A stretch of DNA of 64,000 bases. Origin: a bacterium. GTDB taxonomy: Bacteria > Patescibacteriota > Microgenomatia > Levybacterales > UBA12049. The translations under genes were made by a program, and so were the position numbers. Positions 1 through 64,000 of the stretch are shown here, piece by piece. The stretch is from the NCBI GenBank assembly GCA_021791545.1, contig JAJYWL010000001.1, positions 5,856-69,855 of the forward strand. The letters are read 5' to 3'. Numbering within the stretch: position 1 is the stretch's first letter; every line of letters begins with the position of its first letter. The notes beneath the pieces are model-generated. The model saw only the letters and a program-made list of their open reading frames with translations. It was not told where the DNA came from and did no database searches.

Positions 1-221
1 ATGCCTCCGGGTACACCCCACTGTTTAACGTCATTTATAATTTCCTGTCCTTCATTTTGAATATTTGTTATTTGATCTTGGATAGAGACAGTTGGCGCTT
101 TTGTGGGTTGTGGAGTTGCCTCTACTTTTTGAGCAGCGCATCCTCCTATTCCTAGAGCAGCTGCTCCCAGGGCTCCTGCGATAGCAGCTCTTCTAAGTGG
201 GTTTTCGATTCTTTCAGCCAT
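1..221 (-). CDS. Putative lipoprotein, partial (runs off the window start)
   Basis: Hand translation MAERIENPLRRAAIAGALGAAALGIGGCAAQKVEATPQPTK...: RR, a hydrophobic stretch and a lipobox-like IGG-C. Confidence 0.65.
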   Translation of the reverse strand, partial: MAERIENPLRRAAIAGALGAAALGIGGCAAQKVEATPQPTKAPTVSIQDQITNIQNEGQEIINDVKQWGVPGG

Positions 222-332
222 CCGATAATTTTATAAATTTGAAAATAAATAATCAATTACTAAAATGTTCTCTTTCTAATATTGCTTCAATTTCTTGAGA
301 TTTTGATGATCAGGTGGTATAAGTTTTAGATT

Positions 333-914
333 ATGGGAGAAAGAGAGAGACGTCCTAGACACAATGGGTTACCAGAGCTTCCTAATGGAATGACTGTAGA
401 TGATCTGAGGTTTGTAAATCCCCATATTTATCCTATTGATATGGCCTCAAAAGGATGGCAGGTTCTTTTGGAGAGAGACGTAGACGGAAATCCCGCAAAA
501 GTAGCCTATTCATTAGAAAGGGGTGTTCCCGAGGATATAGATGTAGAAGCATTGCAAAGGAAAATTGGAATATTAGATGAAGACGGTTTCTACCTACCCG
601 GGTATTACTTGGGTGTTGCACATTCTAAAGACGCGGAAAAATTTTTAGCAAGAAAAGTAGGTCTTCCTTCAATGGATGTTACAGACAGTGAGGGAAACTC
701 TCAAATGTGGAATTTTCCGGAAACATCATTTCTTCTTTTTAACTTTAGAGGCTTCCCTACGACAAAGACAATGGACGTTTTATTGAAATTAGAAGAAGAA
801 TTTTTGGCTGATGGACCAAAGCCCCCAAGAGGTTTTAGACTTGTTGCTGAAGTAGAAATAGGACCTAGGGGAACAATTTTTGAAAGAATAAAAAGAAAAA
901 TTACCGGAAGATAA
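333..914 (+). CDS. Hypothetical protein
   Basis: 193-aa ORF with a -10-like element just upstream; no family recognised. Confidence 0.7.
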   Translation: MGERERRPRHNGLPELPNGMTVDDLRFVNPHIYPIDMASKGWQVLLERDVDGNPAKVAYSLERGVPEDIDVEALQRKIGILDEDGFYLPGYYLGVAHSKDAEKFLARKVGLPSMDVTDSEGNSQMWNFPETSFLLFNFRGFPTTKTMDVLLKLEEEFLADGPKPPRGFRLVAEVEIGPRGTIFERIKRKITGR

Positions 915-1298
915 TCAGTTGGAGATGTTTTTATTTCTTGGGGCTTCAATAGCTATCTCCCCGATTACTTTGGCTTCTCTGTTTGCTCTTTCGCTTATTT
1001 TAAGCCATGCGCCAGAAATTAGGAATGCGCCTGCTCCTATTGCAACTTCTCTTAGATCTCCTCTTTCTGCCCCTTCTATTATTAGTCTAAGTGCCCCTAC
1101 TCCAGATCCGGCAGCAAGTAAACCGGAAACAGCAGTCTTTCCTTTCTCTATAGCTTTACTTCCCAATAGAGTTTCATAATTCCACCATTCTTCCTGATGG
1201 TATTTTTGAAGCCACTCGTAACGGTCATTTCTGATTTCCATTCTTCTTGCTTCTTTAAAATGATCTTTTGTTCTTCTAAATGCTTCTTTTGGGTTCAT
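915..1298 (-). CDS. Hypothetical membrane protein
   Basis: 127 aa, two Gly/Ala-rich hydrophobic segments, TATAAT close to the ATG. Confidence 0.7.
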   Translation of the reverse strand: MNPKEAFRRTKDHFKEARRMEIRNDRYEWLQKYHQEEWWNYETLLGSKAIEKGKTAVSGLLAAGSGVGALRLIIEGAERGDLREVAIGAGAFLISGAWLKISERANREAKVIGEIAIEAPRNKNISN

Positions 1299-1325
1299 AG
1301 AGGTGAGATTATATCACGCTTGAGC

Positions 1326-1580
1326 TTATTTCTTTACTAATTCAAGTACTGCCTTGCAGGTGTCTGTAAGATTACTAAGAATGGGAACATCAGGACAATC
1401 TTGTCCAAATCTTCTTCTTATATATCTTTCTCCCGAAAATCCTCTTTCAATTCCAATTGCCATTTTGACTCTGTCTCTTTCATGTCTTACTTTCCATTCT
1501 CCAAGTTCAATTCTACTTGTCTGTGCATATGCTCTTCCCGGAATTTTATTAGATTCTTTATTCCGGTTTTGTGCATTCAC
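1326..1580 (-). CDS. Hypothetical ORF or detached 3' fragment of the upstream gene
   Basis: GTG-start 84-aa ORF overlapping the end of 1558..2262. Confidence 0.3.
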   Translation of the reverse strand: MNAQNRNKESNKIPGRAYAQTSRIELGEWKVRHERDRVKMAIGIERGFSGERYIRRRFGQDCPDVPILSNLTDTCKAVLELVKK

Positions 1581-2262
1581 CTGTTGTTATGAATTCGTTT
1601 ACTTTTAAAGAAAAAAGTCTCATTTTTGTCATGTAATCTTCGGGAAGAATAGTAGATATGCTTGGTTCACTTGTTAAGATGGACGTGCTTTCATCAAGCA
1701 TATCTGAAGCTGTTAATAGTGGTTTTAGTTGTTCGATAGGAAGTTTTTTGTCGACATTCTCATTAATTGCATTTTTTGCCAAAGCAAGAAGGTCCAGGGG
1801 TGCATTGTTAAGTTCCGTAGTTCCGGAAAATACTCTTCTAGACATGTTTATAGATAGCGGAAGAGTGTTTATGATTAAGGTTTCTGCTCCGTTTTCAAGA
1901 AGTATTGCTCTTCTTATTCTTATGTCTCTTTCTTCATCTTCACCATTAAGCAAGCCATCTCTTATTTGGGGCGCTCTTAATGGATCCTGAGATTTATACC
2001 ATGTTAAAACTTCTTCATTGGTAGCAGTTCCGTGGATTATTCTATCTTCAAGTAAAGCTGTTCTTGCTCTTGCAGCATCTATTTTATCTATATCATCCAA
2101 TTCACGGACATCAGCTTGGGATAACTCGCCGAGAACTTCTCCACTAAGAAGATTTACTTCTTTCTCTGTAGCACCCATTGCCCTTAATGCAGATTCTTCA
2201 ATAGGATCAGAGGGGAGCCATAAGGGTTCCCCGTTTATTCCTATAGGTCTTTCTTGAGTCAT
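1558..2262 (-). CDS. Hypothetical protein, paralog of the N-terminal half of 48338..49678
   Basis: Start moved to ATG 2262 (TTGACA-N17-TATAAT-N6-ATG); shares the WYxSQDPL motif with the 446-aa ORF. Confidence 0.75.
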   Translation of the reverse strand: MTQERPIGINGEPLWLPSDPIEESALRAMGATEKEVNLLSGEVLGELSQADVRELDDIDKIDAARARTALLEDRIIHGTATNEEVLTWYKSQDPLRAPQIRDGLLNGEDEERDIRIRRAILLENGAETLIINTLPLSINMSRRVFSGTTELNNAPLDLLALAKNAINENVDKKLPIEQLKPLLTASDMLDESTSILTSEPSISTILPEDYMTKMRLFSLKVNEFITTGECTKPE

Positions 2263-2366
2263 GGAATAATTATAAGTTAAATACCACTGCATGTCAAACT
2301 ATAGGTTATAAAATATATATCCTATATTCTCATCAAATTTTTACATTTTAGCTTTAGAATTTTTCA

Positions 2367-2918
2367 ATGGAACAAGAACATAGTACAGGAAGTTTGTTTC
2401 CAATAAGTGAAGATACTGTTAATAGAGTCGTCTCTCAACTAGAAGAAAATTCCGGGAGGGTAATGCAAGAAGAAGCAGAGGTTATAGCCAAGAGAGAAGA
2501 AGAACTTTTTATGGTTATGCAAAACGGAATGAAAGGTCTGCCTGCAATGTATGGTTCTGCTTTTCTTGAAGGATCACTTGTCATGCATAGGATGATAAGG
2601 ATGCAAGTTTTACAATCAAGAACAGAAATTCCCCGTTTAAGTACAGGAGAAAGAAGAGACTTTATTATTTCCCTTAACGACAAAGCTCAGGGAGACGAAA
2701 CTCCATCCGTAGAAGCATATATTGAAAAAGAAATGGAAAGATTAAGAGAGTTAGAACCAAGATTATGGGAAGTGCTTCATAGTTTAGGTGATGAATGGAG
2801 CGAATTAAGGACATATTTTGATGAAGGAGCAGTTACTGTATATAGGTATATTCAAGCTGCGGAAAACAAACCGGTTAAGGGATTTATGGGTATTTTCTTT
2901 CCTTCGAGGCAATCTTGA
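2367..2918 (+). CDS. Hypothetical protein
   Basis: 183-aa helical-looking ORF; stop abuts the convergent gene. Confidence 0.7.
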   Translation: MEQEHSTGSLFPISEDTVNRVVSQLEENSGRVMQEEAEVIAKREEELFMVMQNGMKGLPAMYGSAFLEGSLVMHRMIRMQVLQSRTEIPRLSTGERRDFIISLNDKAQGDETPSVEAYIEKEMERLRELEPRLWEVLHSLGDEWSELRTYFDEGAVTVYRYIQAAENKPVKGFMGIFFPSRQS

Positions 2919-3095
2919 TTATTTTCGTGGATTTGAGGGTGTCATTTCTCCCGTGGTAAGAAGGTTGAATATGACAGAATAAAAACCCCAGGGATATTGT
3001 TCAAACAGATCGTGAACTACATGTTTTTCGATCTTTGGTTTTGGCTGAGGTTCTCTTGTTCTTATTTCGGACGGTATTCTGGGAATTTCGTTCAT
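2919..3095 (-). CDS. Small hypothetical protein (58 aa)
   Basis: TATAAT just before ATG 3095; MNEIPRIPSEIRTREPQ... Confidence 0.5.
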   Translation of the reverse strand: MNEIPRIPSEIRTREPQPKPKIEKHVVHDLFEQYPWGFYSVIFNLLTTGEMTPSNPRK

Positions 3096-3241
3096 GGGGG
3101 GAATTATATTTACTGCCCTAAAACCTTGAGCCAGTCTCATTAGCTCTTCGGTTCCGCTTCTTCTCTCATAAAAAAAATTATATCACCATGTTGGATCTTT
3201 TCAACAAGTATTTGAAAGCTGTGCTATAATCGCGTTAGTTT

Positions 3242-3712
3242 ATGTCAAGAGGAGTTGAGGGCAGAGAATCCACATTAAGACTCAACGCGGCCTTCATGGA
3301 AATGGGAAGAGTGAAAGCCGAGATAGGCGCTGCTAAAACAGACTACGAAAAAGCAGAAGCACTTCGTAAGGGATTAAAAACAGGAGCAAAAATTTTAAGA
3401 GATCTTGATGGTTTTAGAGATGTACCTACACATTCAAGAGTGGTGCAGCTAAGAGATGGGAAAACTCCTCTTTTTCCTGTTTACCCGCTGGATCCAGACG
3501 CTCCTCAAAGTTTAGGCCGTTACGATCTTTCTCCGACAGGCTGGTTAGTTCATACAGATTATGTAGATGGAGTTATTGATTGGGATCATAAAAGATGGGT
3601 TTTTGGAGATAAGGAAATAGAATTAATTGCACCAACAGCCATTAGTCTTATTGGTGAATTTCTTTTGAAAAAAGAAGGTGTAGTAAAGGGGATTCCTCCC
3701 AGAGCCGCTTAA
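3242..3712 (+). CDS. Hypothetical protein
   Basis: 156-aa ORF with TGCTATAAT upstream. Confidence 0.7.
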   Translation: MSRGVEGRESTLRLNAAFMEMGRVKAEIGAAKTDYEKAEALRKGLKTGAKILRDLDGFRDVPTHSRVVQLRDGKTPLFPVYPLDPDAPQSLGRYDLSPTGWLVHTDYVDGVIDWDHKRWVFGDKEIELIAPTAISLIGEFLLKKEGVVKGIPPRAA

Positions 3713-3900
3713 GCATTCTTTCCAGCTAATAGAGGTTCGAATACTACTATTTCAGCAGCTCTTTTTCTGTTCCATGGTCTCCTTTTTTAAATATCCGCTA
3801 AAAGTCTTTTATTTAGTTCACTAGGATCTTGACGAGTTCTGTAATGAGGTAGATCTTGACCGAGTCCTCTTAATAGTTCGCTTTCTACTCCGTTTATCAT
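3709..3900 (-). pseudogene. Small orphan gene interrupted by one in-frame TAA (3787-3789)
   Basis: MINGVESELLRG...LADI*KRRPWNRKRAAEIVVFEPLLAGKNA*; the final stop shares TTAA with the convergent gene. Confidence 0.45.
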
Positions 3901-3956
3901 AAGGAGATAGGATTTAATAACAAAATGCTTGAGCTGTCAACCCGTTAAAATTACTA

Positions 3957-4232
3957 TCAACCCTCTTTTGGAGGTTCTTTGGGTAAGAGAGGATTTGTAA
4001 ATTCTACCAGTTCATCTTTAAATTGTAGTGCGAGTGTGTTTCCCCAGTAAACACAAAGTTTTGTAAGGTCGGCAAGAGTGAACATTTCTGTTTTCTGCTC
4101 TTCTGTCAAAATTGGATTAGTAAGCACTCTTTCTACTCTTCTGTCTATTAAACCAAAGAGTACTCTCTCTTGGGGTGTTAATCTTCTTCCTTCCTCTTTC
4201 TTTTTGGGTTCTCCCTCTCCTTTTGGTTCCAT
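3957..4232 (-). CDS. Hypothetical protein
   Basis: 91-aa ORF, TATAAT 6 nt before the ATG. Confidence 0.6.
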   Translation of the reverse strand: MEPKGEGEPKKKEEGRRLTPQERVLFGLIDRRVERVLTNPILTEEQKTEMFTLADLTKLCVYWGNTLALQFKDELVEFTNPLLPKEPPKEG

Positions 4233-4234
4233 AG

Positions 4235-4891
4235 TTAAATTATACTTAAAAACAAGTTTTCCAGGGCAAGTCTTAAATTAACATTGGTATTTTTTATTGA
4301 GTTGTAATATTCCTGCATAATCTCGAGATCTTTTTTTATATCTCTCGTTTTTTTATCATTCTCAACATCGTTAAGTAACATTTCGTTTAGTCCGTAAATT
4401 GAAGTTTCCAAAAATTTCAAGGCACTCCCCTTCTCTTTTGATAAATCCTGAGCTAATTTTAATCTGTCGCCTATGGGAGAAGATTTAAGTGCGATAATTT
4501 TTTCAGCACTTTTTGTATTCTCGTCATTATCGGTTTCATTTTTTTCATTGATTACGATACATCTTGAAATTATTGTAGGAAGAATATCATCGAGTACCGA
4601 AGTCCCGATCATTATTATTGTGTTCTCCGGCGGTTCTTCGAGGATTTTTAAAAGTGCATTTTGAGCTTCTATAGTCAATCCTTCAAAAGAAAAAAGGACA
4701 ACTGCTTTTTCTTCACTTTTAAAAGGTTTTAGGTAAATACTCTTTTGAATTAATCTGACATCCGGAATACCCATTTGCTTTTCAAATTCAAGTATTTGGG
4801 TGTCGAATTTATCTACTTTTCTTGTCGTTACTATGTTAAGGATTTTTTCCTTAACTTTATCTTTATTTCCTACTACCAAAAAGCTTTGCAT
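4235..4891 (-). CDS. holB: DNA polymerase III delta'-like clamp-loader subunit, short form
   Basis: EAQNALLKILEEPP and ILPTIISRC motifs; no intact Walker A. Confidence 0.75.
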   Translation of the reverse strand: MQSFLVVGNKDKVKEKILNIVTTRKVDKFDTQILEFEKQMGIPDVRLIQKSIYLKPFKSEEKAVVLFSFEGLTIEAQNALLKILEEPPENTIIMIGTSVLDDILPTIISRCIVINEKNETDNDENTKSAEKIIALKSSPIGDRLKLAQDLSKEKGSALKFLETSIYGLNEMLLNDVENDKKTRDIKKDLEIMQEYYNSIKNTNVNLRLALENLFLSII

Positions 4892-4932
4892 GGCATTGAC
4901 TTTATATCATATTTTCTCCTACTATTATAGTA

Positions 4933-6660
4933 ATGCCCGGTGATTTATCATCATTAACACCCAATCAGACAATAGCGGATATTCTTCTAGCAGATAACCT
5001 TCTTACGAAAGAAGACTATGATCAGGTCAAAGTAACAAGCGCGAGTAAGGGCGTATCCGAAGAAATCGTAATTGAATCCATGAACAAGGTTCCTCCCGCA
5101 AAGTTAGCAGAGGCTAAGGCTAAGATGCTAAACATCCCTTTCATAGATTTGAGCGGTACTTCTTTTTCTCCCCAGGCTTTGGCGTTTATCTCAAGGCCTG
5201 TTGCCGAAAGATTTTCTGTTATTCCTTTTGCTTATGACGAAACCGAAAAAACACTTTCGGTTGCGATGAGTAACCCCGTCGATTTGGAAGCCTCCACTTT
5301 TATAAAGGAAAAGACAAATCTTAATATAAAAACATTTGCAGCAGATCCGGATGCAGTAAAACTTGCAATAAACCAGCAATATAGACAGGAAATCGTAGGA
5401 GAAGTAGGAGAAGCTTTAAAGGAAACCGAAGAATTTGAGAAAACAAAAACCGTTGATAGTAAACAGATTGCCGAAATAATTAAAGAAGCTCCTATTGCAA
5501 AGATAGTTTCAACAATTCTGGAATATGCTGTTACGAGCCGTTCTTCAGACGTACATATTGAACCTCAGGAAGATAGAGTAAGAGTAAGGTACAGAATTGA
5601 CGGTATTCTATATGACAGATTAAGTCTTCCCAAAAGCGTACAGGAAGCTGTTATTTCAAGGATAAAGATTTTGTCCGAGATGAAGATTGATGAACATAGA
5701 ATCCCCCAAGACGGACGTTTTAATTTTAAGGTCGGAGAGAAAGAGGTAGATCTTAGAATTTCAGATCTTCCTACGGTATTTGGAGAAAAAATCGTTATGA
5801 GGTTGCTCAGAAAATCTGGAGGAGTTCCTTCCTTGCAGGAACTCGGACTTACGGGCTCAAGCCTTAAGAATTTGGAAACTGCAATGTTAAGGCCTCACGG
5901 AATCATCATTGTTGTAGGACCTACCGGTTCAGGAAAAACAACAACTCTTTATTCTGTTTTGAACAAGCTTAACACGACAAGAGTAAATATCATGACTCTG
6001 GAGGATCCTGTCGAGTACCAGATGGCAGGCATAAATCAGGTGCAGATAAACCCTGCAGTAGGACTTACTTTTGCGACAGGACTTAGATCCTTCCTTAGAC
6101 AAGATCCTAACATTATCTTGGTCGGAGAAATTCGTGATGGTGAAACAACAGAGCTTGCAATACAGGCTGCTTTAACAGGACATTTGGTCTTCTCTACTTT
6201 GCATACTTCAAATGCTGCGGGTGCTCTTCCTCGTCTTAAAGACTTGGGTGCAGAGTCATTCCTTTTGGCTTCTACAATGAATGCCATATTGGGACAAAGG
6301 ATCGTAAGGACAATTTGTCATACCTGTAAAATTGAATATGCTCCCCCACAGCAGATCTTGGATGAAATGCAAAAAGTTTTAGGAAACCTGTATCCCAGCG
6401 ACAAAAAAGATGTTAAGCTATATAAAGGTAAAGGTTGTGATGAATGCGGTGGTTCTGGATATATAGGAAGAATTGGTATTTTTGAAACACTTTCGGTAAC
6501 GGATAAAATCGCAAACCTTGTATTACAGAATTCCGATAGTGGTACAATAGAAAAAGAAGCCATTGCAAACGGAATGATAACGATGAAACAGGATGGTTAT
6601 CTTAAAGTTTTAGCAGGGATAACCACTGTTGAGGAGGTACTCAGAGTCGCGCAGGAATAA
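4933..6660 (+). CDS. pilB: Type IV pilus assembly ATPase PilB/GspE
   Basis: GPTGSGKTT, LEDPVEY, LRQDPNIILVGEIRD, TGHLVFSTLHT and CxxC zinc motifs. Confidence 0.95.
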   Translation: MPGDLSSLTPNQTIADILLADNLLTKEDYDQVKVTSASKGVSEEIVIESMNKVPPAKLAEAKAKMLNIPFIDLSGTSFSPQALAFISRPVAERFSVIPFAYDETEKTLSVAMSNPVDLEASTFIKEKTNLNIKTFAADPDAVKLAINQQYRQEIVGEVGEALKETEEFEKTKTVDSKQIAEIIKEAPIAKIVSTILEYAVTSRSSDVHIEPQEDRVRVRYRIDGILYDRLSLPKSVQEAVISRIKILSEMKIDEHRIPQDGRFNFKVGEKEVDLRISDLPTVFGEKIVMRLLRKSGGVPSLQELGLTGSSLKNLETAMLRPHGIIIVVGPTGSGKTTTLYSVLNKLNTTRVNIMTLEDPVEYQMAGINQVQINPAVGLTFATGLRSFLRQDPNIILVGEIRDGETTELAIQAALTGHLVFSTLHTSNAAGALPRLKDLGAESFLLASTMNAILGQRIVRTICHTCKIEYAPPQQILDEMQKVLGNLYPSDKKDVKLYKGKGCDECGGSGYIGRIGIFETLSVTDKIANLVLQNSDSGTIEKEAIANGMITMKQDGYLKVLAGITTVEEVLRVAQE

Positions 6661-6662
6661 GT

Positions 6663-7730
6663 ATGGATATTCATGAGCTTTTAGACCTGACAATTAAAAA
6701 TAACGCCTCTGACCTTCATCTGCTGCCCGGCATTCCACCGGCCATCAGAATTGATGGGTCATTGAGGTATCTTTCTACTTATCAAGCATTAACTCCCCAG
6801 AATCTCGAGGAGATGATATTTTCGATTCTTTCTCCTCAGCAAAAAGAGCTCCTTATTAATAATAAAGAAATAGACTTTTCATTCGGATTCGGAGGAGGAG
6901 CTTACGGAGATTTGGGAAGGTTTAGGACTAATCTTTATTATCAAAGAGGAGTCCTCTCGGGAGCATTCAGGTTTTTACAGCCTAACATCAGAACCATAGA
7001 AGAATTAAGAATGCCAAAGATTTGCCATTCCTTCTCTACTCTAAAACAAGGGTTCATTCTTGTTACCGGACCTACCGGACACGGAAAATCGACGACCATT
7101 GCTTCAATCATTAATGAAATAAACTTGAGTAAACCAGTTCATATCTTAACGATAGAAGATCCTATCGAATACATTTATCCAATGGGAAAAAGTATTATTT
7201 CTCAAAGAGAAATGGATTTAGATACCCATTCATGGAATCTTGCGTTAAGGTCAGCTTTAAGGGAAGATCCTGATGTAGTACTCGTAGGAGAAATGAGGGA
7301 TCCGGAAACTATTGCTGCAGCTATAACAATCGCAGAAACAGGACATTTGGTCTTTTCTACTTTGCATACTAACTCTGCTGCTCAGACAATCGATAGAATT
7401 ATCGATGCTTTTCCGGCAAGTCAGCAGGACCAGATAAAGATTCAGCTTGCGTCTTCATTAAAAGGAATTATTTCGCAAAGACTTATTCCTGAAATTAACG
7501 GAGGAAGAGTCCCTGCGGTAGAAGTTCTAGTCGGTACAACCGCCATTGCGAGTAACATAAGAGAAGGAAAGACTCATCTTATAGACTCTGTTATTCAGAC
7601 ATCTCAGGATGTCGGAATGATTCCCCTTGAACAATCCCTTGCTTCTCTTGTTCTTTCGGGAGCTATAAGTTTAGAAACTGCGAAAAGTTACGCCCTAAGA
7701 CAGGAGGAGCTCCTTAGATTAGTAGGATAA
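6663..7730 (+). CDS. pilT: Type IV pilus retraction ATPase
   Basis: ASDLHL, GPTGHGKST, ALREDPDVVLVGEMRD, IASNIREGK. Confidence 0.95.
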   Translation: MDIHELLDLTIKNNASDLHLLPGIPPAIRIDGSLRYLSTYQALTPQNLEEMIFSILSPQQKELLINNKEIDFSFGFGGGAYGDLGRFRTNLYYQRGVLSGAFRFLQPNIRTIEELRMPKICHSFSTLKQGFILVTGPTGHGKSTTIASIINEINLSKPVHILTIEDPIEYIYPMGKSIISQREMDLDTHSWNLALRSALREDPDVVLVGEMRDPETIAAAITIAETGHLVFSTLHTNSAAQTIDRIIDAFPASQQDQIKIQLASSLKGIISQRLIPEINGGRVPAVEVLVGTTAIASNIREGKTHLIDSVIQTSQDVGMIPLEQSLASLVLSGAISLETAKSYALRQEELLRLVG

Positions 7731-7731
7731 T

Positions 7732-8934
7732 ATGAGACTTACTTATAAAGCAGTTGATAGACAAGGAAAAGTATCAAGAGGCGTAGTAGACGCAAACGAT
7801 ATAACCGAGGCCGCTAATTATCTCCGCGATAAAAATCTTATACCTGTACAAATTACCAGAGAGCAAAAAAATATTCTTGATGAACTCCCCTTTTTTAATA
7901 AGGCAAGTACAAATGATCTTATCCTTTTTACAAGACAGCTTTCCTCAATGCTTGCTTCGGGACTTACTTTGATGAGAGCTTTGGAGATATTAAAAGATCA
8001 GCTCGAGAATCAAAGAATGATAGATGTAGTTAACGGAGTAATAAATGACGTAGAAGAGGGAAAGAATTTATCTACTGCTATAGCAAAATATCCTAACATT
8101 TTTTCCCCCATTTATGTCTCCATTATAAAGGCAGGAGAAAGTGCCGGACTTTTGGATAAAGTACTTTCAAGACTTGCGGACAACCTTGAAAAAGAAGCAA
8201 AACTTAAAAGCACGGTAAAATCTGCCCTTATGTACCCAATAATAGTAGTAGTCTTAATGGTTGTTGTTATAGGAATCATGATGATTTTTGTTATTCCCCA
8301 GCTTACTCTTTTGTATCAAAATTTGGGGGTCTCACTTCCGCTTCCTACACAGATAATTATCGCTTTATCTAATTTCACTACGACTTTCTGGCCGTTTGTA
8401 ATAGGAGGAGTATTCGGAGCTATGTTTGCATATAAGAAGTGGTCTAATACAAATGACGGAAGACTTATTGTAGATAGTATAAAACTTAAGATTCCGGTAT
8501 TTGGAAAGCTAATAAAAGAAACAATCCTTGCCGAGTTTTCAAGAACTTTCGGTCTTTTGATAGGAACAGGAAGCTTGGTAGTAGATTCACTTATGGAAAC
8601 TGCGGATACAACGGGAAATGTTCATTATAAGACTGCAATTGTAAATATTGCTCACCAGGTAGAAAAAGGAGTGACAGTCGGAGATGCAATGTCTTACTAT
8701 CCTCTCTTTCCGCAGCTTCTTGTGCAGTTGGTAAAAATCGGAGAGCAAACAGGTAAAGTAGACGAATCATTGGAAAAAGCATCCGAATATTTTGAAAGAG
8801 AAGTAGATGAGATGGTAAAGGGATTAACAACCGCCATGGAACCTTTTATTATGGTTGTCTTAGGACTCGGTGTAGCATTCCTTATAATCTCCGTTATTAC
8901 ACCTATCTATAGTTTAATATCCAGTATTCAATAG
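7732..8934 (+). CDS. pilC: Type IV pilus platform protein PilC/GspF
   Basis: FTRQLSSML, AGESAGLLD, ALMYP, GEQTGKVD, three TM segments. Confidence 0.95.
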   Translation: MRLTYKAVDRQGKVSRGVVDANDITEAANYLRDKNLIPVQITREQKNILDELPFFNKASTNDLILFTRQLSSMLASGLTLMRALEILKDQLENQRMIDVVNGVINDVEEGKNLSTAIAKYPNIFSPIYVSIIKAGESAGLLDKVLSRLADNLEKEAKLKSTVKSALMYPIIVVVLMVVVIGIMMIFVIPQLTLLYQNLGVSLPLPTQIIIALSNFTTTFWPFVIGGVFGAMFAYKKWSNTNDGRLIVDSIKLKIPVFGKLIKETILAEFSRTFGLLIGTGSLVVDSLMETADTTGNVHYKTAIVNIAHQVEKGVTVGDAMSYYPLFPQLLVQLVKIGEQTGKVDESLEKASEYFEREVDEMVKGLTTAMEPFIMVVLGLGVAFLIISVITPIYSLISSIQ

Positions 8935-9056
8935 ACCGCCTTGGTTAAAAACGACTAGGTTTATAATCCCAAGCATAAATTCGTTATTTATCCTATTTTT
9001 AGCTTCAGATTGCTACTTGACAAGGTATTTGGCGTATGGTTAATATTGATATATAC

Positions 9057-9635
9057 ATGAAAAAACTGCTCAAAAGGTTTAGGAAACTTTTAGGGATGAA
9101 TAAAGGATTTACCCTCATTGAACTTTTAGTCGTAATCGGAATACTCGGAGTTTTGGCAGCAGCATTAGTTGCAACAATCGATCCTTTTGAACAGCTCAAA
9201 AAAGCACAGGATTCAAACACAAAGAACACACTCGTAGAGTTTTTGAACGCTAATGTGAGGTACTATACAACACATAATACTTTCCCATGGACAGCAACAG
9301 GGGCAAACTGCAATGGTGGAGTTGCTCCCGACGGTACTAAATCGCTTACTGATGCTACATTAACAACCTGCGTAACAGCATTGGTATCGGATAACGAACT
9401 TAAACAGGCATTTTCATCTGCTACAGATATACTTAAATTGATATATGTAACATATGACGGAGTAAATAACGAAGTAGTAGGTTGTTTCCAACCCCAGTCT
9501 AAATCTCAGCAAAACGACGCAAACACTAAATTTAACAGTAATGGAGTTTTGGGCACGGGAACTAAAGCTTGCACATTTAATGCAGACGGAACTCCTTCCA
9601 ACTTAAATGGTGGATGCTTCTGGTGCACCAAGTAA
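9057..9635 (+). CDS. Type IV pilin, probably the major pilin
   Basis: KG|FTLIELLVV class III signal; own TTGACA promoter (9017) and own terminator. Confidence 0.9.
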   Translation: MKKLLKRFRKLLGMNKGFTLIELLVVIGILGVLAAALVATIDPFEQLKKAQDSNTKNTLVEFLNANVRYYTTHNTFPWTATGANCNGGVAPDGTKSLTDATLTTCVTALVSDNELKQAFSSATDILKLIYVTYDGVNNEVVGCFQPQSKSQQNDANTKFNSNGVLGTGTKACTFNADGTPSNLNGGCFWCTK

Positions 9636-9645
9636 GTACTCGATT

Positions 9646-9670
9646 AAGAGCCGGAAGGCTCTTTTTTTTT
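9646..9670 (+). terminator. Intrinsic terminator after the major pilin
   Basis: AAGAGCC-GGAA-GGCTCTT followed by a T run. Confidence 0.85.
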
Positions 9671-9717
9671 GACAAAATTCACTTTAACCATTTAGTAACC
9701 TCATGTATAATTAGATA

Positions 9718-10497
9718 ATGTTACTTTCATTATTCCTTCTATTTCTCGGTTTATTTGTAGGCTCTTTTCTCAACGTACTTTCTGACAGATTTCCAAGAAA
9801 CGAGACAGTTGTTAAAGGAAGATCTCACTGTGAGTACTGTAAGAAAGAACTTCAATGGTACGACCTTATTCCACTTTTTTCTTTTATATTCCTTAAGGGA
9901 AAATGCAGATATTGCCATAAAAAGCTGAGTTTTTCTTATCCGCTTTCTGAGTTAGGCACAGGTCTTATCTTTTTTATCACTTCCCTATTTGTTCTTAACG
10001 GTCCAATTTACACATATGACATTGTCATAAAATTAATTTTTTATCTTTTCATGGCATCATCTTTGATTGCAATATTTTTTGCAGATTTAAAACATGGTGT
10101 AATTCCGGATAAAATTATTTTTCCTGCCATTTTAATTAATCTTCTCTATCTTTTGTTATTCAATAACCATTTTTTAATACAGAATCTTCTTTCGGGATTA
10201 GGCGCACTTTTGTTTTTCCTCTTATTGGTCCTAGTTACAAGAGGAAGAGGTATGGGCTTGGGTGACGTAAAGTTTTCTTTCCTTATAGGTTTATTTCTAG
10301 GATTTCCCGGAGTATTAATAGGGCTTTATCTTGCTTTCTTGACAGGTGCTTTAATCTCAATCATACTAATCTTATGGAGAAAAAAGTTCTTAAAGGACTC
10401 CATTCCTTTCGGTCCATTCCTAGTCTTGGGAACTTTTATAGGACTTTACTTCGGAAATCTTCTTTACGAAAAACTTCTTTTGTTAATGGGATTTTAG
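9718..10497 (+). CDS. pilD: Prepilin peptidase
   Basis: GSFLNV, RSHCEYC...GKCRYC, GMGLGDVK, IPFGPFL. Confidence 0.95.
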   Translation: MLLSLFLLFLGLFVGSFLNVLSDRFPRNETVVKGRSHCEYCKKELQWYDLIPLFSFIFLKGKCRYCHKKLSFSYPLSELGTGLIFFITSLFVLNGPIYTYDIVIKLIFYLFMASSLIAIFFADLKHGVIPDKIIFPAILINLLYLLLFNNHFLIQNLLSGLGALLFFLLLVLVTRGRGMGLGDVKFSFLIGLFLGFPGVLIGLYLAFLTGALISIILILWRKKFLKDSIPFGPFLVLGTFIGLYFGNLLYEKLLLLMGF

Positions 10498-11186
10498 ATA
10501 AAAAGGGATTTACACTGGTTGAGCTTCTTGTAGTCCTTGTCATGCTTGCCATATTATCTTCGATAATATTCACAATGCTTAATCCTCAGGCACAGTTGGA
10601 TAAAGCAAGAGACGCTCAGAAAGAACATGATTTGAAGCAAGTTTCTCAGGCTTTGGATGCATATTACAACGATAATAACTCATATCCCGATCAGGTTCCC
10701 TTCGGCAGTTCTTGGAAAATTGGATCAGTTACCTATATGCAGCAAGTGCCTAGTGATACTAGCTATTATTATATTAAAGATCCGAATGGTCAATGGGCAG
10801 TTCTTTTTGCCAAACTAAATTATTTCACTCCCGACAGAAGACCTGCAGGAGGTACCTATTGTGAGTTGGAAACAAAAACAAATTGTCTTCCTCAAGGTTA
10901 TGGAACTTTAGCAAATTATTGTATTGTTATGGGTCAGATAGATGCTAGTGCCTGCAGTATCATTTTTGGTACAAATCTTTCCGGTCCCACTCCCCCCGCA
11001 TCTCCTTCCACTCCTCCATCCGGTACGGTTACGCCCGGTCCCACCGCTACTCCCACGGTTCCTCCTGGTCCCACTTGTGACCACAGATACGATTGTAGGT
11101 CTTTGGGTGGTGGATCAACCTGCAACGATGTTGGAAGCGGTTTGGGGACATATTGTACATCCAATTGCGATAACATGTGCCATTGA
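10374..11186 (+). CDS. Type IV pilin with a Pro/Thr linker and Cys-rich C-terminal domain
   Basis: KKG|FTLVELLVV; the only canonical start lies inside pilD. Confidence 0.85.
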   Translation: MEKKVLKGLHSFRSIPSLGNFYRTLLRKSSLRKTSFVNGILDKKGFTLVELLVVLVMLAILSSIIFTMLNPQAQLDKARDAQKEHDLKQVSQALDAYYNDNNSYPDQVPFGSSWKIGSVTYMQQVPSDTSYYYIKDPNGQWAVLFAKLNYFTPDRRPAGGTYCELETKTNCLPQGYGTLANYCIVMGQIDASACSIIFGTNLSGPTPPASPSTPPSGTVTPGPTATPTVPPGPTCDHRYDCRSLGGGSTCNDVGSGLGTYCTSNCDNMCH

Positions 11187-11701
11187 TTATGATAAGAATG
11201 ATGCAGAAAATAAAAGAATTTTTTGATCAAAGAGGTTTTACTCTTGTAGAGCTTATTATCGTAATTGCAATAATATCGATTATGGCTGCCGGAGTAATCG
11301 CTGTTTTGGATCCTACGGCACAATTCCAAAAGGCCAATGATACAAGGAGAAAGTCAGATCTTTCCCAGATAGCAAAAGCATTAGAAAGCTATTATCAGGA
11401 TCATGGCGCATATCCTACGTCTGCCTCTTATAAAATATATGACGCAAATTTGGGAACTATTAACTGGGGAGGTTCCTGGGGAAATTATATGAACACTGTA
11501 CCTACAGATCCTACTACAGGAAGAAATTACGTCTATCAGGGAGGTGGACAATCTTATTATCTTTATGCTAGTCTGGAAAGGAGGAGCGATCCAAAATTGT
11601 GCACATTGGGAAATGTTACGGCAAAATGTCCTAATGCAGTCGGATCTTGCGGAAACGGGGTTTGTAATTACGGATTAACAAGCCCTAACGTAACACCTTA
11701 A
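11177..11701 (+). CDS. Type IV pilin / GspG-like
   Basis: QRG|FTLVELIIV, DTRRKSDL; the start may be a few codons later. Confidence 0.9.
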   Translation: MPLIMIRMMQKIKEFFDQRGFTLVELIIVIAIISIMAAGVIAVLDPTAQFQKANDTRRKSDLSQIAKALESYYQDHGAYPTSASYKIYDANLGTINWGGSWGNYMNTVPTDPTTGRNYVYQGGGQSYYLYASLERRSDPKLCTLGNVTAKCPNAVGSCGNGVCNYGLTSPNVTP

Positions 11702-11702
11702 T

Positions 11703-12131
11703 ATGAAATTATTTAAACAAAAAGGTTTTACTTTAATAGAACTTCTTATAGTAGTTGCAATAATTGGTGTTTTGGCGACTCTTTTAATGGCAAATTTCGT
11801 AGGAGTAAGACAAAGAGCAAGAGATGCACAGAGAAAGTCAGATCTAAAACAAATGCAGTCGGCTCTCGAGATGTATAGGTCCGACCAGAACGCCTATCCT
11901 ACGAATGCACAATGGCCTCTTTGCGGTACAGCCTTATCTTTCGGCACTGTCACATATATGACTAAAGTTCCATGTGATCCTCTTTCAGGATGGGTTTATA
12001 CCTATAACAATACTGGTTCTACATATACCATAGTTGCATGCCTTGAAAATGGCGGAGATTCACAAAAAGATTCTACTCTCAGCTCAAATTGCACGGGTAA
12101 GGCTGCTTCTTATACGGTATCTAATCCTTAG
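11703..12131 (+). CDS. Type IV pilin / GspG-like
   Basis: QKG|FTLIELLIV, ARDAQRKSDL. Confidence 0.9.
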   Translation: MKLFKQKGFTLIELLIVVAIIGVLATLLMANFVGVRQRARDAQRKSDLKQMQSALEMYRSDQNAYPTNAQWPLCGTALSFGTVTYMTKVPCDPLSGWVYTYNNTGSTYTIVACLENGGDSQKDSTLSSNCTGKAASYTVSNP

Positions 12132-12134
12132 TAA

Positions 12135-12650
12135 ATGAAAAAAATTACTGCCTTCTTAAAATTCGAACAAGGGTTTACGTTAATCGAACTTATTATCGTT
12201 TTCTCCATAATTGCTATTCTTTCTACTGTCGGAATTGCTTCTTTTGTCCAGTTTTCGAGATATCAGGCTCTTCAGGCGGGAGCAAACGAGTTTATAACAG
12301 CTTTAAACTACGCAAAATCAAGCGCCGCTTCCCAACTTATCCCCTCCCCTTCGGGTAGTTGTAACGGTTCATTAAGGTCCTACAGAGTCGATTTCAGTAC
12401 TGCATCCGGAAGCAATACTCGGTACACGATAACTGCAATATGCGATTTAAGCTCTCCAGTCGTTCAAACTTATACTCTTCCTAAAAACGTAACTTTTGCT
12501 GCTTCTTACGGGGGACAAAATACTACAACAACGAGCATCGTTTTTCCTGTAATAAACGGAGGAATTACAGGGACAGGACAGGTTGTTATTCTCGGTTTTA
12601 CAAATCTTTCGAGAGTAGTTACGATAAGTCCTTCCGGGATAATAAAATGA
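12135..12650 (+). CDS. Minor pilin (FimU/GspH-like)
   Basis: EQG|FTLIELIIV. Confidence 0.85.
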   Translation: MKKITAFLKFEQGFTLIELIIVFSIIAILSTVGIASFVQFSRYQALQAGANEFITALNYAKSSAASQLIPSPSGSCNGSLRSYRVDFSTASGSNTRYTITAICDLSSPVVQTYTLPKNVTFAASYGGQNTTTTSIVFPVINGGITGTGQVVILGFTNLSRVVTISPSGIIK

Positions 12651-13141
12651 TAAAGAATAGTCAAAAAGGTCAAACATTAGTAGAGGCTTTGGTTGCTTTG
12701 GGAGCAGCAGTCGTGGTTGTTGCTGCCATAACAATTGCCACGATTTCGGGACTTAATAACGTTCAGTATGGAAAGAATCAGAATCTAGCTACGCAATATG
12801 CTCAGGAAGGACTTGAATACGTAAGACATTTAAGTCAGGCTAATTGGTCGGGATTTAACAGCACCTATAAAAATAACAAATACTGGTGTTATAAATTAGG
12901 TTCTTCAGGATTAACTGTAGATCCCGACTATACAAATTCTTCAAATTGCCTTGCTTCGGGAAGCATATTCTCAAGGCAGGTCCGTATAGATTTTTCAGGA
13001 GTTTCTCCCTGCATAGGGACTGCCTTAATACAATCTACCGTCCTTTGGACAGACGGAAAATGCAATAATTCTACGACATATTGTCATACCGTTACGGTTA
13101 AATCATGTGTTACCGATTTGACTACAGTTCCAACGCCTTAA
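12647..13141 (+). CDS. Minor pilin (PilV-like)
   Basis: QKG|QTLVEALVA, ATQYAQEGLE. Confidence 0.8.
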   Translation: MIKNSQKGQTLVEALVALGAAVVVVAAITIATISGLNNVQYGKNQNLATQYAQEGLEYVRHLSQANWSGFNSTYKNNKYWCYKLGSSGLTVDPDYTNSSNCLASGSIFSRQVRIDFSGVSPCIGTALIQSTVLWTDGKCNNSTTYCHTVTVKSCVTDLTTVPTP

Positions 13142-13142
13142 T

Positions 13143-13757
13143 ATGAGAATTAAAAATAAAATACGTACTTTAAGATCCAGCAAAGGTTATACTTTGGTTG
13201 AGCTTCTTGCCGTAATAATAGTAATGACTACTGTCGGAACAATAATAGCCGGTATTTTAGCTTCAACTCTTAGAGGTGGAAATAAGAGCAATTCCCTTAA
13301 TGAAATAAGACAGAGTGGTAATTTTACGATTTCTCAGATGTCAAAGATGATAATGTATGCCAAGGGATTCGGAGGTATATATGCAGGTTCAGGTTATTCA
13401 ACAAATTGTACAAATCCTTCAACAGTTAACCCTACAAACGGTGTCACAACAGGACATACTTCTCTTCAAATAATAAATTTTGATGATGGGGTAACTACCT
13501 TCTCCTGTAGAAACGATGCAAGCGGAAAAGCAAATATAGGATCCCAGAGTGGAAACTTAACACCCTTATATCTCATAGATTCAACAAATGTTGCCGTAAC
13601 CAATTGTAAATTTACTTGTTATCAATCTAATCTGACTGAACCTCCTCAAATTTCTATAAGTTTTACTCTAACTAAGTTGAATTCCAATAATTTTGCTGAG
13701 AACAATGTTTCGGTTCCTTTTCAGACTAGCGTAACCATGCGTAACCTTAACCAGTAG
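13143..13757 (+). CDS. Minor pilin (PilW-like)
   Basis: SKG|YTLVELLAV. Confidence 0.8.
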   Translation: MRIKNKIRTLRSSKGYTLVELLAVIIVMTTVGTIIAGILASTLRGGNKSNSLNEIRQSGNFTISQMSKMIMYAKGFGGIYAGSGYSTNCTNPSTVNPTNGVTTGHTSLQIINFDDGVTTFSCRNDASGKANIGSQSGNLTPLYLIDSTNVAVTNCKFTCYQSNLTEPPQISISFTLTKLNSNNFAENNVSVPFQTSVTMRNLNQ

Positions 13758-13800
13758 CCTTGACAAGGATATTGAAACGTTGTTAAGCTATAGTTATAGT

Positions 13801-14646
13801 ATGCCCAAAGCTTCGAACAATCAAAAGGGACAAGCTCTTCTAATCATAGTGTTGGTAATGGTCGTAGCTCTTACAGTAGGACTTTCTGTTGTCGCAAGAA
13901 CAATCACAAATCTCAAGACTACAACTGATCAGGCAAACTCACAAAAATCACTCTCCGCTGCCGAAGCAGGCGTAGAAAGAGCAATACAAAATATTAAGGC
14001 AAAAAACAATGCAAGCATATCTGATTCTTTTGATAATAATTCCAGTTTTCAGACCACTCTAACTCCCGTAACAGCGGTAGCTAATCAAAAAATTTGGTTA
14101 AATGGTGGAAATCTTCTTAAGAATTACGAAGGTTCTTATGTTTGGATTACTCCTTATGACGTGAGTAATTTCAATAATCTTTTTACCTCAACTTGGCCTG
14201 GATCGCAGCTTACCATTTATTGGGGCAACTCTGGTGAAGTTTGTAATACGGATCCTTCTTTGAATACGATGGCGGCATTAGAGGTCGTAGTGGTTACCGG
14301 AACAAAAGCAAACCCGAGTGTAAAAACTTATGCTTTTGATCCTTGTGCGGATAGAGCCGCTTCTAATCATTTTACGGTTCCAACTGCAGCAGGAACAACC
14401 CTAGACGGAAGAAGCCTTCCTCATTCAACGGGAGTAATCTCAATCTCTCAAGGGCTTTTGGTAAAAGTCATACCTATGTATGCCGATACATACGTTAGCG
14501 TTATGGGAGACCAACAGCTTCCACAACAAGGGACAATAATACAATCTACAGGAACTTCAAACGGTACCCAGAGAAGCGTTACGGTTTTTGAGGGTTATCC
14601 TGAGCTTCCTTCAGAATTGTTTCCTTTGAATCTTTTGACTCTGTAA
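13801..14646 (+). CDS. Minor pilin (PilX-like)
   Basis: QKG|QALLIIVLV without Glu5, AAEAGVE motif; ATG 13801 follows a TTGACA promoter. Confidence 0.8.
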   Translation: MPKASNNQKGQALLIIVLVMVVALTVGLSVVARTITNLKTTTDQANSQKSLSAAEAGVERAIQNIKAKNNASISDSFDNNSSFQTTLTPVTAVANQKIWLNGGNLLKNYEGSYVWITPYDVSNFNNLFTSTWPGSQLTIYWGNSGEVCNTDPSLNTMAALEVVVVTGTKANPSVKTYAFDPCADRAASNHFTVPTAAGTTLDGRSLPHSTGVISISQGLLVKVIPMYADTYVSVMGDQQLPQQGTIIQSTGTSNGTQRSVTVFEGYPELPSELFPLNLLTL

Positions 14647-15680
14647 TGAATAAAAAATCGTTTGGTCTTGATATTGGAGCGACTTCGCTCAAAATAGTAT
14701 CTCTTGAGGGGCAAAAAGACGCCTTTGTGCTTAAGTCTGCTCTTATTGCTCCTACTCCTCCTAAGGGAATATTATCCGAATCTCCGCTTGATGAAGAGGA
14801 GATGGCAAAAGCGATTGAAAAAGCAGCTTCCGATTCCGGAGTTGATACTAAAAGCGTTAATATAGCCTTGGCGGAAAATCAGGTATATACAAAAGTGCTT
14901 GAGATGCCTGTTCTAACCGATAAAGAGCTTTCTTCTGCTATTTATTGGGAGGCAGAGCAATATATTCCCGTTCCATTAAATAACATCACTTTGGTTTGGA
15001 ACATTTTGAAAAAACCATCGGGACAGGATCCGAATGAAAAAATGCAGGTTTTGATGGTGGGAGCCCCTACGGCACTTATAAATAAATACCAAAAAATAGT
15101 TCAGATGGCAGGACTTACCGTAAACGGAATGGAAACAGAAATTATTTCCACTGTAAGATCTTTAGTTCCCAACGAAAACTTTCCTGCAACAATAATCGTA
15201 AATATAGGAGCGGTAAATACTTCTTTTGCAATAGTAAGAAAAGGACTTATGGTATTTACCTATTCTATGTCAATTGGTGGCGCTGCTATAAATAGGGCTA
15301 TAGCTACCGATTTTGGTCTTACTCCCCAACAGGCAGAAGAATATAAGAAAGTTTATGGTGTTTCAGGAAAAACTCTTGGAGGGAAAATCGGACAGGCAAC
15401 GCAGCCGATACTTAACTCTATTCTGACAGAGGTAAAGAAATCCATCGCATATTATTCTCAAAAATATAAGGATGAAGAGCCGATAAGACAAATTATTCTT
15501 TCAGGTGGAACAGCAAAACTACCGGGTATCGATACATTCTTTGTAAGTAACGCAGGAATAGAGACTGCAATAGCAAATCCATGGAAAGTACTTGCTTCGC
15601 AACAAATCCCTAAGGAAGTACTAGATAATGCATCCGATTATACTATTGCCGTTGGTTTGGCAATGAGAGACTATGAATAA
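14646..15680 (+). CDS. pilM: Type IV pilus assembly protein PilM
   Basis: GLDIG, EAEQYIP, ILSGGTAKLPG, AVGLAMR (actin-like fold). Confidence 0.92.
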   Translation: MNKKSFGLDIGATSLKIVSLEGQKDAFVLKSALIAPTPPKGILSESPLDEEEMAKAIEKAASDSGVDTKSVNIALAENQVYTKVLEMPVLTDKELSSAIYWEAEQYIPVPLNNITLVWNILKKPSGQDPNEKMQVLMVGAPTALINKYQKIVQMAGLTVNGMETEIISTVRSLVPNENFPATIIVNIGAVNTSFAIVRKGLMVFTYSMSIGGAAINRAIATDFGLTPQQAEEYKKVYGVSGKTLGGKIGQATQPILNSILTEVKKSIAYYSQKYKDEEPIRQIILSGGTAKLPGIDTFFVSNAGIETAIANPWKVLASQQIPKEVLDNASDYTIAVGLAMRDYE

Positions 15681-16212
15681 CGATATCAATTTAATATCTC
15701 CAAAGACGACAGAAGACATAATAAAGCAGGAAAAAGCTTTAAAAATCACCAGGATTCTTGCGGGAGTTTCCTTGGGATTCGTAGCCGTTTCAGCTGTAAT
15801 AGTATTTATTCTAAATTTAACCTCACCCTTAGATTCTATTAGAAAACAAGAACAGGTCATTTTGCAGAATATGTCTGCAATGAAAGACAGAGCTTCTAAC
15901 TATGCGTTATTAAATGACCGGTTAAAAAGTATTGATGATATAGTTTCAACAAGAAAGAAATATGATCAGATTCTTGATTCTATAGTAGCCAGCACTCCAT
16001 CTGACATATCTATTGAAGGATTCGCGCTTCAGAAAGAAGGAACAATGTCCGTAAACGCTTCGGGTAGATCTTTAGACTCAATCAATAATTTCATTGATAA
16101 TGTTGTATCTCTATCTTCACAGAAAAAAGGAATTAAAAATGTCGTTATAGACAACCTAATCGCCAGTAAAGACGGAAAATATGGAGTATCTATAACATTT
16201 ACAACTCTATGA
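15673..16212 (+). CDS. pilN: PilN-like protein
   Basis: INL motif, one TM and a coiled coil; follows pilM. Confidence 0.75.
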   Translation: MNNDINLISPKTTEDIIKQEKALKITRILAGVSLGFVAVSAVIVFILNLTSPLDSIRKQEQVILQNMSAMKDRASNYALLNDRLKSIDDIVSTRKKYDQILDSIVASTPSDISIEGFALQKEGTMSVNASGRSLDSINNFIDNVVSLSSQKKGIKNVVIDNLIASKDGKYGVSITFTTL

Positions 16213-16961
16213 ACGAAAAAGTTAACTTAGATATCAATATGTTTCATTTTCTTTATCAAAAGTATAAAGATTTTGTCTTACCTTTGGGTATAATTGCCGC
16301 AAGCTTTGTTCTTTTCTTTTTTGTAGTAATTCCGCAGGTGCAAAATTATATACAGCTTCAGCAACAGGTTGCTCAGGAAACACAGAAGCTTAATGCAATT
16401 AAAAGTAACTATGACATTCTTTCGGGGCTTGATGATAACACTCTTTCAACACAGTTGAATACAGTTTCCCTTGCTCTTCCCTTCAGTAAAGATTTCGCCT
16501 CGGTATTGAATGCAATTTCTGCGGTTTCCGCAAAGACGGGAGTCTTATTGGGTGACTTTGATTTCAGAGTCGGAGATTTAAGTAAAAGCGGACAAGGTAT
16601 TAAATCTTATCCTTCTTTAGTAATTGATCTGAAATTGAACACGGATATTAAGGGAGCGGTAAAGTTTATTGACGAACTTTATAAGACTGTTCCTGTTTCT
16701 GAAACAACAGATATAAAATTAAGTAGCGGTGGATCCTCAGAAATAAATATTTCCTTCTATTACAAAACTCTTGTAGGAAAATCTTCGATCGATCAATCAA
16801 ATCCTATTACTCTTCTTTCACAAGGAGATAAAGACATGATAAGTTCTCTTTCTTCATGGAACAACATGTCGGGAGAAGGTTCTTTCCCTTTGCTTAACTT
16901 AAATGCAATTTCCAGCCAGAGTGCTGTAACTTCATCCGGAAGTGGAACTACTCCTTTTTAA
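16209..16961 (+). CDS. pilO: PilO-like protein
   Basis: N-terminal TM, coiled coil, ALP motif; follows pilN. Confidence 0.7.
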   Translation: MNEKVNLDINMFHFLYQKYKDFVLPLGIIAASFVLFFFVVIPQVQNYIQLQQQVAQETQKLNAIKSNYDILSGLDDNTLSTQLNTVSLALPFSKDFASVLNAISAVSAKTGVLLGDFDFRVGDLSKSGQGIKSYPSLVIDLKLNTDIKGAVKFIDELYKTVPVSETTDIKLSSGGSSEINISFYYKTLVGKSSIDQSNPITLLSQGDKDMISSLSSWNNMSGEGSFPLLNLNAISSQSAVTSSGSGTTPF

Positions 16962-17622
16962 GAAGATCGGGTCTTAGTCTAGAGGTAAGCCTTAGTGATT
17001 CTTTTTTTCTCCATTCGTTTATTTTTGCATGATTACCCGAAAGTAAAATTTCAGGGACTTTTTGATCCTTATATTCTTGGGGTTTCGTATATTGGTCATG
17101 TTCCAGTAAGGAATCTGTAAAAGATTCCTTTTCGGGAGATCCTTCGGTAATGACTCCTTTTATAAGTCTTATGACACTATCGGCAACAAGCATTGCGGGA
17201 ATTTCTCCTCCAGTTAATACAAAATCTCCTATAGAAATCTCTCCATCTATGAAATTTCTGATTCTTGCATCAAAGCCCTCATAATGTCCGCAGATTAATA
17301 TAAGGTGATCAAGTTTCGACAGTTCAATAGCAGTTTTTTGATTAAAAACATTACCGTGAGGGCTTAAAAGAAAAACTTTTTCGTTTTCTGAATTATCTTT
17401 TGCATTTTCAATAGCTTTTTTTAAAACATCGACTCTTAAAACCATTCCGTTTCCTCCGCCGTAAGGAGTATCGTCAACCAGTTTATGTTTTCCTATTCCG
17501 AAGTCCCTGATATTTACGAAGTTTATTTCAATTAATTTTTTTTCTTTTGCCCTTTTTATTATCGATTCATCAAATGGTCCGGCAAACATCTCGGGAAAGA
17601 GCGTGACGATTGTTATTTTCAT
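16948..17622 (-). CDS. trmD: tRNA (guanine37-N1)-methyltransferase
   Basis: VDDTPYGGG, ICGHYEGFD, SIGDFVLTGGE, LLSGNH. Confidence 0.97.
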   Translation of the reverse strand: MKITIVTLFPEMFAGPFDESIIKRAKEKKLIEINFVNIRDFGIGKHKLVDDTPYGGGNGMVLRVDVLKKAIENAKDNSENEKVFLLSPHGNVFNQKTAIELSKLDHLILICGHYEGFDARIRNFIDGEISIGDFVLTGGEIPAMLVADSVIRLIKGVITEGSPEKESFTDSLLEHDQYTKPQEYKDQKVPEILLSGNHAKINEWRKKESLRLTSRLRPDLLKKE

Positions 17623-17641
17623 AAGCTTATTCTATCAGAAA

Positions 17642-17875
17642 TTAGGCTTCGGAGAGATTTATGAAGATTTTTTTGTTTTCTTTTATTGCAGGAATTTTCA
17701 TTACATTTCTTATGGATTTAATTACTTTTCCGTTTTTGCCTATGACTTTTCCCATATCTTCTTTTGCAAGTGTTACGTTAAGATTAAGGACTCCTTCATT
17801 TTCATCTTCGGCAACATCTACTTTATCGGGGTTATCTACGATGGCTTTTATTATGTATTGAAGTATATCTTTCAT
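17642..17875 (-). CDS. khpA: KH-domain RNA-binding protein
   Basis: DMGKVIGKNGK; lies between rpsP and trmD. Confidence 0.88.
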   Translation of the reverse strand: MKDILQYIIKAIVDNPDKVDVAEDENEGVLNLNVTLAKEDMGKVIGKNGKVIKSIRNVMKIPAIKENKKIFINLSEA

Positions 17876-18099
17876 TTTTCTACTAATTTTTCTATTGCGG
17901 GGCTAGGTTGTGCACCAACAGAAACCCAATACTTATATCTTTCTTTATCAAGTTTAAGGGCACCTTCTCTTCCTTTTTCATACCATCCGAGAACTTCGAT
18001 AGAATCTCCGTCTCTTCTGGATCTTTTTTCTTTGACGACGATGCGGAATTTCCTCTCGCCTTTCTTTCCCATTCGTGTTGATCTAATTACTACTGACAT
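17872..18099 (-). CDS. rpsP: 30S ribosomal protein S16
   Basis: RIVV...RDG..IEVLGWY...GAQPS; start moved to ATG 18099. Confidence 0.92.
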   Translation of the reverse strand: MSVVIRSTRMGKKGERKFRIVVKEKRSRRDGDSIEVLGWYEKGREGALKLDKERYKYWVSVGAQPSPAIEKLVEK

Positions 18100-18118
18100 A
18101 CAGATTACTATTTTACCA

Positions 18119-18799
18119 TTATTTGCTCTTCTTCTCAAGATTCTTTCTTAAGTTCTCTAAAGCTTGTTCTGCGGCGCTTTCTTCGGCTTCTCTTTTAGAT
18201 TTGCCTTTACCTTCACCGACAAAGGTTTCGTCCACAAATGCCGCTACTTTAAACATCCTGGCATGAGCAGGTCCCGCTTCACTGACGACTTTGTATAAAG
18301 GAGATCCTTTTTTCCTTGATTGGACCAATTCCTGAAGAAGACTTTTGGGATCTTTGAATGCTCTTTTTTGTACAAATAGTTCGGCTTTCGGAAAAAGAAC
18401 CGTCTCAAGAAATTCTGTTACTTCCTGTATGCCCTGATCTAGGAATAAAGCTCCTACAAAAGCTTCAAAACAGTCTGCAAGTAGGCTTTGATTCTGTCTT
18501 CCCTTAGATTCTTCTTCCCCCTTTGATAATTTAAGATAGTCTCCCAATCCTAATTCTCTTGCCGTCTCTCCGAGGCTTTTAGTGTTAACAAGAAGAGACC
18601 TTAGATTAGTTAATATTCCTTCATCATAATTAGGATATTTGTGATAAAGATATTTTGAAACTACAAAAGAAATAACACTATCTCCCAAGAATTCCAGTCT
18701 TTCATTCGATGACAATTTTTCTTTTGTTTCATTTAGAAATGACCTATGTATAAAGGCCTGCTCTAAAAGCTTTTTATCTTTAAATTTTGGTAAATTCAT
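18119..18799 (-). CDS. rnc: Ribonuclease III
   Basis: NERLEFLGD signature and C-terminal dsRBD. Confidence 0.97.
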   Translation of the reverse strand: MNLPKFKDKKLLEQAFIHRSFLNETKEKLSSNERLEFLGDSVISFVVSKYLYHKYPNYDEGILTNLRSLLVNTKSLGETARELGLGDYLKLSKGEEESKGRQNQSLLADCFEAFVGALFLDQGIQEVTEFLETVLFPKAELFVQKRAFKDPKSLLQELVQSRKKGSPLYKVVSEAGPAHARMFKVAAFVDETFVGEGKGKSKREAEESAAEQALENLRKNLEKKSK

Positions 18800-19140
18800 T
18801 TTACTAGTTTGCCCAGGGCCCCGTTTACGAAAGCAGGGCTTGTTTCTCCTCCGTATTCTTTTGCAAGCTCGATTGCTTCGTCTATTATTACTTTGGGCGG
18901 TTCTTTTTTTATAATTTTGAGTTCATAGGTTGCCAGTCTTAGTATGGCAAGATCAACTCTATTTATTTTATCGATAGGAAATTCCGGGGCAGCTTTATTT
19001 ATGAACTTATCTATTTCCTCTTTTTGGGCAATTATTTTTTGGGCAATTTCTCCGACCCTTTGTTTATGAAATTCACTTCTAAACAGGTCTTCGACAACTT
19101 TTTGTCTTTTTTTATGTCGCGGATCAAGAGGATTTTTCAT
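18796..19140 (-). CDS. nusB: Transcription antitermination factor NusB
   Basis: VDLAILRLATYEL, IDEAIELAKEY, FVNGAL. Confidence 0.93.
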   Translation of the reverse strand: MKNPLDPRHKKRQKVVEDLFRSEFHKQRVGEIAQKIIAQKEEIDKFINKAAPEFPIDKINRVDLAILRLATYELKIIKKEPPKVIIDEAIELAKEYGGETSPAFVNGALGKLVK

Positions 19141-19167
19141 TTGCTTTTATTCCGCAAAATGCGGATC

Positions 19168-19368
19168 TTATTCAGCTTTTTTCTCTTTAACTTTTATTGC
19201 AACAACCTCTTTACCCTTGTAGAAACCACAGTTTCTGCAAACTGTATGTGGTGCAACAGGGCTGCCGCAATTAGGGCATGAGAAAGATTTAACAGCTGAA
19301 AGTCTAATGCTAGCTCTTCTTTTTCCCTGTCTTGCTCTACTATGTCTTTTCTTTGGTTCTTGTGGCAT
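19168..19368 (-). CDS. rpmF: 50S ribosomal protein L32
   Basis: PKKRHS, CPNCG...PHTVCRNCGFY. Confidence 0.95.
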   Translation of the reverse strand: MPQEPKKRHSRARQGKRRASIRLSAVKSFSCPNCGSPVAPHTVCRNCGFYKGKEVVAIKVKEKKAE

Positions 19369-19414
19369 AACGAATATTTTACTTCATTTAGCTTGTAGTT
19401 GCAATACTTCAGTA

Positions 19415-21424
19415 TCAATCCGGAGAAACTAATGATTTATTTATCAAGGCAACTTTTTCCATTAGTTCCGGATTATTTTCCATTTCAGGGAATATAATCT
19501 CCGCTTCAGTTCTTGCTTTTTTAACTAAATCAAAATCTGAAAAATCAGCTACTTTGAATATTTCTTTGCCATGCTGCATGGTTCCATATATTTGTCCGGG
19601 ACCTCTTAATTTTAAATCAAGCTCTGCAAGTTCTGGCCCAAAGTATATTGTTTCCATTGACCTTATTCTTTCCAGAGTTGAAGGATTTTTTGCATCCGTA
19701 AAGAGAAGGCAATAGGATTGTTTCTCTCCCCTACCCACTCTCCCTCTTAATTGATGTAACTGAGCAAGACCGAATCTTTGAGATTCTTCTATCATCATAA
19801 TTGTTGCATTAGGAATATCTATACCAACTTCTACAACGGGAGTTGAAACCAAAATGTCGTATTTCTTATCTTTAAAATCTCTAAGAATTTCTTCTTTTTC
19901 TCCCGCTTTCATCTTTCCGTGTAATAGTGCAAGTCTAAGGCTTGGGAAAACCTCTTTTCTTAGTCTTTCAAATTCTTTTGTTGCTGCTTTTACCGACACC
20001 ATATTTTCCGACTCTTCTATTAAAGGACAGATGATGAAAACTTGATCCCCTTCTTTCACTTGTTTTTCTATCCATTCATATGCTCCCTCTCTTTTCTCAG
20101 GAGGCACAAGCCAGGTTTTTACTTTTTTTCTTCCTTTTGGCATTTCGTCTAAAAATGATAAATCCAAATCGCCATAGATAGTTAGAGCTACAGTTCTTGG
20201 TATGGGAGTTGCGGTCATGGTGAGAACATGGGGATTTTCTCCTTTTTGTCTTAGGATTGTTCTTTGTTCTACTCCGAACCTTTGTTGTTCGTCTATTACT
20301 ACAAAGCCTAAATTATCAAATTTTATTTTTGAAGAGATTAGGGCGTGTGTTCCCACATAAACATCTGCATTTTTCTTTCCTTTGGAAGAGTGTGTAATAA
20401 GTTCAACTTTTATTTTGAAAGGTTCCAAAAGTTTAGATATAGTATGAAAATGTTGTTGAGCCAATATTTCTGTAGGAGCCATTAAAGCAGATTGAAAACC
20501 ATTTAGGTAAGAGACAAGGATTCCTGCTGCGGCAACAACAGTTTTTCCGCTTCCAACTTCTCCTTCCAGAAGACGATTCATCGGTTTATCCTTTTTAAAG
20601 TCTTCGAGTATTTCGTTTATTGCTTTTTCCTGTGCTTTTGTAAGCTCAAAGGGAAGACTTCCTTTGAATTTAGTTAATTCTTTTTGAAAATTCTCAACTT
20701 TGAAAGGCTTCTTAATTATCTTTTTATTCCACTCGGTTTTTCTAAAAAGAGAAGAAAGTTGAAGCAAAAATAGTTCGTCGAAAGAAAGTCTTTCTTTAGC
20801 TTTTTCTGCTTCTTCCATTGTTTTGGGAAAATGAATTTTCTCCAAAGCATCTCTTAAATCTAAGAGACTGTTTCTTTCTATAGTTTTGGAAGGTAAAAAC
20901 TCTTTAATTTCATCTTTAGACTCGGATAGAGCTTTAAATACTTGTCTCCTTAACCATTTGGATGAGACTCCTTTTGTTTCCGGATATATTGGGACAAGTC
21001 TTCCAGTATGGAGCATGTTCTCACTGACTACCTCATAATCCGGAGATTGCATGGATGGTTTATTATGAAAGCTTTCAACTTTTCCCGAAAAAGAAACAAA
21101 ATCATCTTTTATTATCGTTTTGGGAATAAAAGGTTGATTAAACCAAGTTATCTCTATTTCTCCTGTTTCGTCTTTTACTTTTGCTTTCTGAATGGTTTTA
21201 AATCTTCTGGTGTACTGGTTTTTAATTTCAACAACTTCTCCTTTTAACGTTACGGTTTCTCCAGGTTGTACCTGACCTATTTTAGAAACCAAAGAATAGT
21301 CCTCGTATCTAAAAGGTGTGTGGAAAAGAAAATCTTCTATTTTAAAAATTCCTAACTTTGCGAGTCTTGAAGCATACATTTTATATGCCTTTGAGGCCTG
21401 GGCAATAGGTGTTTGTAAATCCAT
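19415..21424 (-). CDS. recG: ATP-dependent DNA helicase RecG
   Basis: GEVGSGKT, MAPTEILAQQH, DEQQRFG, TATPIPRT, QLRGRVGR. Confidence 0.97.
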   Translation of the reverse strand: MDLQTPIAQASKAYKMYASRLAKLGIFKIEDFLFHTPFRYEDYSLVSKIGQVQPGETVTLKGEVVEIKNQYTRRFKTIQKAKVKDETGEIEITWFNQPFIPKTIIKDDFVSFSGKVESFHNKPSMQSPDYEVVSENMLHTGRLVPIYPETKGVSSKWLRRQVFKALSESKDEIKEFLPSKTIERNSLLDLRDALEKIHFPKTMEEAEKAKERLSFDELFLLQLSSLFRKTEWNKKIIKKPFKVENFQKELTKFKGSLPFELTKAQEKAINEILEDFKKDKPMNRLLEGEVGSGKTVVAAAGILVSYLNGFQSALMAPTEILAQQHFHTISKLLEPFKIKVELITHSSKGKKNADVYVGTHALISSKIKFDNLGFVVIDEQQRFGVEQRTILRQKGENPHVLTMTATPIPRTVALTIYGDLDLSFLDEMPKGRKKVKTWLVPPEKREGAYEWIEKQVKEGDQVFIICPLIEESENMVSVKAATKEFERLRKEVFPSLRLALLHGKMKAGEKEEILRDFKDKKYDILVSTPVVEVGIDIPNATIMMIEESQRFGLAQLHQLRGRVGRGEKQSYCLLFTDAKNPSTLERIRSMETIYFGPELAELDLKLRGPGQIYGTMQHGKEIFKVADFSDFDLVKKARTEAEIIFPEMENNPELMEKVALINKSLVSPD

Positions 21425-21430
21425 AAGGTT

Positions 21431-21538
21431 TTAACGTGGAGCAGGGATAAATGCAAGAACTGAAGTAGCAATAAGCGCAAGTGAAGCAACTGCAACTATT
21501 ACTTTCCAAATCCATTGTTTTTCTCTGAGTGTTTCCAT
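21431..21538 (-). CDS. Small single-TM protein (35 aa)
   Basis: METLREKQWIWKVIVAVASLALIATSVLAFIPAPR; fills the tyrS-recG gap; TAAAAT just upstream. Confidence 0.6.
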   Translation of the reverse strand: METLREKQWIWKVIVAVASLALIATSVLAFIPAPR

Positions 21539-21560
21539 CTTAATTATTTTAACAAAAAAA

Positions 21561-22745
21561 TTAGGCCGGCTCAATCCTTACAAATTTTCTTTTGCCTACC
21601 TGAAGTATTGCTCCTCCGTTTTTTACGACGGTATCGAGTCCTACGTTATAGTCTTCTATTTTCTCGTTATTTATAAAAACACCGCCCTGCTCTATTAACC
21701 TTTTTGCTTCTGATTTACTTTGTGCAAGATTCGTTTCCAAAAGGGCATCTGCAATTGATTTAGAGATATCCAGTTTTACAGAAGGGATTTCATTTGGCAT
21801 TTCCTTATTCTGGACAGTTCTTTCAAAGTTATCTTTTGCTTTTTCTGCTTCTTCTTCGTTATGTAATTCTTTTACTATTTCAAAAGCCAAATCTTTTTTT
21901 ACATCTCTTGGGTTTTCGCTCTTAAGTCTTTTTTCGTATTCTTTTATTTCTTCTAAAGAAGTATCTGTTGCGAGTGTAAAGTATGTGATTATGAGATCGT
22001 CGTTTACCGCCATAACTTTTCCGTACACGTCCGAGGGGTCGTCATTAAGCCATATTGCATTCCCCCAAGACTTACTCATTTTTCTTCCGTCAGGTCCTTC
22101 GAGTATCGGAGTCGTAAGTACATATGACTCTTTGTTTCTTAAATCTTTCTGAAGGGTTCGTCCTGCCTGCATGTTAAACGTTTGATCTGTTCCTCCGACT
22201 TGAAGGTCTGTATCCATGAAATAACTATCATAGCCTTGCATGACCGGATAAAGGAATTCATGAAGTCCCACTCTTTTTCCGTCACTTAATCTTTTCTTAA
22301 CAAGTTCTCTTCCTACAAAATCACCTACGGAAAAATGTTGGGATAATTTAACAATATCTTCAAAAGTTAGCTTTTTAAGCCATTCGCTGTTATATCTTAT
22401 TTTTACTTTCGAAAAATCCAGTACTTTTTGAGCTTGTTTTTTGTAGTCCTGGAAATTTTCTTCTATCTCTTTTGGGCTAAGCATCGGTCTTTCCGATTCT
22501 TTGTCCGAGGTGTCCCCTATCAATGCGGTAAAATCTCCTATTACCAAAGTCACATTGTGTCCTAATTTTGCAAATTCATTTAGTTTTCTGAGTCCTACTG
22601 CGTGTCCCAAATGAATTTTGGTAGAGGTGGGGTCAATACCCATGTAGATGTTCAGCTTTTTATCTTTTTTTAGTGCTTTTTCGAGTTCAATTTTTCCCGG
22701 AATTATGTTCGCAACTCCCCTTGTTAAAATTTCTTCAATGTCCAT
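21561..22745 (-). CDS. tyrS: Tyrosine--tRNA ligase
   Basis: GIDPT..HLGH, QGYD, GGTDQ, KMSKS, S4-like tail. Confidence 0.97.
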   Translation of the reverse strand: MDIEEILTRGVANIIPGKIELEKALKKDKKLNIYMGIDPTSTKIHLGHAVGLRKLNEFAKLGHNVTLVIGDFTALIGDTSDKESERPMLSPKEIEENFQDYKKQAQKVLDFSKVKIRYNSEWLKKLTFEDIVKLSQHFSVGDFVGRELVKKRLSDGKRVGLHEFLYPVMQGYDSYFMDTDLQVGGTDQTFNMQAGRTLQKDLRNKESYVLTTPILEGPDGRKMSKSWGNAIWLNDDPSDVYGKVMAVNDDLIITYFTLATDTSLEEIKEYEKRLKSENPRDVKKDLAFEIVKELHNEEEAEKAKDNFERTVQNKEMPNEIPSVKLDISKSIADALLETNLAQSKSEAKRLIEQGGVFINNEKIEDYNVGLDTVVKNGGAILQVGKRKFVRIEPA

Positions 22746-22807
22746 TTATTTGAGTATATCACAGGGGTTTGCCATGCTCAATAAATTGAGCTATACTAGT
22801 GCTTGTT

Positions 22808-25195
22808 ATGGATTTTGCTAGATCCAGGAGACGAATTAGGTTTAGACTCCTCAATAATTGGTCAAGAATGACCAGAATAGAAAAGATAAATCTTCTTATT
22901 AGATATGCATTCTTCGGACTGATAGGTTTCATAGTTCTTACTGTTGTGCTTTTTCTTTGGTACGGAAGAGATTTGCCTACCCCTGGAAAGTTAACAAGCG
23001 CTCAGGCTTCTTCTTCAAGTGGAATTTACGATAGAAATGGAACACTTCTCTACTCTGTATATCAGAACCAGAACAGAATTTATGTGAAGCTTTCCGATAT
23101 ACCTAAATACTTACAAGAAGGAACAATAGCAATTGAAGACAAGAACTTCTATACCAACCAGGGATTCTCGATAACAGGATACATAAGAGCAGCTGTAAAT
23201 GTCGTTCTTTTAAGGGGTCTTTCCGGAGGATCAACCCTAACCCAGCAGCTTGTTAAAAACTCGCTTCTTACTTCAGAAAGAACACTTCCAAGAAAGATCA
23301 AAGAGTTAATGCTTTCAATTCAGGTAGACAAGAAGTATACAAAAGATCAGATTTTGGAAATGTATCTAAATGATGTTCCGTATGGAGGGACGGCGGTAGG
23401 TGTTCAGACAGCCGCACAACAGTATTTTGGAAAAGACGTAAAGGATTTGGATCTTGCTCAAAGTGCTTTTCTTTCCGGTCTTCCCCAGAGCCCCAGTGTT
23501 TATTCTCCTTTTAGCGGAAACACATATTATTTGAATAGAACGAAATTAGTTTTAAGTGCAATGGTTGGTCAGGGATACATTACTCAAAAACAAGGAGACG
23601 ACGCGTATAAGGAAATTGCAAATTATAAATTTGAGCAAAAAGACATAGGAATTAAAGCTCCTCATTTTGTTATGTATATAAAACAACAACTGGAACAACA
23701 ATTCGGCGCTGCAGCTGTTGAAAATGGAGGACTTAGAGTGAAGACCTCCCTCGATTACAATATTGAAAAACAGGCTGAGGACATTGTTAAAGCTGAGATT
23801 GCAAAAGACAAAGACCTTAAAGTCGGAAACGGTGCGGCTATGGTAACAAACCCAAAGACAGGAGAAATACTTGCCATGGTCGGGAGTGAAGATTATTTTA
23901 ATACCCAAAACGACGGTAATTTCAATGCAGCTCTTGCCATGAGACAGCCGGGGTCTTCGTTAAAGCCTATAACCTATGCCGTCGGGCTTAGCAAAGGATA
24001 TACTGCTGCCACTATGTTTATGGATGTCGCTACAAATTTTAAAGCAAACGACCAGGAAAAAGATTATATACCTGTTAACTATGACGGAAAATACAGGGGG
24101 CCTATTCAGATGAGATTTGCTTTGGCAAATTCAATTAACGTGCCAGCAGTAAAAATGCTCGCAATGGTCGGAATCAAGAATGTAATGCAAAAAGCTTACG
24201 ATATGGGTATTTCAGACTGGCAGCCTACAGACGCGAATCTTAAGGACGTGGGATATTCCCTTGTTTTGGGAGGAAGAGATGTAAGATTAATAGATGAAAT
24301 GCAGGCATATGGAGTTTTTGCAAACCAGGGTCTTAAGCAGCCTCTAGTTTCGATACTCGAAGTAGATGATTCAAAGGGAAATGTCCTTTATAAATACAAT
24401 CCCCCGTCTCCTCAGCGAGTATTGTCTCAGGAAGTAGCCTTCCTGATATCTCATATACTTTTGGATAATACGGCTAGAAGTATGGAATTTGGACCATATT
24501 CACAGTTGGTGGTTGCCGGTCATCCCAGCGTCTCGGTAAAAACAGGAACAACAAACGATATTAAGGATAACTGGACAATAGGATATACACCTGATTATGT
24601 GGTAGGTGTTTGGGTGGGAAACAATGACAATACCCCCATGAGCAGAGTCGCTTCGGGAATAACGGGTGCAGCTCCGATATGGAATAGGATTATAAGCTAT
24701 GTTCTTAAAGATAAAAAAGATAATCCTCCACAAAAACCCAATGACGTTATTGCAATGCAGATAGATGCATTAAGCGGCGGATTGCCTAAAGACGGACAGG
24801 CCACAAGAAGTGAGTATTTCATTCAAGGAACACAACCTACGGCTCAGGGTGTAATTTATCAGAAAGTTAAACTTTCAAAACATCAGCAGGGAAAACTTGC
24901 TGATTCATCCGAGATTCAGGCAGGAGATTATGATACCAAGGATTACATTATCTTTAAGGAAAATGACCCTATCTCGACAGACGGAAAAAACAGATGGCAA
25001 GAAGGCATAGATGCTTGGATTCATTCTACCTATGCAGCCGATCATCCCGAATATTATCCCCCTACAGATACATCAACTTATCAGGAAAATTCAAATAACA
25101 ATAATTCTACCCCTACTCCAACGCCTTCTGCTTCTCCTTCTCCGAGTGCTTCGTTAACGCCTATCCCGTCGGCATCACCGACACTTCCGATATAA
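22808..25195 (+). CDS. Class A penicillin-binding protein (transglycosylase-transpeptidase)
   Basis: EDKNF, GGSTLTQQL, RKIKE, SSLK, SIN, KTG motifs; P/S/T-rich tail. Confidence 0.95.
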   Translation: MDFARSRRRIRFRLLNNWSRMTRIEKINLLIRYAFFGLIGFIVLTVVLFLWYGRDLPTPGKLTSAQASSSSGIYDRNGTLLYSVYQNQNRIYVKLSDIPKYLQEGTIAIEDKNFYTNQGFSITGYIRAAVNVVLLRGLSGGSTLTQQLVKNSLLTSERTLPRKIKELMLSIQVDKKYTKDQILEMYLNDVPYGGTAVGVQTAAQQYFGKDVKDLDLAQSAFLSGLPQSPSVYSPFSGNTYYLNRTKLVLSAMVGQGYITQKQGDDAYKEIANYKFEQKDIGIKAPHFVMYIKQQLEQQFGAAAVENGGLRVKTSLDYNIEKQAEDIVKAEIAKDKDLKVGNGAAMVTNPKTGEILAMVGSEDYFNTQNDGNFNAALAMRQPGSSLKPITYAVGLSKGYTAATMFMDVATNFKANDQEKDYIPVNYDGKYRGPIQMRFALANSINVPAVKMLAMVGIKNVMQKAYDMGISDWQPTDANLKDVGYSLVLGGRDVRLIDEMQAYGVFANQGLKQPLVSILEVDDSKGNVLYKYNPPSPQRVLSQEVAFLISHILLDNTARSMEFGPYSQLVVAGHPSVSVKTGTTNDIKDNWTIGYTPDYVVGVWVGNNDNTPMSRVASGITGAAPIWNRIISYVLKDKKDNPPQKPNDVIAMQIDALSGGLPKDGQATRSEYFIQGTQPTAQGVIYQKVKLSKHQQGKLADSSEIQAGDYDTKDYIIFKENDPISTDGKNRWQEGIDAWIHSTYAADHPEYYPPTDTSTYQENSNNNNSTPTPTPSASPSPSASLTPIPSASPTLPI

Positions 25196-25225
25196 AATCT
25201 AAATTGATAAAATTTTGGGGAGAAA

Positions 25226-27172
25226 TTATTTCAAAGAAGCACCAAATTTTTCCTTGAGGTCACTGATTATTTTTTCTCTTATTTGTGAGACTTCTTCTGT
25301 TGTAAGATTTTTCTCTGGATCTTGATAGACTATATGAAAAGTTCTTGAGTTATCGTATTGATCCATCAATTCGACCTCGGTAATAAGTTTTGATTTGCTT
25401 TTTATTTCGTCAATTACAGATTTAGTCTCTATCGATTTTGAGATATTAAATGACAAATCTTCTACTATCGGAGGGAATTTACTCAATGGTTTAAATATTT
25501 TCTTTAATGATGCATTCTTTAGGATTAATTCAAAGTTTAATTCGAAATCGATAAGATTATTATCAAGGATTTCTATCTCTCCCAAATACTCTTTTCCAAC
25601 ATATAATGATGCTCCTATCCCTGTTTTATCTGATGATTTAAATTCTAAGTCTTTTATGCCAAGATCAGTGAGTAATTGCTCTATAAGACCTTTAACTTCA
25701 TAGAAATTTGCTTTCTCTTTTTTTACCACTCCTGCTAATGTCAAAAGTTCTTGGGGTAAATCTCCTTTTCTTTTGTGATATACATTTGCGATTTCAAAAA
25801 TCTTTATCGTCTCCTGTTCTTTATTGTCAGAAACTACTTTTAATAGGCTTGGAACCAGAGTTTTTCTCATGTAGACGAATTCTTCATTTAATGGATTATT
25901 GATCTCTACCGCTTCTTCCAAGGGTCCCTCAAAGAGTTCTGTCGAGACGAATGAATATGTATATACCTCCGTAAAACCCCAATACTTGAATGCTTGTTTT
26001 ACTCTTTTTTCCCAATAAAACCCATCTGCAAATCTATGAGCAACGACCTTGGTCTGAGGCGGAAGAATATTTGGAAGATTTTCGTATCCCTGAAGTCTTG
26101 CTATTTCTTCTATGAGGTCTTCTTCTATCTCTATATCCCCAAGTCTAAACGAAGGAACAACAACTTCAATACTTTCTTTTAGAAGTTTTGCTTCGAATCC
26201 GAGATCTTTAAGGGCTTTTAGTGCTTTTTGGGGTTCAATTTCTATTCCGATTAGTTTATTTATTCTTGAAAGTCTCACGCTTACAGTTTTTTCTTTGACT
26301 TTATTTGGATAAATATCTGTTATCTCGGATATTAATTTCCCTTTAGCATTTTTTTCAAAAAGTTCTATTCCCAAAAGAAGAGCTTTATATGCAAGTTCAC
26401 TGTCTATATTCTTTTCGTTAAGAACCGCCGCTTCTGTTCTTATTCCAAGCGACATTGACGCTTTCCTTATTCTAGTGGGTTCATTCGTGTTTATGAAGTA
26501 AAGAATCCTTTTTGTTTTTTCCGTGACTACGCTATTTTCAAGACCCATTATTCCTAAAAGATCTACTATTCTTCCGTTGTCATCTACCGCAACTATTTCT
26601 CCGCCTCTTAAAACATATTTTTTGTTATCCAAAGTTTCTATGGTTTCGCCGCTTTTTGCTTCTCTCACTGTAAGGGTTTTGGTATTTAATCTATCCAAAT
26701 CAAAAACATGGGTCGGGTGGCCTATTTCCTTCATTACATAGTTGGTCACATCTATTACGTTATTAAGACTTCTCGTTCCGGACCTTTCAATTCTTTCTCT
26801 AGTTTCTTTTGATGAATCGCCTACTTCAACTTTCATTGCTACTGCCAATAGTCTGTTTACAAGTTTAGGATCACTTGTTATCTCGATTAATTTATCTTTG
26901 GGGGTTTCCGGTGTTTTTAATCTCGGTTCTTCGTAAGAAGCATTAATTCCATGCTGATTCAAGGCAGCTGCAGCTTCCCTTGCGATTCCTGTTACAGAGG
27001 CTAAATCCGGTCTATTTGTAGTTACTTCAATATCGTATATATAATCATCCCCTGATTTTTCAATTCTATCTACAGAAACGCTTGTAGCAGACAAAATCTC
27101 TCCTATTTTCTCGGGATTTGCTTTTGTTTTTAGAAAGTCTCTTAACCAGCTATCTAATATTTTTATATCCAT
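25226..27172 (-). CDS. pheT: Phenylalanine--tRNA ligase beta subunit, shortened
   Basis: TTNRPD, DVTNYV, EDLIEEIARL, FDX-ACB tail. Confidence 0.95.
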   Translation of the reverse strand: MDIKILDSWLRDFLKTKANPEKIGEILSATSVSVDRIEKSGDDYIYDIEVTTNRPDLASVTGIAREAAAALNQHGINASYEEPRLKTPETPKDKLIEITSDPKLVNRLLAVAMKVEVGDSSKETRERIERSGTRSLNNVIDVTNYVMKEIGHPTHVFDLDRLNTKTLTVREAKSGETIETLDNKKYVLRGGEIVAVDDNGRIVDLLGIMGLENSVVTEKTKRILYFINTNEPTRIRKASMSLGIRTEAAVLNEKNIDSELAYKALLLGIELFEKNAKGKLISEITDIYPNKVKEKTVSVRLSRINKLIGIEIEPQKALKALKDLGFEAKLLKESIEVVVPSFRLGDIEIEEDLIEEIARLQGYENLPNILPPQTKVVAHRFADGFYWEKRVKQAFKYWGFTEVYTYSFVSTELFEGPLEEAVEINNPLNEEFVYMRKTLVPSLLKVVSDNKEQETIKIFEIANVYHKRKGDLPQELLTLAGVVKKEKANFYEVKGLIEQLLTDLGIKDLEFKSSDKTGIGASLYVGKEYLGEIEILDNNLIDFELNFELILKNASLKKIFKPLSKFPPIVEDLSFNISKSIETKSVIDEIKSKSKLITEVELMDQYDNSRTFHIVYQDPEKNLTTEEVSQIREKIISDLKEKFGASLK

Positions 27173-27173
27173 A

Positions 27174-28208
27174 TTAAAATTGCTCCAAAAATTCCAACTT
27201 ATTTGAATAAATAAGTCTTAAGTCGTCCAGTTCTAGTCCTTCTTTCATCATCATGCATCTTTCCGGTCCGAAGCCGAAAGCAAATCCTGTGTATTCTTGA
27301 GGATCAATACCTCCTGCTTTTAGTACATTAGGATGTACCATTCCTGCTCCGCCAAGTTCGAGCCATCCTGATTTACATACCTTGCATCCCTTGCCGTTAC
27401 AGACTCCGCATGAAACATCTACTTCAAACGAGGGTTCTGTAAATTGGAAATGATAGGGTCTTATCCTTGATTTTCTGTTTTCACCGAAGAATGATTTTAC
27501 AAAATAATCTAGAGTACCCTTCAGATGTGTTATAGCTATATCTTTGTCTATTACCAAACCTTCAAACTGATGAAACATAGGTACGTGGGAAATATCGGAT
27601 TGTCTCCTATATGTTTTTGCTATGTTTAACATTCTTATAGGAGGTTTTCTTCTTTGCATTTCTCTTATCTGCCCCGAAGATGTATGTGGAGTAAGTATCA
27701 TGGGACCATATTTAGGATGAACTTCTTCTTTTATGAAGAAGGTTTCCCAGTCATCTCTTGCAGGATGATTTTTGGGAAAGTTTAGTGCTTCAAACGAGTA
27801 CCAATCCCATTCAACTTCCGGATATCTTACTCTTTCGAAACCTATCTTCTCGAATATGTCGGTTATCTCATCAATTGCCTGTGTGACAAGGTGTAGATGC
27901 CCAAGAGGAGGTTTTATTCCCGGATTGGTTACATCAATCTTTTCTCTTATTTTTTCCTTTACGGAACCTTTTAGGGTTTTTGCCTGGTTTAGTATCGCTT
28001 CTTCTAAAGCCTCTTTTACTTCGTTTGCTAGCATCCCGAACTCTTTTCTTTTTTCGGGTGGAACTTTTGTAATTTTTTTTAGAGCAAGAGTTAATTTACC
28101 GTTTCGTCCTAAAAATTGTAGTTTTAATTCCTCAAGCTCCTTCTCCTCTTTGGCGTCGAGTATCAAGGGTATAGCAGAGTTTTTAATTGAAATGAGTTCT
28201 TCTTCCAT
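27174..28208 (-). CDS. pheS: Phenylalanine--tRNA ligase alpha subunit
   Basis: HPARD, FHQFEG, FTEPS, GFAFGFG. Confidence 0.97.
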   Translation of the reverse strand: MEEELISIKNSAIPLILDAKEEKELEELKLQFLGRNGKLTLALKKITKVPPEKRKEFGMLANEVKEALEEAILNQAKTLKGSVKEKIREKIDVTNPGIKPPLGHLHLVTQAIDEITDIFEKIGFERVRYPEVEWDWYSFEALNFPKNHPARDDWETFFIKEEVHPKYGPMILTPHTSSGQIREMQRRKPPIRMLNIAKTYRRQSDISHVPMFHQFEGLVIDKDIAITHLKGTLDYFVKSFFGENRKSRIRPYHFQFTEPSFEVDVSCGVCNGKGCKVCKSGWLELGGAGMVHPNVLKAGGIDPQEYTGFAFGFGPERCMMMKEGLELDDLRLIYSNKLEFLEQF

Positions 28209-28318
28209 TACTATATAAGAATAACAGATTCGAGCTCAATTTTCATTATATGGTTTTACAATTTTCATACACATTTAATTTGATTTTTTAATCTTAGAAG
28301 AGTAAACTACAGGCCATT

Positions 28319-29014
28319 ATGACACCAGAAGTTTTGAGAACTGAATCCGAAAGGCAACAATATGGAGCGGTTATCGCTTTGGGTAAGAACTGGAGACTTG
28401 ATGATGAGAAAAATGTTATAGCTACGAGAAGAGGTTCAGAGTCCAGGATATATTTAAGTATTGAATCGAAACTAACCGCACTTGCTGCAGCACATATGTA
28501 TGTTTCGGGTGAAACGGGATTGATTATTTTTTCAACCGGAGCAACGGCAGGAAAAGACCCCTTAACAGGCAAACCCTTTCCCACAGAAGCTGACATGATG
28601 AGAAGCTTTGTAAGAAGATTTTATTCTGAAGATCAAATTCCAGATTCGGCAATGCTTGTAGAGAATAATTCATTTGATACTGCAGGTAACGCGGAAGAGA
28701 TAAAAAAGAAATTCATAGAACCCATGAACATACAAGATGCTGCAGTTCTGACTGTGGGGTTTCATCTCCCGAGAGCGATGAGGTTATTTAGAAGCTATGG
28801 AATGGATATAAGAGAAGGATTATCTTCGGAAGAAATACTTATTTCTCAAGGCTCAGATCATTTAAATAGATATATTGAGGCATATCATCAAACAGAAAGA
28901 TATAAAGATCTGGTTAAATTGGAAAAAAAAGTAGAATTATTTAGCAGATTTGATAGAAAAGGTAAAATAGTAAGGTTCGTTACTACAAGATCAAGACACA
29001 GAAGCGAAGGTTAG
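28319..29014 (+). CDS. YdcF/DUF218-family protein
   Basis: IALG, IIFSTG, TEADMM, ENNSFDTAGNA, TVGFHLPRA. Confidence 0.8.
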   Translation: MTPEVLRTESERQQYGAVIALGKNWRLDDEKNVIATRRGSESRIYLSIESKLTALAAAHMYVSGETGLIIFSTGATAGKDPLTGKPFPTEADMMRSFVRRFYSEDQIPDSAMLVENNSFDTAGNAEEIKKKFIEPMNIQDAAVLTVGFHLPRAMRLFRSYGMDIREGLSSEEILISQGSDHLNRYIEAYHQTERYKDLVKLEKKVELFSRFDRKGKIVRFVTTRSRHRSEG

Positions 29015-29364
29015 TTGGAAGCTTTCGAGGAATCAATTATTTTTTTGAAAGTTTCTGGATCATTCATTATTATTTCGCTTAATACTTTTCTATCTAAGGC
29101 AATACTTGCTTTCTTTAATTGATTTGTAAGTTTGCTATATGAAAGACCTTCTTTTTTTGCAGCTTCACCTATTCTTGTAATCCATAAAGCTCTCATATCT
29201 CTTTTTCTGTTTTTTCTTCCTTGATATGCATAAGCTCTTGCGTGAAGTTCTGCTTCTTTTGCAACTTTTACAAGTTTAGATTTAGTACCTCTATAACCTT
29301 TTGTAAGGCCTAAAAGCTTATTATGTTTTTTCTTTGATATTGTTCCTCTTTTTACTCTCGCCAT
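29011..29364 (-). CDS. rplT: 50S ribosomal protein L20
   Basis: MARVKRG, RKRDMRALWITRI, LDRKVLSE. Confidence 0.97.
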   Translation of the reverse strand: MARVKRGTISKKKHNKLLGLTKGYRGTKSKLVKVAKEAELHARAYAYQGRKNRKRDMRALWITRIGEAAKKEGLSYSKLTNQLKKASIALDRKVLSEIIMNDPETFKKIIDSSKASN

Positions 29365-29365
29365 T

Positions 29366-29563
29366 TTATTTTGCTCCTAAAATTTGTTTTATTTTGTTTG
29401 CAAATTCACCGGTTAAAACTCCGGGTTCGCCCTGTCTTCTTATTCTGGATTGAGATTTGCTTGCTTTCTTATGTCTTCCATATTGATGAGCAAACAAAAC
29501 CTTTCCGGTCTTTGTAACCTTAAATCTTTTAGATGCTGCTTTCTTGATTTTCTTCTTTGACAT
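29366..29563 (-). CDS. rpmI: 50S ribosomal protein L35
   Basis: AASKRFKVTKTGK; lies between infC and rplT. Confidence 0.93.
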   Translation of the reverse strand: MSKKKIKKAASKRFKVTKTGKVLFAHQYGRHKKASKSQSRIRRQGEPGVLTGEFANKIKQILGAK

Positions 29564-30110
29564 CTTTTTGTCCTTTCTTTTCGGGAGAAATTAATATTAT
29601 TAATTTTCTTCCCTCAAGTCTTCTTTCCCTATCAACTTTTGATATGTCGGAAAGCATTGCTAAGGCTTTATCCAAAGTTTGGTGTCCAAATTCAGGATGA
29701 GTTATTTGTCTTCCCGAAAAGTAGACTACCAGTCTTACCTTATCTCCGCCTTCCAGGAACTCCCTTGCTCTTCTTATCATGGTCTCAAGGTCGTTCTCTC
29801 CCATGAAAGGTCCCAGTCTTACTTCTTTGGTTTCTGAAACCTTGGCTTTTCTTTTCTCTTCTCTATGTTTCTTTTCTTCCTGGTAAAGAAACTTTTTGTA
29901 GTCGATTATCTTTGCAACCGGCGGATTCGCCATGGGTGCTATCTCGACTAAGTCCAAGCCTTCGTTTCTTGCTAGATTAAGTGCTTCTAATCTTCCTAAA
30001 ACGTCAATCTGCTTCCCATCACTTCCTAAAACACGTAATTGGGGAGCAGATATTCTTTCGTTAACCCTGTAAAATTTTCTATTGTCCTGTCTCTTATGCT
30101 TTTTTATCAA
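29529..30110 (-). CDS. infC: Translation initiation factor IF-3
   Basis: VNERI, LDLVEIAP..PPVAKIIDY, KEVRL. Confidence 0.96.
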   Translation of the reverse strand: MIKKHKRQDNRKFYRVNERISAPQLRVLGSDGKQIDVLGRLEALNLARNEGLDLVEIAPMANPPVAKIIDYKKFLYQEEKKHREEKRKAKVSETKEVRLGPFMGENDLETMIRRAREFLEGGDKVRLVVYFSGRQITHPEFGHQTLDKALAMLSDISKVDRERRLEGRKLIILISPEKKGQKDVKEENQESSI

Positions 30111-31815
30111 TTTCTTGTTTAACCTTGTTAAGAAAATCGGAAACTTTTATCTTTCCCAAGTCCTCACCTTTTCTGGTTCGGACAGAAACAGACTCCTCAT
30201 CCGTTTCTTTCTTCCCTATTATACCTAAATATGGGACTTTTTGTAAAGTGGCGTCCCTGATCTTTGCTTGGAGCCTTTCGTTTCGTAAGTCTACGTCTAC
30301 TCTTACGCCATGTTCTCTTAGTTTTCCGGCCAGTTTTTCGGCATAATCATTTTGCTCATCGGTAATAGGAAGAAGAGCAACCTGAACAGGACTTATCCAA
30401 AGAGGAAAAGCACCGCCAAAGTTTTCGATCAAAATTCCTATGAATCTTTCAAGGGAACCGTATAGAACCCTATGTATGGCAATAGGAGTCTTTTCTTTCC
30501 CTTCCGAATCTGAGTATTTAAGATTAAACCTCATCGGCTGTTGAAAATCGAGTTGTAAAGTTCCTGTCTGCCATTTTCTTCCAAGAGAGTCTTTCATGAG
30601 TATATCTATCTTTGGTCCATAAAAAGCTCCTTCTCCCGCTTCTATCGTGTATTCTTTTCCGCTTTCCTTAAGTATTCTTTCCAATACTTCTTCGGCCTTA
30701 TCCCATACTTTTTCTTCTCCCATAAAATCTTTTGGTCTGGTCCCAAATCTGAAGGAATATTCGAGTTTGAAAATAGAATAAAATTTTTCAACCAGGGCAA
30801 AAAGTTTTTTAAATTCCCCTTCTATCTGATCTTCTTTTACAAATATATGTGCATCGTCTTGTCTAAATTCCCTTACCCTTAATAGTCCGTTCAATACTCC
30901 TGAAAGTTCATATCTATGAAGCGGATCTGTATCTGAGAATCTCAATGGGAGATCTCTATATGATCTGGTCTTGAATCCGAAGACTGTCATTGCGTTGGGA
31001 CAATTCATTGCTTTTACTCCGTAGACTTCATCTTTACCCATATCCGCAACAAACATATCTTGCCAATAATGGTCAAAGTGTCCTGATGTTACATAGAGCT
31101 GTTTCTTGTTAAGTATTGGAGTAATGACTTCCTGATATCCCTCTTCTTGATGTTCTTCTCTCCAGAATTTCAAAAGTTCGTTGTAAATAATTGTTCCCTT
31201 AGGAAGCCAATATGCCATGCCGGGTGAAGTTTCAGAAAAAAAGAATAATTCTAAAGCTGGTCCTAGCTTCTTGTGATCTCTTTTTTTTGCTTCTTCAAGC
31301 ATGTTGAGGTATTCATCAAGTTCCTTTTGGGAAGGAAAACAAGTTCCGTAGATTCTTGTCAACATCTTGTTCTTCTCGTCCCCTCTCCAATATGCACCTG
31401 CAAGGGATAAAAGTTTTAATGCTCCTATTTCTTCCGACGGGTTTTCCGAATGTCCTCCCCTGCAAAGGTCTTCGAAGTTTCCGGCTTTATATAAGGTTAT
31501 TTCTTCTCCTCTTTTTTCTATTTCATCGATAAGCTCAAGTTTATATGGATTATCTTTATATATTTCTTTGGCTTCTTTTGCATTTACTTCCCTTTTTGAA
31601 AATCCGTTCCAAGAAGGAAGAATTTTTCTCATTCTATCTTCAATTTTTGGTAAGTCTTCCTCTGATATGGGTTGAGTAAACTCAAGATCATAGTAAAATC
31701 CGTTTTCAATGGCAGGTCCAATTGTTAATTTTGTCTTGGGATAAAGTTCCATTACTGCCGCAGCAAGAAGGTGTGCGCAAGAGTGTCTTATGTTATCCAT
31801 TTTTCCTTTGTCCAT
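30094..31815 (-). CDS. thrS: Threonine--tRNA ligase (no TGS domain)
   Basis: RHSCAH, DLCRGGH, RDHKKLG, MNCP, FYGPKID, GSLERF. Confidence 0.97.
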   Translation of the reverse strand: MDKGKMDNIRHSCAHLLAAAVMELYPKTKLTIGPAIENGFYYDLEFTQPISEEDLPKIEDRMRKILPSWNGFSKREVNAKEAKEIYKDNPYKLELIDEIEKRGEEITLYKAGNFEDLCRGGHSENPSEEIGALKLLSLAGAYWRGDEKNKMLTRIYGTCFPSQKELDEYLNMLEEAKKRDHKKLGPALELFFFSETSPGMAYWLPKGTIIYNELLKFWREEHQEEGYQEVITPILNKKQLYVTSGHFDHYWQDMFVADMGKDEVYGVKAMNCPNAMTVFGFKTRSYRDLPLRFSDTDPLHRYELSGVLNGLLRVREFRQDDAHIFVKEDQIEGEFKKLFALVEKFYSIFKLEYSFRFGTRPKDFMGEEKVWDKAEEVLERILKESGKEYTIEAGEGAFYGPKIDILMKDSLGRKWQTGTLQLDFQQPMRFNLKYSDSEGKEKTPIAIHRVLYGSLERFIGILIENFGGAFPLWISPVQVALLPITDEQNDYAEKLAGKLREHGVRVDVDLRNERLQAKIRDATLQKVPYLGIIGKKETDEESVSVRTRKGEDLGKIKVSDFLNKVKQEIDKKA

Positions 31816-31854
31816 GAGTTGATTTTAGCAGAGAGTAATAATGAAGGCAATTAT

Positions 31855-32106
31855 TTACTTACTGGAGGGAGTTACATCATAATTTTTACCGGCATAATGA
31901 TTTAAAGCCTCAAAAATTGTTGCTTCTGGTTTCAATGCTCTTACCTCAAGTATTCTTTTTGGTATATCAGGACCAAGATCAGCAGTCATTTGATCAATAA
32001 ATCTTTGCTCAGACTGTCTTTTCTCTTCGATTTCTTCTGGGCTTAAAGGCCTAGGAAAACGAATAAGTTTCCCTTCAGGGAATTCTCGTTCACGTATTGC
32101 TACCAT
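31855..32106 (-). CDS. Hypothetical protein
   Basis: 83-aa ORF, co-oriented with its neighbours. Confidence 0.6.
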   Translation of the reverse strand: MVAIREREFPEGKLIRFPRPLSPEEIEEKRQSEQRFIDQMTADLGPDIPKRILEVRALKPEATIFEALNHYAGKNYDVTPSSK

Positions 32107-32109
32107 ATA

Positions 32110-32334
32110 CTACTTAATTAATAAATTCGGATTTTTACTGACGACAAATTCAATTACTCCTGCCACGAAATTTCCTACAAAAGGAATAAGGTTTACGTTT
32201 TTAAGAAGTAGAGTAAGTAGTGCGATGATTAAGGAAAGACCAACTGTTGCTCCAAGTGCCCATGCTATACCGCCGATAAAATTATTTACAAATATCTTTT
32301 TCCTTGGGAGAGAATTAGATTCGTATTTTTCCAT
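32110..32334 (-). CDS. Small membrane protein (DUF5665-like)
   Basis: NNFIGGIAWALGATVG motif; family number from memory. Confidence 0.65.
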   Translation of the reverse strand: MEKYESNSLPRKKIFVNNFIGGIAWALGATVGLSLIIALLTLLLKNVNLIPFVGNFVAGVIEFVVSKNPNLLIK

Positions 32335-32397
32335 TCAGAAATAAATTCCTAAGAAAAGAATAGAAGAACCAAATAGTTGTGTCAATAGGAGTTTATG

Positions 32398-32970
32398 TTA
32401 TAAGCTGAGGTCTGAGGAGATCTGTTGCATTGCAAAAAGAGAGATATCAATAAAATTCTTAAGGGGTATTCCAAGCTTTTCTTCGCACATTTCAATCTGA
32501 TCTCTACTTGCTCCTTTCGCAAATGATTTTTCGTTAAACCTATTAAGAATGAAGTCTGTATTTAGAGAAGAAAGTTTTTTGTCCGGATGTACAAGAGCGG
32601 CCGCTATTATCAGTCCTGTAAGTTCGTCTGCGCAATAAATGCTCCAGTCCATTTTTGATTTAGGTTCTACTCGGTTGTTTTTCCAATTATGTGACTTTAT
32701 TGCGTAGACAACTTCGGGTGGCAATTGACCTCCCAATTTTTCTTCAAGGACCAGTGTATGTTTTTCTGGATTATCTTTTGTCAGTTCATAATCAGCGTCA
32801 TGAAGAAGGCCAACCAGTCCCCACTTCCCCTCCTCTATTGAGTTTTCAGATTGAGGATTAAAGTATCTATAAAGATTAATCATTACCGCTTCACAAGCAA
32901 GATGATGCTTTATAAGATTTTCGTTTTTAATGAGGTCCTTCAATTTTTGAAGTGCTTCTTCTCTTGTCAT
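32398..32970 (-). CDS. HD-domain phosphohydrolase
   Basis: LIKHH, GLLHDADYE, ADELTGLI, FAKGASR. Confidence 0.88.
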   Translation of the reverse strand: MTREEALQKLKDLIKNENLIKHHLACEAVMINLYRYFNPQSENSIEEGKWGLVGLLHDADYELTKDNPEKHTLVLEEKLGGQLPPEVVYAIKSHNWKNNRVEPKSKMDWSIYCADELTGLIIAAALVHPDKKLSSLNTDFILNRFNEKSFAKGASRDQIEMCEEKLGIPLKNFIDISLFAMQQISSDLSL

Positions 32971-33040
32971 AACTATTAATCTATTCTGAATAGAAACAGT
33001 ATAACATTTCTAAATAAGAGGTGCTAAGAATATTGATGGA

Positions 33041-33331
33041 TTAAAATTTGCCTTGTGTAATTCTTCTGCCCGCAATCATTAAAGCTCCTGCTCCAGTTAT
33101 TGCAGCACCAGCCGCTATATAATCAGGAGTTCTACCTTCGGCTACAAATAATGCGGTGTTTAAAGCTCCAAAAGTTGTTATGCCTCTACCCATCCAAGGA
33201 TTTTTAAAGTAAGCATTTTCAGTAGAACGACTAATATGATCTAGTGATGAGCTAAAAATTCTTCTAGCAGAAATTCTCCTCAAGGTACGAGTAGAATCGC
33301 TTTCATTATTAACTGGTTCTCTTTCTGTCAT
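33041..33331 (-). CDS. Hypothetical membrane protein
   Basis: 96 aa with Gly/Ala hydrophobic segments; TTGACA-type promoter upstream. Confidence 0.6.
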   Translation of the reverse strand: MTEREPVNNESDSTRTLRRISARRIFSSSLDHISRSTENAYFKNPWMGRGITTFGALNTALFVAEGRTPDYIAAGAAITGAGALMIAGRRITQGKF

Positions 33332-33385
33332 AGTTCTGAAGTGTAGCAGGTTGATATGGTAATGTCAACTATAGGACGTTTATTA

Positions 33386-33462
33386 TGGTGGGCCCGAGAA
33401 GAGTCGAACTTCTGACCTTTGCAATGTCAATGCAACGCTCTAACCAACTGAGCTACGAGCCC
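33386..33462 (-). tRNA. tRNA-Val(GAC)
   Basis: Reverse complement GGGCTCG...TTGCA-TTGACAT-TGCAA...TTCGACT...CGGGCCC-A-CCA. Confidence 0.96.
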
Positions 33463-33547
33463 TCGTCGAGTGCAATTTCGCACTCTCCTTTTCAAAAAGA
33501 AAAAAGGATGAAGACGATTGTATTTTACCAGAATAAAGTAATAAGTT

Positions 33548-33748
33548 CTACATGCGTACGCTAAGTTGATATTCTGCTCCTGGTGCCATGACTACTTCAG
33601 AGGAATAAGGATCCCTATATTCTTCTCTGTTAGGGTCTCCGAATTCTCTTATTAAACGTCTTGTCATAGCAGCGCTTTCTCTTTCCCTTTTTGCTTCCTC
33701 GCTTTCGTAAGCTGCTTTTTCCTGTTCCACTCTTTGTTCTGTTTCCAT
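33548..33748 (-). CDS. Hypothetical protein, third gene of the attenuated operon
   Basis: 66 aa, strong AAGGAGGTGA SD. Confidence 0.7.
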   Translation of the reverse strand: METEQRVEQEKAAYESEEAKRERESAAMTRRLIREFGDPNREEYRDPYSSEVVMAPGAEYQLSVRM

Positions 33749-33788
33749 ATTAATTTCACCTCCTTTGTTTGAAAATATTGATAGTCAG

Positions 33789-34256
33789 TTAATGTCTTCG
33801 CCTTCTATCACCATCTCCTGTTAACCCCAGTACTTTTTCTACCTTGCCTTCATCTCTTAGTCTAGATTTAGCAAGTACAGTAATTAGGGGTGTTCCGAGA
33901 TGTTCTCCTCGATGGTAATAAATAACTAGGCCTCTGGGATCATAAGGTTCTCCTGCAGAGAGCCTGTTTATACCAGCTCTTTTTGCTCCATCACCGTTTA
34001 ATATTGACTCTATTTCTACAGCAATGGCTTTATTTCCTCTTTTACTTTCTTCTTCGTTTAATCCTTGGGCAAGTTCTAATGCCACATTGTTACTTTGAAT
34101 AGCGGATCCTATAAAACATGGTCTTCCATGATCGGGAAAATTCGCTACCCTCATATCAAATTGTTTTCCTTTTGCAAGCCATGGCACAGTATTTCCATCT
34201 ACTCTTACTGTTTTGTCCGTTGATCTTGTTTCTGTCGAACGTTCTGTTGTTCCCAT
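33789..34256 (-). CDS. Hypothetical protein, second gene of the attenuated operon
   Basis: 155 aa, strong AAGGAGGTGA SD. Confidence 0.75.
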   Translation of the reverse strand: MGTTERSTETRSTDKTVRVDGNTVPWLAKGKQFDMRVANFPDHGRPCFIGSAIQSNNVALELAQGLNEEESKRGNKAIAVEIESILNGDGAKRAGINRLSAGEPYDPRGLVIYYHRGEHLGTPLITVLAKSRLRDEGKVEKVLGLTGDGDRRRRH

Positions 34257-34271
34257 AATTCACCTCCTTTT

Positions 34272-34754
34272 TTAAACTCCGTTATAACTGTCATTTATTT
34301 GATCAATGATTTCGGTTTTGGGTGGAGGTTGAAAAATAATCCTGTCTGCTCTGTCAATTTCTCCATGTTGTGCTAGTTCTTCTCTGAGAGAAAATATTGC
34401 TTTGTTTCTCAAATTTGCCAACAATTTTGAATCTGTTATTGTTCCTCCCTTTACCGGAACTTCTGTTCCGTCATCTTTTTCTTCCCATGCAGTAAAAGGA
34501 AGAGTGGGATCGGTTTCGACAATTCTAGTGAGAGTATCTACTCTATCTGCCAGAAACCAGTCCTCATTTAGCTTTCTTTCTAAAAGATAAGAAGGATAGG
34601 AAGGATCTATTGCATGATATGTGGGAACATGATCCCATTCATATACAACCATTTCTCCTCTTGACCCTTCTCTTTGCGGAGGGACTGTATGCTCAGCATC
34701 TACTATTCTTGCTTTGTTATGTATTAAATAACCATAATCTATTTCTTTACTCAT
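34272..34754 (-). CDS. Hypothetical protein, first gene of the attenuated operon
   Basis: 160 aa, starts just after the leader terminator. Confidence 0.75.
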   Translation of the reverse strand: MSKEIDYGYLIHNKARIVDAEHTVPPQREGSRGEMVVYEWDHVPTYHAIDPSYPSYLLERKLNEDWFLADRVDTLTRIVETDPTLPFTAWEEKDDGTEVPVKGGTITDSKLLANLRNKAIFSLREELAQHGEIDRADRIIFQPPPKTEIIDQINDSYNGV

Positions 34755-34767
34755 AATTCAAAAACAT

Positions 34768-34921
34768 AAAAAAACCTCCCGTTTGGGAGGTCTAAAGTTC
34801 TTTCTTAGTTTAAAAACTACGAACCGGACCTCCCCATAAGGGAGTTAATAAGGTTCATAATGTTCTTAAACAATTGATTTAACACAAATGCTATTGTAGG
34901 AAGAATAGTTGAGCTTGTCAA
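34768..34921 (-). promoter_or_regulatory. Promoter and leader-peptide transcription attenuator
   Basis: TTGACA-N17-TACAAT; uORF 34885..34817; terminator ACCTCCC-AAAC-GGGAGGT plus T tract; competing GGGAGGTC inside the uORF. Confidence 0.75.
34817..34885 (-). CDS. Putative leader peptide MLNQLFKNIMNLINSLMGRSGS
   Basis: GTG 7 nt after the -10; alternative in-frame ATG at 34858. Confidence 0.6.
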   Translation of the reverse strand: MLNQLFKNIMNLINSLMGRSGS

Positions 34922-34940
34922 CGGTCAATCAATATATAGG

Positions 34941-35582
34941 TTATCCTGTCTGTGTAGCCGGAGTTCTCTCTCCGTTTAAAGTGAAGCTTGTTCCATGGCT
35001 TTTTGCCATGCTCCAGTAATCTTTTCTTGCCTTTTTGCTTGAAAAGACACTTAACCAAGATGCCGAATTTTCTACTTTCATTCTTGCGTTTCTGACAACA
35101 GACAACATCCATTCAAAGAAATTGAGATGATATTTGCCTGGATTTACCGGCATCTCATTAACAGTAACGTCTTTGAATTCAATCTCAAGTTCTTGGGAGC
35201 TCTTGGTGAGTCTTTGAAGTTCAATTATGATTTCTTGCATTTTGGCTTGAGTTTCCTGATGTTCACGCCTTGATGTCATTTGTTCACCATATAGAATTTC
35301 TCTTTGATAATCTATTCCCGGCATGATAGCTGGTTTTCTTTCTGCTTTTTCCTCTTTCTCGATCTTTTTCTTTCCTAAAGTAATAAATTCTCCTTGTTTG
35401 AGGTCTCCTTTTGATGGTTGTTCACCTTTGGTGTTTTCTCCAAGCATTTGTTTCCAAAGATCAGAGATCATTCCGTCAACGGCCTGGTCTTTTGCAGTCT
35501 TTTTTAAATCGGAGCCGAGGTCCCTTAAGGCTTCAATTTGATCAACGTAATTATGTGTTTTTTGGGTTTTTTTGCTATTCAT
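34941..35582 (-). CDS. Conserved CPR hypothetical protein (DUF5660-like)
   Basis: PGKYHLNFFE...SASWL...YWSMAKSHGTSF motifs; family number from memory. Confidence 0.7.
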   Translation of the reverse strand: MNSKKTQKTHNYVDQIEALRDLGSDLKKTAKDQAVDGMISDLWKQMLGENTKGEQPSKGDLKQGEFITLGKKKIEKEEKAERKPAIMPGIDYQREILYGEQMTSRREHQETQAKMQEIIIELQRLTKSSQELEIEFKDVTVNEMPVNPGKYHLNFFEWMLSVVRNARMKVENSASWLSVFSSKKARKDYWSMAKSHGTSFTLNGERTPATQTG

Positions 35583-35599
35583 AAAACGCTTTGCTTATA

Positions 35600-36427
35600 T
35601 CACAGATTCCTTAGGAAATCAAGCGTCTTCTGCTGTCTTATTATAACAGCAAGGAGGTTTTTATTGGTCATTAGATTTTGTCTTTCGGCTTCATTTGGGG
35701 CTTGTGTGATTGCCTCTTCTACTTCTTTATCTTCCGCAAAGATCTTTTCTTCGTCCGCAATCTTTTGAAGTGCAAATTCAAGTTTAAGATCGTTAGAGGC
35801 TTTTTGTGCATATTCTGCTCTTAAATCTTCTATGGTCCTCTTTGTAGAGGCAAGATATTGGTCAAGAGTAAGTCCGAGTCTTTTTATTTCATCAAGCATT
35901 TGAGAAAGAAGTCTGTCTACTTCGCCTTCTACTAATATTGCTGGAATTGTGATTTTTACTGTTTCCATAAGGATTTTGACTACTTCATCGAATCCTACTT
36001 GGGTTTGTTCTTTTCCGGGAACTGCAATTTTAGATTTAGCAGTAACTGTTTTAATCTTATCTTTATAGTCTCCCAACTCTATTTGTGGAGCTTCGCATGT
36101 TAATGCGGTGAATTCCCAGTCTTTTTCATCTTCGAGTTTGTCTACATGAATCTTGGGATTTATGATGGGATTTATTTTGTGCTCTTTTATGGCCTCTACA
36201 TAGCCCTGTGGGAGTATTCTTTTAAGTATTTCTTCTCTTAGTCTATCCGGATCAATTCTTTCTTCTACAAGCTTTTTAGGCGCCATTCCTTTTCTAAAGC
36301 CCGGAAGTTCGGCTTCTTTAACGAATGCCTCTAAAACCTCTTCCTTAACTTTTTTTACCGTTTCCCAAGGAACAGCTATTTTAAGCTCAATTGTATTATC
36401 TTCAAGTTTATTAATTGTTGATTTCAT
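35600..36427 (-). CDS. tig: Trigger factor lacking the FKBP domain
   Basis: LPGFRKGMAP ribosome-binding motif; only 275 aa. Confidence 0.9.
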   Translation of the reverse strand: MKSTINKLEDNTIELKIAVPWETVKKVKEEVLEAFVKEAELPGFRKGMAPKKLVEERIDPDRLREEILKRILPQGYVEAIKEHKINPIINPKIHVDKLEDEKDWEFTALTCEAPQIELGDYKDKIKTVTAKSKIAVPGKEQTQVGFDEVVKILMETVKITIPAILVEGEVDRLLSQMLDEIKRLGLTLDQYLASTKRTIEDLRAEYAQKASNDLKLEFALQKIADEEKIFAEDKEVEEAITQAPNEAERQNLMTNKNLLAVIIRQQKTLDFLRNL

Positions 36428-36438
36428 ATGTATCTTAG

Positions 36439-36522
36439 TGCCCAGGGGGAGACTCGAACTCCCAAACCCTTACGGGCAATAGGTCCTAAACCTATCGCGT
36501 CTGCCAATTTCGCCACCTGGGC
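36439..36522 (-). tRNA. tRNA-Leu(TAG)
   Basis: Reverse complement GCCCAGG...ATAGG-TTTAGGA-CCTAT, long variable arm, TTCGAGT, CCTGGGC-A. Confidence 0.96.
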
Positions 36523-36558
36523 GGTTGGCCCATAGCCAGTCCGAATATTATAGCGTAG

Positions 36559-37116
36559 TTATATCGAAAGGGAAAGGGTTTCTTTGGTATCGGTAAGCTC
36601 AAAAGCCCTTATCTTTTTAAGATAATATTCTACATGAGAAGCCCATGTAGGAGATGAAGCATATATAGACCCTATTTCATATATATCTTTAGCCTTCCAC
36701 TGATCGATATATCTTTCCCTAAGTCCCTGGGAAACAGTAGCTATTCCATCAGGCCATGATTTGAACCTGATTACATTGTCTCCATATACTCCCCAACCCC
36801 ATCCATTGTATGAGTCAGTGGGTATGGCCTGTCCAAAGGTAGATTCAACACCCGAGATAGCTGCAACAAGTCTCCAGTCAAGGTTATATTTGTCAGCCTG
36901 AACTATAAAATCATTTGCATAACCTGCAAGAGGTGAGTTCTGGCTTTCTAAGTATTCCTTTAAGACTTTTGCACGGTAATCCCTTTCCGCACTTATTTCG
37001 TTAGAAATAATGTTTGCAGATGATGCAGAAGCTTTTTGTTCTGCTAGGGAGTACTGAGGAATTACAGCGGATATTGCTGTAAGGAGTAGGAGAAAAGCAA
37101 AAATGTTTTTCTTCAT
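36559..37116 (-). CDS. Secreted glucosaminidase/lysozyme-fold protein
   Basis: Signal peptide; SPL..YA...ADKYNLDWRLVAAISGVES...NGWGWG. Confidence 0.75.
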   Translation of the reverse strand: MKKNIFAFLLLLTAISAVIPQYSLAEQKASASSANIISNEISAERDYRAKVLKEYLESQNSPLAGYANDFIVQADKYNLDWRLVAAISGVESTFGQAIPTDSYNGWGWGVYGDNVIRFKSWPDGIATVSQGLRERYIDQWKAKDIYEIGSIYASSPTWASHVEYYLKKIRAFELTDTKETLSLSI

Positions 37117-37143
37117 ACTTCTTCGTGGCTCCTTTAAAACCAC

Positions 37144-37226
37144 AAAAAAATCCTAACGTATGTATTTGGAAGGACATACCTTAGGATCTAGTTTGGGATT
37201 ATAGCAGAGAACTATAGGTTTGTCAA
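37144..37226 (-). promoter_or_regulatory. Promoter followed by a terminator-like leader hairpin
   Basis: TTGACA-N17-TATAAT, then ATCCTAA-G-GTATGT...ACATAC-G-TTAGGAT plus T tract. Confidence 0.65.
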
Positions 37227-37234
37227 GTACCTAA

Positions 37235-37816
37235 CTATAGGGCTGTTTTTAGTTCATCCATGAAGTAGTTTACTCCGTTTGCCCAGCTTCCGTTGCTGCC
37301 CGGGGTGTACTTTTTCATTATCTCCTCCGGAGTTTCTAATCCGTTTGCCTTATAGTTTTTCGAAAGAGTCTTTGTAACGGTATCAATTGCTTCCGGATAG
37401 TCTGTGAACATCGTTACTTTCTTGCCGTAGATACCGAATCCCCAACAGTTAAATGATCCCTTGATTTCTTTCTTGCAAAGATTTGATTCTTGCATCGCTA
37501 TGGCGGGAATCAGTCTGTAATCAAGACCATATTTGTCGGCAGCTTCTACTACATTTTCTGCATATGGCGTCAACGGTGAACCGTATTTCTGGAAGAAGCT
37601 TCTAACAATTGAAATTCTTGCGTCCTGAATCTGCGCAGAGGCGGCAAATGTATTTGCTCCTTCAGGCAAGGCTGCATACGCTACTGTAGAGTTTTTTAGG
37701 GAAAAGTTGGCGTCAGAGGCTTTTTGATAAGAGAGGAAGGAAAGATAGATGAGGCAGAAAGCAATCATCATCGGCGTTGTGAATAACACAGCTGCGGACA
37801 GAAAAAACTTTTTCAT
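37235..37816 (-). CDS. Membrane-anchored glucosaminidase/lysozyme-fold protein
   Basis: SPLTPYA...ADKYGLDYRLIPAIAMQES...NCWGFG; paralog of the neighbouring gene. Confidence 0.75.
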   Translation of the reverse strand: MKKFFLSAAVLFTTPMMIAFCLIYLSFLSYQKASDANFSLKNSTVAYAALPEGANTFAASAQIQDARISIVRSFFQKYGSPLTPYAENVVEAADKYGLDYRLIPAIAMQESNLCKKEIKGSFNCWGFGIYGKKVTMFTDYPEAIDTVTKTLSKNYKANGLETPEEIMKKYTPGSNGSWANGVNYFMDELKTAL

Positions 37817-37880
37817 TTATCTTGGACATATACTTACATTTTTTATAAAACTTGTCAAGTTTAGCTTGCCAAAAATTAAG

Positions 37881-37909
37881 CTAATTTGGCACCCGAAGGT
37901 GCCAATTAG
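37881..37909 (-). terminator. Hairpin at the end of the MacAB operon
   Basis: CTAATTGGCACC-TTCG-GGTGCCAAATTAG. Confidence 0.6.
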
Positions 37910-37930
37910 AAATATGGTTTTTAACCCTAT

Positions 37931-38377
37931 TTATGGAGTGGGAGTCGGTGAAATACCTCTTTGAAAAAGGTTTCCTCCAATTTGGATATCCTGAGCAGTT
38001 ATACTTCCATCAGAGTTAGATGTTCCTATAACCAAAACAGTATCTCCTGTTTTTACATCGCTTGAGCTTGCGGTTGCAGTTTTTACGTAAGTTGTGCTTG
38101 AAGTAAGATTGACGAGCTTGGTTGTTCCGTCGTTTAGTTTAATCGTCATACTATTTCCGTTTATATCTACAACCTGTCCCCTTCCTCCTCTTGCTCCATT
38201 GGGATTTCCGTTTCCAAATCTTCCGTTCATCATCCCTGTTCTCTGTTCTCCGTTTTGGAAAAAGGTTTGATTACCGGATCGGAAATTAGCTCCCTGGAAT
38301 TTAGAGCCTGCAAAAAAACCGGCTACCGCTGCCAGGATAACTATGATGAATACAGCAATCAGATTTCTTGAATTCAT
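37931..38377 (-). CDS. Membrane-anchored OB-fold protein (DUF5666-like)
   Basis: TM, Gly-rich linker, GQVVDI...DVKTGDTVLVIG...SITAQDI. Confidence 0.75.
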   Translation of the reverse strand: MNSRNLIAVFIIVILAAVAGFFAGSKFQGANFRSGNQTFFQNGEQRTGMMNGRFGNGNPNGARGGRGQVVDINGNSMTIKLNDGTTKLVNLTSSTTYVKTATASSSDVKTGDTVLVIGTSNSDGSITAQDIQIGGNLFQRGISPTPTP

Positions 38378-39429
38378 GAATTTTCACCCCCTTTCACATA
38401 TTTGTCAAAAAAAGCCAGTGACCTTTGCATGGCAAGGTCGAAGCCTTGTGAGATATTATGGTCAGACCCGGGATATACATAGAATTCGACATTCTTTCCG
38501 GCATTTTTTAATTTCTCGTAAAGGCTTTGGGAAAAGGCAACGGGAACTTCCTCATCGCTTCCGCCTGCGTCAAGTTGGACAGGAGCAGTTATGTCTGAAA
38601 CAAAGTTTGTGGGATCGATTGAATTCCAAAAGGTTGGATTTGCCGAAGGACTACCATATTTTGTAATTAGAGACTGTCTTCCGCTATTTCTTAGGGCAAG
38701 TTCCCTCGGGCCGGGACGAAATGGTACTTTTCTTTGCCAGTTATTGATCATATCGTTGTATGATCCGACTACTCCACCCCAAATTACTGCAGCTTTGATG
38801 TCTTTGGTATCTACAACTAAATCTCTTAAAGCGATGTTTCCGCCCATTGAATGCCCCCACATTCCTATTCTGTTGGGATCAGCTTGTGGATATTTTTTAA
38901 GAGAAGAAAGAGCATTTAATACGTCTGTTGCATATGCGGGAGAATAATATGCTCCTAGAGGATCCCCCTCAGAATTTCCGTTTCCTCTATAGTCCGATTT
39001 AAAGACTATATATCCGTTTTTTGCAAAATAGTCTACATAGGCGACATATCTTTCGGTTGTTTGGTATTGAGAAGGATCGATGTATCCATGGTTGAAAATG
39101 ATAACAGGCCACCCTGTTTTGGGTTTATCTCCCATGGGAACGGTCAAGAGGCCGTATATCTTAAGTCCGTCCGAAAGATAGGAAGCTATATATTGATGAT
39201 AGTTACTTCCGTCGGGAAGGGTTTGTTCGATGGTAAGATTGCTTCCGGGATAGCTTTTTGTTCTCATTGCTTCTATTGAAAGAGGATTTGTATTAACTGG
39301 AGATATTTTCGCTACCGTTTTACTTACTTCTTCTGCTCCATTTTTATACTTTAAAAAGTAGGAGAAAATCCCCAGTAAAAGGATAAATAAAAGTATTAAA
39401 GTTGATAAAAATATGGATTGTTTATTCAT
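38374..39429 (-). CDS. Exported alpha/beta hydrolase (S9 peptidase-like)
   Basis: FNHG, DYRGNG, GHSMGG nucleophile, DEEVP, SDH. Confidence 0.88.
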   Translation of the reverse strand: MNKQSIFLSTLILLFILLLGIFSYFLKYKNGAEEVSKTVAKISPVNTNPLSIEAMRTKSYPGSNLTIEQTLPDGSNYHQYIASYLSDGLKIYGLLTVPMGDKPKTGWPVIIFNHGYIDPSQYQTTERYVAYVDYFAKNGYIVFKSDYRGNGNSEGDPLGAYYSPAYATDVLNALSSLKKYPQADPNRIGMWGHSMGGNIALRDLVVDTKDIKAAVIWGGVVGSYNDMINNWQRKVPFRPGPRELALRNSGRQSLITKYGSPSANPTFWNSIDPTNFVSDITAPVQLDAGGSDEEVPVAFSQSLYEKLKNAGKNVEFYVYPGSDHNISQGFDLAMQRSLAFFDKYVKGGENS

Positions 39430-40651
39430 ATCTTAGTGCTTCAATAGGTGATAAATCGGCTGCTTTTTTTGCAGGATACCATCCGAAGATGATTCCTATT
39501 GCTCCCGAAACTCCTATTGCCAGAACTACGGCCGAAACAGAAATCGTAAAAGGAAGGCTTATAAAGGAAACGATTATAAATGAAAGGATTATCCCTAACA
39601 TCATTCCCAATATTCCTCCACTTACCGTAAGAATTACAGATTCAATTAAGAATTGTGTAATAACTGTTCCGTCTTTGGCTCCAAGGGCTTTTCGAAGCCC
39701 TATTTCTCTGGTTCTTTCTATTACGGTAACAAGCATAATGTTCATGATTCCTATTCCTCCTACAAGAAGCGAAATGGCGGCAATTCCGGCAAGAAGTGCC
39801 GTAAAAACTCCCGTGATAGATGACGCGGTATTTAATATATCCGATTGGGAAAACATCGAAAAATCGGCTTCCGAAGGATTATTTATTTTATGTCTTGCCA
39901 GTAAAAGATAACCTACTTCGTCTTCCGCGCTTGCTATTGAGTCTGAATTTTTTGCAGAAAGTGAGATAGAGCTTAGATAATCTGCTCCGAAAAGTTCTTT
40001 TTGGGCGACTGTGAGCGGGACATATATCGCATCGTCCTGATTTGAAAGAGAACTTCCTCCTTTTGACGCGGTGAGTCCTACTACTACGAAAGTAAGCTTA
40101 TCTATTCTTACGGTTTGTCCTATCGGGTCATTTGTTCCAAAAAGATCTGATGCAGCGGTAGATCCGATAACTGCCACTCTTCTTAATGCGGAGACATCGT
40201 CTGCTGTCAAAAACTCACCTTCTGCCATACTTACATTATGAATAGAGGCATAGTCGGGAGTAGCTCCGATTATCTGCGTATTTGTATTCTGGCCTACCGT
40301 TGTGACTTGTGCTCTTCTTGTAAGTTCGGGAGATATTTTTGAAACAGAATTCATCTGAGGCAAATTTTGTTCTAAGGCCTTGGCATCTTCATAAGTAAGG
40401 GTAGTTCCCCCACCCACGGCTCCCCTGACCGCTCCTGTCTGCGTTGCTCCGGGAATTACAGTGATAAGGTTAGATCCCAATGATTCTATCTGGTTTTGTA
40501 CGGATTTCTGACTAGCCTGTCCAAGCGAAACAAGAGCTATTACTGCGCCGATACCGATTACGATTCCCAATATAGCAAGAGAGGTTCTGAGCTTATTGAT
40601 AAAAAGAGCTTCAAAAGCCGATTGTACTAATTCTCTAAATTCCATTCGCAC
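39422..40651 (-). CDS. MacB/FtsX-type ABC permease
   Basis: LGIVIG, VGGIGIMNIMLVTVIERTREIGLRKALGA, PIEALRYE; start may be 40645. Confidence 0.93.
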   Translation of the reverse strand: MRMEFRELVQSAFEALFINKLRTSLAILGIVIGIGAVIALVSLGQASQKSVQNQIESLGSNLITVIPGATQTGAVRGAVGGGTTLTYEDAKALEQNLPQMNSVSKISPELTRRAQVTTVGQNTNTQIIGATPDYASIHNVSMAEGEFLTADDVSALRRVAVIGSTAASDLFGTNDPIGQTVRIDKLTFVVVGLTASKGGSSLSNQDDAIYVPLTVAQKELFGADYLSSISLSAKNSDSIASAEDEVGYLLLARHKINNPSEADFSMFSQSDILNTASSITGVFTALLAGIAAISLLVGGIGIMNIMLVTVIERTREIGLRKALGAKDGTVITQFLIESVILTVSGGILGMMLGIILSFIIVSFISLPFTISVSAVVLAIGVSGAIGIIFGWYPAKKAADLSPIEALRYE

Positions 40652-41339
40652 TCTCCTTTTTGTTCTTTTCGTTTTTTACTATCTTGCCGTCTTGTATGTG
40701 AATTATCCTTTCTGCCCATCTTGCAACGCTTGGTTCGTGAGTAATTATTACTATGGTGTGCCCTTCTTTTTGCAGTTTCTGAAAAATCTTCATGATTTCG
40801 TCGCTTTGAGCGGAGGATATGTTTCCCGTGGGTTCGTCGGCGAGTATGATGGAGGGTGTCATTGATAAGGCTCTTGCTATTGCCACTCTTTGCATCTGCC
40901 CTCCCGAGAGTTGGTTAGACGAATGGTTCATTCTATCCGCTAGCCCTACCTGGGTAAGCAGTTGTCTTGCCCTTTCCTCTCTTTTATTTTTATCTATTCC
41001 CGCATAGACCATAGGAAGCATAACGTTTTTCAAAGCTGATGTTCTGGGTAAAAGATTAAATGCTTGGAAAACAAATCCTATTTTTTTATTCCTTATCTCT
41101 GCAAGCTGATCTTTTGATAGGTTTTCTACGTTTTCGCCGTCTAGTATATATGTTCCGGAGGAGGGAATGTCGAGTGCGCCGAGGATATGCATTAAAGTTG
41201 ATTTTCCGCTTCCGGAAGGACCCATTATCGCTATGAATTCGCCTTTTTTAACAGAAAAAGATACATTGTCTAATGCTAAAGTCTGAACATCTCCCGTTTT
41301 GTATATCTTGGAAATGTTTTTAATGGATATCTGTTCCAT
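40635..41339 (-). CDS. ABC transporter ATP-binding protein (MacB/LolD family)
   Basis: GPSGSGKS, LSGGQ, ADEPTGN. Confidence 0.95.
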   Translation of the reverse strand: MEQISIKNISKIYKTGDVQTLALDNVSFSVKKGEFIAIMGPSGSGKSTLMHILGALDIPSSGTYILDGENVENLSKDQLAEIRNKKIGFVFQAFNLLPRTSALKNVMLPMVYAGIDKNKREERARQLLTQVGLADRMNHSSNQLSGGQMQRVAIARALSMTPSIILADEPTGNISSAQSDEIMKIFQKLQKEGHTIVIITHEPSVARWAERIIHIQDGKIVKNEKNKKESANGI

Positions 41340-41341
41340 TT

Positions 41342-42763
41342 TTAGCCTCCTCCACCCACTCTTCGGAAGGTTGCTCCACCGCCCGCTCCTCCTCCAAACC
41401 TAAGTCCTCCTCCAAAAACCGAGGATGAACCCGAGCCTGTTGTTTGAGTACCTGTTATAACGGTCTGTCCTTCGGATAAGCCTGAAGTTATTTCGACTCC
41501 GTTTGTTGTCGAAAGACCTGTTTGCACTTCAACAGTTGATATCTGACCGTTTGGTTGAAGGACTCTTACCGTGGAAACACCGTTTGAGGTTCTCACTGCT
41601 GCCGTTGGGACAATAAGGACATTATCTTTTCTTGCAGTCTGAACAACGACAGTTGCGCTCATTCCTGATTTTATCTCGGGAGAGGGAGAAACGAGTCTAA
41701 AATATGCATTGAAAGTGACTACCCCTGAACTTTGTGTTCCTACCGAGTCTATTCTGTCTAAAGTAGCAACATATGTTTTGTTGGGTAAAGCGTCAAAGGT
41801 TACGGTGGCATTCTGACCCGGTTTAAGATTAGGCATATCGGATTCGTTTGCGGCAACTTCTATTTCATAAGAAGAATTGTTTGCCGTTATGAGAAGGACA
41901 GGATTAGAAGAACTGATGCTGGAAACAGAAGAAGATGTTGTCTGTGAACTCAAACTTGTCCCCGAGCTTGCATTAGAGTTCGAGTTGGAGGAAGTTGAAC
42001 CTCCGCTTATGTTTTGTCCGCTTGTCACTGCAAGATTTGCTACTGTTCCAGACGTAGGAGCTGTAACAGTATAATTTCCGGTTGCAGAAAGAGACAAGGA
42101 TGCCGAATTAAGACTGGCGTTCGCAGCGTTTATAGATGTATCCGCCTGATTGTATTTTGTCTCTAATGCGGAAAAATTTTCTCTCGCGCTTGTAAGAGAG
42201 GAATTAATGCTGTCTATTTCATTTTGAGTGTAGTTTTTCTTTGTTGAAGGATTTGGTTGGCTTGTGCTTAAGTTGGAATTCATCTGGTCTACCGCATCTT
42301 GAGCATTCAGAACAGTCTGTCTTGCCTGTTCGAGTTGTCCTACCAGACTTTCTTTGCTTTGTTGTGCCGATTGGAAGCTGTTTAAAGCATTGAGATACGA
42401 GGCATAGGCTGAAGCTTTTTCTTGAGGGGTTGCGGTGCTTTCAACGGTAAACAGGTTTTGCCCTTGTGAAACAGGATCTCCGTTTCGGACATAGACCTCG
42501 GTTATTATTCCGTCTGTTGGGGAAGAAACACTTACTGTTCCTGTTGAAACATTTCCGCTTTCCGTTATCGAATCGATCAGTGTACCTTTGGTGACGGTAG
42601 CTGTTGTATATGTCGGAGCTTTAGAGGAAGCAAAAAATTGTCTATATCCCAGGAAAAGAAGTATCAGAATTCCCGCAAGGATTAAAATTTTGTTCCTTTT
42701 TCCCGTTTTTTTGTACCAATTAATTCCGTTTTTTATTCTTGTAATTATATTTTGCATCGTCAT
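41342..42763 (-). CDS. MacA-like membrane-fusion adaptor
   Basis: TM, lipoyl half-motifs, long coiled coil, VPTAAV, GLSEGQTV; alternative start 42757. Confidence 0.88.
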   Translation of the reverse strand: MTMQNIITRIKNGINWYKKTGKRNKILILAGILILLFLGYRQFFASSKAPTYTTATVTKGTLIDSITESGNVSTGTVSVSSPTDGIITEVYVRNGDPVSQGQNLFTVESTATPQEKASAYASYLNALNSFQSAQQSKESLVGQLEQARQTVLNAQDAVDQMNSNLSTSQPNPSTKKNYTQNEIDSINSSLTSARENFSALETKYNQADTSINAANASLNSASLSLSATGNYTVTAPTSGTVANLAVTSGQNISGGSTSSNSNSNASSGTSLSSQTTSSSVSSISSSNPVLLITANNSSYEIEVAANESDMPNLKPGQNATVTFDALPNKTYVATLDRIDSVGTQSSGVVTFNAYFRLVSPSPEIKSGMSATVVVQTARKDNVLIVPTAAVRTSNGVSTVRVLQPNGQISTVEVQTGLSTTNGVEITSGLSEGQTVITGTQTTGSGSSSVFGGGLRFGGGAGGGATFRRVGGGG

Positions 42764-42764
42764 C

Positions 42765-42797
42765 AGTCTATTTCTCCTTTCTGAAAAGAAGCTTAGA
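42765..42797 (-). promoter_or_regulatory. Response-regulator direct-repeat box and -10 element
   Basis: TCTAAG-N5-TTTCAG-N10-TAGACT. Confidence 0.6.
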
Positions 42798-42803
42798 ATA
42801 AGT

Positions 42804-43799
42804 TTAAGTTCTTGAGGGCAGATTAATCAGAAAAGTTGTTCCCTTTTCCGGTTCACTTAAAGCTTTAATGTTTCCTCCGTGTTCTTCCGTTATTTTTTTT
42901 GCAATTGAGAGTCCCAATCCAAAACCGCTACTTGTCCTTGATTTTTCTGATCTATAGAACCTGTCGAAAATATGAGGAAGATCTTCCGTTTTTATACCTA
43001 TTCCCTCGTCTTTTACAGATATTTCAATCTTTCCGTCTGTTTTCTTTGCTTTTATATTTATTTTCTTTCCTGAAGAGCTGTATTTTATTGCATTGTCGAG
43101 TAAGATCACGAAGAGCTGAATTAGTTTCTGTTCGTCTCCTTTTGTATAGTATTTATTTGAAGTAAAAATAATCTGTATTCTTTTGTTTTTTGCCAGAGGA
43201 GTCACTTTGTCTATCGCTTTTTGGAGTATGTCTTTAAGGTTAACTGTTGAACTGTTTCCTTCTTTATTATAGTAGGCAAGTAAAAGAAGGTTATTTGTAA
43301 GAGTCTGAAGTTCTTTGACGTCCGTAAGATTTTCTTCCAAGAGCTGTCTTGCTTTCTCCAAGTTTATTTTCTTGTCTCTTAACCCTACCTCCAAAGATGT
43401 AGACATTGCCGTTAAAGGTGTTCTTAATTCATGAGAGGCATCGGAAATGAATCTATTTTGTTCATCTACCATTATGCGGATAGGCTTTAATGCTCTTCCA
43501 GCGAGAAAATATCCGCTTGCCGCTGAAATAACGATTATAAGTCCGTCGATAAGAAGAATTCTTAAAATGAGCCATTCTCTGATTTCCGATAACACATTGG
43601 GGTCTATTCTTCTGTAATCTAGTCCTGCAGGTGGTGGGCCATTGTATTCTCTTTGGATAATAATTCTTTGCTGTCTTTCCAATCCTCTTTCGAATTCAAG
43701 CCTGAAGCCGTTAAAAGCAAGAACGCTAAAAAAGGCAGTTATTATAAACGCTATAAAAACATACCATAAAGTTAATTTTATTCTTGCCGATCTAAACAT
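42804..43799 (-). CDS. Sensor histidine kinase
   Basis: Two TM with a short loop, ASHELRTPL, NAIKY, DEGIG, FDRFYR, GFGLGL. Confidence 0.95.
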   Translation of the reverse strand: MFRSARIKLTLWYVFIAFIITAFFSVLAFNGFRLEFERGLERQQRIIIQREYNGPPPAGLDYRRIDPNVLSEIREWLILRILLIDGLIIVISAASGYFLAGRALKPIRIMVDEQNRFISDASHELRTPLTAMSTSLEVGLRDKKINLEKARQLLEENLTDVKELQTLTNNLLLLAYYNKEGNSSTVNLKDILQKAIDKVTPLAKNKRIQIIFTSNKYYTKGDEQKLIQLFVILLDNAIKYSSSGKKINIKAKKTDGKIEISVKDEGIGIKTEDLPHIFDRFYRSEKSRTSSGFGLGLSIAKKITEEHGGNIKALSEPEKGTTFLINLPSRT

Positions 43800-43801
43800 A
43801 T

Positions 43802-44470
43802 CTATTCTCCCAGTCGATATCCGAATCCTCTTATAGTGTTTATCAATTTCTTTTTAAAGGGCCTATCTATCTTGTTTCTCAAGTATCCGATATATACTTC
43901 TACCGTATTGGGGAGGACGTCCGAATCGTAATCCCATATATGAGAGATTATTTCTTCTTTTGTCACCGTTCTCTTACTGTGTCTTAATAAAAATTCCAAA
44001 AGCGCAAATTCTTTACTTGAGAGGCTTATGTTTTTCCCCTTTCTTCTTACTTCAAAATTTTTAGGATCTAAGGATAAATCTTCCAATTCTAAAACTTGTC
44101 CCGTACTTTCCCTAGGTCTTCTTTGAAGAGCTCTTATTCTTGCCAAAAGTTCCTCGAATGCAAAAGGTTTTACCAGATAATCGTCAGCTCCGGCATCTAA
44201 TCCTTCAACTTTGTCTTCGGTTTGTCCTTTAGCGGTAAGAAGTAGGATTGGAGTGTGGTTATTCTTTTCTCTTAGCAATTTGCATATTTCTATGCCGTCC
44301 ATTCCGGGGAGTAGTCTGTCTAAGATAATGAGGTCGTAAGTCTCTCCCATCGCAAGATCAAGACCTACATTTCCGTCATAAGCTACATCTACCGCATAAG
44401 ATTCCTGTTCGAGACCCTTTTTAAGGGCTGCAGATATTCGATGTTCATCTTCCACGATTAATATTCTCAT
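43802..44470 (-). CDS. OmpR/PhoB-family response regulator
   Basis: IVEDE, LIILD, GADDYLVKPF, TIRGFGY. Confidence 0.96.
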   Translation of the reverse strand: MRILIVEDEHRISAALKKGLEQESYAVDVAYDGNVGLDLAMGETYDLIILDRLLPGMDGIEICKLLREKNNHTPILLLTAKGQTEDKVEGLDAGADDYLVKPFAFEELLARIRALQRRPRESTGQVLELEDLSLDPKNFEVRRKGKNISLSSKEFALLEFLLRHSKRTVTKEEIISHIWDYDSDVLPNTVEVYIGYLRNKIDRPFKKKLINTIRGFGYRLGE

Positions 44471-44481
44471 TTGGCGTTGAT

Positions 44482-44523
44482 ATTATACTCCTTTCCTTAA
44501 AGATTACTGAGAAAATTCTGAGT
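44482..44523 (-). promoter_or_regulatory. Triple direct repeat and -10 element upstream of the regulator
   Basis: ACTCAG-N5-TCTCAG-N5-TTTAAG-N8-TATAAT. Confidence 0.5.
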
Positions 44524-44524
44524 A

Positions 44525-44608
44525 TTAGAAACCGGGAGCGTTTGAAAGGAATATTATCCATCCGGCGGCGGCAAAGATGAGGAAAAGAACTCCAATTATC
44601 TTCTTCAC
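44525..44608 (-). CDS. Small hydrophobic protein (27 aa)
   Basis: GTG start, MKKIIGVLFLIFAAAGWIIFLSNAPGF. Confidence 0.45.
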   Translation of the reverse strand: MKKIIGVLFLIFAAAGWIIFLSNAPGF

Positions 44609-44614
44609 ACCTTA

Positions 44615-44647
44615 AGCTTATTAGTAATTCCTTAGAAAAAGCTTAAA
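44615..44647 (-). promoter_or_regulatory. Response-regulator direct-repeat box and -10 element
   Basis: TTTAAG-N5-TCTAAG-N10-TAAGCT. Confidence 0.6.
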
Positions 44648-44691
44648 CTTTACTTGCATTTACCCTCCAATTGCTATAGAATTCCGATCTT

Positions 44692-45741
44692 ATGCATGAG
44701 CTTTTAAGCCATATAGAGGGAGCCCAAAGATTTAGAGTAAGGAAAATGGAGCCCGCTAGAGCAGAGTTACTTGAAAGAGTAAATGTTGATTACCCATATT
44801 TGGAAAAAGTTTTTTCGAGCATGCCTTTGTCGGAAGCAACTCCTATCCTGAATGGATTAGACAGTACGTTTAGAGGTGAAAACGGAAGATTATTGCAAAG
44901 AGCTTTAGAACTTCCCTTTGATATCGACCCTACACTAAAGGAAGACAGGGCAGATTATTTTGCAAATTATAGCGCAGAAAGCGTGGATGACGATATTGTT
45001 TCACAAGCTTATGCCGAACTTGCCGATAACCCTTATGTACAAAAACTTCTTGCGCCATTTTGGGATATTGCCAAAAAAGAAGACGGTCAGGGAAATCCGA
45101 ATAATGAAATATTGGTAAAGGGATATAAGTTTGCTTTAGCCCTTATTCTGTCGAAGCTCCCCTACTCTTCTATGCCTTTTGATCTTCAGGAAAGAGTCGG
45201 TAATCCCCTCTTTTATAATTATGAAGTTTCGGCAGCAAAAGACCAGTGGTTTTTGTGTGAAGAATCCGAACAGAGAATGTTAAAGGCAGTAAGACCGGAG
45301 CTGGAAGGAGCAGTCTTGGTAAACGATTCGTTACTGGTTAAAGTAATTCCCGGAAAATTAACAGCAGTATGTCTAAAACCCGTAACAACTCCGAGTGGTT
45401 TTCTAGTGCCAGGTGTTTGGTATTCCCCCGATGACGATAAATCGGTGAGAAGAGTAGAAGAAGCTTTTTACAGAGGAGATACAAGCCTGCAATATGAAGG
45501 ATTTATGTCATGGATCGCAATGAGGCCGGTAGAGGGAAGATTTATCGATGCCCATCCTGTATCTACGGATTCATTTATGAAAAATATCCGGAAAGAGGCT
45601 ACATCTCTTCCCCAAAAAGCTCCGGAACTAATATTTCTTGATAAAGAATTAAGTTCTCAATTGGGAACTTTTCAGAATGGTTATTGCACCAGAAAAGAAG
45701 CAAGAAAACAACTTAGAGAGGCAATGAATTTTGATTTTTGA
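44692..45741 (+). CDS. Hypothetical protein
   Basis: 349-aa ORF with its own promoter; no family recognised. Confidence 0.75.
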   Translation: MHELLSHIEGAQRFRVRKMEPARAELLERVNVDYPYLEKVFSSMPLSEATPILNGLDSTFRGENGRLLQRALELPFDIDPTLKEDRADYFANYSAESVDDDIVSQAYAELADNPYVQKLLAPFWDIAKKEDGQGNPNNEILVKGYKFALALILSKLPYSSMPFDLQERVGNPLFYNYEVSAAKDQWFLCEESEQRMLKAVRPELEGAVLVNDSLLVKVIPGKLTAVCLKPVTTPSGFLVPGVWYSPDDDKSVRRVEEAFYRGDTSLQYEGFMSWIAMRPVEGRFIDAHPVSTDSFMKNIRKEATSLPQKAPELIFLDKELSSQLGTFQNGYCTRKEARKQLREAMNFDF

Positions 45742-45784
45742 GGGCATTGAGCTAGGAAAGTCTTTTTGATATACTTCACCTTAC

Positions 45785-45856
45785 GCGGGCGTAGTTCATC
45801 GGTAGAACGTCTCCTTGCCAAGGAGAAGGCAGAGGGTCCGATTCCCTTCGCCCGCT
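45785..45856 (+). tRNA. tRNA-Gly(GCC)
   Basis: GCGGGCG...TCTCC-TTGCCAA-GGAGA...TCCGATT...CGCCCGC-T. Confidence 0.93.
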
Positions 45857-45894
45857 CATATTGAATTCTTACATTCCCCCTCTATAATCTTTAA

Positions 45895-46446
45895 ATGGAA
45901 ATAGCAACGTTGGCAGGAGGCTGTTTTTGGTGTACTGAGGCAATCTTCAAAAGACTTAAAGGCGTAATATCGGTAACTCCAGGCTATAGCGGTGGATCAA
46001 CAGAAAATCCTACATACGAAGAAGTTTCTTCCGGAAGAACGGGACACGCGGAGACTATCCAAATTGAATTTGATTCTACAAAAATTTCTTTTGACAAAAT
46101 ATTGGATGTCTTTTGGCACACACATAACCCTACTACTTTAAATATGCAGGGTTATGATATTGGAACTCAATATCGTTCTATCATCTTTTATCACGATGAA
46201 AAGCAAAGAGAAGTAGCCGAAAAATCTAAAAAAGAACTTGAACAATGGGGTGTTTTTAAAGATAAAATAGTAACTCAAATAGTGCCTTTTAAAAATTTTT
46301 ATTCTGCCGAAGAGTATCATAAAGATTATTTTGAAAAGAACTCGAATGCACCTTACTGTACATTTGTAATTACTCCTAAAATCCAGAAACTATTTGAGAA
46401 ATACGGCGATGAAGTCAGGCAGGAATTTACTTATGAAACTAAATAA
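45895..46446 (+). CDS. msrA: Peptide methionine sulfoxide reductase A
   Basis: GGCFWC, TGHAE, GTQYRS, AEEYH. Confidence 0.97.
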   Translation: MEIATLAGGCFWCTEAIFKRLKGVISVTPGYSGGSTENPTYEEVSSGRTGHAETIQIEFDSTKISFDKILDVFWHTHNPTTLNMQGYDIGTQYRSIIFYHDEKQREVAEKSKKELEQWGVFKDKIVTQIVPFKNFYSAEEYHKDYFEKNSNAPYCTFVITPKIQKLFEKYGDEVRQEFTYETK

Positions 46447-46825
46447 TTTATCGGAAGAAGAAAAAGAAGTAGTCATAAACAAAAAAACAGAAAAGCCATT
46501 TTCCGGAGAATATGACGATTTTTTTAAAAAAGGGATGTTTGTCTGCAGGCAATGCAACAATCCCCTCTATTCCTCGGATGCTAAATTTAGATCAGGATGC
46601 GGTTGGCCAAGCTTTGACGAAGAAATAAAAGGATCTGTAAAAAGAATTCCTGATGAGGACGGATTTAGAACAGAAATTGTTTGTTCAAGATGTGGAGCAC
46701 ATCTAGGACATGTTTTTGAGGGAGAAAAGTTTACAGAGAAAGATACAAGGCATTGTGTCAATTCTCTGTCTATAAAGTTTGTTCCAGAGGAGTCAGCCTT
46801 TTCATCTCGTCAATTAGATTCTTAG
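46433..46825 (+). CDS. msrB: Peptide methionine sulfoxide reductase B
   Basis: TEKPF, CRQC, GCGWPSF, HLGHVF, RHCVNS; ATG 46433. Confidence 0.96.
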   Translation: MKLNNLSEEEKEVVINKKTEKPFSGEYDDFFKKGMFVCRQCNNPLYSSDAKFRSGCGWPSFDEEIKGSVKRIPDEDGFRTEIVCSRCGAHLGHVFEGEKFTEKDTRHCVNSLSIKFVPEESAFSSRQLDS

Positions 46826-46836
46826 CTTCTATTTTA

Positions 46837-48165
46837 TTAAGAAGAAAAGAAAGCAAATGAGTATTCTATTAACTTCTTTGTTTTTCTTGTGGGTATTTTT
46901 ATAACTTCAGGGAGAGGAAGATAAATGTATAAGTAAATGTATTTTCCGAAAAGACTTTGTTCATTTCCCTTGCTTAGTTCCGTGAATTTATATATGAAAA
47001 GCGAAAAGATCAAGGGAACAAGTCCAATAAAAAGAAACCACATCTTGGCGATTACTAAAGGTTTTCCAAATCCTAGAAAGATAAGGAAAAGCAAAGCTCC
47101 CAGACTTCTACCTGCCATCATAGGAAATTCCAGAAAAACAATATATTTATTGAAGTCTTTTTTATGCTCCCTGTTGTTATCCAGTGCATTAAAGAAAGCA
47201 GAGGAAGTACCTATGCTATATAAGGGTCCCGCAATGATCCCGATTATTGAATTAAGGATAAGTCCCGAAACAGAAAAGATAGAAATATATAGTATGTTGG
47301 AAAACAAAGTCATTAAGGAACCGATAAGGATAGATTTCATTCTGTTTCCCTTATTCATCCTTTTGGCAAGAAGCATGCAGAATATGGCATTTATTACAGA
47401 AAAAAGGCTTTGATAAATCCCTATATTAAGCTCTTTGGAGAGAATATTAAAAACAAGATATGAGGTTATGAAACCTTCTGACCCCACCTTAAGTCCTTCT
47501 ATTATGTAAGCGTAAGAAGTATATCTCCAGAGTTTTTTCTTAAGAGGTGAAATAAGTTCCTTCGGTCTTACTTTTGGAACTTTAGACGAAGGAAGAAGAA
47601 AAGAAAAAATTATTCCCACAAAAAGTATTAGTGAAGAAAGAAAAAATAAAAGGTAATAGTTTTCTACGATACCCATACGAGGAATCAAAGTTTGCGAAAT
47701 TATAAAACCTGATATTAAAGGAGTCCCCATTGAAAGAAAATTCGACAAAGAAGAACCAAATCCATAGAAAGTGTCTCTGTTGTCATTACGTGTATTTAGA
47801 TATGTAAGAACATTCATTCCTGCGAAATAAACTCCGGTTGCCAGTCCAAATACGAAACCTAAAGGGAAGACAAAACCTGAAACATTATTTTTGAGGAAGA
47901 TGATCAGAAAATAAGCAAGTATTTGTATAAACATCCCAAGTTGTACGTAATATTTTGCCTTAATTTCTTTTTCTATTAAATTTGATTCTAGGTATCCTGC
48001 CAGGATTGCAGGAAACTGGATAAGGTTAAATAGCACGAGTTGATCAAGAGAGTGGAGCTGTCGTAAAAGATAAATATTTATAAAAACCGAGGCAAGTCCC
48101 TGTCCGAATTGATAAATAAGATTTGTTAAAGTAATAAACTTTGCCGCCCTGGATAAATTTTTCAT
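46837..48165 (-). CDS. MFS transporter
   Basis: About 12 hydrophobic segments in 442 aa. Confidence 0.8.
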   Translation of the reverse strand: MKNLSRAAKFITLTNLIYQFGQGLASVFINIYLLRQLHSLDQLVLFNLIQFPAILAGYLESNLIEKEIKAKYYVQLGMFIQILAYFLIIFLKNNVSGFVFPLGFVFGLATGVYFAGMNVLTYLNTRNDNRDTFYGFGSSLSNFLSMGTPLISGFIISQTLIPRMGIVENYYLLFFLSSLILFVGIIFSFLLPSSKVPKVRPKELISPLKKKLWRYTSYAYIIEGLKVGSEGFITSYLVFNILSKELNIGIYQSLFSVINAIFCMLLAKRMNKGNRMKSILIGSLMTLFSNILYISIFSVSGLILNSIIGIIAGPLYSIGTSSAFFNALDNNREHKKDFNKYIVFLEFPMMAGRSLGALLFLIFLGFGKPLVIAKMWFLFIGLVPLIFSLFIYKFTELSKGNEQSLFGKYIYLYIYLPLPEVIKIPTRKTKKLIEYSFAFFSS

Positions 48166-48337
48166 TAACTCGTGTTATGTTAACAAAAAAATATTTTTTG
48201 AAAAGATTTATAGTAATTTTGCTTTTGGAAACTCTTATCTTTTTATTACTTAAATAATATATTTTAGAAATGTGAAGAAATTACTAGCAAGAGATGTAGA
48301 TGAGGCTGAAGAAGATTTAAGGAGTCATTAAAATTTG

Positions 48338-49678
48338 TTATGGTATTTGAATTCCTCTTTTTTTCAAGTCTTTCATCAGTCTTCTTCTAGCACTCTTATT
48401 TTTTGGAACTCGCGTCTCTAAGTATGTTGATTTTGTTTGGTCTCTTAGGTTATCTCTTAAAGAGTGAACTTTACTCCATACCTCATGCACAGAGCCAAGA
48501 ATATAGGGACTAGCTAATTTCCATGATTCTTCGCTGCCTGTTTCTATAAATTCTTTATATCTTTTTAACTTACTTCTTAGTCTATTTTTTTGAAAATCAT
48601 TAAAATTTTTTTCATGAACAACTGTGACCAAGGGATGGTAATCTTTTTTAAAATGTGGTTCTTTAGACTTTAATTGCAAAAATATAAAGGTATCATTTGC
48701 TAAGTTTTTGATTTGGTAATCGTATCCCCTGTTGTTTTCAGGGTAATCTATCTTAGGTGAATCTTGGAAGAACCATGAGGGTAAGGCGACAATTGTATTA
48801 TCGTCTTCATGTAGCGATAACATGCAAAAATCCAAAAACCAAATTAGTTCATGTAAGCCGCCGCGTAATTCACCTTTACTAATATCTATATCTTCTTGTC
48901 CAAGATAAACTTTTTCCATTGCTTCAATCATCTCCACTAGATAATTTTTTTTCTCTTCCTCAAATGGATTTGGTTTGTCTAAATCAATATTAGTTGCATA
49001 AGGGATAATAATTCCCGAAGCCATCCATTTTGCTTTTAAGCCGAGTGTTTTAGTAGAAAAATCTGAAGATGCCATGGTCTTTTCATATATTTTAAGATAC
49101 ATTTCACCCGCCATAACTTGTAATAATTTCTGAGTTTTATGTCTATCTTCTCTTCCTTGACGCACATCGCCAATATTAGATGCCATAGTAATCATGTCAG
49201 CAGCTATGTAAAGTGCTTTAAGTTCATCTAGAGTAAAACTTTTAAAACGCATTCTTTCTATAGAAAAATTAACTATATCGTCCAAGCTCAAACGGGCTTC
49301 TCTATCCTTAATCATCCAGGAAGGTGCACCTTTTGTCATGAGGTCATCTAATTTTTGCCATCCCTTAAAAGACCCTTCTGTAAAAAGCTCAGGAAATACT
49401 GTTGCCCCAATCAAAATGCCTGCCCCTCTTTCATATGCTAAGTATTTTAAATGACGTTGTCTTAATAGTTCAGTCCCCGCATTTTTATGGCCTGAATCAT
49501 GAAAGAGCAAAAGATTACTCTGTGCTTCATAAAGAGGGTCTTGTGAGAAGTACCAATCAGTTATTTCTGAGGGCGATGCGGTGCAGGCTCTGACTTTATC
49601 TCCAACAATATCCATTCGAGATTCAGCATTATTCACTTTTTCGTAATCAATTTGTAGATCTTTTATATCAACTGTCAT
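48338..49678 (-). CDS. Hypothetical protein with a possible C-terminal PD-(D/E)XK nuclease-like domain
   Basis: GGLHEL...RGYDYQI...FLQLKS; N-terminus homologous to 1558..2262. Confidence 0.7.
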   Translation of the reverse strand: MTVDIKDLQIDYEKVNNAESRMDIVGDKVRACTASPSEITDWYFSQDPLYEAQSNLLLFHDSGHKNAGTELLRQRHLKYLAYERGAGILIGATVFPELFTEGSFKGWQKLDDLMTKGAPSWMIKDREARLSLDDIVNFSIERMRFKSFTLDELKALYIAADMITMASNIGDVRQGREDRHKTQKLLQVMAGEMYLKIYEKTMASSDFSTKTLGLKAKWMASGIIIPYATNIDLDKPNPFEEEKKNYLVEMIEAMEKVYLGQEDIDISKGELRGGLHELIWFLDFCMLSLHEDDNTIVALPSWFFQDSPKIDYPENNRGYDYQIKNLANDTFIFLQLKSKEPHFKKDYHPLVTVVHEKNFNDFQKNRLRSKLKRYKEFIETGSEESWKLASPYILGSVHEVWSKVHSLRDNLRDQTKSTYLETRVPKNKSARRRLMKDLKKRGIQIP

Positions 49679-49770
49679 AGTTTTATATTAAACTATGCTT
49701 AAATTAATCTGCAAGTTTTATTTATCCATAAAATGAATTAGGAGGCCAGAAGAGTATTACGCATATAATG

Positions 49771-49843
49771 TGCTGAGAGTGTGAGTCGAACACACATAGC
49801 CTGTTCTTCAGACAGGTGCCTTGACCACCTTGGCTATCTCAGC
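49771..49843 (-). tRNA. tRNA-Phe(GAA)
   Basis: Reverse complement GCTGAGA...CCTGT-CTGAAGA-ACAGG...TTCGACT...TCTCAGC-A. Confidence 0.94.
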
Positions 49844-49956
49844 TTGAAATACAGATTAAATAATACCAATTTTTGAGCTTAAAGTAAATATTTAATCCCC
49901 CCTTTTCCCCTATTGACAAGCAATATATGATTCTGTCTACAATATATAGTATAGTA

Positions 49957-51006
49957 ATGAAAAGGAAAACTGCCAAAAATAGGTCCTCGAAGAAAGTAAA
50001 CAATACATACAGAAACTATGCTTTCGTCGTTATTGCAGCCGTAGCCGTATTTCTTCTTGTAACTTTATTCGTAAAATCAATATCTAAGATTCATGTTCTC
50101 GGAGCGGCTACCGGTCCTGTTCTTTTGGCAGATCAGGGAGATCAACCAGATTCTAATCAGAATGTTTCAGTAACTCCTGAACCAACAGCTGAAGTTCGTC
50201 ATGTTGATCAGGGCGATGCTACGGTAGATTGTGTAGGTCCCGACGGAAAACATCTCACCGTAAGTTTTAATGCTTGCCAGGAATTAAATAGAGAAAGAAA
50301 TAATTTTCATTTCACTCCCCTTGATAAACAAGAAGGTAAACCTGAACCTGTAAAACAAGAAACTCAAAATACCGAAAGAACTCAAAATAGGCTTGAAGTT
50401 CAAACAGAAGGTAATAAAGGTGAACTTAATCTGGAAACTGCAAATATGCATGTTGAAGTAAAACGTGAAGATAATGGTTCTGTTAAAATAACAGCCAAAA
50501 AACCAGATGGAACGGAACTTCAGCTTCAGACAAACGCACTAGATCAGATAAACGAAGCTCTTAAAGAAAAAGACGTTGAAGTAAGCACTGCTTCCGCAAA
50601 CGGTTTTGCAATAAGATCAGCAGGTGTTCAAGCAGAAACCAACTTCCCACTTTCCATTGATCCTACAACCAAATCTCTTGCAGTAACAACACCAAACGGT
50701 ACAAAAGTCGTAACAACCCTTCCAAATCAGGCGGTAGCAAATGCACTTCTTAACGGACATCTCTCAAGCGTTCTTTCAACAGCCGATCAGAATACGCCAA
50801 GCGCTTCGTCTGCAAGCAATATGATTAGTCTTACAGAGCTCAATAATCAACCCGTCTATGCGGTACAAGGAGTATTAAGCAAAAACCTACTTGGCATATT
50901 CCCTGTAGCTTTCAGGAAGACAGTATATGTATCTGCTCAGGATGGTTCAGTAGTTCAGGTTCAACAGTCTTTGTTAAACCAGATTCTTCAAGCCCTTTCC
51001 TTCTAA
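49957..51006 (+). CDS. Membrane-anchored extracellular hypothetical protein
   Basis: Basic N-terminus, TM, VLG motif, beta-rich body; start likely ATG 49957. Confidence 0.75.
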   Translation: MKRKTAKNRSSKKVNNTYRNYAFVVIAAVAVFLLVTLFVKSISKIHVLGAATGPVLLADQGDQPDSNQNVSVTPEPTAEVRHVDQGDATVDCVGPDGKHLTVSFNACQELNRERNNFHFTPLDKQEGKPEPVKQETQNTERTQNRLEVQTEGNKGELNLETANMHVEVKREDNGSVKITAKKPDGTELQLQTNALDQINEALKEKDVEVSTASANGFAIRSAGVQAETNFPLSIDPTTKSLAVTTPNGTKVVTTLPNQAVANALLNGHLSSVLSTADQNTPSASSASNMISLTELNNQPVYAVQGVLSKNLLGIFPVAFRKTVYVSAQDGSVVQVQQSLLNQILQALSF

Positions 51007-51064
51007 TTTCCATAGAAGTAATAAAAGTTTTTTTATTTGAGATATAAGAGGAATTTTATTTGTG

Positions 51065-51138
51065 TGGACGATTAGGGATTCGAACCCCAGACCTCTTCAG
51101 TGTAAATGAAGCGCTCTAACCAGCTGAGCTAATCGTCC
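51065..51138 (-). tRNA. tRNA-Val(TAC)
   Basis: Reverse complement GGACGAT...CTTCA-TTTACAC-TGAAG...TTCGAAT...ATCGTCC-A. Confidence 0.96.
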
Positions 51139-51202
51139 GTACATGTAATTTTATCAAAATTAAGCTTCATATCGCAACTTACATAATTTACTATTTGATA
51201 TA

Positions 51203-51547
51203 ATGCTTCCCATGAATCAAAAGTTTGAGGCTTGTAGAAACTGTCAGGATCAATGTTGGTTACAAAGGGAAGCAGAAAGAGCTGTGGATGTCTTTCTGGA
51301 TTCAGGAAATTCTGCACAACTTGCAAATAGAATTTCTGTCATTTCCGGTAGAGGTAAAAATGAACTTGACTGTCCTTCAGAGGAGATTAGAAGGGTAAGA
51401 GACGAAATTGCTAAGGCAACAAAAGATACTAGGGCAAGGCAAATGGCACATTCAGTTTTTCGAGCTGGTTCATCTCGGGAAAGAAGAAATTTTATTAATC
51501 CAAGTTTACCTCTTGGACAACAAAGAAGTGTTCGTGGAGATCGTTGA
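51203..51547 (+). CDS. Hypothetical protein with Cys motifs
   Basis: CRNCQDQC; start possibly 51212 after TATAAT. Confidence 0.6.
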   Translation: MLPMNQKFEACRNCQDQCWLQREAERAVDVFLDSGNSAQLANRISVISGRGKNELDCPSEEIRRVRDEIAKATKDTRARQMAHSVFRAGSSRERRNFINPSLPLGQQRSVRGDR

Positions 51548-51673
51548 CTTTAATAAGTTGTGCAGCATCTGGGACGATGTTCGTACCTATCTTACCTCCT
51601 CCATTGATCCTAAAGAGAAAGCTGCTCTTTTAGCAGCGATCGCTCATTTCAAAAAGAAAGAAGGTGAACGAAC

Positions 51674-52186
51674 ATGAATTGGTTCAAAAAATCCCAGATA
51701 ACGCACGAACCTCTTTCAGAAACCAACTCTATTTTATACGATGAGAGGACGTTTTACAATAAATTCAAGCAAGATTTATTGGAAGCTAAACAGGAAGTCA
51801 TTATTGAAAGTCCATTTATTACTACCCGAAGACTGGAAATGTTAAAGCCGGTATTTGAAGTACTAATAGATAGAAGTGTTCAGGTTTATATTATGACCCG
51901 TGATCCGCAAGAACACGACGAGTCTATGTTAAAACAAGCAGAAGCAGGAGTGCGGTACTTTGAAGTTTTAGGAGTACAGGTTTTACTATGTGAAGGTAAC
52001 CACCATAGAAAGTTAGCAATGATAGATAGAAAAGTTCTTTGGGAAGGTAGCCTAAATATTCTTTCTCAGTCGTATAGTCGTGAATTTATGAGAAGAATTG
52101 ATAGCCGAAAATTAACAGAAGAATTATTTATATTCCTAAGGTTTGAAAGACTTAATATATTTAAAGGAAAACTGGATTTGCTATAA
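51674..52186 (+). CDS. Phospholipase D-family (single HKD) nuclease-like protein
   Basis: IESPF, HRKLAMID...WEGSLN. Confidence 0.85.
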   Translation: MNWFKKSQITHEPLSETNSILYDERTFYNKFKQDLLEAKQEVIIESPFITTRRLEMLKPVFEVLIDRSVQVYIMTRDPQEHDESMLKQAEAGVRYFEVLGVQVLLCEGNHHRKLAMIDRKVLWEGSLNILSQSYSREFMRRIDSRKLTEELFIFLRFERLNIFKGKLDLL

Positions 52187-52210
52187 TCAAAACAGAAAGG
52201 AGGTAAAAAT

Positions 52211-52441
52211 ATGGATACTAAAGATCCGACTATCGAGAAGACAGAACAAGTTATTAATGCTTTAAGCTACGCTCACGAACATAACTTAGATATTCAAAAC
52301 AAAGATGACATAAGGAAAATACTTGAAGTTATTTATCCGGAGCATTCTAGTGAAGAAGAAGTTGAAGTGTTTATGAAATTACTCCAAGAGGCAAATGCGT
52401 TAATCGAAAAAGACATAGAAAGAAGGAGTAATATTAATTAA
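52211..52441 (+). CDS. Small acidic hypothetical protein
   Basis: 76 aa, AAGGAGGT SD and its own TATAAT. Confidence 0.65.
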   Translation: MDTKDPTIEKTEQVINALSYAHEHNLDIQNKDDIRKILEVIYPEHSSEEEVEVFMKLLQEANALIEKDIERRSNIN

Positions 52442-52581
52442 TGAATTTCTTCAAGCAAAAAGAGCAAAAGCCCTTTGCTTACTCTTCGATTGAGATGAGA
52501 AAGTCTTCAAAAAGTTATTTTAAATGGATTGCGCTAATTATATTCACAACACTCATATTTATTATCCTTAGTTTTAAATAG
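52441..52581 (+). CDS. Small protein with a C-terminal TM (46 aa)
   Basis: TAATG coupling; MNFFKQKEQKPFAYSSIEMRKSSKSYFKWIALIIFTTLIFIILSFK. Confidence 0.5.
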   Translation: MNFFKQKEQKPFAYSSIEMRKSSKSYFKWIALIIFTTLIFIILSFK

Positions 52582-53197
52582 GATTTCCACTCCCAAGAAA
52601 TGTTCTAGGATTAACTGGTATTCCAAAAACATTGATTTGAAAATGTAAATGAGGTCCAGTTGACCAACCTGTGTCTCCTTCAAGTCCGATTATGTCTCCG
52701 GGTTTAACTTCTTCTCCAGGATAAACAAATATTTTACTTAAATGACCATAAATTGAAGTTATACTATTTCCGTGATCGATAATAATATGTTTTCCGAATC
52801 CCCAGAAAATTTCTCCTGCATAGATTACTTTTCCTTTCATAAACGGAGTTATCGGATCTGCTTGAATTCCCATAGGATTAGCAATATCAATTCCAGTATG
52901 AAAGATCTGATAAGGCCAGTCTGACTGTCCGAATTCAAGGGTAATTATCCCTTTAACAGGCCATGTAACAGCGGGAGATATTTCTTTTATTACGTTTCCT
53001 GTTAAAGGATCATGGATTAGAACTTTATTAGTTACGGAGTTAAACGAAGTAAGACTATCGGAAACTACGTTTACCCCTACATTCATTAAAATTATTACCG
53101 CAATAATGGGTAACGAAATAGCTATTAGGAATGAGGCAATTACAAATTTTAGTTCTCTTCTAAAATTCCAGAGGTTTATTAATTTAAAGATAATCAT
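52574..53197 (-). CDS. M23-family peptidoglycan endopeptidase
   Basis: HTGID, YGHL, STGPHLHF; N-terminal TM. Confidence 0.92.
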   Translation of the reverse strand: MIIFKLINLWNFRRELKFVIASFLIAISLPIIAVIILMNVGVNVVSDSLTSFNSVTNKVLIHDPLTGNVIKEISPAVTWPVKGIITLEFGQSDWPYQIFHTGIDIANPMGIQADPITPFMKGKVIYAGEIFWGFGKHIIIDHGNSITSIYGHLSKIFVYPGEEVKPGDIIGLEGDTGWSTGPHLHFQINVFGIPVNPRTFLGSGNPI

Positions 53198-54978
53198 TGA
53201 GAGTATATTTCTCTTGGATCAGTTGTTAAAAGCGGATGTTCTTTGTCGGAAGCAACAACTTTTAAAGCTACATGATTTTGATCAGCAATAATTAACGCTT
53301 CCCCTTTGTCGCAAGTTAGTAAGAAATGCTGTTCATATTCACTTAAATTAAATTCAGAAGCAACTTTTTTAATAGTTGTAGTATCCTGTTTCATTAAAAT
53401 TCTAAGTGAACTTTGTGAAGCTATTGCCCTACCGTAATCCTGACTTAAGAAATCATTAGCTTGCTGGGAGATAATTGTAACTCCTAGGTAATATTTTCTG
53501 GCTCTTCGTGTAAGACCAGCAATAAATCTGGCACTTTCCTCATGTTGTAAAAGTATCCAGCCTTCATCGATAACAAGTATTCTTTTTTGTGGGTTTTGCT
53601 TAACTTGTGAATGGACAAAGTTTGCTACAACCATCATCATAACTTGTCTTAATGATTCGTCTAAGTCTTTAATATCAAAAACAACTAATCTGTTGCTAAG
53701 CTCAATATTTGTCTGTTCATTAAATACACTTGAGAGCGAGCCTTTAATATATTTCTCAAGTTTCTGAGCTAATTTCTTTTGCTTAAGTTGTTTTAAAGTT
53801 TTATAAAAATCTTTAAGTAAAGGATATGTTTTTAGTTTTGGTTTTCTGCCTCTTGGATCTTTTTTCTTTTTAGGTTTGTAATCAGGATTAAGTAACCAGC
53901 CAAAATTTTTATATGTTTGAAGAATCGCTTTATCAACTGTTCCTTTTTCTTCAGTATTTAAACCCCCTATCATTAAGGAAATAATTTCTGTTAAATCCTG
54001 AACGTGTTCTGATAATTCTGTATCACCGTTTTTAAGATTTATCGATAAATCAAACGGATTAATCTTCTCTTTGGATTTAACTGATAACTTGATATACGTT
54101 CCGTTTACAGAATTTGTTAATTGCTTATATTCTCTTTCCGGATCTATAACAATTACTTTTGTTTGTTGCATGAGTTGTCTTAGGATTTCAACTTTTGCTG
54201 TATAACTCTTGCCGCTTCCTGATTGTGCAAAGATAATTGAGTTGGCGTTATTTAAAGAAAATCTGTCAACAATTACAAGCGAGTTATTTGATTTATTTAT
54301 TCCATATAAAATTCCTGATTCCTGTACTAATTCTGATGAGATAAACGGAAAAGTAAGTGCTGCTGATGAACTGTCCAGATTTCTTTTTTGTGACAACAGG
54401 TTTTCTCCTCTAGGGAGTACTGATTGTAAGCCTTCAATTTGTTGAAAGGTAGCGTTTTTAATATAGAAAAGGCGGGTTGACATTACTGTTTCTAAAAGCG
54501 TTGTAATTTTATTTAAATCTGCAATTGAGTCAGCAGTAATTGTTATATAAATAGAAACTTGAAATAGTTTTTCCTGTCCTCTTTGAATTTTATCTTTAAG
54601 TGCCATTGCGCTTTCTAACGGATCCGTAATTTCTGATCCAATTACTTTTCCCTGTTTTAACATTGACCTTTTTGTTGACTCAAGTTCTGTAATTTTGCGG
54701 TTTAATTTAGGAAGTGCAGAGACCGGCTCGACTTGTTCGATGTGATATGAAATATCTGCGTTTGTGTTAAAATTAACGAGCATATTCAGCCATCCGGTAG
54801 AAGCTACATAGGGATAACCGGATATAAAAAGTGTACGCACAAATTTATCTCCCATTTGTAAGTAATTAGGGCATTCTTCAAGTCCTGAATAAGAAATTAA
54901 GTCTACTTGGTCCTGCTCCCCGTAATTAAATGCAAATATGTTATTTGGTTTTTGTTTTTTATTTAATTGTTTAAACAT
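53194..54978 (-). CDS. virB4: VirB4/TraC-like ATPase
   Basis: AQSGSGKS, IDPEREY, INPFD, VIDEGW, RRARKY, SQQ. Confidence 0.9.
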   Translation of the reverse strand: MFKQLNKKQKPNNIFAFNYGEQDQVDLISYSGLEECPNYLQMGDKFVRTLFISGYPYVASTGWLNMLVNFNTNADISYHIEQVEPVSALPKLNRKITELESTKRSMLKQGKVIGSEITDPLESAMALKDKIQRGQEKLFQVSIYITITADSIADLNKITTLLETVMSTRLFYIKNATFQQIEGLQSVLPRGENLLSQKRNLDSSSAALTFPFISSELVQESGILYGINKSNNSLVIVDRFSLNNANSIIFAQSGSGKSYTAKVEILRQLMQQTKVIVIDPEREYKQLTNSVNGTYIKLSVKSKEKINPFDLSINLKNGDTELSEHVQDLTEIISLMIGGLNTEEKGTVDKAILQTYKNFGWLLNPDYKPKKKKDPRGRKPKLKTYPLLKDFYKTLKQLKQKKLAQKLEKYIKGSLSSVFNEQTNIELSNRLVVFDIKDLDESLRQVMMMVVANFVHSQVKQNPQKRILVIDEGWILLQHEESARFIAGLTRRARKYYLGVTIISQQANDFLSQDYGRAIASQSSLRILMKQDTTTIKKVASEFNLSEYEQHFLLTCDKGEALIIADQNHVALKVVASDKEHPLLTTDPREIYSQ

Positions 54979-55588
54979 AAGTCTCTTTCATTAGTTCTAA
55001 GGTTTCTTCGTTTAACTCTTGAGTTTTTGTTTGCGACTGATTATAAAAACCGTAAAACAAATCAAGAATTTCTAAAGAATTCAAGGGTCTTGCTTTCATT
55101 CCTAACTTTTCTAAACCTCTTAAAATAATGTCTCTTTGCAAATGAATCTGTTCTTTAATAATTTTAAAGTCACTGCTCGTATCAAGCGGCGTATAAGGAA
55201 TTACAATATAAAATCTTCTTGCCAATATTTTATTTCCAATGACCAGTTTTTGGATAAATTCCTGATAATTATCAATTTGATTTTTATAGACTTTTTCTTT
55301 TTCATGGATTTTACTTTCTCTTAAGCTTTCTAAGTAGTTATCAATGTCTACTTCCCTGACTCTTATTAATATCTGCAAAGAACTTGGCAGTGAATTTAAA
55401 AAATTTTGAAAGTTATCTATTAAAACGTCCTGTTCATCTTCAGATTTTAATTCAAAGTTTATGCTTGAGGTTTCAATTACCATTCTGTACTGATTAAACG
55501 GAAGGATTAAGATATTGTCTTTAACTTCTTTTATTTGTATTTGCCTTCGGGATGATATTTTATTGTTCGATTTTGTTAACAGCCACAT
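54971..55588 (-). CDS. VirB4 N-terminal-domain-like T4SS component
   Basis: SINFELKSEDEQD...FLNSL..SLQIL...RRFYIVIPY; lies directly before virB4. Confidence 0.7.
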   Translation of the reverse strand: MWLLTKSNNKISSRRQIQIKEVKDNILILPFNQYRMVIETSSINFELKSEDEQDVLIDNFQNFLNSLPSSLQILIRVREVDIDNYLESLRESKIHEKEKVYKNQIDNYQEFIQKLVIGNKILARRFYIVIPYTPLDTSSDFKIIKEQIHLQRDIILRGLEKLGMKARPLNSLEILDLFYGFYNQSQTKTQELNEETLELMKETYV

Positions 55589-56078
55589 ATAATCCTCCTT
55601 TCTTATTTGGTTTTAAACTCAAACTGTAATTAGGATTCTTCAAAAAGTTTTTAATTTTTGTTGAATCTTTAAGAAGCGGTATTTTAGCTTTTAACTTTGC
55701 TTCATTTTCAAGAATTGCTTTCTCCAGTTTTTTTGTTTTGAGTTTATGTTTTTTAGGCAAAACAATAGCCCTTAAATAAATATCATTTTTATTAAATACA
55801 TAATACCTTGCCCTTAAGTTATATCGAAGTAAAACTACCAGCCAATTCAAAACTACTTTGCCTTTAATTCTTAATGAAAGAATAAGCGAGATCGCTAAAA
55901 CAACAAAAACTAAGATCAATTTATATAATTCAAAATGCATTCTTTGAGGTAAAATTGCATAAGCAATAGTTGTAAAAATAACAGGAACCATTAAAAGCAT
56001 TACCTGGGTAAGGCTTAAGCTTCCGGCAATTTTATCTTCAACTGTTGTTATTTGAGCCGGTATCACTGTTGTTCTCAT
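55560..56078 (-). CDS. PrgI/VirB3-like membrane protein
   Basis: IPAQITTVEDKIAGSLSLTQ followed by two TM. Confidence 0.75.
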   Translation of the reverse strand: MRTTVIPAQITTVEDKIAGSLSLTQVMLLMVPVIFTTIAYAILPQRMHFELYKLILVFVVLAISLILSLRIKGKVVLNWLVVLLRYNLRARYYVFNKNDIYLRAIVLPKKHKLKTKKLEKAILENEAKLKAKIPLLKDSTKIKNFLKNPNYSLSLKPNKKGGLYVAVNKIEQ

Positions 56079-57352
56079 GCATTTACCACCCTTCTGGGAG
56101 TTTTAACTGCGCCTTTTGCAGCCGTTGTTGATCCGTCTGTTGAAATAACATTAATAATCTGTCCCCCTAGTTTTTTAACAGCGTTATTTCCTGTTGTATA
56201 CATGATCATCTGCATCATTAAAGAAGGAGTTTTTAAAAGTGTGAAGAATAGTCCGATTGCAATCGCAACCGAAAGGATTGAATTATTAGTGTTTTCAGGA
56301 AGTGTTAAAAATGAAGATGCGAGCTGAATAATAACTACATGAATGAATACTATAAATACCGTAACTACATATGATTTAACTGCAATTTCGGCAAAATCTG
56401 AAACTCTGGGAATAATCCAAAGTAGAAATATAAAAGGCGAGAGTACGGCAAAAAGCGAAATCATAATTAACCTTGAAATGTACATGAGGAGTAGTACGAT
56501 TGCGATAATAAGAAAAAGAAGCAGGAAAATAAGGGTGATTAATGGTGCAGTATTCCCCGTTATGTTTTGTAAGGTTATTGCATTCACTACCCACGCATGG
56601 TTAAGACCACCTGTTGAATCTAAAACCGTTTTAACAAGAGTGTTACAGGTAACAATTACGTAATCAGCTAAAAATAAAGAAACGTTTGCCCCAAGAAAGG
56701 CCATTCCGATTCTGGGAAACAATTGTTTTAAATCTACTTCGTCAAAGCCTAAAGATGAAGCACTCATAAAATGAAGTCCTAAAAGAGCAACTACGACAAC
56801 AAACAAAGAGTCAACAATACCTAAGATCACAAACCAAAATTTGAGTATTACTGAGTTATTTAAAAGAGTTGGAGTAGTAGTTAAGAAAGACATTATGCCG
56901 TCAACAATAGGTTTACTAGCACTTTCAACAATATTTTGTAAGAAAGATGAAACTGCATCGATTAATACCTGAGTAAGACCGTCATCCGGTTTAACTGAAG
57001 TAATCGGTGCAATATTTATGGCATTAGTTGTTGTAGGGCTTGCTGAGCTGTTAAAGGCGTTACTTAGTATAGAAACAAAAAGAGATGCTCCCAGAACAAT
57101 ACAGAGACCAACAAGAGCATTTCTGATCGTTTTTTTAGCACTTTCAAGTGAATCAGGCTTCCCGGTTGAGGTTATATATTGATAGCCTCCCTTGACCAAA
57201 AAAAAGACCGCCGAAGCGGTCGCTATCAGGGTAATCATACCCAAGGTGTTACTTGTATATTGCGTTACATCCGAAGATGCGGCATGTGCTGGATTCACAG
57301 CAATTGCAAAGAATGGCAATGAAAGCCCGAGTATTGTCAGTAACTTTTTCAT
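56075..57352 (-). CDS. VirB6/TrbL-like polytopic protein with an N-terminal pilin-like domain
   Basis: GGYQYITSTGKPDSLESAKKTI, then multiple TM segments. Confidence 0.75.
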   Translation of the reverse strand: MKKLLTILGLSLPFFAIAVNPAHAASSDVTQYTSNTLGMITLIATASAVFFLVKGGYQYITSTGKPDSLESAKKTIRNALVGLCIVLGASLFVSILSNAFNSSASPTTTNAINIAPITSVKPDDGLTQVLIDAVSSFLQNIVESASKPIVDGIMSFLTTTPTLLNNSVILKFWFVILGIVDSLFVVVVALLGLHFMSASSLGFDEVDLKQLFPRIGMAFLGANVSLFLADYVIVTCNTLVKTVLDSTGGLNHAWVVNAITLQNITGNTAPLITLIFLLLFLIIAIVLLLMYISRLIMISLFAVLSPFIFLLWIIPRVSDFAEIAVKSYVVTVFIVFIHVVIIQLASSFLTLPENTNNSILSVAIAIGLFFTLLKTPSLMMQMIMYTTGNNAVKKLGGQIINVISTDGSTTAAKGAVKTPRRVVNA

Positions 57353-57376
57353 AAATAGTATAAGATCAGAACTTTT

Positions 57377-57715
57377 TTAGTGTCCTGATCCAAAAGCTGT
57401 TGTTGCCAACTGCGTTACTACATTAGTTAAGACAAATGCTCCTAAAACTATTGTAAGTCCAAGCGCTGAATATAGAATAGTTTTTTTAGATCTATCTAAG
57501 CTTTCTGGGTTTCCTGAACTGGTTATATATCCAAACCCTCCGTAAACGAAAAATCCTACGGCAACAAGTCCGGCCAAGGTTATCATTACCTGAATGATAC
57601 TTTCGATAAAGACTTGTATTTGGGAAACTCCGCCTGTTGTTGTTTGGGCAAAAACAGGAGAAGCGCTTAGAAGCGAGGTCATTAGAACTGCTGACAACGT
57701 TATTGCTTTTTTCAT
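57377..57715 (-). CDS. VirB2/TrbC-like pilin
   Basis: Signal peptide (VFA|Q), two TM, GGFGYITSSGNPESLDRSKKTI; AAGGAGGTG SD before ATG 57715. Confidence 0.8.
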   Translation of the reverse strand: MKKAITLSAVLMTSLLSASPVFAQTTTGGVSQIQVFIESIIQVMITLAGLVAVGFFVYGGFGYITSSGNPESLDRSKKTILYSALGLTIVLGAFVLTNVVTQLATTAFGSGH

Positions 57716-57737
57716 ACTCTTACACCTCCTTTCGTAC

Positions 57738-57816
57738 AAAAAAACTGCCCGAAGGCAGTTGTCTACAATTACCAATTAATTAAGAACAATATACGAAAAT
57801 AACTCGAATATGTCAA
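57738..57816 (-). promoter_or_regulatory. T4SS operon promoter with a leader terminator hairpin
   Basis: TTGACA-N17-TATATT, then AACTGCC-TTCG-GGCAGTT-TTTTT before the SD. Confidence 0.7.
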
Positions 57817-57967
57817 GTGGAGAAATTATAGGATTTATGCATTAAATCATTTGACATATGAGAGAATAATGTTTTAGTAAATTTACTTTTAGTTATTATG
57901 TATGTATTTTTCATATATAACAAAATTATTGCAAAGATTTTTATTAATTTAGATTTAATTTTACCCC

Positions 57968-58015
57968 TTGACAATCTACTACATATTGTAGTACCTTATC
58001 CCTATAAGGGGGATA
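57968..58015 (+). promoter_or_regulatory. Copper-operon promoter with two operators
   Basis: TTGACA 57968; palindrome TACTACA-TAT-TGTAGTA 57977-57993; TATCCC-N7-GGGATA 57997-58015. Confidence 0.7.
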
Positions 58016-58016
58016 T

Positions 58017-58289
58017 ATGGCATATAGACCAAAAGATACACAGGAAAGAATAGTTCATAGACTGAAAATCACAAAAGGACATTTGGAAAAAGTAATAAAA
58101 ATGATTGAAGAAGATGCTTATTGCATTGACGTATTACATCAAATGCAAGCTGCTGAAGCTGCTCTTGAAAAAACAGAAGGAGTTATTCTAGAAAATCATT
58201 TAAAAACTTGTACAGCAGATGCAATAAAAGAAGGAAAAACTGATGAAGCAATTTCTGAAATAATGAACGTTTTTAAAAAAAATATATAA
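58017..58289 (+). CDS. csoR: CsoR/RcnR-family metal-sensing repressor
   Basis: RLKITKGHL, YCIDVL.Q, ENHLKTC (Cys-His-Cys ligand set). Confidence 0.88.
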   Translation: MAYRPKDTQERIVHRLKITKGHLEKVIKMIEEDAYCIDVLHQMQAAEAALEKTEGVILENHLKTCTADAIKEGKTDEAISEIMNVFKKNI

Positions 58290-58291
58290 TT

Positions 58292-58789
58292 ATGGAAAAA
58301 AAAGTAATTATTATTGGTACTATTGTTACGGTTCTTATTCTGGTAGCTAGTATCGTTTGGATGAGCTCTACGAATGTTGATGCGCCTCAAGTTCCCACTT
58401 CGCAAAACGCAAAAGCGTATACAGTTAGCGCTACAAGCGCCGACTGGGGTCAAATTCCAATGTATAAAGGTGACGTAACGAAAGTTTTCGTTATAAAGAA
58501 TGCCGGAACTGATACTTTAAAGCTTTTTAATATAAAAACATCATGTCATTGTACAAAGGCTTTTATCACTATTAATGGAACAGATAGTCCGAGTTTCGGG
58601 ATGGATGGTATTTCTTCATGGGTTGGAGAAGTTGCTCCCGGAAAAGAAGTAAAGCTTACGGTAGATTTTGATCCGGCATATCATGGACCAACAGGAACAG
58701 GACCAATAACCAGATTTATTTCAGTAGAAACAAATGACAAAGCAAATTCGAAATTGACATTTACAGTTACGGGGAATGTGTACAAGTAA
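58292..58789 (+). CDS. DUF1573-like Ig-fold membrane-anchored protein
   Basis: IKNAGTDTL...TSCHCT...FDPAYHGP. Confidence 0.75.
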   Translation: MEKKVIIIGTIVTVLILVASIVWMSSTNVDAPQVPTSQNAKAYTVSATSADWGQIPMYKGDVTKVFVIKNAGTDTLKLFNIKTSCHCTKAFITINGTDSPSFGMDGISSWVGEVAPGKEVKLTVDFDPAYHGPTGTGPITRFISVETNDKANSKLTFTVTGNVYK

Positions 58790-58790
58790 A

Positions 58791-59741
58791 ATGAAAAAGA
58801 AACAACTCATAAAATTTAATAACCTCAAAATAAATTTAAATAAAGTCCTTATAGGATTATTGATAATTGCAGTATTTTTAATTGGAATTCTGGTAAATAA
58901 AATTATTCTTCTTTCTCAAAACTCAAAACAAGCTCAAACAGTAACCCAAGCTCAGGAAAAAACAAAAATAGAAGCACAAAATTTAGTTAGAATAGAGAAT
59001 AAAGTCATAAATAAAAATGGTAATAATCTCAAAATTTCCTGGAACAGTTTAGGAAAACAACTGATTACAGATGGAGTAATTGACGAGAAAAAACTAGCCC
59101 AGTCAATTCTTGGAAAAGATGATCTGACAAAAGATTACGCGAAGTATCTAGACGGTAGTAATCAAACACTAACTCTAAATAGTCAAAATTCCCATTTCTG
59201 GCTTAATGTTTTATGGGGATTAGGTTTGGCAAATAAGAATAAGTTATTAGATTCCGGAGATATGCAAACAAGCGGTAATCCTGCGGATTTTGCCTCTACA
59301 GGTGGATATACCTTAGGGCAAGGTGATCCAATGAGTTATTACAGTAAATATTCATATATTAATTTATCTCCATCACAACAACTTTTGGTTGAAGAAATAG
59401 CAAAAAATATCTATAGACCCTGCTGCGGTAATTCAGCAGCTTTTCCGGATTGCAATCATGGAATGGCAATGCTTGGTTTAATTGAGCTTATGGTTTCTCA
59501 GAATTTCTCCAAAGGGGACATTTATAAAGCAGCTCTTGCTGTTAATAGCTATTGGTTTCCCCAAACTTATTTAAGTATTGCTTATCATTTTGAGAAACTT
59601 GGTAAAGATTATTCTAAAATTCCTGCCCAAGAAATCCTATCTAGTGTTTATTCAAGCTCGCAAGGCAATGCAAAAGTTCAGCAGGAGACTTTAGGGATCA
59701 CCTGGCCTAATCAAGGCTCTGGAGGGAGTTGCGGAACTTAG
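58791..59741 (+). CDS. Membrane-anchored Cys/His-motif hypothetical protein
   Basis: RPCCGNS..FPDCNHG, C-terminal GGSCG. Confidence 0.75.
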   Translation: MKKKQLIKFNNLKINLNKVLIGLLIIAVFLIGILVNKIILLSQNSKQAQTVTQAQEKTKIEAQNLVRIENKVINKNGNNLKISWNSLGKQLITDGVIDEKKLAQSILGKDDLTKDYAKYLDGSNQTLTLNSQNSHFWLNVLWGLGLANKNKLLDSGDMQTSGNPADFASTGGYTLGQGDPMSYYSKYSYINLSPSQQLLVEEIAKNIYRPCCGNSAAFPDCNHGMAMLGLIELMVSQNFSKGDIYKAALAVNSYWFPQTYLSIAYHFEKLGKDYSKIPAQEILSSVYSSSQGNAKVQQETLGITWPNQGSGGSCGT

Positions 59742-60572
59742 ATGGAAAGCATTTTTCAAATATCATTAATCGCTGCTTTTATTGCTGGGATGGTTGCTCT
59801 TTTTGCTCCATGCTGTATTTCTTTCCTACTCCCCGCATATTTAGGTAGCGTTTTTAAGGAAAAAGAGAAAGTTCTTTTAATGACTCTTATTTTTGGTTTG
59901 GGAATTTTTGTGGTAATGATGCCTGCGGTTTTAGGAGTTGCTGCGCTCTCCAAGGTTTTATTTATATATCATGACGAAATTTATGTAGTTGGTGGATTTG
60001 TTATGCTAATCGCAGCGGCAATAACCTTTCTTGGAATAAAATTGCCAATGCCAAATTTACCGGGCAGAGAGCCGGGGAAACACGATCCTCTTTCCATATT
60101 TATCTTAGGTATTTTTTCCGGAATTACAAGCGCTTGCTGCGCGCCTGTTCTAATAGGAGTTTTAACGCTTACTTTTCTTTCTCCGAATTTTTTTGGAGCT
60201 TTAGGAATAGGTGCTACTTATGTATTTGGAATGGTTTTCCCTCTTCTTATTATTTCCCTGTTTCTTTCAGGAAAAGTAGATAAGTTTATGTTTCTTCGAA
60301 AACCAATAACAGAATTTAAGTTCTTGGGCAAAAACAGAATAATTTTAGTCAGTAACTTTCTTGCAGGTGCAATATTTTTCTTTACGGGTGTTCTAATACT
60401 CTCCTTAAACGCTACAGGAAAACTTTCTATGGCAAAAAACGACTCATTTGCAAAAATGATCCAAAACGCAGCAGGAACAGTTAACCAATTTGTTGGAAAC
60501 AACTTGTTACTAAATGTATCATTTTTACTTATCGTTATATTTGTAATTTATAAAATCTCAAAAAAAGTATAA
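59742..60572 (+). CDS. CcdA/DsbD-beta-like membrane protein
   Basis: FAPCCISFLLPAYL and SACCAPVL; multiple TM. Confidence 0.82.
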   Translation: MESIFQISLIAAFIAGMVALFAPCCISFLLPAYLGSVFKEKEKVLLMTLIFGLGIFVVMMPAVLGVAALSKVLFIYHDEIYVVGGFVMLIAAAITFLGIKLPMPNLPGREPGKHDPLSIFILGIFSGITSACCAPVLIGVLTLTFLSPNFFGALGIGATYVFGMVFPLLIISLFLSGKVDKFMFLRKPITEFKFLGKNRIILVSNFLAGAIFFFTGVLILSLNATGKLSMAKNDSFAKMIQNAAGTVNQFVGNNLLLNVSFLLIVIFVIYKISKKV

Positions 60573-60594
60573 AGTAAAATAAGATATAAATATT

Positions 60595-61128
60595 ATGCAG
60601 ATTATTAAACAAATAAATAAAAGGTTTTTGTACATTACAGTTCCGTTAATAATTTTACTTATAATAATTTCGATATTTTTTATCTTTAAAAACCAATTGA
60701 CTTCCGCAAAAGCTCATTATCATGCAGGGTTTATTGTTTTTCAAAATAACAAAAAGCTGAGCTTTTCAGACAGTAAATACATGTTTATTGAGCCATGTGC
60801 CTTAAACCAAAAAAGTTCCGATTCCACTGCCGTTGTACAAATTAAAAAGGCCCATTTACATGATAATGTCGGTGATTTAGTGCATATTGAAAGAACGGGA
60901 GCAATATGGCAGGATTTATTCACAAACATTAATTTTCCGATTGATTATTCAAACGCTATTGGTTATATCAACGGCAAAAAAATATTTAATTTTCAAACGC
61001 AGTCAATTCATCCCTACGACAGTCTAGTTGTTCTTATTGGCAGAAATGATTCTAAATTCCTTAAGCAGGCTGTTACAAAAGATTATATGATAAAAATGGC
61101 AAAAAAAAGTACAACATGCGGAGATTGA
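60595..61128 (+). CDS. Membrane-anchored His-motif hypothetical protein
   Basis: HYHAGF, AHLHD..LVH, C-terminal TCG. Confidence 0.7.
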   Translation: MQIIKQINKRFLYITVPLIILLIIISIFFIFKNQLTSAKAHYHAGFIVFQNNKKLSFSDSKYMFIEPCALNQKSSDSTAVVQIKKAHLHDNVGDLVHIERTGAIWQDLFTNINFPIDYSNAIGYINGKKIFNFQTQSIHPYDSLVVLIGRNDSKFLKQAVTKDYMIKMAKKSTTCGD

Positions 61129-61129
61129 T

Positions 61130-61489
61130 ATGACACCGGATAAAATTATTGTAATATTTTTGGGATTTGTTGGAATAGGATTTACATACTGGTATTTTCT
61201 TATGAAAAAAGATAATGCGGTCGAAGTTGAAAGCTCTGTGGATATTGCAGTTGACGGTGGATATTCTCCAAACACAATCTCTATTCCTAAAGGGAAAACA
61301 ACTACCCTTATTTTTTTGCGTTCTGATCCAAGCAGTTGTCTTGAAGAAGTAGTTCTTCCTGATTTTAAAATCCGCAAGTTCCTACCATTAAATAAAAAAG
61401 TAAATATAGAAATTACTCCAAAGGAGTCAGGGACATACGAAATTGTTTGTGGAATGAATATGTTTCATGGAAAGATTATCGTAAATTGA
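61130..61489 (+). CDS. Cupredoxin-domain protein (CupA-like)
   Basis: TM, GGYSP, SSCLEEVV, CGMNMFHG. Confidence 0.88.
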   Translation: MTPDKIIVIFLGFVGIGFTYWYFLMKKDNAVEVESSVDIAVDGGYSPNTISIPKGKTTTLIFLRSDPSSCLEEVVLPDFKIRKFLPLNKKVNIEITPKESGTYEIVCGMNMFHGKIIVN

Positions 61490-61638
61490 TGAATAAACTT
61501 AAGCTCTATGCTTGTCCTGAATGTGGGCTTTATTATAAAGAAAAAGAGCTTGCGAAAAAATGCGAAGCTTGGTGTAAGGAGCATAATAGTTGTAATTTAG
61601 AAATTACTAAATATTCGATAAATAAAAAAGCATTATAA
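61489..61638 (+). CDS. Small Cys-rich zinc-ribbon-like protein (49 aa)
   Basis: YACPECGLYY...AKKCEAWCKEHNSCNLEI; TGATG coupling. Confidence 0.7.
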   Translation: MNKLKLYACPECGLYYKEKELAKKCEAWCKEHNSCNLEITKYSINKKAL

Positions 61639-61644
61639 AAACTT

Positions 61645-63861
61645 ATGACTGAAGTAAAAAAATCATTTCCCATTAAAGGTATGCATTGCGCCTCATGTGT
61701 AAGGGTGACGGAACGTGCTTTGAAAAAGACACTTGGAGTAAAAGATGCTGTCGTAAATCTTGCAAGCGAAAAAGCGACTGTTACGTATGATGCGGATAAT
61801 TGCACGCCGCAGCAGTTGGCAGAGTCTATTGCAAAGACTGGTTATACTCTTGAGCTTGAAGAGAAAACTGATACAGCGATTAAAGAAGAAAAAAGAAAGG
61901 AACTGCGAAATTTACGAAATAAAGTTATTGTAAGCCTTGGGCTTGGGTGTCTGATTCTCTGGGGTAGTTTTCCGGGACTTATACAAACCTCTCCTGCATT
62001 TCTTCAAAATTTCTTTGTACAATTTATCCTTGCAATTCCCGTTCAGTTTTGGGCAGGATTTGCATTTTACAGAGCGACCATTCCAGCTTTAAAACACAGA
62101 ACGGCAAATATGGATACGCTTGTGGCATTAGGGACAACTGTTGCATTCGGATATTCTGCAATAGTAACTCTTTTTCCTCAATTCGTAAAACAGGCAGGTA
62201 TTGAACCAATGCCATATTTTGATGTTGCAACGATTGTTATCGGCCTTATTTTATTAGGTCGTTATTTTGAGGCAAAGGCAAAGGGACAAACCAGCGAGGC
62301 GATTAAAAAACTTATTGGACTTCAGGCAAAAACCGCACGGATAGTTAGGGACGGAAAAGAAATAGACGTTCCATTAGATCAAGTATTAGTTGGAGATACG
62401 GTACGGGTCAGACCTGGAGAAAAAATTCCGGTTGACGGGGTTATTCTTGAAGGAGAATCTTCAGTTGACGAGTCAATGATTACGGGAGAAAGTATCCCCA
62501 GCGATAAAACTAAAGGAGATACAGTTGTTGGGGCAACAATGAATAAAACTGGAACATTTACATATAAAGCCACAAAAGTTGGAGGAGATTCGATGCTTGC
62601 TCAAATCGTAAAATTGGTTCAGGAAGCACAGGGCAGTAAAGCACCGATTCAACGGCTTGCTGACATTATTTCCTCTTACTTTGTGCCGATTGTTATCATG
62701 CTTGCATTTGTTACGTTTGTTATCTGGTATGTTTTTGTCGGCTCACTATTATTAGCGCTTCTTAGTACTGTTGCGGTTCTTATTATTGCTTGTCCTTGTG
62801 CAATGGGTTTGGCAACTCCTACTGCAATAATGGTTGGCACAGGAAAAGGAGCAACCAATGGCATTTTGATTAAAGATGCAGCGAGTTTAGAGACAGCACA
62901 TAAAATAAATACAATTATTTTTGATAAAACAGGAACATTAACTAACGGAAAACCCGAAGTAACAGATGTAATTTCAGTCAATAAATTAAAGGAAGACGAA
63001 ATGCTAAGGCTTTCTGCATCAATTGAGAAAGGATCAGAGCATTCATTAGCAGAAGCAATTGTTAAGGAAGCGGAAAAACGGAAAATGAATATAGAGTCTG
63101 TTACAAAATTTAAAGCGATTGCAGGACACGGTGTTGAAGGGTTAGTTGGGAAATATCAAATATTTTTAGGTAATAGAAAATTAATGGAAAGAGAAAAAAT
63201 TTCCCTGCTGTCAGTAAATACCGAAATTACCAGACTCGAGAACGGAGGAAAAACAGTAATGATGCTTGCAGTTGACGGAAAGCTAACGGGACTTATTGCT
63301 GTTGCCGATACGGTAAAAGAATCCGCAAAAGAAGGAATAAAAGCACTGCAAAGAATGGGTATAGAAACAGTTATGATTACCGGTGACAATCAAAGAACTG
63401 CAAATGCTATTGCACAAAAAGTCGGTATTACTAGAATCCTATCGGAAGTATTACCTGATCAAAAAGAAGCCGAAGTAAGAAAAATTCAGGCAGAAGGAAA
63501 AAAAGTGGCGATGGTGGGAGACGGGATTAATGACGCACCAGCCTTGGCAGCGGCAGATGTGGGCATTGCAATGGGTACCGGAACCGATGTAGCGATTGAA
63601 GCGGCAGATATTACTCTTATTAATAAAGATTTACAGTCTGTTGCACAGGCAATCAATCTTTCCAAGAAAACAATGCGGACAATTAAGATGAATCTTTTTT
63701 GGGCATTTGGTTACAACATTATCCTGATCCCCGTTGCTATGGGTATATTGTATCCGTTCTTTCATATTCTTTTAAGCCCAATTTTTGCTTCTGTTGCTAT
63801 GGCAAGTAGTTCTGTTTCAGTAGTCTCCAATTCCCTACTTCTAAAAAGAGTGAAAATTTAA
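61645..63861 (+). CDS. copA: Copper-exporting P1B-type ATPase
   Basis: GMHCASC, TGES, CPC, DKTGT, GDGIND, YN, MASSS. Confidence 0.96.
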
Positions 63862-63900
63862 TTAAATAAGCTAATTTCACCAAATTTCAATTACAAAGAA

Positions 63901-63937
63901 TTGACATTCACAAAAACGAATACTACAATCTGTAGTG
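63901..63937 (+). promoter_or_regulatory. Promoter with a palindromic operator over the -10
   Basis: TTGACA-N17-TACAAT; ACTACA-ATC-TGTAGT. Confidence 0.75.
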
Positions 63938-63938
63938 T

Positions 63939-64000
63939 ATGCAGATAAAATCGATTAGTGAATTAGAGCAGGTAGTAATGGATATTGTTTGGGAATTGAA
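63939..64000 (+). CDS. BlaI/MecI/CopY-family repressor, partial (5' end only)
   Basis: MQIKSISELEQVVMDIVWEL matches the family N-terminus (S/T-x-x-E-x-x-V-M-x-x-x-W). Confidence 0.7.
   Translation, partial: MQIKSISELEQVVMDIVWEL

Follow-up and report, generated by a model that had tools for sequence, protein, structure and literature searches.

The window, the whole 64,000-nucleotide stretch of DNA that was analyzed, carries on its minus strand a short leader followed by three genes, ORF160, ORF155, and ORF66 (Table 1). The local gene order is trigger factor, DUF5660, leader, ORF160, ORF155, ORF66, tRNA-Val(GAC), further genes, thrS, and pheS. We refer to the region bounded by DUF5660 and the tRNA gene as the slot. 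The leader promoter ranks first among 23 promoter-like sites found between 31 and 37 kb of the window, and a predicted leaderless ORF begins 7 nt past its −10 box. A spacing of 6 to 7 nt is also the mode in the leader family described below (88 of 154 leaders, range 4 to 14). An earlier note on this DNA had described a promoter, an upstream ORF, an antiterminator, an anti-antiterminator, and a terminator on this strand, and all five were recovered at the same positions. The 22-codon ORF, predicted to be leaderless, likewise stood, except that its start codon is GTG and not ATG. When 1871 promoter-like sites were scanned across the genome, 111 leaderless short ORFs were obtained, among which only the window leader is followed by a hairpin and a T tract.

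Table 1. Features of the slot in the window
Feature	Position	Strand	Remarks
DUF5660 gene	34941..35582	-	Upstream landmark of the slot
Sigma-70-type promoter	34893..34921	-	TTGACA-N17-TACAAT; 11 of 12 consensus matches
Leader ORF, predicted leaderless, 22 codons	34817..34885	-	(M)LNQLFKNIMNLINSLMGRSGS; GTG start at 34885, stop at 34817
Predicted control codons 8-13 (N-I-M-N-L-I)	34847..34864	-	Calibration on 30 pathway-gene leaders and masked folding
Segment 1, 5′ side of anti-antiterminator 1:2	34839..34861	-	Folding
Segment 2	34816..34834	-	GGGAGGTC (34834-34827) and the arm after it; alternative partners are segments 1 and 3
Segment 3, terminator 5′ arm	34785..34792	-	GACCTCCC
Segment 4, terminator 3′ arm	34768..34780	-	GGGAGG and 7 T ending at 34768; arm at 34780-34774
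Intrinsic terminator, predicted from sequence	34768..34793	-	9-bp stem, 7 T
Mini-ORF MFLNYE, 6 codons	34747..34767	-	Directly after the T run; overlaps the ORF160 start
ORF160	34272..34754	-	Orphan
ORF155	33789..34256	-	Small family, no Pfam match; predicted RelE/ParE-like fold, residues ~45-140
ORF66	33548..33748	-	Small family; motif (E/R)FGDPN-x3-4-Y-x-DP
tRNA-Val(GAC)	33386..33462	-	Downstream landmark of the slot

The three genes had been called unrecognizable, and indeed ORF160, ORF155, and ORF66 have no match in Pfam or PHROG. The claim that two of them carry strong and uncommon Shine-Dalgarno sequences was also borne out: GGAGGTG precedes ORF155 and ORF66, and GGAGG precedes 58 of 746 mechanically called ORFs of at least 120 amino acids in the genome, a set that includes spurious ORFs. 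The proposal that the three form one operon did not hold as a fixed unit, as homologs found among 245 genomes (source genome included) occur singly or in differing combinations behind leaders. ORF160 has one distant homolog in the 244 other genomes, located in genome G156. There, in the same slot, an Ile/Leu leader has this homolog as its first gene and an ORF66 homolog after it, with no ORF155. A large protein search returned no homolog of ORF160 and the Atlas no usable hit, and its Atlas model has a pLDDT of 0.39. ORF66 has four matches, in four genomes other than the source genome, all behind leaders rich in Ile, Leu, and Val (ILV) codons, and one homolog is labeled Candidatus Levybacteria. 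ORF155 has nine matches in eight other genomes, five of them with a leader called directly upstream (four ILV-rich, one Lys-rich), two without a called leader there, and two that are weak and likewise have none. Several ORF155 homologs stand first behind the leader. A metagenome scan of contigs other than viral ones found no close ORF155 relatives.

A structural model of ORF155 built from 28 sequences (pLDDT 83.6) has E. coli RelE as its top match (Z 6.8, rmsd 5.7 over 89 residues), and Thermus RelE aligns with Z 6.0 and rmsd 2.9 over 79 residues; none of the matches reaches the tool's bar of Z 8, and identity is 8 to 18%. Judging by title, we take 14 of the 15 top matches to be of the RelE, YafQ, YoeB, HigB, or ParE types. 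Foldseek places HigB2 first (E 0.024), and an earlier model from nine sequences gave the same ranking of structural matches. Sequence-profile searches gave no match to RelE/ParE for any of nine members in Pfam or any of 28 in PADLOC, and the PDB profile search no related match. RelE-type mRNases have conserved basic active-site residues. Across the 28 ORF155-family sequences there is no invariant basic residue, and the third-strand column that, by eye and by an inferred mapping, we equate with the catalytic Arg of RelE shows Arg in 11 of the 28; ORF155 itself has Val there. Nor is there a constant neighbor that could serve as an antitoxin: the gene upstream here is ORF160, which is found elsewhere in one of the 245 genomes, without ORF155. 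An Atlas assignment of ORF155 to AA_synth PF06684, which scored 0.92 on 162 shared features where 170 is the usual bar, conflicts with the fold searches and was set aside. From the model, a ribosome- or RNA-directed activity of ORF155 is a tentative suggestion, somewhat on the doubtful side.

A predicted three-state switch and its family

The full leader folds into the 1:2 and 3:4 hairpins at −43.1 kcal/mol (z −4.9), and none of 200 shuffled sequences folds equally well. Computed separately, the pairing energies are −25.9 for the long 1:2 hairpin, −21.2 for 2:3, and −14.4 for 3:4, and removal of segment 1 from the leader yields the 2:3 pairing. The mutually exclusive 1:2, 2:3, and 3:4 structures that had been proposed from the letters alone were therefore obtained on folding. 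Next to these we carried out masked folding, wherein the nucleotides covered by a ribosome are withheld from pairing. The antiterminator is favored with the A site at codons ~7 to 14, a span that shifts from 6–13 to 8–15 depending on the assumed ribosome footprint, and the terminator is favored if the leader is free of ribosomes or if one sits at the stop codon. This three-state switch is also seen in 18 of 32 leaders found in equivalent slots of other genomes versus 4 of 96 shuffles, and a clean version is absent from the folding of the other 14.

These foldings are consistent with a simple scheme. If no ribosome occupies the leader, then 1:2 would form and 3:4 would terminate transcription. 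A ribosome that reaches the stop codon would cover segments 1 and 2, and 3:4 would again terminate. If instead the ribosome is held at codons ~7 to 14, then 2:3 would form and RNA polymerase would pass the terminator. Three RNA runs of the same study yielded 0 contigs that map to the window, a result neutral toward this scheme. Segment 4 also lies where it could serve the ATG at 34767 as a Shine-Dalgarno sequence. Among 229 family members, 145 have ATG or GTG immediately after the T run, and 27 of these open an ORF of at least 50 amino acids. Because start codons recur at this position and the 16S 3′ end of the genome is CCTCCTT, segment 4 is likely a ribosome-binding site as well. The 2:3 pairing would then also expose it, permitting initiation after the T run and, through possible translational coupling by the MFLNYE mini-ORF, expression of ORF160.

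A strict pattern describing this terminator matches 141 of the order's 201 genomes (0 of 201 when the pattern is reversed) and 4 of 17 further genomes from the class, although these family counts, like the slot counts below, are overstated because kin genomes are not independent. In a sample of the phylum, 29 of 301 genomes have the pattern, many of the matches being two-way terminators. Part of the matches were fetched, giving 230 distinct loci selected by their terminators. A promoter and leaderless ORF precede 193 of the 230, and 183 have a perfect upstream complement of at least 6 nt to the terminator 5′ arm, compared with 14 of 229 in a distal interval and ~7 in shuffles. The ORF and the complementarity are kept family-wide. 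Conservation of the nucleotides of the whole leader was excluded: in a DNA comparison with 40 relatives, almost all matches cover the terminator only, often several times per genome. The same architecture occurs at least in Levy-, Davies-, Curtiss-, Woese-, and Roizmanbacteria, Saccharibacteria, and Dojkabacteria (among 80 of 130 stretches listed), and we take the source to be a Levybacteria-like CPR bacterium. This terminator also ends leaders that lie before pheA-like genes in Rheinheimera and Alteromonas and before ilvB-like genes in Chloroflexota, the gene names being assigned by eye from translations.

The codons of these leaders can be read against the genes that follow them. From 154 of the 230 loci with an antiterminator and a promoter-linked ORF, we took as a core the 30 leaders that have an ATG or GTG start and a recognized pathway gene as the first gene. 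At each position in the stretch 30 to 15 nt ahead of segment 2, cognate codons are found in 13 to 26 of the 30 leaders; elsewhere the figure is 0 to 5 of 30. Aromatic codons make up 72 of 106 in leaders of aromatic genes versus 7 of 119 in others; the corresponding figures are 22 of 47 versus 8 of 178 for Ser, 5 of 7 versus 2 of 218 for Met, and 5 of 15 versus 1 of 210 for Cys. Leaders and genes are paired as Thr with thrS, Phe/Tyr/Trp with aro genes or pheS, Ser with serA or serC, Cys with cysteine enzymes, Met with homocysteine methyltransferase, His with hisG, Gln/Asn with gatC, and Ile with ilvA. One of the 30 is a misfit (locus L150), wherein a Thr run precedes a gene grouped with serine enzymes. 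In the window leader, the codons lying 30 to 15 nt upstream of segment 2 are codons 8 to 13, and Ile9, Leu12, and Ile13 are predicted to be its class-defining control codons.

Amino acids sensed and alternatives weighed

The DUF5660 gene is found in 185 of the 201 genomes of the order, and the slot was surveyed through this gene rather than through the leader. We took 70 of 150 listed DUF5660 matches (the 30 best and 40 taken as listed), mostly passing over genomes already represented by their slot; one was too short. A leader was called in 32 of the 69 slots and on the opposite strand in none, and 32 is a lower bound because the detector overlooked a leader directly before ilvE (locus L411). 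At least four Ile, Leu, or Val codons fall within codons 5 to 15 in 31 of the 32 slot leaders. The first gene is ilvA in two, ilvB with ilvN in four, a citramalate-synthase-like gene in one, a methyltransferase gene in one, unscanned in one, and without a Pfam match in 23. In an alignment of slot leaders, segments 1 to 4 change together: GGCGG-type terminators accompany GCGG-type segment 2 in 17 of 19 leaders (locus L396 reassigned by eye) and GGGAG-type terminators accompany GGGAG-type segment 2 in 13 of 13, as judged by segment types since the segments are off register in the DNA alignment. The adjacent tRNA-Val(GAC) gene was considered as a regulated target and is probably not one, as its strand is opposite to that of the leader in 11 of 40 loci inspected by eye.

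Family-wide conservation, covariation, and the codon-to-pathway calibration give good support to the attenuator reading, and we are highly confident that a ribosome-stalling transcription attenuator lies at this locus. By its codons, the window leader is a member of the Ile/Leu/Val class, which is linked to ilv genes in relatives, and its Leu12-Ile13-Asn14 is a core common to many slot leaders. It stands at the low end of the class, with four Ile, Leu, or Val in codons 5 to 15 (8 of 32 have four and 23 have more). The earlier note had proposed sensing of Asn, Leu, or Ile shortage. The Ile/Leu part stands, given the position of the class before ilvA, ilvBN, ilvE, and citramalate synthase in relatives, and we consider it probable that Ile and Leu are the main signal of this attenuator. 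Asn and Met may contribute, with Asn being at most secondary because Asn14 falls in a conserved stem codon and Asn often occurs within ILV runs. A stall at the Ile/Leu codons would report the charging of Ile- and Leu-tRNA and would permit read-through into three accessory genes.

The source genome has 775 kb and is 96% complete. A search for five families (gatB, asnS, ilvD, ilvE, and RelA/SpoT) found no ilvD (control positive in 14 of 14), no branched-chain aminotransferase gene ilvE (13 of 14), and no RelA/SpoT (11 of 14) in the genome, which suggests that the output of the leader is not biosynthesis. Because the genome appears unable to respond with biosynthesis, the likeliest output would be a starvation response acting on translation. 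The predicted RelE-like fold of ORF155 is the sole handle on such a translation-directed output. We infer a history in which ilv genes once occupied the slot in relatives, or do so to this day, and in which the source genome retained the sensor with variable accessory genes behind it.

The same attenuator may instead have drifted into a broad starvation gauge, wherein Asn8, Met10, Asn11, and Asn14 count in the same way as Ile and Leu. Three Asn codons and one Met codon lie in or beside the control region, and the window leader is the only one of the 32 slot leaders with three Asn in codons 5 to 15. Moreover, gatB is present in the genome and asnS was not found above the cut-off, so Asn codons could report the supply of Gln or Asp through GatCAB, and Gln/Asn-rich leaders precede gatC or gatA in relatives. 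However, the Asn14 codon (AAC) belongs to the stem of segment 1 and is conserved there, at least one Asn occurs in codons 5 to 15 of 21 of the 32 slot leaders, and many ILV leaders of the slot have the L-I-N core in common with this one. We therefore regard this broader gauge as unlikely, and sensing of Ile and Leu as the better account.

Less probable still is that the leader is a relic, a leaky terminator left behind after loss of the ilv genes, with the orphans there for no other reason than that foreign DNA enters the slot next to tRNA-Val. Slot content is indeed strongly variable, no leader was called in 37 of the 69 slots, a recombinase-like element follows tRNA-Val in G156 (by eye), and the ILV run of the window leader is weak. 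Against a relic stand the intact state of all parts and a switch that works in folding. Likewise, the 23 of 32 slot leaders that precede a first ORF without a Pfam match keep ILV runs and matched segments, and in several genera leaders are again followed by homologs of the three ORFs.

Two further alternatives are very improbable. The earlier note had offered ribosome-targeting antibiotics as a second possible signal, and general translation stress could be sensed in a similar manner. The masked folding allows for this, in that any stall at codons 7 to 14 would yield 2:3. E. coli toiL controls the toxin-antitoxin pair topAI-yjhQ, its response to antibiotics involving translational repression and Rho (PMC12121999), and ORF155 may have a toxin fold. 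As the purpose of the leader, antibiotic sensing nevertheless finds no support in our evidence: the class is defined by ILV codons and stands before ilvA, ilvBN, and ilvE in relatives, resistance genes were not recognized behind slot leaders, and a ribosome that is absent or at the stop codon predicts termination. Weakest of all is control by a ligand, a tRNA, or a protein (riboswitch, T-box, or RNA-binding protein) with an incidental ORF, for which a few such terminators before metK-like genes without a convincing leader could be cited, since Rfam at gathering scores finds five tRNAs only in the window, with no riboswitch or T-box, and since nucleotides vary across the family whereas the codons found at a set spacing follow the pathway. 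A precedent does exist in Streptomyces coelicolor ilvB, where mutation of candidate leader codons left regulation unaffected, so that an attenuator look-alike can mislead (PMC1262725).

If Ile and Leu are indeed what is sensed, the locus would be that of an auxotroph which kept a branched-chain sensor after loss of the pathway. CPR bacteria are mostly uncultured and presumably obtain their amino acids from other cells. The codon run of a leader can be read as a label that names the shortage inducing the gene behind it, and across the order such labels assign an inducing condition to many orphan genes in a way that is testable in a laboratory strain, with no need to culture the organism. A more speculative picture, which we consider rather doubtful, is that a CPR order runs its starvation response through one scaffold recoded for many amino acids, and that sensors of lost pathways dock accessory effectors. 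Under this picture, a lack of Ile/Leu would set free a RelE-fold protein that has no antitoxin, together with two partners, and these would curb translation in the cell itself or target the host cell from which it takes its amino acids.

Comparison with known systems

The attenuation mechanism itself is textbook, and our literature search, from which subscription journals were mostly outside scope, found no paper on attenuators in CPR, Patescibacteria, or Microgenomates. With regard to the possible effector, the predicted core of ORF155 (strand, two helices, three strands, and helix) weakly resembles that of RelE/ParE proteins, from which ORF155 differs in an extra N-terminal part of ~45 residues. 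Like toiL, the window leader is an upstream ORF gating a possible toxin gene; unlike toiL, it combines an amino-acid code with an intrinsic terminator and lacks a constant antitoxin neighbor.

The leaderless polycysteine short ORFs of mycobacteria, the "ribulon" (10.1101/834739), offer a second comparison. There, too, several sensor ORFs, leaderless as is predicted here, occur per genome and are coordinated by tRNA charging. The mycobacterial ORFs free a ribosome-binding site and respond to one amino acid, whereas those of CPR have an intrinsic terminator and fall into many amino-acid classes.

Branched-chain attenuators are closer relatives in function. E. coli ilvL, ivbL, and leuL are leader-peptide attenuators of this kind. 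The Corynebacterium ilvB-II uORF is another (PMC10272879). In the slot relatives, as in these systems, an ILV-rich short ORF and alternative hairpins precede ilvBN-type genes (7 of 32). The source genome differs in that neither ilvD nor ilvE was found and the downstream genes are orphans. No Leu_leader or other ILV model of Rfam matches the window leader at E up to 1.

The closest structural likeness is to E. coli pheL-pheA and pheM-pheST, which have the scaffold observed here: a codon run, GGGAGG, and CCTCCC followed by a loop, a G-rich arm, and a T run. Aromatic CPR leaders precede pheS, as pheM does. When scored with the Rfam model Phe_leader (RF01859, gathering threshold 55), the window leader reaches 26.7 bits (E 0.92) and 13 of the 18 leader loci other than pheL and pheM, the window leader included, have subthreshold scores of 26.7 to 39, compared with 132 bits for E. 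coli pheL and 75 for pheM. Unlike pheL and pheM, the window leader has one Phe codon, is predicted to be leaderless, precedes orphan genes, and has its segment 4 placed as a Shine-Dalgarno site. By its predicted structure, the window leader would work like a classical attenuator and is not a member of RF01859. Unlike the E. coli Phe leaders, the CPR scaffold has been retargeted to many amino acids within one order.

Stacked leader units and the genes behind them

In the relatives, the interval between the DUF5660 gene and pheS can hold more than one attenuator. In four of the fetched loci (L016, genome G039; L020, G034; L116, G061; and L146, G059) it contains four to five separate promoter-leader-terminator units that belong to different amino-acid classes, each with its own orphan or pathway gene behind it. 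Small families recur among the orphans that follow leaders (L116:2104-2871, L146:2455-3255, L107:1854-2300, L023 and L026). The families recurring behind leaders include, as judged by eye, a DGHHR-motif family resembling ParB/sulfiredoxin and a nucleotidyltransferase-like family, together with GNAT proteins, methyltransferases, GCS2 with a glutamine amidotransferase, and M20 peptidases. Across the family, the T run is directly followed by ATG or GTG in 145 of the 229 terminators; most of these codons start an ORF just a few codons long that lies closely upstream of the real start.

Leader class and downstream gene are mismatched at some loci, wherein an orphan and thrS follow a Met-rich leader (L016:9948), an orphan and pheS a Cys-rich leader (L167:1900), and a HAD-like gene a Thr run (L150:2082). 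The metK gene of L050, L087 and L104 is preceded by the family terminator but by no convincing leaderless ORF, and a SAM-responsive element is a possible candidate at this position.

Among the matches listed, CPR-type leaders and their neighbouring genes also occur in many database records titled “uncultured Gammaproteobacteria”, and these titles may be wrong.

The window and the tRNA-Val(GAC) neighbourhood

A genome scan revealed no attenuator for thrS or pheS in the window's genome; many relatives have one. Given the distance between its -10 box and ATG, the 96-aa orphan is probably leaderless as well.

Coordinates of further features in the window
Feature	Position	Strand	Remarks
region of thrS, pheS and the 231-aa ORF	28208-31850		
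231-aa ORF	28319-29014	plus	between rplT and pheS; no NCBIfam match
96-aa orphan	33041-33368		own good promoter 33368-33340, within the span given; -10 box to ATG, 8 nt

In genome G156, tRNA-Val(GAC), the downstream landmark of the DUF5660 slot, is followed by a recombinase-like gene identified by eye (L339:2140-3270), which suggests that an element has integrated at this tRNA.

Further amino-acid classes

A homolog of ORF155, the second orphan behind the window's leader, is present outside the DUF5660 slot in L347 (G065), where it is preceded by a Lys-rich leader, probably of a Lys class, with a different terminator variant. Leaders with an N-W-H or W-H-Y core (L061, L076, L078, L118, L144 and L162) probably represent a His class; several precede HAD, nucleoside hydrolase, M20 peptidase or tRNA-synthetase-like genes. 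Finally, gatC/gatA is preceded by Gln/Asn leaders (QNQQN) at L106:1501, L123:2051 and L211, an arrangement that agrees with the production of both Gln-tRNA and Asn-tRNA by the one encoded enzyme.
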